DNA of 19,509 nucleotides from Promethearchaeota archaeon (GCA_048941265.1 JBHLNT010000071.1:1-19509); one strand, 5' to 3'. Shown: positions 1 through 19,509, counted from the stretch's first letter. Notes: a model not told the origin generated them from the letters alone. Program-made: numbers and translations.

Positions 1-707
1 TAGGATCCCACTGAATGGGCAAACGCATCTAGACCTGAGCCCATTGTTAAAAATGGTGGCATATCTTTTACGAAATAAGGATCTAAGATAGCTATATCTG
101 GACGACTATCGGGGGCCATGACTACCACTTTTTGAGGAGGTTCTACAGCTTCATTAGTAACTACTGAAAGTGCTGTAACTTCAGAACCCGTGCCAGACGT
201 AGTAGGTATAGCAATAAAATATTTAAATTTTTTACGTAATCCTATTGAAGGATCCATTGGCAAAATCAAGAAGAGATTTAGATTCGGTCTATCATACATA
301 ATTAATACACATTTTGCAGTGTCCATTACACTCCCCCCACCGATAGCATAAACTACTATTGGCTTAAATTCTTCGCAAACTTTTACACCCTCCTTAATTG
401 TAGAATAAGGAACTTCTGGTCGAGCCCCAGACCAGACTCTATATTCAAAACCTACGCGTTCCAGAGAATCTCCTACACGTTTAGCATACTTTTTAGTAAA
501 ATCATCTGTAATGAATAAAGCTCTTTTTTCATTATTCTCAAGCATGGCATCTAGCCATAAAGCAACACTAATAAGGGCTGGTTCACCTTTAAATATATGA
601 GGAACATGAAAACTATCTGATATACCTCTCAAAGCTTTTGAACTCATCATAGGCAGAAGATTTCTGACAAAATCAACCTCATACCACATTGGTTGTTCTT
701 TTACCAT
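1..707 (-). CDS. Iron-containing alcohol dehydrogenase (3' end runs off the window)
   Basis: Not in the ORF track; translated by hand from ATG at 707 (GGTGA SD 8 nt upstream): MVKEQPMWYEVDFVRNLLP...AIGGGSVMDTAK...IAIPTTSGTGSEVT...PDIAILDP...GLDAFAHSVGS. These are the standard Fe-ADH motifs (GGGS, PTTxGTGSE, DAxxH). Confidence 0.93.
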   Translation of the reverse strand, partial: MVKEQPMWYEVDFVRNLLPMMSSKALRGISDSFHVPHIFKGEPALISVALWLDAMLENNEKRALFITDDFTKKYAKRVGDSLERVGFEYRVWSGARPEVPYSTIKEGVKVCEEFKPIVVYAIGGGSVMDTAKCVLIMYDRPNLNLFLILPMDPSIGLRKKFKYFIAIPTTSGTGSEVTALSVVTNEAVEPPQKVVVMAPDSRPDIAILDPYFVKDMPPFLTMGSGLDAFAHSVGS

Positions 708-999
708 TTGAATATTCACCTTTTTTAATAATAAATTATGTTTTTTAAAAAATTTGTTAAGTTATATTATCTCTATAGATTTTTAACATTTAACTATCTA
801 AATTTGCTGTTAGATAATAAAGGGAATTCTTTTAGTATTTTCAAATATTTGATTTTCTGGGTTATCGCTTGGTGTATTTCTCAATTTTGATCCTTCACAA
901 GGAGTTGTAGAGCTAATGGAGAAAAAGGAAAATATCTAATAATTAGTACATCTTGTTTATTATTATCAAAAATAAAATTCATAAATGTGATTAAGTTAA

Positions 1000-1191
1000 A
1001 TGCCAAATGTTGTGATAGATGGACCTAAGATAGAAGATCTAGAGATTAAACGAACTTTAATAAAAGAAATTACAGATGCTCTTGAAAAAGCTTATAAAAT
1101 TCCAAGATCTGCATATGTGGTCCTTATTAACGAGCATAACCCCGAAAATGTAGGGGTAGCAGGTACATTATTAATAGATAGAAAAGAGTAG
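1000..1191 (+). CDS. 4-oxalocrotonate tautomerase family protein (DmpI-like)
   Basis: 63 aa, N-terminal Met-Pro (catalytic Pro1), KRTLIKEITDAL helix, VLINEHNPENVGVAG C-terminal motif. Confidence 0.9.
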   Translation: MPNVVIDGPKIEDLEIKRTLIKEITDALEKAYKIPRSAYVVLINEHNPENVGVAGTLLIDRKE

Positions 1192-1203
1192 AATGTATAA
1201 TTT

Positions 1204-1959
1204 TTAAAAGATTCTTGGAAAGATAGCTCGAGTATTTTTCTCAATTTGAAGCTCCAATTTATCAACGGGGATTTCTTTAATTTTTGCTATTAATTCTAAA
1301 ACTTCACGAGTCATTGCGGGAGTTCCAATTTTTCCAGAATATTCCACTGGTCCATCGCTCTCTAAAAGTATATGCTCTTTATCTACTTTTAAAACTACTT
1401 TTTTTACAGCAGGAGAATATTTAATTGCTGGAGTAATTGAAAAATAGTAACCTCTATCAATTCCTTCCATTAAATAAGTTTCCGGTCCCGAATACCAGTG
1501 AATGTTTATATTAGAAAGGTTATAGGAAGGCAAGGTTTCGAATATTATTTTTTCTGCTCCTTTTGTATGGAGGTTTACAGGCAATTGTAATTCTTGAGCT
1601 AATGCTAACACTTTATCAAATATTACTTTTTGCAACGGATATAACTCTTTTTCTTTTATGAAGTGATGATCGATACCAACTTCACCAATAGCACAGATGG
1701 AATCTTTTTTATCTCTTATAAATTCAATTATAGATTCTAATTGACTTTCAATCTCTTTATTTAACCTTACCTCTTCTGGATGAATGCCTAATGCTGGGTA
1801 TATCTGATCAAATTGTTTCGCGATTTCTAACACTCTTTCAAGACCAACGGCACTCATTCCAACACAAATGATTTTTCTGACCCCTTCATTTTCTGCTTCT
1901 TTAATAATCTCATCAATATTCAAATAGAGATTACAATGGCAATGAACATCTATTAACAT
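1204..1959 (-). CDS. tatD: TatD family nuclease/hydrolase
   Basis: IDVHCH, GIHP, AIGEVGID, NLHT, IHWY and LESDGP motifs; AGGAGG SD upstream. Confidence 0.93.
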   Translation of the reverse strand: MLIDVHCHCNLYLNIDEIIKEAENEGVRKIICVGMSAVGLERVLEIAKQFDQIYPALGIHPEEVRLNKEIESQLESIIEFIRDKKDSICAIGEVGIDHHFIKEKELYPLQKVIFDKVLALAQELQLPVNLHTKGAEKIIFETLPSYNLSNINIHWYSGPETYLMEGIDRGYYFSITPAIKYSPAVKKVVLKVDKEHILLESDGPVEYSGKIGTPAMTREVLELIAKIKEIPVDKLELQIEKNTRAIFPRIF

Positions 1960-2048
1960 TATAAAAACTCCCTCCTATTTATTTTTGAGAAGATATAGAT
2001 CTCTAATTATTTAAAAAGAGCATAATCTATCCCAATGAATTATGTTTT

Positions 2049-2372
2049 TTACAACTCATTTAATTTTTCTCTTAATTTAGCGATTTCCATTACCAAATTA
2101 AATTTTTTTGAACTTTTAATATCATCAGATTCTAAAATACTTGTTAAATCTTCTAATTTTTTCAATAAATACTTTTTTACGTCAATTGGTCCAATACTTT
2201 TAGGTAATGGTTCAATTTTCGAGACTTTTTTCTCTCGTAAGGAAGATATTGCTTTTGCTAATTGCATTTGAAACCCTTGATGAGAATCTACTTCGTCAAG
2301 AGAATCGAAAGATTTCTTTAACCCATCTATAAAAGCCTCGATGTCGTCAATTTCTATTTGGTCGTTTTTCAT
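2049..2372 (-). CDS. Hypothetical helical protein
   Basis: 107 aa charged helical ORF with ATG start, co-oriented upstream of tatD; no recognisable motif. Confidence 0.75.
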   Translation of the reverse strand: MKNDQIEIDDIEAFIDGLKKSFDSLDEVDSHQGFQMQLAKAISSLREKKVSKIEPLPKSIGPIDVKKYLLKKLEDLTSILESDDIKSSKKFNLVMEIAKLREKLNEL

Positions 2373-2543
2373 TATAAAGCAAACTTTTAAAGTCCAAAGT
2401 CAACTTGTGTAATCTTTAAAAAAATTTAAAATTTATATTTTAAAACTCAAAATTACTTAACCGAGTTCTGTAAAAATCATAATCTATTAAACTTTTCAAA
2501 TTTACATTTTAATTAGATATTTTATGAACTAAATTACAATTTA

Positions 2544-2834
2544 GTGATTTTAATGAAATACAAATACATAATAATGAATACTGAAGATAATTGTGCTACA
2601 AGTCTAGCAGATATTCCTAAGGATGAAATAATTCAAATCAATGGAAAAAGTATAAAAATTAATCATAATATTCCTATGGGCCATAAATTCGCTTTAAAAA
2701 ACTTAAATCAAGGTGATTTAATTAAAAAGTACGGCCAAATTATCGGGATTGCCACTGAAGATATAAAAGTGGGTGATTGGATTCACACTCATAATATTAA
2801 AAGTCATTATTTGGAGAGGACTGCATTTGAGTGA
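2544..2834 (+). CDS. UxaA/SuyA-type dehydratase small subunit (SAF domain); start may be ATG 2553
   Basis: EDNCATSL, IPMGHKFALKNLNQGDLIKKYGQIIGIATEDIKVGDWIHTHN: a typical UxaA/GarD N-terminal SAF domain. Confidence 0.9.
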   Translation: MILMKYKYIIMNTEDNCATSLADIPKDEIIQINGKSIKINHNIPMGHKFALKNLNQGDLIKKYGQIIGIATEDIKVGDWIHTHNIKSHYLERTAFE

Positions 2835-4014
2835 AGAATTTATGGGATATGAAAGACCTAAGGGTAAGGTCGGAATTAGGAATAAAATCGCTATTATCTC
2901 TTCAGTTGTTTGTGTAAATCGAGTAGCCCAACAAATTGCTAATAAAATTGAAAATGGTGTTGCCATAACTCATCCCCTTGGTTGTGGACAATTTGGTCCT
3001 GATTACACCTATACTCTACGCACATTGGTGGGTTTAGGTAGTAATCCTAATGTATTTGGAGTAATTGTCGTAGGATTAGGCTGTGAAAATTTGAGTAATA
3101 AACTTATCGCCAAAAATATTAAAAGAACAAAAAAACCGGTCGAATATTTTAATGTCCAAGAAATACAGGGAGGTACTGCTGCAGCAATTGAAAAGGGAGT
3201 AAAGGTTGGGAGAGAAATGGCAGCTCAAGCAAGTGAAATGAAAAGAGAACCTTTTGACTTCTCCCACTTAGTTTTAGGATTAGAGTGTGGAGGTTCAGAT
3301 TCTATATCAGGAATCACAGCTAATCCTACTGTTGGTTTAATCTCTGATAAGGTTGTTAATCTAGGCGGAACTTCGATCCTCCCCGAATTTACCGAATGGA
3401 TCGGAACAGAACATTTATTATCGAAACGTGCTGTGGATAAAAAGTTGGCTGAAAAAATCGAAATAACTTTAAATAACTTTCTAAAAAACATCTTACAATA
3501 TGGTATTGATTTTAGAGGTGTACAACCAACGCCCGGTAATATCGAGGGCGGTTTAACGACAATTGAGGAAAAATCTCTGGGAACTATTGCGAAAGCCGGA
3601 AAGGCACCAATTCAAGGTATTATCGAATATTCTGAGGCTCCTAAAGGAAAGGGACTATGGCTTATGATCGAACCAGGTCTAGATGTTGAATCTATGACTG
3701 GTTTAGCAGCATCGGGTGCTCAAATTATATGTATGACGACAGGAAGGGGGAGCCCGTGTGGTAATCCGATAACCCCGGTAATTAAACTCTGCGGTAATCC
3801 CAAAACCTGTGATTGGATGGCTTCGAATATTGATATTGATGCCTCGAAGATAATTACCGAAGATAAAACGATTGAAGAAATTGCCGATATTTTATGGCAG
3901 AAATTAAAAATTACTTGTAATGGGGAGAAAACATATGCAGAGGTTTTAGGTTTCGAAGATTTGGCGATTTGGAGGTGTTCAGCTGCCCCATTTCAAATAC
4001 TGCAATCAAAATAA
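2827..4014 (+). CDS. UxaA/GarD/SuyB family dehydratase large subunit
   Basis: GYERPKGKVGIRN, SSVVC, HPLGCGQ, GLGCE, GLECGGSD, PTPGNIEGGLTTIEEKSLG and TTGRG motifs. Start re-assigned to TTG 2827 (after GGAGAGG at 2813-2819, overlapping the small-subunit stop); ATG 2842 is the alternative. Confidence 0.92.
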   Translation: MSEEFMGYERPKGKVGIRNKIAIISSVVCVNRVAQQIANKIENGVAITHPLGCGQFGPDYTYTLRTLVGLGSNPNVFGVIVVGLGCENLSNKLIAKNIKRTKKPVEYFNVQEIQGGTAAAIEKGVKVGREMAAQASEMKREPFDFSHLVLGLECGGSDSISGITANPTVGLISDKVVNLGGTSILPEFTEWIGTEHLLSKRAVDKKLAEKIEITLNNFLKNILQYGIDFRGVQPTPGNIEGGLTTIEEKSLGTIAKAGKAPIQGIIEYSEAPKGKGLWLMIEPGLDVESMTGLAASGAQIICMTTGRGSPCGNPITPVIKLCGNPKTCDWMASNIDIDASKIITEDKTIEEIADILWQKLKITCNGEKTYAEVLGFEDLAIWRCSAAPFQILQSK

Positions 4015-4016
4015 GA

Positions 4017-4043
4017 TTTTTTTTTTAAATTTTATTTTCTTTT
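4017..4043 (+). terminator. Poly-T tract, putative archaeal terminator
   Basis: T10 run plus a T-rich tail immediately after the dehydratase stop codon. Confidence 0.5.
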
Positions 4044-4208
4044 AGGTAAGAAATCAAAGTTATATTTATCTACGGTCGTAATGTCTTAAGGATGTAAAAT
4101 CTAGGATAAGAAACTAAACATTTTTATAGAATTTGGTAATTATAAATTAATAATACTTATTTAACCAAAAAAAAATTCTTTAATTAAAAACTAAGGGCGT
4201 GTATTAAA

Positions 4209-4592
4209 ATGTCGGTAGAAGAAAAAGTATGTGTGAGAGTATTAAGTAGTATGATAAGTTTTGCCGCAGGAGAAATCGCTAAAATGGATGATGCCTTTAA
4301 GAGTAAGTTAGCCGGGATTGACGAAGTAATACAATGGAAAATAGGTGATGATATCGCTACATATACTGTTATAAAAGATCAGAGTATCAAAGGATTTGAT
4401 GGAATAGCAGATAAACCAACAGTTACCTTTGAAATCGAAGATGTGGGAAATGCTCTAAAAATGTTAACAGGACAGGTTGATGCGAGTGAATTACCGAATA
4501 TCATAAAATTTTCAGATGCAGAAAAGGCTGGAAAATTAGCTTTTATCACTGAGACCGTTGCTAAATACGCCGAAGGATTAACGGGAGGTTAA
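4209..4592 (+). CDS. Divergent SCP2-like lipid-binding protein
   Basis: Clear paralogue of the next gene (EIAKMDDAF/EIAKVDEEF, IQWKIG in both, YTVIKD/YQVIKD, ADKPTVTFEIED/ADDPDVTMILED, GQVDAS/GEVDGT) but lacks the AYMxGxLKIEGD motif. Confidence 0.7.
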   Translation: MSVEEKVCVRVLSSMISFAAGEIAKMDDAFKSKLAGIDEVIQWKIGDDIATYTVIKDQSIKGFDGIADKPTVTFEIEDVGNALKMLTGQVDASELPNIIKFSDAEKAGKLAFITETVAKYAEGLTGG

Positions 4593-4603
4593 AGGGTGAT
4601 TAG

Positions 4604-4993
4604 ATGGAGAAAAAGGAACTTCAAGTAAAAATGATGTTTTACATCATGCTTAAATGTTTAGAAGAGATCGCTAAGGTGGATGAGGAATTTCAAGAAGATT
4701 TGGAAGATATTGAAGGGACAATACAATGGAAAATTGGGAATATGAGAGGATATCAGGTTATCAAAGATGGAAAATATTCATTCGTAATGGATCAAGAAGC
4801 TGACGACCCCGACGTAACGATGATTTTAGAGGATATTGATTTTGCTCGACAGTTTTTTAGTGGAGAAGTAGATGGAACCTCTGCTTACATGAGCGGTGAT
4901 CTGAAGATTGAGGGAGATCTACAATTAACTATGTCATTCGGATCTCTTGCAGAATATATTCAAGATTATTTAGAACCTATTAGACCAACCTAA
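4604..4993 (+). CDS. SCP2 sterol/lipid-binding domain protein
   Basis: PDVTM...FFSGEVDGTSAYMSGDLKIEGDLQLTM is the canonical SCP2 C-terminal signature; GGGTGA SD. Confidence 0.88.
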   Translation: MEKKELQVKMMFYIMLKCLEEIAKVDEEFQEDLEDIEGTIQWKIGNMRGYQVIKDGKYSFVMDQEADDPDVTMILEDIDFARQFFSGEVDGTSAYMSGDLKIEGDLQLTMSFGSLAEYIQDYLEPIRPT

Positions 4994-5121
4994 ATGAAAT
5001 TCGAAGACTTAATAGATTCATGCATCAATCAGATAATTAAAATTACTAATAACGTTATTTTTTTTTAAATTATACCTATTTTTTGAAAAATATTAGTTTT
5101 TTAGAACTAAAACTTTTTGTT

Positions 5122-5847
5122 TTAATTATTATTTACTTTATCTTTTATTATCTCAATATGTTCAAGAATATCAGCAATAGAATCAAATATAAAATCAGGT
5201 TCGAGATCAAGCAGTTTTTTACGTGAAAAGATTCCTGTTAATACACCAATAGTAATTGCATTCACATTTTTACCCAAAAGGATATCAGTATGCATATCTC
5301 CACATAAAACAATACGGTTTAATGGAATTCCCAAAATTTTAGAAACCTTACTAATGCTTTCAGGATGCGGTTTTAGATTATTTACAGAATCTCTTGAAAT
5401 TATCTTTCCATCAAATTTTTTATAAAAATTCGGAAATTTTTTCAATCGATCATCAACCTCTTTAGCAGAGGAAGTAGTTATAATTGCATAATCATAATAA
5501 TTCTTGTTTTTATCAAAAAATTCTATAAGTTCTTCTGAACCTTCAAATAATTTTACTTTTGGAATTTCTTCTTTGAAGATACTATTTGCCCTTTTTAATG
5601 CTTTAATTCTTTGCCAGAAATTTAATCCCACTTTCTTAAATATCGCCCACATTAATTTGGTTCCAAGATTTTTATGATTTTCGCCGGCAATAATTTCATA
5701 TGTGAGATCTTCAATCTCTTTTTCTATTTTTTCATCAGTTTGAATATTGAATTCTTTATAGAGTTCCCTTTTGATTATATTTCCTATATCAGTACTGTTT
5801 ATAAATGTCCCGTCTAGGTCGAAAACAAAACCTATTTTTTCAGCCAT
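5122..5847 (-). CDS. HAD family hydrolase (phosphoglycolate phosphatase-like)
   Basis: Motif I FDLDGTF, motif II TT, KPHP, GDMHTD, GVLTG. Confidence 0.92.
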   Translation of the reverse strand: MAEKIGFVFDLDGTFINSTDIGNIIKRELYKEFNIQTDEKIEKEIEDLTYEIIAGENHKNLGTKLMWAIFKKVGLNFWQRIKALKRANSIFKEEIPKVKLFEGSEELIEFFDKNKNYYDYAIITTSSAKEVDDRLKKFPNFYKKFDGKIISRDSVNNLKPHPESISKVSKILGIPLNRIVLCGDMHTDILLGKNVNAITIGVLTGIFSRKKLLDLEPDFIFDSIADILEHIEIIKDKVNNN

Positions 5848-5990
5848 ATTATCACTTAAAATGATATATGGCTATAAAATTTTATCATTTATAATTATAA
5901 ATCCGATCTAAAAGTGAGAGTTAAGGTACTTAGAGTAAGGTTTTAATTTTTAAACACAAAAGTTTAAGGTTTAGTCAAATCGAAAAAAAT

Positions 5991-6758
5991 TTATGTCTGA
6001 TGTATGCCTGAAATATGCTTTAAAAGAACGTCTGCGAGAGATTTTAATATTAAATTTCTTAAATGTTTATCATATATTCTAATTTTATCAGAAAATTCTA
6101 TCTGCATGGTTTGGCTACCTGGTATTTCAGATATACCATACTTTTGTGTTATATATCCCCCAGTTAATATATATTCCCTTCTTCTGGGATGACCTGGAGC
6201 AATAGGAATGTTTAAATTAATGAAATTTTTAATAATCTCTCCACGCAAGTTTTTATCTCTATATTTTATGGAAACTGGTTCGCGATAAAATGTAGCTAAA
6301 TTCTTTGTCCCTAAAACGATCTCAACGTCTCGAAATCCAGAGGGGCGTTTACTTTTTTCAAATCCGTGAATGTCAAGTAAAATTGAGTAATTATATTCAT
6401 ATAAATTGTAATCTATTAATTCTCTAATTTTTCCATGATAAAACTGATATATTTTTTTAGCAAGTAGTGAACTTGGCAAATAAGCTTCTGTTTCCGTTCT
6501 ATTTAAATCTATTTTGCTGCGTCGGACCTTTGATAAAATATAAGAGGGAGTTCTCTGAGTAGAAAAATACATTACAGATAAATTTTCAAAATTTCTTATT
6601 AAATTTTGAGTCAATTCAATTGTATTTTTATCAATCCCAAGGATTCCGTCTAATCTGTTAGGAATTTCACTACATTCTAATATCCCTCCATGTGGAACCG
6701 ATAAAATTAAGGGAATATTTCCTTTCTTGAATTTTATGAATTTAGTAAAATTTTCCAC
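5991..6758 (-). CDS. N-formylglutamate amidohydrolase family protein
   Basis: LILSVPHGG, DKNT, RSKIDLNR, YHGKI, LLDIHGF, IVLGT, GGYITQKYG, MQIEF; GTG start. Confidence 0.85.
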   Translation of the reverse strand: MENFTKFIKFKKGNIPLILSVPHGGILECSEIPNRLDGILGIDKNTIELTQNLIRNFENLSVMYFSTQRTPSYILSKVRRSKIDLNRTETEAYLPSSLLAKKIYQFYHGKIRELIDYNLYEYNYSILLDIHGFEKSKRPSGFRDVEIVLGTKNLATFYREPVSIKYRDKNLRGEIIKNFINLNIPIAPGHPRRREYILTGGYITQKYGISEIPGSQTMQIEFSDKIRIYDKHLRNLILKSLADVLLKHISGIHQT

Positions 6759-6805
6759 GTTAAACTAGTTAAAAGGTTAAAAAATAAAAAAAAATTGTGT
6801 TTTAA

Positions 6806-7270
6806 TTAAATGATGGGTGAATTCATAAAGGTTAAGTACCGAAGTATTATAAATATTCCAAGCCATATCACAAATGAAATTATACCAAAGACATAGTACG
6901 GCCAATGTTTCTTTTCTTTTTCAAAGGATATATATGCAAAAATCCACGAACCTAATGAACCTATTACTCCAAAAACAAGATCCGTAAAAATATTCTGTGG
7001 ACTGTCTAGTCGGTTTTCAAACTTCCAACCTAGTGGTATAAACCACGTATTTTCAAATACTTCCCAGAGAACCAAGATAATGAATGTTAAAATAAATACA
7101 AGTAATAATGAAAAAATTGGTGTGTCACCTCGAGCTTTGGGAATAGAATAAAAAAGAGAAAAGAATAAAAACAAACCAATACCAAAGCAAATATGACCAA
7201 TAGAGTAGAAATCAAACCAAGAAACACCTACCTCTTCGGAAGTCGTAGCAATAATCTGATTTAACAGCAT
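6806..7270 (-). CDS. Integral membrane protein, putative metal-dependent hydrolase
   Basis: About four hydrophobic helices carrying polar motifs SIGH, WEVFE and DSPQNIFTD; GAGTGA SD. Confidence 0.7.
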   Translation of the reverse strand: MLLNQIIATTSEEVGVSWFDFYSIGHICFGIGLFLFFSLFYSIPKARGDTPIFSLLLVFILTFIILVLWEVFENTWFIPLGWKFENRLDSPQNIFTDLVFGVIGSLGSWIFAYISFEKEKKHWPYYVFGIISFVIWLGIFIILRYLTFMNSPII

Positions 7271-7429
7271 TTTTTTTCACTCGAATTTTTTTTTTAATTC
7301 TAATAATCATATTTTATTTTATAAAACTAATATAATCCAATATTTATATTATTTAATTTTATTTAGATAACATAATAAAGTAGAGTTTTTTTTCAAATAA
7401 TCTAATATACTATAAATTGGAGGCAGCAA

Positions 7430-8713
7430 GTGCAGAAAAAAATCGCTTTTATTGTGTACTATAATAAAGTTAATAAGTATAGTTTTAATGCGTTAATTGG
7501 TGCCTTAGAGAATGAGAAAAATCTTGAAGATATTAAAGTTTATTTTATTAGCACAACAGAAGAGCTTTTAAGGGATTTACTACAGATTGTTAAAGATTCT
7601 GAATATATTATATTAGGAATTTCATTTTTCACAACTCAGATTTGGGAGATTTTCAATTTAATGAAAATTATAAGAAAACAATTTGGAAATAAAGTTTTCT
7701 GTATTGCTGGTGGACCACATCCATCTGGAGATCCTATGGGGACACTTAAAATGGGATTTGATGTTGTTTTTATAGGAGAGAGTGAAGAAACTCTAATAGA
7801 TTTTTTAAATGAGTTTAAGAATGAAAGAGATTATCGAAATATCCAAGGCCTTGCATATATTGATAAAAATAAAAAATACTATCATACTGGTAAAAGAAAT
7901 CCGATTAATTTAGATAGATATCCTCCTTTTCCAGTTAAATATAATAAATTTGGACCAATTGAGATAACCAGAGGATGTCCTTATATCTGCTATTTTTGTC
8001 AAACTCCTTTTATATTGGGCAGTTACCCTCGACATAGAAGTATAGTGTCGATTTGTAAATACGTTAAATTGATGAAAAGAAAAAATTTAACTGATATCAG
8101 GTTCATTACTCCAAATGCTTTTTCATATGGTTCTAAAAATGGTAAAACATTAAATTTTTCTAAACTAGAAGACTTATTGCAGAAAATAAAGGAAATAATT
8201 CAGCCAGAAGGACGAATCTTTTTTGGTTCATTTCCTTCAGAAGTCAGACCCGAACATGTCAATGATTCAACTTTAGATTTAATCCTAAACTATGCATCTA
8301 ATGATAATATCATAATAGGGGCGCAATCTGGCAGCCAGAGAGTATTAGACTTTTGCCATAGAGATCATACCATTGAAGATGTTTATAGGGCAGTGGAATT
8401 AACCTTATCTAAAAATCTCAAAGCTAATGTAGATTTTATTTTTGGGTTACCTAACGAAAATGAACAAGACATAATAGTGACCATCAATATGATGAAAAAA
8501 TTAGCAAAAATGGGAGCAAAAATTCACACTCATTCTTTTATTCCATTACCACAGACTCCATTTGCTAAAAAAGAAGTGGGTAGAATACATAAAGATATTG
8601 AAAAAGCTATAAAGGAATTAACATCGAAAGGATTTGCATTTGGAGAGTGGAAAAAACAAGAAAAATTGGCAATAAAGATTGGAAATTATTTGAAAACTGG
8701 AAAAATAAAATGA
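7430..8713 (+). CDS. B12-binding domain/radical SAM protein (TIGR04013-like)
   Basis: SFFT and AGGPHPSG (cobalamin-binding domain), GESE, EITRGCPYICYFCQTP (CxxxCxxC), SFPSEVRPE, GAQSGS, DFIFGLP, HSFIPLPQTP; GGAGG SD before GTG. Confidence 0.9.
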   Translation: MQKKIAFIVYYNKVNKYSFNALIGALENEKNLEDIKVYFISTTEELLRDLLQIVKDSEYIILGISFFTTQIWEIFNLMKIIRKQFGNKVFCIAGGPHPSGDPMGTLKMGFDVVFIGESEETLIDFLNEFKNERDYRNIQGLAYIDKNKKYYHTGKRNPINLDRYPPFPVKYNKFGPIEITRGCPYICYFCQTPFILGSYPRHRSIVSICKYVKLMKRKNLTDIRFITPNAFSYGSKNGKTLNFSKLEDLLQKIKEIIQPEGRIFFGSFPSEVRPEHVNDSTLDLILNYASNDNIIIGAQSGSQRVLDFCHRDHTIEDVYRAVELTLSKNLKANVDFIFGLPNENEQDIIVTINMMKKLAKMGAKIHTHSFIPLPQTPFAKKEVGRIHKDIEKAIKELTSKGFAFGEWKKQEKLAIKIGNYLKTGKIK

Positions 8714-8725
8714 GTTAATTAAGTT

Positions 8726-9580
8726 TTACCCCATTATAATCAAATCATCATTAATCTGAATGAAGCCTTCTTGTTGTAATTGAACTAATATTTTAGTAAG
8801 TTTATTTTGATTTATTTCTAACTTTTTAATTAACTTCGATGTTGAATAACTTTTATGATTTAAAATTAATTTTAAAATCTTTCCTCTTACTTCCCTATCA
8901 GAACCTTTAAATTGAGATTGTTTTCGATAAGTTCTACTCCTTTTATTAAGTTCAGGATATTTTTTTTTTAACATTACACCATAATCCATAAGAGCATAAT
9001 ACCATTCTCGCGGATTTTCATTGTCAATAGTTTTTTTTACTATTGGTAGGATATTTTTATCATCAACTTTTTGTTTCTGTGGGAAGAAAAAGTAAATATA
9101 TACTCTGCGTATATTTGTTTCTATAAAAATTGATGGTTTATTAAATGCGAATGCAGCAATAGAAGAGGCTGTATTGTGTCCTATTTGAGGAAATGATTTT
9201 AAAATCTCAATTGAATCAGGTAATATTCCCTCATATTCAGTAATTACAGTTTCTGCTATTTTTTTCAAGGCTATAGCTCTTCTGTTATATCCCAAACCTT
9301 GCCATGCTTTTAATACTTCCTCAAGTGAACTTTCTGAAAGAGCTTTAAAATTAGGAAATTTTCTTACAAAATTCAGAAATTTTTCTGATACTCTTCTTGT
9401 CTGAGTCTGCTGAAGCATTATTTCTGAAACTAAGACATTATAAGGAGAGAGATTTTCTCGAAATGGAAATTTTCGGCCGTTCTGCCTATAATATGAATAA
9501 ATAATCTTTTGAAATTCTTGAATTACTTTTTTATTTAAACCACTTTTTTTGTATAATTTATGAAACTCTGATATGAGTAT
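8726..9580 (-). CDS. mutY: A/G-specific adenine glycosylase, short form without Fe-S cluster; start extended to ATA 9580
   Basis: The frame stays open upstream of the ORF-track start (9418): ...FQKIIYSYYRQNGRKFPFRENLSPYNVLVSEIMLQQTQ. Also WQGLGYNRRA, HhH FPQIGHNTA, IETNIRR and ALMDYG. In-frame TAA at 9581-9583. Confidence 0.85.
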   Translation of the reverse strand: MLISEFHKLYKKSGLNKKVIQEFQKIIYSYYRQNGRKFPFRENLSPYNVLVSEIMLQQTQTRRVSEKFLNFVRKFPNFKALSESSLEEVLKAWQGLGYNRRAIALKKIAETVITEYEGILPDSIEILKSFPQIGHNTASSIAAFAFNKPSIFIETNIRRVYIYFFFPQKQKVDDKNILPIVKKTIDNENPREWYYALMDYGVMLKKKYPELNKRSRTYRKQSQFKGSDREVRGKILKLILNHKSYSTSKLIKKLEINQNKLTKILVQLQQEGFIQINDDLIIMG

Positions 9581-9743
9581 TTATATGCACCAATTATGTT
9601 GTTAAGAATGATAATTCGTGAGTTAAAAAGAATTTAGTGACTATATCTTATAAATCTTCTAAATTAATTTTTTAGGAATTATTTGTAATGCAATAGTTCT
9701 AATTGGAACTATTATTTTATTATTTATATTGTTGTTTTTTTAT

Positions 9744-9980
9744 CTAATACTCCCTTCCACGCCAAGTATCTCTTAAATTAAAGTTCATCAATTCTTCAGG
9801 GAAAGGATCTCTTGGTACCCCTAGACCAATTTCAAATTCAGCACATAGAGGGCGAAAATTCGTACATTTTTTTAAAATTTCAACGAAAGGACTCTTAATT
9901 ATACTGCCATTCCATCGACAATAATCAAATTCAATGCATTTGCTAATAACTACGTCTGGTTTTATCAATTTGGTTAGCAT
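9744..9980 (-). pseudogene. Internally deleted DUF523/DUF1722 (YbgA-like, 2-thiouracil desulfurase domain) gene
   Basis: N-terminal DUF523 motifs ISKCIEFDYCRWNG and LCAEFEIGLGVPRDP run directly into PFPEELM, which resembles the DUF1722 C-terminus; only 78 aa. Confidence 0.72.
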
Positions 9981-9995
9981 GCTTAAAATAATAGA

Positions 9996-11912
9996 CTAAG
10001 ATTGTTTCGTGATATCCATAATAAAATCTAAAACTCCTCCCTCCATATGCCTAAATGTTATTTTATATCCTGCATTATCAATAATATGAAGCATTGGTCT
10101 ATTTTCAAGGAGAATTGAACCTGAAAATGATTTATATTTTAGTTCACGAGCGATTTTAACCAAAATATTCAACAAAAATTTAGTAATTCCAAGACCACGC
10201 CAATTTTTATGAGTGACAAATGCCAATTCTGCTATTGAGAGGTTTTCTGTCCTGAAGATTCCTCCAATTGCTATGATTTTTTTCTCGCTATCTTCAGAGT
10301 ATTCTCCAACTAATATCATATTCGTCGAATAATCAATATTTATCATAGGTTGAACTAATCTATGGCGGAAATCATGCACAGGAGTAAAAAATCGATAATA
10401 GCGATCTTGATCATCTAACGAATAATGGAGTTCCTGAAACATTCTCTCATCCGTCGGCTTTACTGGACGGATTTTAATAGTCTTTCCATTTTCTAATTTA
10501 AGAAAAGTCTCATACTTTTGAGGATAAACACTTATTCTTCCGTCTATAGACACGGGTAATTTCTGATCCGAATATACATAATTCCATTTCTTCGCATGTT
10601 CCAGCAATTTTTCTCTAAAATCAGGATGAGCTATATTTATCATTTCAAGGACTCTCTCTCTTATACTTTTACCATAAAGATAGGCAATTCCCCATTCAGA
10701 TACCACATAATGGACGTCTCCACGGGTTATAACTACTCCAGAACCAGTTTGAAGATGAGGAACAATTCGAGATACTAATGTTCCATCTTTAAGCGATGCT
10801 GTGCTGGGAACAACCATTATTGGCTTACCGTCTTTTGCGCGTCCTGCTCCTCTAATAAAATCGACTTGTCCTCCTATTCCACTATAAAACTGATAACCAA
10901 TAGAATCAGAATTTACTTGTCCTGTTAAATCCACAGTGAGAGCGGCGTTAATAGCTACTTGCTTATGATTTTGACTTATAATATAAGGGTCATTACAATA
11001 TTCTGATGTATGAAATTCTACCATTGGATTATCGCTCACAAAATTATATAACCTTCTTGAGCCCATAACGAATGAGCAAATAATTTTATCCTTATGAATT
11101 GTTTTTCTCTTACAGGTTATGACTCCTTTTTCTACCAGATCAACAACTCCATCAGAAAAAACTTCACTATGAACCCCTAAATCTTTTTTATCTATAAGCT
11201 CCTCCGTTACTGCATTTGGAATTTGACCAATTCCCATTTGAATTGTTGATTCATCTTCTACCAAGCTAGCTACGAATTTTGCTATTTTTTTTGATACATC
11301 ATCTGGTTCGCCATAGTTAAATTCAATAACGTCATGATCAGCAATAATAAACGCATCGATATCGTCCATATGTATAAATGCATCCCCTAATGTACGTGGC
11401 ATTTTAGGATTAATCTCCGCAACTACTGTATCTGCTGCCTCCGCAATAGTTTTAACAATATCGACATTAATTCCAAAACTACAAAATCCATATCTATCAG
11501 GAGGACTGACTTGAATCAGAGCAGTGTCTAAATGCATTTGTCCACTTTTAAATATTCGAGGAATTTCAGATAAAGGCATTGGGGTGTAATCTGCCTGCCC
11601 TCTTTCAACAAAGTTACGCATCGACTTTCCAATGAAGAAAGCATTGTGCCTAAAAAGATCTTCAATTCCACCAGCAGTTTCATAATAATCTAAATCGCTT
11701 AAACTTAAAAAATGTAATATCTCAACATCAGGTAATTTTGGACCTAATTCAATTAATTTCTGGGTAAGATTTATTGGTTCCGCACAACCAGAATCTATAA
11801 ATATTCGGTCACCTGGTTTGATGTATTTCTTAATTGCTTTAGTGAGTGTGACTTGCTTGTTTTGATATTTACTAACTATTTTATCAATCTCTTCATGCTG
11901 ATTTGTAGACAA
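9996..11912 (-). CDS. Acetyl-CoA hydrolase/transferase family protein fused to a C-terminal GNAT acetyltransferase
   Basis: SGCAEP, QVSPPDRYGFCSFG, QMGIGQIP, GVHSEVFSDG (catalytic Glu), SGIGGQVDF and VVSEWG, then the GNAT part IRPVKPTDE...RYYRFF...AELAFVTHKNWRGLGI. Start moved to TTG 11912 because the GTG at 11921 lies inside the AGGTGA SD. Confidence 0.92.
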   Translation of the reverse strand: MSTNQHEEIDKIVSKYQNKQVTLTKAIKKYIKPGDRIFIDSGCAEPINLTQKLIELGPKLPDVEILHFLSLSDLDYYETAGGIEDLFRHNAFFIGKSMRNFVERGQADYTPMPLSEIPRIFKSGQMHLDTALIQVSPPDRYGFCSFGINVDIVKTIAEAADTVVAEINPKMPRTLGDAFIHMDDIDAFIIADHDVIEFNYGEPDDVSKKIAKFVASLVEDESTIQMGIGQIPNAVTEELIDKKDLGVHSEVFSDGVVDLVEKGVITCKRKTIHKDKIICSFVMGSRRLYNFVSDNPMVEFHTSEYCNDPYIISQNHKQVAINAALTVDLTGQVNSDSIGYQFYSGIGGQVDFIRGAGRAKDGKPIMVVPSTASLKDGTLVSRIVPHLQTGSGVVITRGDVHYVVSEWGIAYLYGKSIRERVLEMINIAHPDFREKLLEHAKKWNYVYSDQKLPVSIDGRISVYPQKYETFLKLENGKTIKIRPVKPTDERMFQELHYSLDDQDRYYRFFTPVHDFRHRLVQPMINIDYSTNMILVGEYSEDSEKKIIAIGGIFRTENLSIAELAFVTHKNWRGLGITKFLLNILVKIARELKYKSFSGSILLENRPMLHIIDNAGYKITFRHMEGGVLDFIMDITKQS

Positions 11913-12198
11913 TAGTATCACCTAATGATAAAATAACTTAATAGATAAAATAAATTCTTTTAATATTTTAAATATATCACGATAAAAGTCTAAAAAGTCA
12001 ATTAAATCTATGCATCAAATATTCAAATAAGTCTTATAAGAATATGGATTTAAAAATAAAGATTATTAGATATATTTTAATAAAAAATTTTATTTAATTC
12101 CATAATTACTTAAAGGTAAGTCATCATTAATTATTTGAAATAATTTAATTATTTCAACCTAATTTGTAAAAATATAACATCTAAAATATTGGATTGAA

Positions 12199-13158
12199 AT
12201 GATCTATTCCTTATTCCTATATCAGAGCACATCGGGACTTTTATTATATGATAAAAACTTTCAAGATGTAAGTGATGGTAAACTTGAAATGTTTTCAGCC
12301 TTTTTTTCTGCATTGAAATCGTTCATTTCAGAAATGGTTCTGAGTGGTTCTAAAGAATTAAAAAATATCGAATTAGGGGATTATTTTGTTCTAATTACAT
12401 ATATTCCTGAAACGGAATCCGATCTCGTTATAATTGCCGATAAGGAAGACAACAAAACAATTAATAAATTAATTCCTAAAGTAGTTAAAATTATCTTAGA
12501 TTATAAAGAGTTATTTATCAATTGGGATCAAAGTGTAAAAACATTTAAGATATTAGATAAGCCATTAACTGAGCTTATTCTTTCGAAAAAGAAATTAGTT
12601 GAGGGAACCTCTTTAATTGAAAAACAAGATATTGTGTTAAAATCTATCTGGTCTCATAAAAAGGATGTATCAGATGAAATTAAGAAATCTCTAATTGATG
12701 AAAAAATAGTGTTACAAAGAAAATTATTAAAAACCGAAAATTTTAGGGAAAAACTAGCTTTAACTGAAAAATTGATTCAAATCTCAGGCAAACTGAAAGA
12801 TGAGGAAGGTTTTATTCAATTTCAAAAAGAAGCAAAAGGCATTAAAGATGAGATTATCGATAGAAAAATAAAATTACAATATTACTTAGAAAGAGCTAAA
12901 GCAGAGTTAAGCAAGACGGTAGATAATTTAGGGAGAAAAACATTAAAAGATGGAGATTATAAGGATACCTATTTAAATCTATATTCCTTTAGTAGCAAGC
13001 TTAAAAATTTAACTGATTCAAATACATTTGAAATTTATCAAGATTTAGCAAAAGCCTTAATCGAGAAAGATAAACTTAATGTTGATGAACTCTCTCATGT
13101 TATTTCTCAAATTTTGGCTATGAAAGATGATGTGGACACTTATTTAAAATTAAAATAG
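12199..13158 (+). CDS. Longin-like domain protein with helical C-terminal region
   Basis: N-terminal ~130 aa show the longin pattern: IYSLFLYQS, GLLLYDKNF, helix MFSAFFSALKSFISEM, LKNIELGD, FVLITY, LVIIAD, then two helices. Confidence 0.7.
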   Translation: MIYSLFLYQSTSGLLLYDKNFQDVSDGKLEMFSAFFSALKSFISEMVLSGSKELKNIELGDYFVLITYIPETESDLVIIADKEDNKTINKLIPKVVKIILDYKELFINWDQSVKTFKILDKPLTELILSKKKLVEGTSLIEKQDIVLKSIWSHKKDVSDEIKKSLIDEKIVLQRKLLKTENFREKLALTEKLIQISGKLKDEEGFIQFQKEAKGIKDEIIDRKIKLQYYLERAKAELSKTVDNLGRKTLKDGDYKDTYLNLYSFSSKLKNLTDSNTFEIYQDLAKALIEKDKLNVDELSHVISQILAMKDDVDTYLKLK

Positions 13159-13224
13159 GTTCTATTAAAAATCATAATTTTCATATCAGATGGTATTTCT
13201 TTTTAATTAGGAAGATCCTTAACT

Positions 13225-13863
13225 CTAACGCGAGGAAAAGATCATCCTAACAATTTGGTTGATAAATTTGCTCCTTTGTATCTTACAAATATGTGCAACT
13301 TTTTTATAATTAAACGATTCTGCTAGAGCATTTAAGTATGAGATGTTATATAAAATTGAGATATTTTTATTATTTCTCATAAAAAGATTATCTAGTGCTT
13401 CTTGAATCTCATCTTCACTCAGACTATAAGAATTTTTATGAGATTTCTTACTAATCCTCTTTTTCACTTCTTCGATAGAATCATTAAAATGTATATCTCT
13501 TATTCTCGAAATTAATGAACTTAAAACAAGAGTATATATAATTACATTTCCAGTTTCCGAATTTTCGCCCTTAAAATGTTCAAGTTTATTTTCTAGATCT
13601 TTATGTATTTGTTGGATGGTTTCTTCATTTATACCCTTAATTTTTTTGAAAGGAACGAGAAATTTCTTATAATTTCCTTCTAAGAAATACTTTAGATTCT
13701 CATTAAATAAGTCTTTGAATTTCTTTACGATTTGACCAGATTTACTGATTTTTACTTTTATATCAGGAGTTCTGCCCAGAATTATATCTTGTCCATCCTT
13801 GTAAAATTGTTGTGAAACTAGGTTGTCCGTTGCGTCAAACAGTTTTCTCTTCTCCACATTCAA
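13225..13863 (-). CDS. Hypothetical protein
   Basis: 212 aa ORF, TTG start with AGTGA SD, convergent with the longin gene; no recognised motif. Confidence 0.78.
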   Translation of the reverse strand: MNVEKRKLFDATDNLVSQQFYKDGQDIILGRTPDIKVKISKSGQIVKKFKDLFNENLKYFLEGNYKKFLVPFKKIKGINEETIQQIHKDLENKLEHFKGENSETGNVIIYTLVLSSLISRIRDIHFNDSIEEVKKRISKKSHKNSYSLSEDEIQEALDNLFMRNNKNISILYNISYLNALAESFNYKKVAHICKIQRSKFINQIVRMIFSSR

Positions 13864-14122
13864 AGCTATTTCACTTTAATGTCGGTATTAATATTTGTTT
13901 CTAAATAATAATAAAAATTCAACGTTTTAACTATTTGTAATAATGATACTACTTACAAAATCATAATATTATTTTCAGTAATATCAACATATCATCAATA
14001 ATTTATTATCAAAAATAGAAAAAGATATAATTACGAGAAGAGTTTATTTAACTAATAATGTTGATTCGGATTTTTCCAATAATAAATTTATACAAAAAAT
14101 TAAAACTAGAAGGTGATAAATT

Positions 14123-15814
14123 ATAGGTCTGAGATTAAGTTCAACGTTGGCAATGGTGGCGCTATTTGGCCTCATTTATGCAATTGTGTTTACTATTGGT
14201 ATTTGGTTTAGTTGGTCATTGTGGTTAATGGTTGGAATTACACTATTCCTTATCTTCTTTCAATATTTGATATCACCCATCCTGATTAATTGGGTGTATC
14301 ATATAGAATGGATTCCCTACGACCAATTTAGAAATCAATTCCCCCATTTGGCAGAGGCTGTTGACAAAGTGATTGCTGTTAGAGGAATCAAAACCCCCCG
14401 TATGGGTATTATACGAGATGGGAACCCTAACGCTTTTACTTTTGGATGGACAAAAAATAGTGCCAGAATTGTAATTACAACAGGAATCTTAAATTATCTA
14501 AATGAAGAGGAGCAAAAGGCTGTTGTGAGCCATGAATTAGGCCATGTAGTTCATAATGATTTTATATTAATGACATTAGTCTTTGCAGTTCCACTAATTT
14601 TATTAACTATTGCAAGATGGGCTTACTATGCCAGTTGGTTTTCCAGGACCAGAGATAAAGAAGGAGCTATCATAAGATTAGTACTTATCGCAATCGCTAT
14701 TTTATCTTTCATCGCATATTATATTGGTTATCTTATATCCCTAATCATCAGTCGAATAAGAGAATATTATGCTGATGAACATGCTGGAGAGCTTACAGAG
14801 AACCCAAATGCTTTATCTACAGCCCTGGTAAAAATTGCTTATGGTTTATTAATTGATGCTCAATATGAGGAAAAACAAAAGTCAGGTGTTAGAGCTCTAA
14901 GAAGTATTGGAATTTTCGATCCTAAAAGTGCAGTTTCGTTTGCAGCAGAAAGTATGAGTAGTTCAGGAAGATATTCCAAGGACGCAATTCAGGCTGCAGC
15001 AGCTTGGGATCTTTTTAATCCATGGGCTAAATATTATCAAATGTATAGTACCCATCCACTCCCCGCGAAACGGATAATGAGACTAAATAATCAATGCGAA
15101 TTGTATGGAATTAAACCAGAGTTAGACTTCTCAAAAGCTAAGCAAATAAAGAAAGAACAAGTAGGTAAAACTATGATGGATGAATTTTTAGTCGATGTAG
15201 CAGTGAAATTCTTGCCACTATTAATTTTTATCGCTTTAGTTGGAATGACAATACTTTGGATTTTTGGAGCCGCAGGATTTTCAAATATTCTAATAAATAC
15301 ATTTACACTTTCTAACCTCATACTATTCTGGGCCGTTGGTTTTTATCTTATCGGTTTTGGTTCACTTATAAAAACCAAATTTGTCTATAAAGGCGGATTT
15401 GAACCAAAGAATGTCATAGATTTGGTAACAAATATAAAAGTTTCGCCAATACGTACTGTTCCAACCTTTATAGAGGGAAGAATTATTGGAAGGGGTATGC
15501 CCGGCTATTATTTCGGTGAAGATTTATATTTACAAGATAATACTGGCTTATTATATGTTGATTATAGGTTTGGTTTAGGCATAGTAGATTTCTTTTTCGC
15601 CATTACTCGAGTTAAAAAAATAGTTGGTCAGAGAGTAAGAATTAAAGGATGGTATCGCCGTGGACCTAGTCCTTATATTCAAGTCGATACAATTGAAACC
15701 GAGACAGGAAAGCGATATCGAAATTATGCAAAACATATGACATATATCTGGGCAGTCCTCGCTTTCATAATTGGCTTGGTGTTATTCTATATCTGGTATG
15801 CCATACTTCCTTAA
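14123..15814 (+). CDS. htpX: Zinc metalloprotease HtpX (M48), long form with C-terminal membrane and OB-like extension; proposed ATA start
   Basis: PNAFTFG, ITTGIL, HELGH (HExxH), SRIREYYAD, ALVKI, STHP. AGGTGA SD at 14111-14116 lies 6 nt before ATA 14123 (IGLRLSSTLAMVALF); the ORF track uses TTG 14147. Confidence 0.9.
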   Translation: MGLRLSSTLAMVALFGLIYAIVFTIGIWFSWSLWLMVGITLFLIFFQYLISPILINWVYHIEWIPYDQFRNQFPHLAEAVDKVIAVRGIKTPRMGIIRDGNPNAFTFGWTKNSARIVITTGILNYLNEEEQKAVVSHELGHVVHNDFILMTLVFAVPLILLTIARWAYYASWFSRTRDKEGAIIRLVLIAIAILSFIAYYIGYLISLIISRIREYYADEHAGELTENPNALSTALVKIAYGLLIDAQYEEKQKSGVRALRSIGIFDPKSAVSFAAESMSSSGRYSKDAIQAAAAWDLFNPWAKYYQMYSTHPLPAKRIMRLNNQCELYGIKPELDFSKAKQIKKEQVGKTMMDEFLVDVAVKFLPLLIFIALVGMTILWIFGAAGFSNILINTFTLSNLILFWAVGFYLIGFGSLIKTKFVYKGGFEPKNVIDLVTNIKVSPIRTVPTFIEGRIIGRGMPGYYFGEDLYLQDNTGLLYVDYRFGLGIVDFFFAITRVKKIVGQRVRIKGWYRRGPSPYIQVDTIETETGKRYRNYAKHMTYIWAVLAFIIGLVLFYIWYAILP

Positions 15815-15818
15815 AAAA

Positions 15819-15862
15819 TTTATTTTAATTATTTTTTTTTATATTTTTTGCACTTTTTTTTT
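15819..15862 (+). terminator. Poly-T tracts after htpX
   Basis: Several T7-T9 runs directly downstream of the stop codon. Confidence 0.45.
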
Positions 15863-15937
15863 CAAGATTATATCATAAACAATTAAAAGTGGATTCATTA
15901 TATGTTATCAGTTGAAAAAATATGATCTCACTAATCT

Positions 15938-15954
15938 AAAAGTAAGTATATAAG
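15938..15954 (+). promoter_or_regulatory. Putative BRE/TATA box for the U32 gene
   Basis: Purine-rich AAAAGTAAG followed by TATATAAG about 29 nt before ATG 15983; no SD, consistent with a very short leader. Confidence 0.35.
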
Positions 15955-15982
15955 TGACCTATAATCCTAAAACTGAATTATC

Positions 15983-17215
15983 ATGAGTAAAAAAGTTGAA
16001 TTAATGGCTCCTCTAAAGAATTACAAATCTTTAAATGCGGTTTTGAATAAAACAGATGCTGTTTATTTTGGTATTGAATCATTAAACATGCGAATGTATA
16101 GTGATAATTTTAAGCTTGAAGATTTGAATGAGATTGTAAAACTATGCCATGATAATCATATTCGAGCCTATTTGACTACTAATGTAATAATTTATGATTA
16201 TGAATTTGAATTGCTGGACAAAATATTAAATAAAGCAGTAGAAGCAGAAATTGATGCTGTAATCATTCACGATATTGGAGCAATTGAACTAGCAAAAGAA
16301 AAAGGGTTGAAGTTTCATATTTCAACTCAAGCAAGCATTTCGAATTCTCGAACTGCACAGTTTTATGAGTTATTAGGGGCTGAAAGGCTAATACTCGCTA
16401 GAGAATTGTCTTTAGAGCAAATTAAGCAAGTAAAAAGTAACTTAAAAACAAGTCAAATTGAAGTATTCGTACATGGTGCTCAATGTACATCAATTTCGGG
16501 AAGATGCTATTTTTCAGCAGAAGTATGTGGTTCTCAAGATTATTCGGCAAATAGAGGGAAATGTATACAGCCTTGTCGTAGAAAATGGAGGGTGCAAGAT
16601 GATCAGAACAATGAGTTCCTTTATGATGGAGTTTTTTTCATTAATGCTAAGGATCTCTGCATGATAGAGCATATCCCTGAATTGATTGAGGCAAACATAG
16701 ATGCGTTTAAAATAGAGGGTCGGATGAGAGGTCCAATTTATATTGAAGAGGCGGTTTCCTGCTATCGCGAAGCAATTGATGCTTATTATGATAAATCATA
16801 TTCAGAAGAAAAAGTAATCCAGTGGTTAAATCGATTAAAAAAAGTTTATAATAGGGGCTTTTCTACAGGTTTTTATTTTGGATTACCAAAAGGAAGCGAA
16901 ATTGAAAGAGAAAGAGAAGGAAATGTCTCTGATTTTAAGAAAATAGAAATTGGTAAAGTATTGTCATACTACCCCGAAAAAAAAGCAGCTAAAATTCTAT
17001 TAACATCTGGAAAACTGAAATTAAATGATGAAATTTATATAATAGGGACTCATACAAGCACGTACCTACGTCAAAAAATTAAGTCTCTTCAAATAAAACA
17101 AAAAAAGAACTTAACTGAAACTCCTTTGGTTAAAAGTAAAAGTATTAGTGTTGGAATTTTAGTGGATAAACCTGTTAAGAAGAACGATAAAATATTCAAA
17201 CTAGAAACAAATTAA
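15983..17215 (+). CDS. U32 family Fe-S RNA hydroxylase (TrhP/YegQ-like)
   Basis: ELMAP, DAVYFG, HISTQAS, ILARELS, HGAQCTSISGRC...NRGKCIQPCR (four Cys), KDLC, KIEGR, RGFSTGF, plus a C-terminal beta-barrel (IGKVLSYY...LNDEIYIIG). Confidence 0.9.
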   Translation: MSKKVELMAPLKNYKSLNAVLNKTDAVYFGIESLNMRMYSDNFKLEDLNEIVKLCHDNHIRAYLTTNVIIYDYEFELLDKILNKAVEAEIDAVIIHDIGAIELAKEKGLKFHISTQASISNSRTAQFYELLGAERLILARELSLEQIKQVKSNLKTSQIEVFVHGAQCTSISGRCYFSAEVCGSQDYSANRGKCIQPCRRKWRVQDDQNNEFLYDGVFFINAKDLCMIEHIPELIEANIDAFKIEGRMRGPIYIEEAVSCYREAIDAYYDKSYSEEKVIQWLNRLKKVYNRGFSTGFYFGLPKGSEIEREREGNVSDFKKIEIGKVLSYYPEKKAAKILLTSGKLKLNDEIYIIGTHTSTYLRQKIKSLQIKQKKNLTETPLVKSKSISVGILVDKPVKKNDKIFKLETN

Positions 17216-17623
17216 CAAATATTAGAAATATAATCCTTTTTCTAAAAAAATTAGGGAAGATTTCTTATTAAAGTAAATTTAAAGATAAGAAAACTTAAAA
17301 CTCCACTATATTATTAAAATTGAATAGATTTTCTAAATGTTCTGGCATATATCTCACTAATTTCAAAGAATTTAATACAATCTTCAAGTTTAATTAAAAA
17401 AGATTAACTTTTATATTTTCGATTTTTTCTTAATGAATGAAACTATAGAACGAACCAATTAGGTAATAATTCAATCCTAATTCGAGTTAAGATTTTTCTT
17501 TAGATTTAATACATGAATCTTAAGTCTGGAAATATAATCATCTTTCTCATCTAAATTAAATTTGGATACAAAATAAAATTAGATTTAAAATATCAATAAT
17601 AAAAAAAAACAAGAATATATTTT

Positions 17624-17661
17624 AAAAAGAAAAAGGAATTTGAATTATTAATTAATTCAAA
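17624..17661 (-). terminator. Hairpin plus U-tract downstream of the third SCP2 gene
   Basis: TTTGAATTA-ttaat-TAATTCAAA perfect 9-bp inverted repeat (17639-17661), followed on the minus strand by TTCCTTTTTCTTTTT. Confidence 0.5.
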
Positions 17662-17676
17662 ATTGTAAAGGCTTAT

Positions 17677-18105
17677 TTATTCAGCCAAGTCCTCAAAAGC
17701 TTCCATGGCTAATTCAATAATTTCTTGAAAAGCCATAGCATCTTGAAGATTACCTTCTACAGTAATGTCCCCTGCCATATATGCGCTAGTGGCATCGACC
17801 TCTCCATATAACATACCGGCACCTACGGCTAGAGTGCATGAGAACGTAAAACTTGGATTATCAATTTCACCCTTTCCATACTCAAGAGAGCCTTCTTTTG
17901 CTTTCATCCAGAATTTTGCGTCCTTGTCAGTGATGACTTGTTGGACAACAATGTCCATATCTTCTAACTCTTCCTTAAGATCTTCGTTTTCTATAGCTAT
18001 TTGCTTGTATAATTCATACATGGTAGTTAAATCATCTGGAGTGGCGGAATCCGCTCCAGCGTCAATTAAACCTTTTACTTTACTTAAAAGATCTGCATCA
18101 ACCAT
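17677..18105 (-). CDS. SCP2 sterol/lipid-binding domain protein
   Basis: NPSFTF...LYGEVDATSAYMAGDITVEGNLQDAMAF SCP2 signature; acidic N-terminal helical extension. Confidence 0.88.
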   Translation of the reverse strand: MVDADLLSKVKGLIDAGADSATPDDLTTMYELYKQIAIENEDLKEELEDMDIVVQQVITDKDAKFWMKAKEGSLEYGKGEIDNPSFTFSCTLAVGAGMLYGEVDATSAYMAGDITVEGNLQDAMAFQEIIELAMEAFEDLAE

Positions 18106-18380
18106 TATTCTTCAACCTTATTTTTGAATTTAATAATTTAAAAAATGTATTTAAACGGTATGTAATATAATGTAAAGACAATATAAAAAGGTTTATCTCA
18201 GTAAGAGGAAAGTTTAAAAAGTAAATTTTTGTACACTCAGAGTCCACTAAAAATTGAAGTGATAAAAAAGTCGATTGCTCGTAAAACTTAAATACAGCTT
18301 AAAAAATGGCAAATTTTTTCTAAAATGAATTATTTTGATTGATATTTCTATACTTAAGAATGACCTTGTAAAAATTCAAC

Positions 18381-19509
18381 ATGGAACAACTCGATATAGA
18401 CGAAAACTGGAGATTCTGGCCTGTGATCTGCATAGCATTGCTTTATCCGATAAATAATTCATTAATTGGTTTAGCAATTCCATTATATTTTTTTAGGCAG
18501 GGACTTGATGTCAGATTTATCGGAATAATTGCTGCAGGTACGGCCATGACATATTGTTTCTCTCCTCTTCTATTTAAAAATGTAGCGGATAAAATTGGCA
18601 GGAAATCTTGTGTGGTAATAGCGCTTTTAGGAACGTCCTTAGCCCAGTTAACCTTCTATTTTACATTAGATCCTATGATGTTTTTTATCTCAAGATTATC
18701 GGAAGGTCTGATAACCGGTTTATTTTGGCCTAATTTACAAGCAAGCATATCTGATAATGCATTTCAAGATCATAATAGAAAATTATCGAGATTTAATTTT
18801 GGATGGAATTCGGGAGTGTTAATAGGATTCCTTACGGGAGCTTTAATTTTATTTGTAATTGATGACCTGAAAATTATTTTTCTCACTGCTCCCTTATTGG
18901 TTTTTTCGGCAACTTTAATTTCAATACTACTTTTCCAAGAGTCAAAAAAATATAACACTAATATAGTGGACCAAGAAAGAATCAAGGGAAATTTACATTC
19001 AAATATTAATAACTCAAAATATAGGATTCCTAAAATCCTTCCAGTTCTATTAGTTGCTTCATATGCCTTTGCGAAAGGTAGTATTAATATTTTATACCCT
19101 ATTAAATCTGAAATTATAGGATTCGAAGTATACACCGTCTATTTGCTCGCTGCATTTGCCTTAATTACGCAGCTGATATCAACAACCTTTGCCAGCTATT
19201 TATCAATTAACTCTTTAAAAAAAGCTGCGGTGTCTTGTCTCTTTTCTTTAATAATCATTTTTATTTTTTATGGGATCACTACCAACTTTCTGATATTTGC
19301 GGTTCTCTATTTGCTAATGGGTTTCTTTGCCGGAATATTAATTTCTTTCGGAATAAAACTATCTTTGATGCAGAATGTTAAATATCAAACTTCAAAATAT
19401 TCAAATATCTTAGAAAGTTCGATAGGTCTCACTTTCCTAATTACTCCTATACTTGCTGCTTATTTAGCGAGTAATGACTTAACTCTTGCGTTTTACATAA
19501 TTTCATTGG
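18381..19509 (+). CDS. MFS transporter (3' end runs off the window)
   Basis: Not in the ORF track; translated by hand from ATG 18381: MEQLDIDENWRFWPVICIALLYP...VADKIGRK (motif A)...SRLSEG...FWPNLQASISD...FNFGWNSG. The same frame was confirmed at the start, middle and end of the stretch, with many transmembrane helices. Confidence 0.9.
   Translation, partial: MEQLDIDENWRFWPVICIALLYPINNSLIGLAIPLYFFRQGLDVRFIGIIAAGTAMTYCFSPLLFKNVADKIGRKSCVVIALLGTSLAQLTFYFTLDPMMFFISRLSEGLITGLFWPNLQASISDNAFQDHNRKLSRFNFGWNSGVLIGFLTGALILFVIDDLKIIFLTAPLLVFSATLISILLFQESKKYNTNIVDQERIKGNLHSNINNSKYRIPKILPVLLVASYAFAKGSINILYPIKSEIIGFEVYTVYLLAAFALITQLISTTFASYLSINSLKKAAVSCLFSLIIIFIFYGITTNFLIFAVLYLLMGFFAGILISFGIKLSLMQNVKYQTSKYSNILESSIGLTFLITPILAAYLASNDLTLAFYIISL

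Follow-up and report, generated by a model that had tools for sequence, protein, structure and literature searches.

Where the start codon of the gene lies

A 19,509-nt stretch of DNA from a Promethearchaeota archaeon (GCA_048941265.1 JBHLNT010000071.1:1-19509; hereafter the window) carries a gene for a MutY-like adenine DNA glycosylase whose N-terminal coding part holds no canonical start codon, which raises the question of where its translation begins and whether the gene is functional at all. The reading that we favour, at a probability of roughly 85%, is that of a functional, iron-sulfur-free adenine DNA glycosylase of the MutYX type, translated from the AUA codon at 9580, in a family in which AUA, AUU and AUC (AUH) would be regular start codons. 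The features on which the argument draws are the following, in window coordinates.

8726..9580, minus strand: full MutYX-type adenine DNA glycosylase gene as proposed here, 284 codons beginning at ATA 9580 and a stop codon at 8728-8726
9588..9591, minus strand: GGTG, Shine-Dalgarno (SD) core, complementary to the 3' end of the genome's own 16S rRNA
9581..9583, minus strand: in-frame TAA immediately before the ATA, closing the frame on its 5' side, read from the sequence layout
9578..9580, minus strand: ATA, proposed start codon, homologous to ATG in five orthologues and with GGTG 7 nt upstream
9419..9577, minus strand: codons 2-54, N-terminal coding part without a canonical start, to which the dN/dS values and a TIGR01084 match from residue 23 refer
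9422..9424, minus strand: GAA, catalytic Glu53, placed by alignment to 8uuc and equivalent to Glu33 of MutYX and Glu43 of GsMutY
9416..9418, minus strand: ATG, Met55, start of the public gene calls, giving a 230-aa product without the catalytic Glu
9068..9430, minus strand: HhH-GPD catalytic domain, residues 51-171, including Glu154 (Pfam PF00730, E 9.7e-16)
8756..8881, minus strand: C-terminal winged-helix-like part of the "X" domain, residues 234-275, preceded at a short distance by Gln221 and Arg229, with weak MarR, FtsK_gamma and TFIIE_alpha matches and an 8uuc alignment running through residue 257

On the minus strand, the in-frame TAA (9583-9581) is followed directly by ATA (9580-9578), and GGTG (9591-9588) precedes this ATA by 7 nt (9587-9581). 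Codons 1-54 include no ATG, GTG or TTG, the first canonical start being codon 55 (ATG 9418-9416). Both the layout and the 54 codons without a usual start had been described in a first-pass annotation of the window and were confirmed here, and the translation contains the MutY-like N-terminus that it quoted. Stretches of at least 54 codons without a start after the upstream stop are uncommon in this genome (72 of 3599 stop-to-stop ORFs of at least 150 codons, 2%). Counted from ATA 9580, the Glu of the SEIMLQQT motif is residue 53 (GAA 9424-9422) and lies upstream of Met55, so that the annotation was also right in stating that a start at ATG 9418 would deprive the enzyme of its catalytic acid. 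The gene called in public for the window (P0002) is nonetheless 230 aa long and begins with MLQQTQ, as do the likewise 230-aa proteins of the four nearest public clusters (79-87% identity), while farther public orthologues, of 283-298 aa, begin in many cases with MLI(S/T)EFH. The orthologues are named in public as "A/G-specific adenine glycosylase" of Promethearchaeota or Lokiarchaeota.

The site was checked on the assembled contigs of four runs, compared over 9300-9800, rather than on raw reads. Contigs of runs X1 and X2, both possibly the source of the assembly, span this interval with 0 differences, and a contig of run X4 (another sample of the same study; depth 3.8) covers 9470-9692, also with 0 differences; the contigs of run X3 gave no alignment on 9300-9800. 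A search for RNA runs covering 8700-10000 listed none. The codon at 9578-9580, for which a check of sequence support had been advised, is read as ATA in the contigs of all three runs that cover it. That ATA stands for ATG through an assembly or sequencing error, a concern since the genome is metagenome-assembled (a MAG) and the check was made on contigs, has a negligible probability against this agreement, one of the three runs being from the other sample, and against the independent assemblies of 12 other species that carry ATA, ATT or ATC at the same codon.

Two further observations were made in the window. A 78-aa ORF directly upstream of mutY (9744-9980, minus strand) is possibly truncated, with the look of the N-terminal half of a longer conserved protein. 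On the plus strand, a second candidate of the same layout was seen, with GGTG at 14112-14115, a spacing of 7 nt and ATA at 14123-14125; it precedes a 555-aa membrane-protein ORF whose first canonical start, TTG 14147, lies 8 codons on.

Identity of the encoded protein

The best solved relative of the 284-aa translation was the MutYX of Eggerthella (8uuc_A; E 1.6e-55, residues 36-257 against 18-239 in the HMMER alignment). The NCBIfam model of canonical MutY (TIGR01084) matched residues 23-206 only, at 153.2 bits, below its cut-off of 286.5; this match and that to HhH-GPD both begin upstream of Met55. No cysteine is present in the translation, hence no four-Cys [4Fe-4S] cluster loop, and no NUDIX-type C-terminal domain was found by Pfam, which returned only weak winged-helix families at residues 233-276. 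Of the canonical MutY catalytic pair, the Glu is kept (Glu53) and the Asp position is occupied by Glu154, as in MutYX, the FIETN that holds Glu154 aligning with LETN of 8uuc. In the HMMER alignment to 8uuc, whose chain index equals the numbering of PMC12631127 plus 2, Glu33, Glu134, Gln201 and Arg209 of MutYX correspond to Glu53, Glu154, Gln221 and Arg229.

MutYX has been described as a clusterless adenine glycosylase of Eggerthella with a new C-terminal 8-oxoG-recognition domain, in which the catalytic Glu is Glu33 (Glu43 in GsMutY), Gln201 and Arg209 recognise 8-oxoG, and the active-site Tyr is Tyr132 or, in other clades, a Tyr of helix H8 (PMC12631127). The window protein resembles it (8UUC) in being cysteine-free, in keeping the catalytic Glu, in having Glu for Asp and a C-terminal domain that is not MutT-like, and in retaining the 8-oxoG-recognising Gln and Arg (Gln221, Arg229). 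It differs from Eggerthella MutYX in about 20 extra conserved N-terminal residues and in the lack of a Tyr at either described position: Phe152 stands at the position of Tyr132 and Asn136 at that of Ala116, and the same Phe and Asn were found in the public Asgard orthologues compared. Its host is archaeal, unlike those of the MutYX clades named in the available text of PMC12631127 (bacteria and Entamoeba). On residue and domain correspondence, the gene is assigned to the clusterless MutYX-type adenine glycosylases and not to classical MutY, with a predicted activity on 8-oxoG:A. The earlier label "mutY", kept below for brevity, holds insofar as the protein is an adenine glycosylase with a MutY-like N-terminus; classical MutY it is not, given the absent Cys cluster, the Glu for Asp and the X/winged-helix domain.

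Start codons and selection among orthologues

In 18 relatives from the same family, the alignment of the orthologue begins at residue 1 or 2 of the protein started at ATA. The codon homologous to ATA 9580 is ATG in 5 of the 18 and ATA, ATT or ATC (ATH) in 12, and in the last one an ATA stands two codons upstream of the homologous position, right after TAA, which brings the ATH total to 13/18; since the relatives are kin, such counts overstate independence. Relatives that share ATH at this start have 60-82% protein identity. In 9 of the 13 non-ATG relatives no ATG, GTG or TTG occurs between the in-frame upstream stop and the ATH. In two others (L005 and L009) an in-frame GTG upstream is part of the SD, and in the remaining two a TTG (L017) or an ATG (L019) stands in frame a few codons upstream; in all four this canonical codon might serve instead. 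Four mutY orthologues from outgroups have an ATG start. On a tree of the 19 mutY proteins, at least 4 changes between ATG and ATH are needed, and at least 8 changes of the codon itself.

Selection on the part of the gene upstream of Met55 was as strong as on the rest. In the three closest pairs, dN/dS was 0.11, 0.11 and 0.14 over codons 2-54 and 0.13, 0.09 and 0.11 over the remainder, and the gene has neither frameshifts nor internal stops. An allele inactivated not long ago by an ATG-to-ATA change, or else a pseudogene making only the 230-aa protein from ATG 9418, would agree with the public gene calls of exactly 230 aa for the window and its four nearest relatives, and with the absence of AUA from the archaeal start codons recognised in the available review text (PMC7531240). 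It is nevertheless highly improbable, because ATH is shared by 13/18 relatives at 60-82% identity, codons 2-54 are as constrained as the others, the frame is intact, and the 230-aa product would be without the catalytic Glu53. A recent inactivating change had been one of the two possibilities offered by the first-pass annotation, which had named orthologous start codons and dN/dS as the comparisons to make. Both comparisons speak clearly: ATH is common to 13 relatives and ATG to 5, selection is not relaxed over codons 2-54 (0.11-0.14 against 0.09-0.13 elsewhere), and inactivation is rejected. Taken together, orthologue codons, dN/dS and the changes on the tree exclude that the ATA is an assembly error or a recent inactivating mutation, and that selection on the gene is relaxed.

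Should translation begin at a non-canonical codon, another one nearby could serve, such as ATA 9574 or ATT 9523: several ATH codons fall within the first 20, and the alignment with solved MutY and MutYX relatives starts only near residue 20. This is quite improbable, since the ATG of orthologues falls exactly on the position of ATA 9580, the 7-nt SD spacing is the one preferred in the genome for ATG and ATH alike, and residues 2-20 are conserved and under purifying selection. Two other ways of reading the 5' end were rejected. Stop-codon read-through or another genetic code does not fit upstream stops that vary among orthologues (TAA, TAG, TGA) and a homology that ends at the ATH. Nor would a frameshift or an out-of-frame start do: the one GTG in the neighbourhood (9590-9588, within the SD) leads into a frame of 10 codons that ends in TAA, and the ATG of orthologues sits in the main frame.

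Shine-Dalgarno context

The 3' end of the genome's own 16S rRNA (contig C222) reads ...GGATCACCTCCT, and GGTG is taken as a true SD core because it is complementary to this end. GGTG was found 4-10 nt before the first canonical start in 139 of 2950 long ORFs, with a peak at 7-8 nt, and a spacing of 7 nt is the peak for both ATG and ATH starts in the window's genome. This scarcity agrees with reviews in which SDs are described as rare in Lokiarchaea (PMC12993045, PMC7531240).

Among the mutY orthologues, an SD match of at least 4 nt located 3-7 nt upstream was present in 11 of the 14 non-ATG genes (window included) and in none of the 5 ATG genes, an association that amounts to at most 4 independent contrasts on the tree, too few for statistics. 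The ATG-bearing orthologues, L006, L007, L008 and L011 among them, were seen to lack an SD, and in several, some 22-32 nt before the ATG, the sequence is AT-rich and TATA-like. A TATA-like stretch so near to an ATG without SD would fit leaderless mRNAs for these orthologues, so that mutY may alternate across relatives between leaderless initiation at AUG and SD-led initiation at AUH.

Genome-wide ATH starts behind GGTG

From every GGTG of the genome, ORFs of at least 150 codons were scanned that had an in-frame stop no more than 12 codons upstream and the next canonical start at least 10 codons away. At 7 nt after GGTG the codon was ATH in 31 of 38 cases, CTG in 3 and ACG in 2. At the three control spacings in the same frame, ATH was far less frequent (3/34 at 4 nt, 4/36 at 10 nt and 7/34 at 13 nt; Fisher p = 4e-14 for 7 nt against these), and at 8 nt it was found in 7/7. 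The genome holds 43 distinct ORFs with GGTG, a spacing of 5-9 nt, ATH and no nearby canonical start, compared with 106 GGTG-led ATG, GTG or TTG sites at the same spacings, so that ATH makes up roughly 3 in 10.

Pfam was run on 40 of the 43 ATH ORFs, the ones left out being mutY itself and two others. In 14 of the 40 the next canonical start falls after the beginning of a domain, and the families concerned are Ras (three ORFs), adh_short, SGL, Abhydrolase_1, CheR_N, TFIIB zinc ribbon, ADC, ATP-synt_D, Phosphodiest, AA_permease_2, polyprenyl_synt and DEAD; the other 26 were uninformative (10 with no family, 16 with a domain too far downstream). By their layout and domain boundaries, some 40 other genes of the genome appear to be AUH-started as well, and the ATA start would not be special to mutY.

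It could be argued that AUH starts come about by termination-reinitiation after an upstream cistron, with a lax choice of codon, rather than by free SD-led initiation, since the TGA of GGTGA falls in the frame of the start when the spacing is 7 nt, and 10 of the 40 AUH genes lie no more than 30 nt from the end of a same-strand upstream ORF. The other 30, however, are uncoupled, and the coupled share is below that of canonical SD-led genes (41/97). At mutY, moreover, the upstream in-frame reading between two TAA codons comprises 6 codons without a start, and the nearest upstream ORF of at least 100 codons ends 415 nt away. Reinitiation is accordingly very improbable as the general explanation, and SD-led initiation at AUH codons remains the preferred reading.

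ATP synthase subunit D and aIF1

Two of the genes with such starts in the window's genome (G000) were followed across the family.

Contig C258:50175-50819, minus strand (locus L131/L182): ATP synthase subunit D (A/V-type), the only copy found by search
Contig C112:9670-9987, minus strand (locus L151/L152): aIF1 (SUI1), with no ATG, GTG or TTG before the zinc knuckle

The gene for ATP synthase subunit D has an ATT start 6 nt after GGTG, with a TAA between. Across 20 family genomes (window's genome included), the codon at this start position is ATH in 16, ACG in 1 and ATG in 3, whereas in 9 genomes of other families it is ATG (7) or GTG (2). The ACG, in relative G011, lies 7 nt after GGTGA. No canonical alternative was present in 8 of the 17 non-canonical cases; in the other 9, which belong to the 16 with ATH, a GTG or TTG stands in frame 3-14 codons upstream and could be the start instead.

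In aIF1 of the window's genome, the fourth codon following the TGA of "aaGGTTGTGA" is ATT, the likely start of the gene. The absence of a canonical codon before the zinc knuckle, together with a conserved ATT or ATC there, was found in 18 of 21 family genomes, most of which also carry a conserved GGTnGTGA motif some 10 nt before the ATT/ATC. In the sister family, aIF1 has ATA in 2 of 8 genomes and TTG, GTG or ATG in 6.

These genes bear on a rival explanation of the mutY start, in which the ATA would have been selected to hold MutYX at a low level, the weak codon being offset by a strong SD as in bacterial infC, pcnB and S. aureus ccpN; low expression had been raised as a possible purpose in the first-pass annotation, but the start can be accounted for without it. 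The SDs found in 11/14 non-ATG and 0/5 ATG mutY orthologues would fit such compensation, and AUA and AUU starts behind extended SDs in S. aureus give about 10% of the AUG yield (PMC13009471). We consider this explanation unlikely, although it is the strongest of the competitors. About 40 other genes have an AUH start, and the AUH start is not a mark of low-abundance proteins because ATP synthase subunit D, a TFB-like factor and small GTPases share it. The mutY codon, too, flips among ATG, ATA, ATT and ATC at least 8 times in 19 orthologues, which looks like near-neutral exchange.

Lineage limits and initiator tRNA

At 6-8 nt after GGTG, 74 canonical starts and 41 ATH were counted in the window's genome, against 27 canonical starts and 1 ATH in outgroup G032 (same order, complete, 31% GC; Fisher p = 4e-4), the outgroup being a thin sample of one genome scanned over 1.2 of its 4.36 Mb. 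To judge from these scans and the orthologue comparisons, the AUH habit runs through this Promethearchaeota (Loki-type) family and is nearly absent from 1.2 Mb of outgroup G032.

The initiator tRNA gene was located by motif search on the minus strand of contig C212, around offset 14386, with a standard CAT anticodon and the GGG/CCC stem. It is split by an intron that directly follows the anticodon loop, and its T arm probably holds another. Aragorn returned only 10-12 tRNAs for the whole genome, none with a CAT anticodon, and so missed the initiator; an Rfam tRNA search, with 150 of 405 candidates scored, gave at least 22 tRNAs, and the initiator was not among the matches listed. No special initiator tRNA was seen in the genome, a 91%-complete MAG in which a second, unusual one may have been missed. 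A reassignment of AUA to Met would be the less likely reading, as ATT, ATC, CTG and ACG are found in this role too and speak for near-cognate initiation.

Discussion

The start at AUA 9580 is strongly supported by the layout of the site, the homology of its codon to the ATG of orthologues, purifying selection on the N-terminal part, the genome-wide enrichment of ATH behind GGTG and the Pfam domains that begin upstream of canonical starts, and it is further supported by a standard initiator tRNA and an anti-SD that matches GGTG. Of the reading that the first-pass annotation had offered, initiation at AUA (or a later AUU) or else inactivation, the part concerning AUA behind a GGTG SD thus stands and the part concerning inactivation falls.

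The mechanism may be pictured as follows. The GGTG of the mRNA leader would pair with the 3' end of the 16S rRNA, and this pairing would fix the P site on the codon 7 nt downstream, where the ordinary initiator Met-tRNA (anticodon CAU) could accept AUA with a mismatch at the third position, so that the first residue of the protein would be Met. Start-codon proofreading in the family would have to be permissive, and AUA, AUU and AUC, occasionally CUG and ACG, would be regular start codons of SD-led genes. We infer each of initiation at AUA, Met as first residue and relaxed proofreading by aIF1.

Near-cognate initiation led by an SD is known from infC (AUU) and pcnB of E. coli. In eukaryotes, initiation at CUG, ACG, AUU and AUA occurs by scanning and in dependence on Kozak context, mostly in uORFs or N-terminal extensions; its stringency is set by eIF1, whose own start lies in poor context, an arrangement of autoregulation. 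The family resembles eukaryotes in the near-cognate set used (ATH, CTG, ACG) and in that its aIF1 is homologous to eIF1, the proofreading factor, and differs in that an SD 7 nt away sets the codon, on which ordinary genes depend as their sole start. The likeness to bacterial SD-led AUU/AUA genes consists in an AUH codon at a conserved start position, behind a good SD and kept across species, and in a near-cognate start of the proofreading factor's own gene, IF3 in bacteria and aIF1 in this family. The initiation machinery, on the other hand, is archaeal and eukaryote-like (aIF1, aIF2), unlike that of bacteria with IF3. In S. aureus, SD-led AUU/AUA initiation has been described for infC (start codon AUA), ccpN, cvfC1 and citZ (PMC13009471). 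In bacteria such starts concern a handful of genes in each genome and are read as throttles with about 10% of AUG yield (PMC13009471), whereas the window's genome has about 40 SD-led AUH genes, housekeeping genes among them.

Archaeal starts are given as AUG, GUG and UUG only in the review text available to us (PMC7531240), and our literature searches met with no description of AUH starts on a genome scale in Asgard archaea or any others, the one case found being a single-gene remark (PMC13394414). That remark attributes a "likely rare ATT start codon" to a heimdallarchaeial tubulin, in which an upstream ATT restores the fold and lies at a plausible distance from the ribosome-binding site (PMC13394414). 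It concerns a single gene of another Asgard class and is made in passing, with no genome-wide or comparative analysis (PMC13394414).

The AUU/AUC start of aIF1 recalls infC, and by analogy suggests a feedback that sets stringency. A wider proposal would be that stringency is relaxed throughout the family, with AUH codons, along with some CUG and ACG, as ordinary starts of about three in ten SD-led genes and an autoregulatory loop of aIF1, like those of infC and eIF1, setting the degree of permissiveness; this we put forward tentatively, as an idea with the odds somewhat against it.

For annotation, the consequence is that standard gene callers shorten AUH-started proteins: the window's gene and its four nearest clusters lose the catalytic Glu in this way, and since the same N-terminal truncation must hit dozens of genes per family genome, domain and metabolic inferences from Asgard MAGs would be biased. 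Were stringency indeed relaxed, a few per cent of the public proteins of the lineage would be N-terminally truncated. MutYX, described so far in anaerobic bacteria and Entamoeba, is now placed in Asgard archaea. The ATA of mutY appears as one instance of a family-wide use of near-cognate starts behind SD sites, and an archaeon with eukaryote-type initiation factors would routinely use AUH, in aIF1 as elsewhere, as against the AUG, GUG and UUG of reviews. If the relaxed-stringency reading is true, near-cognate initiation and feedback of the eIF1 type would predate eukaryotes.
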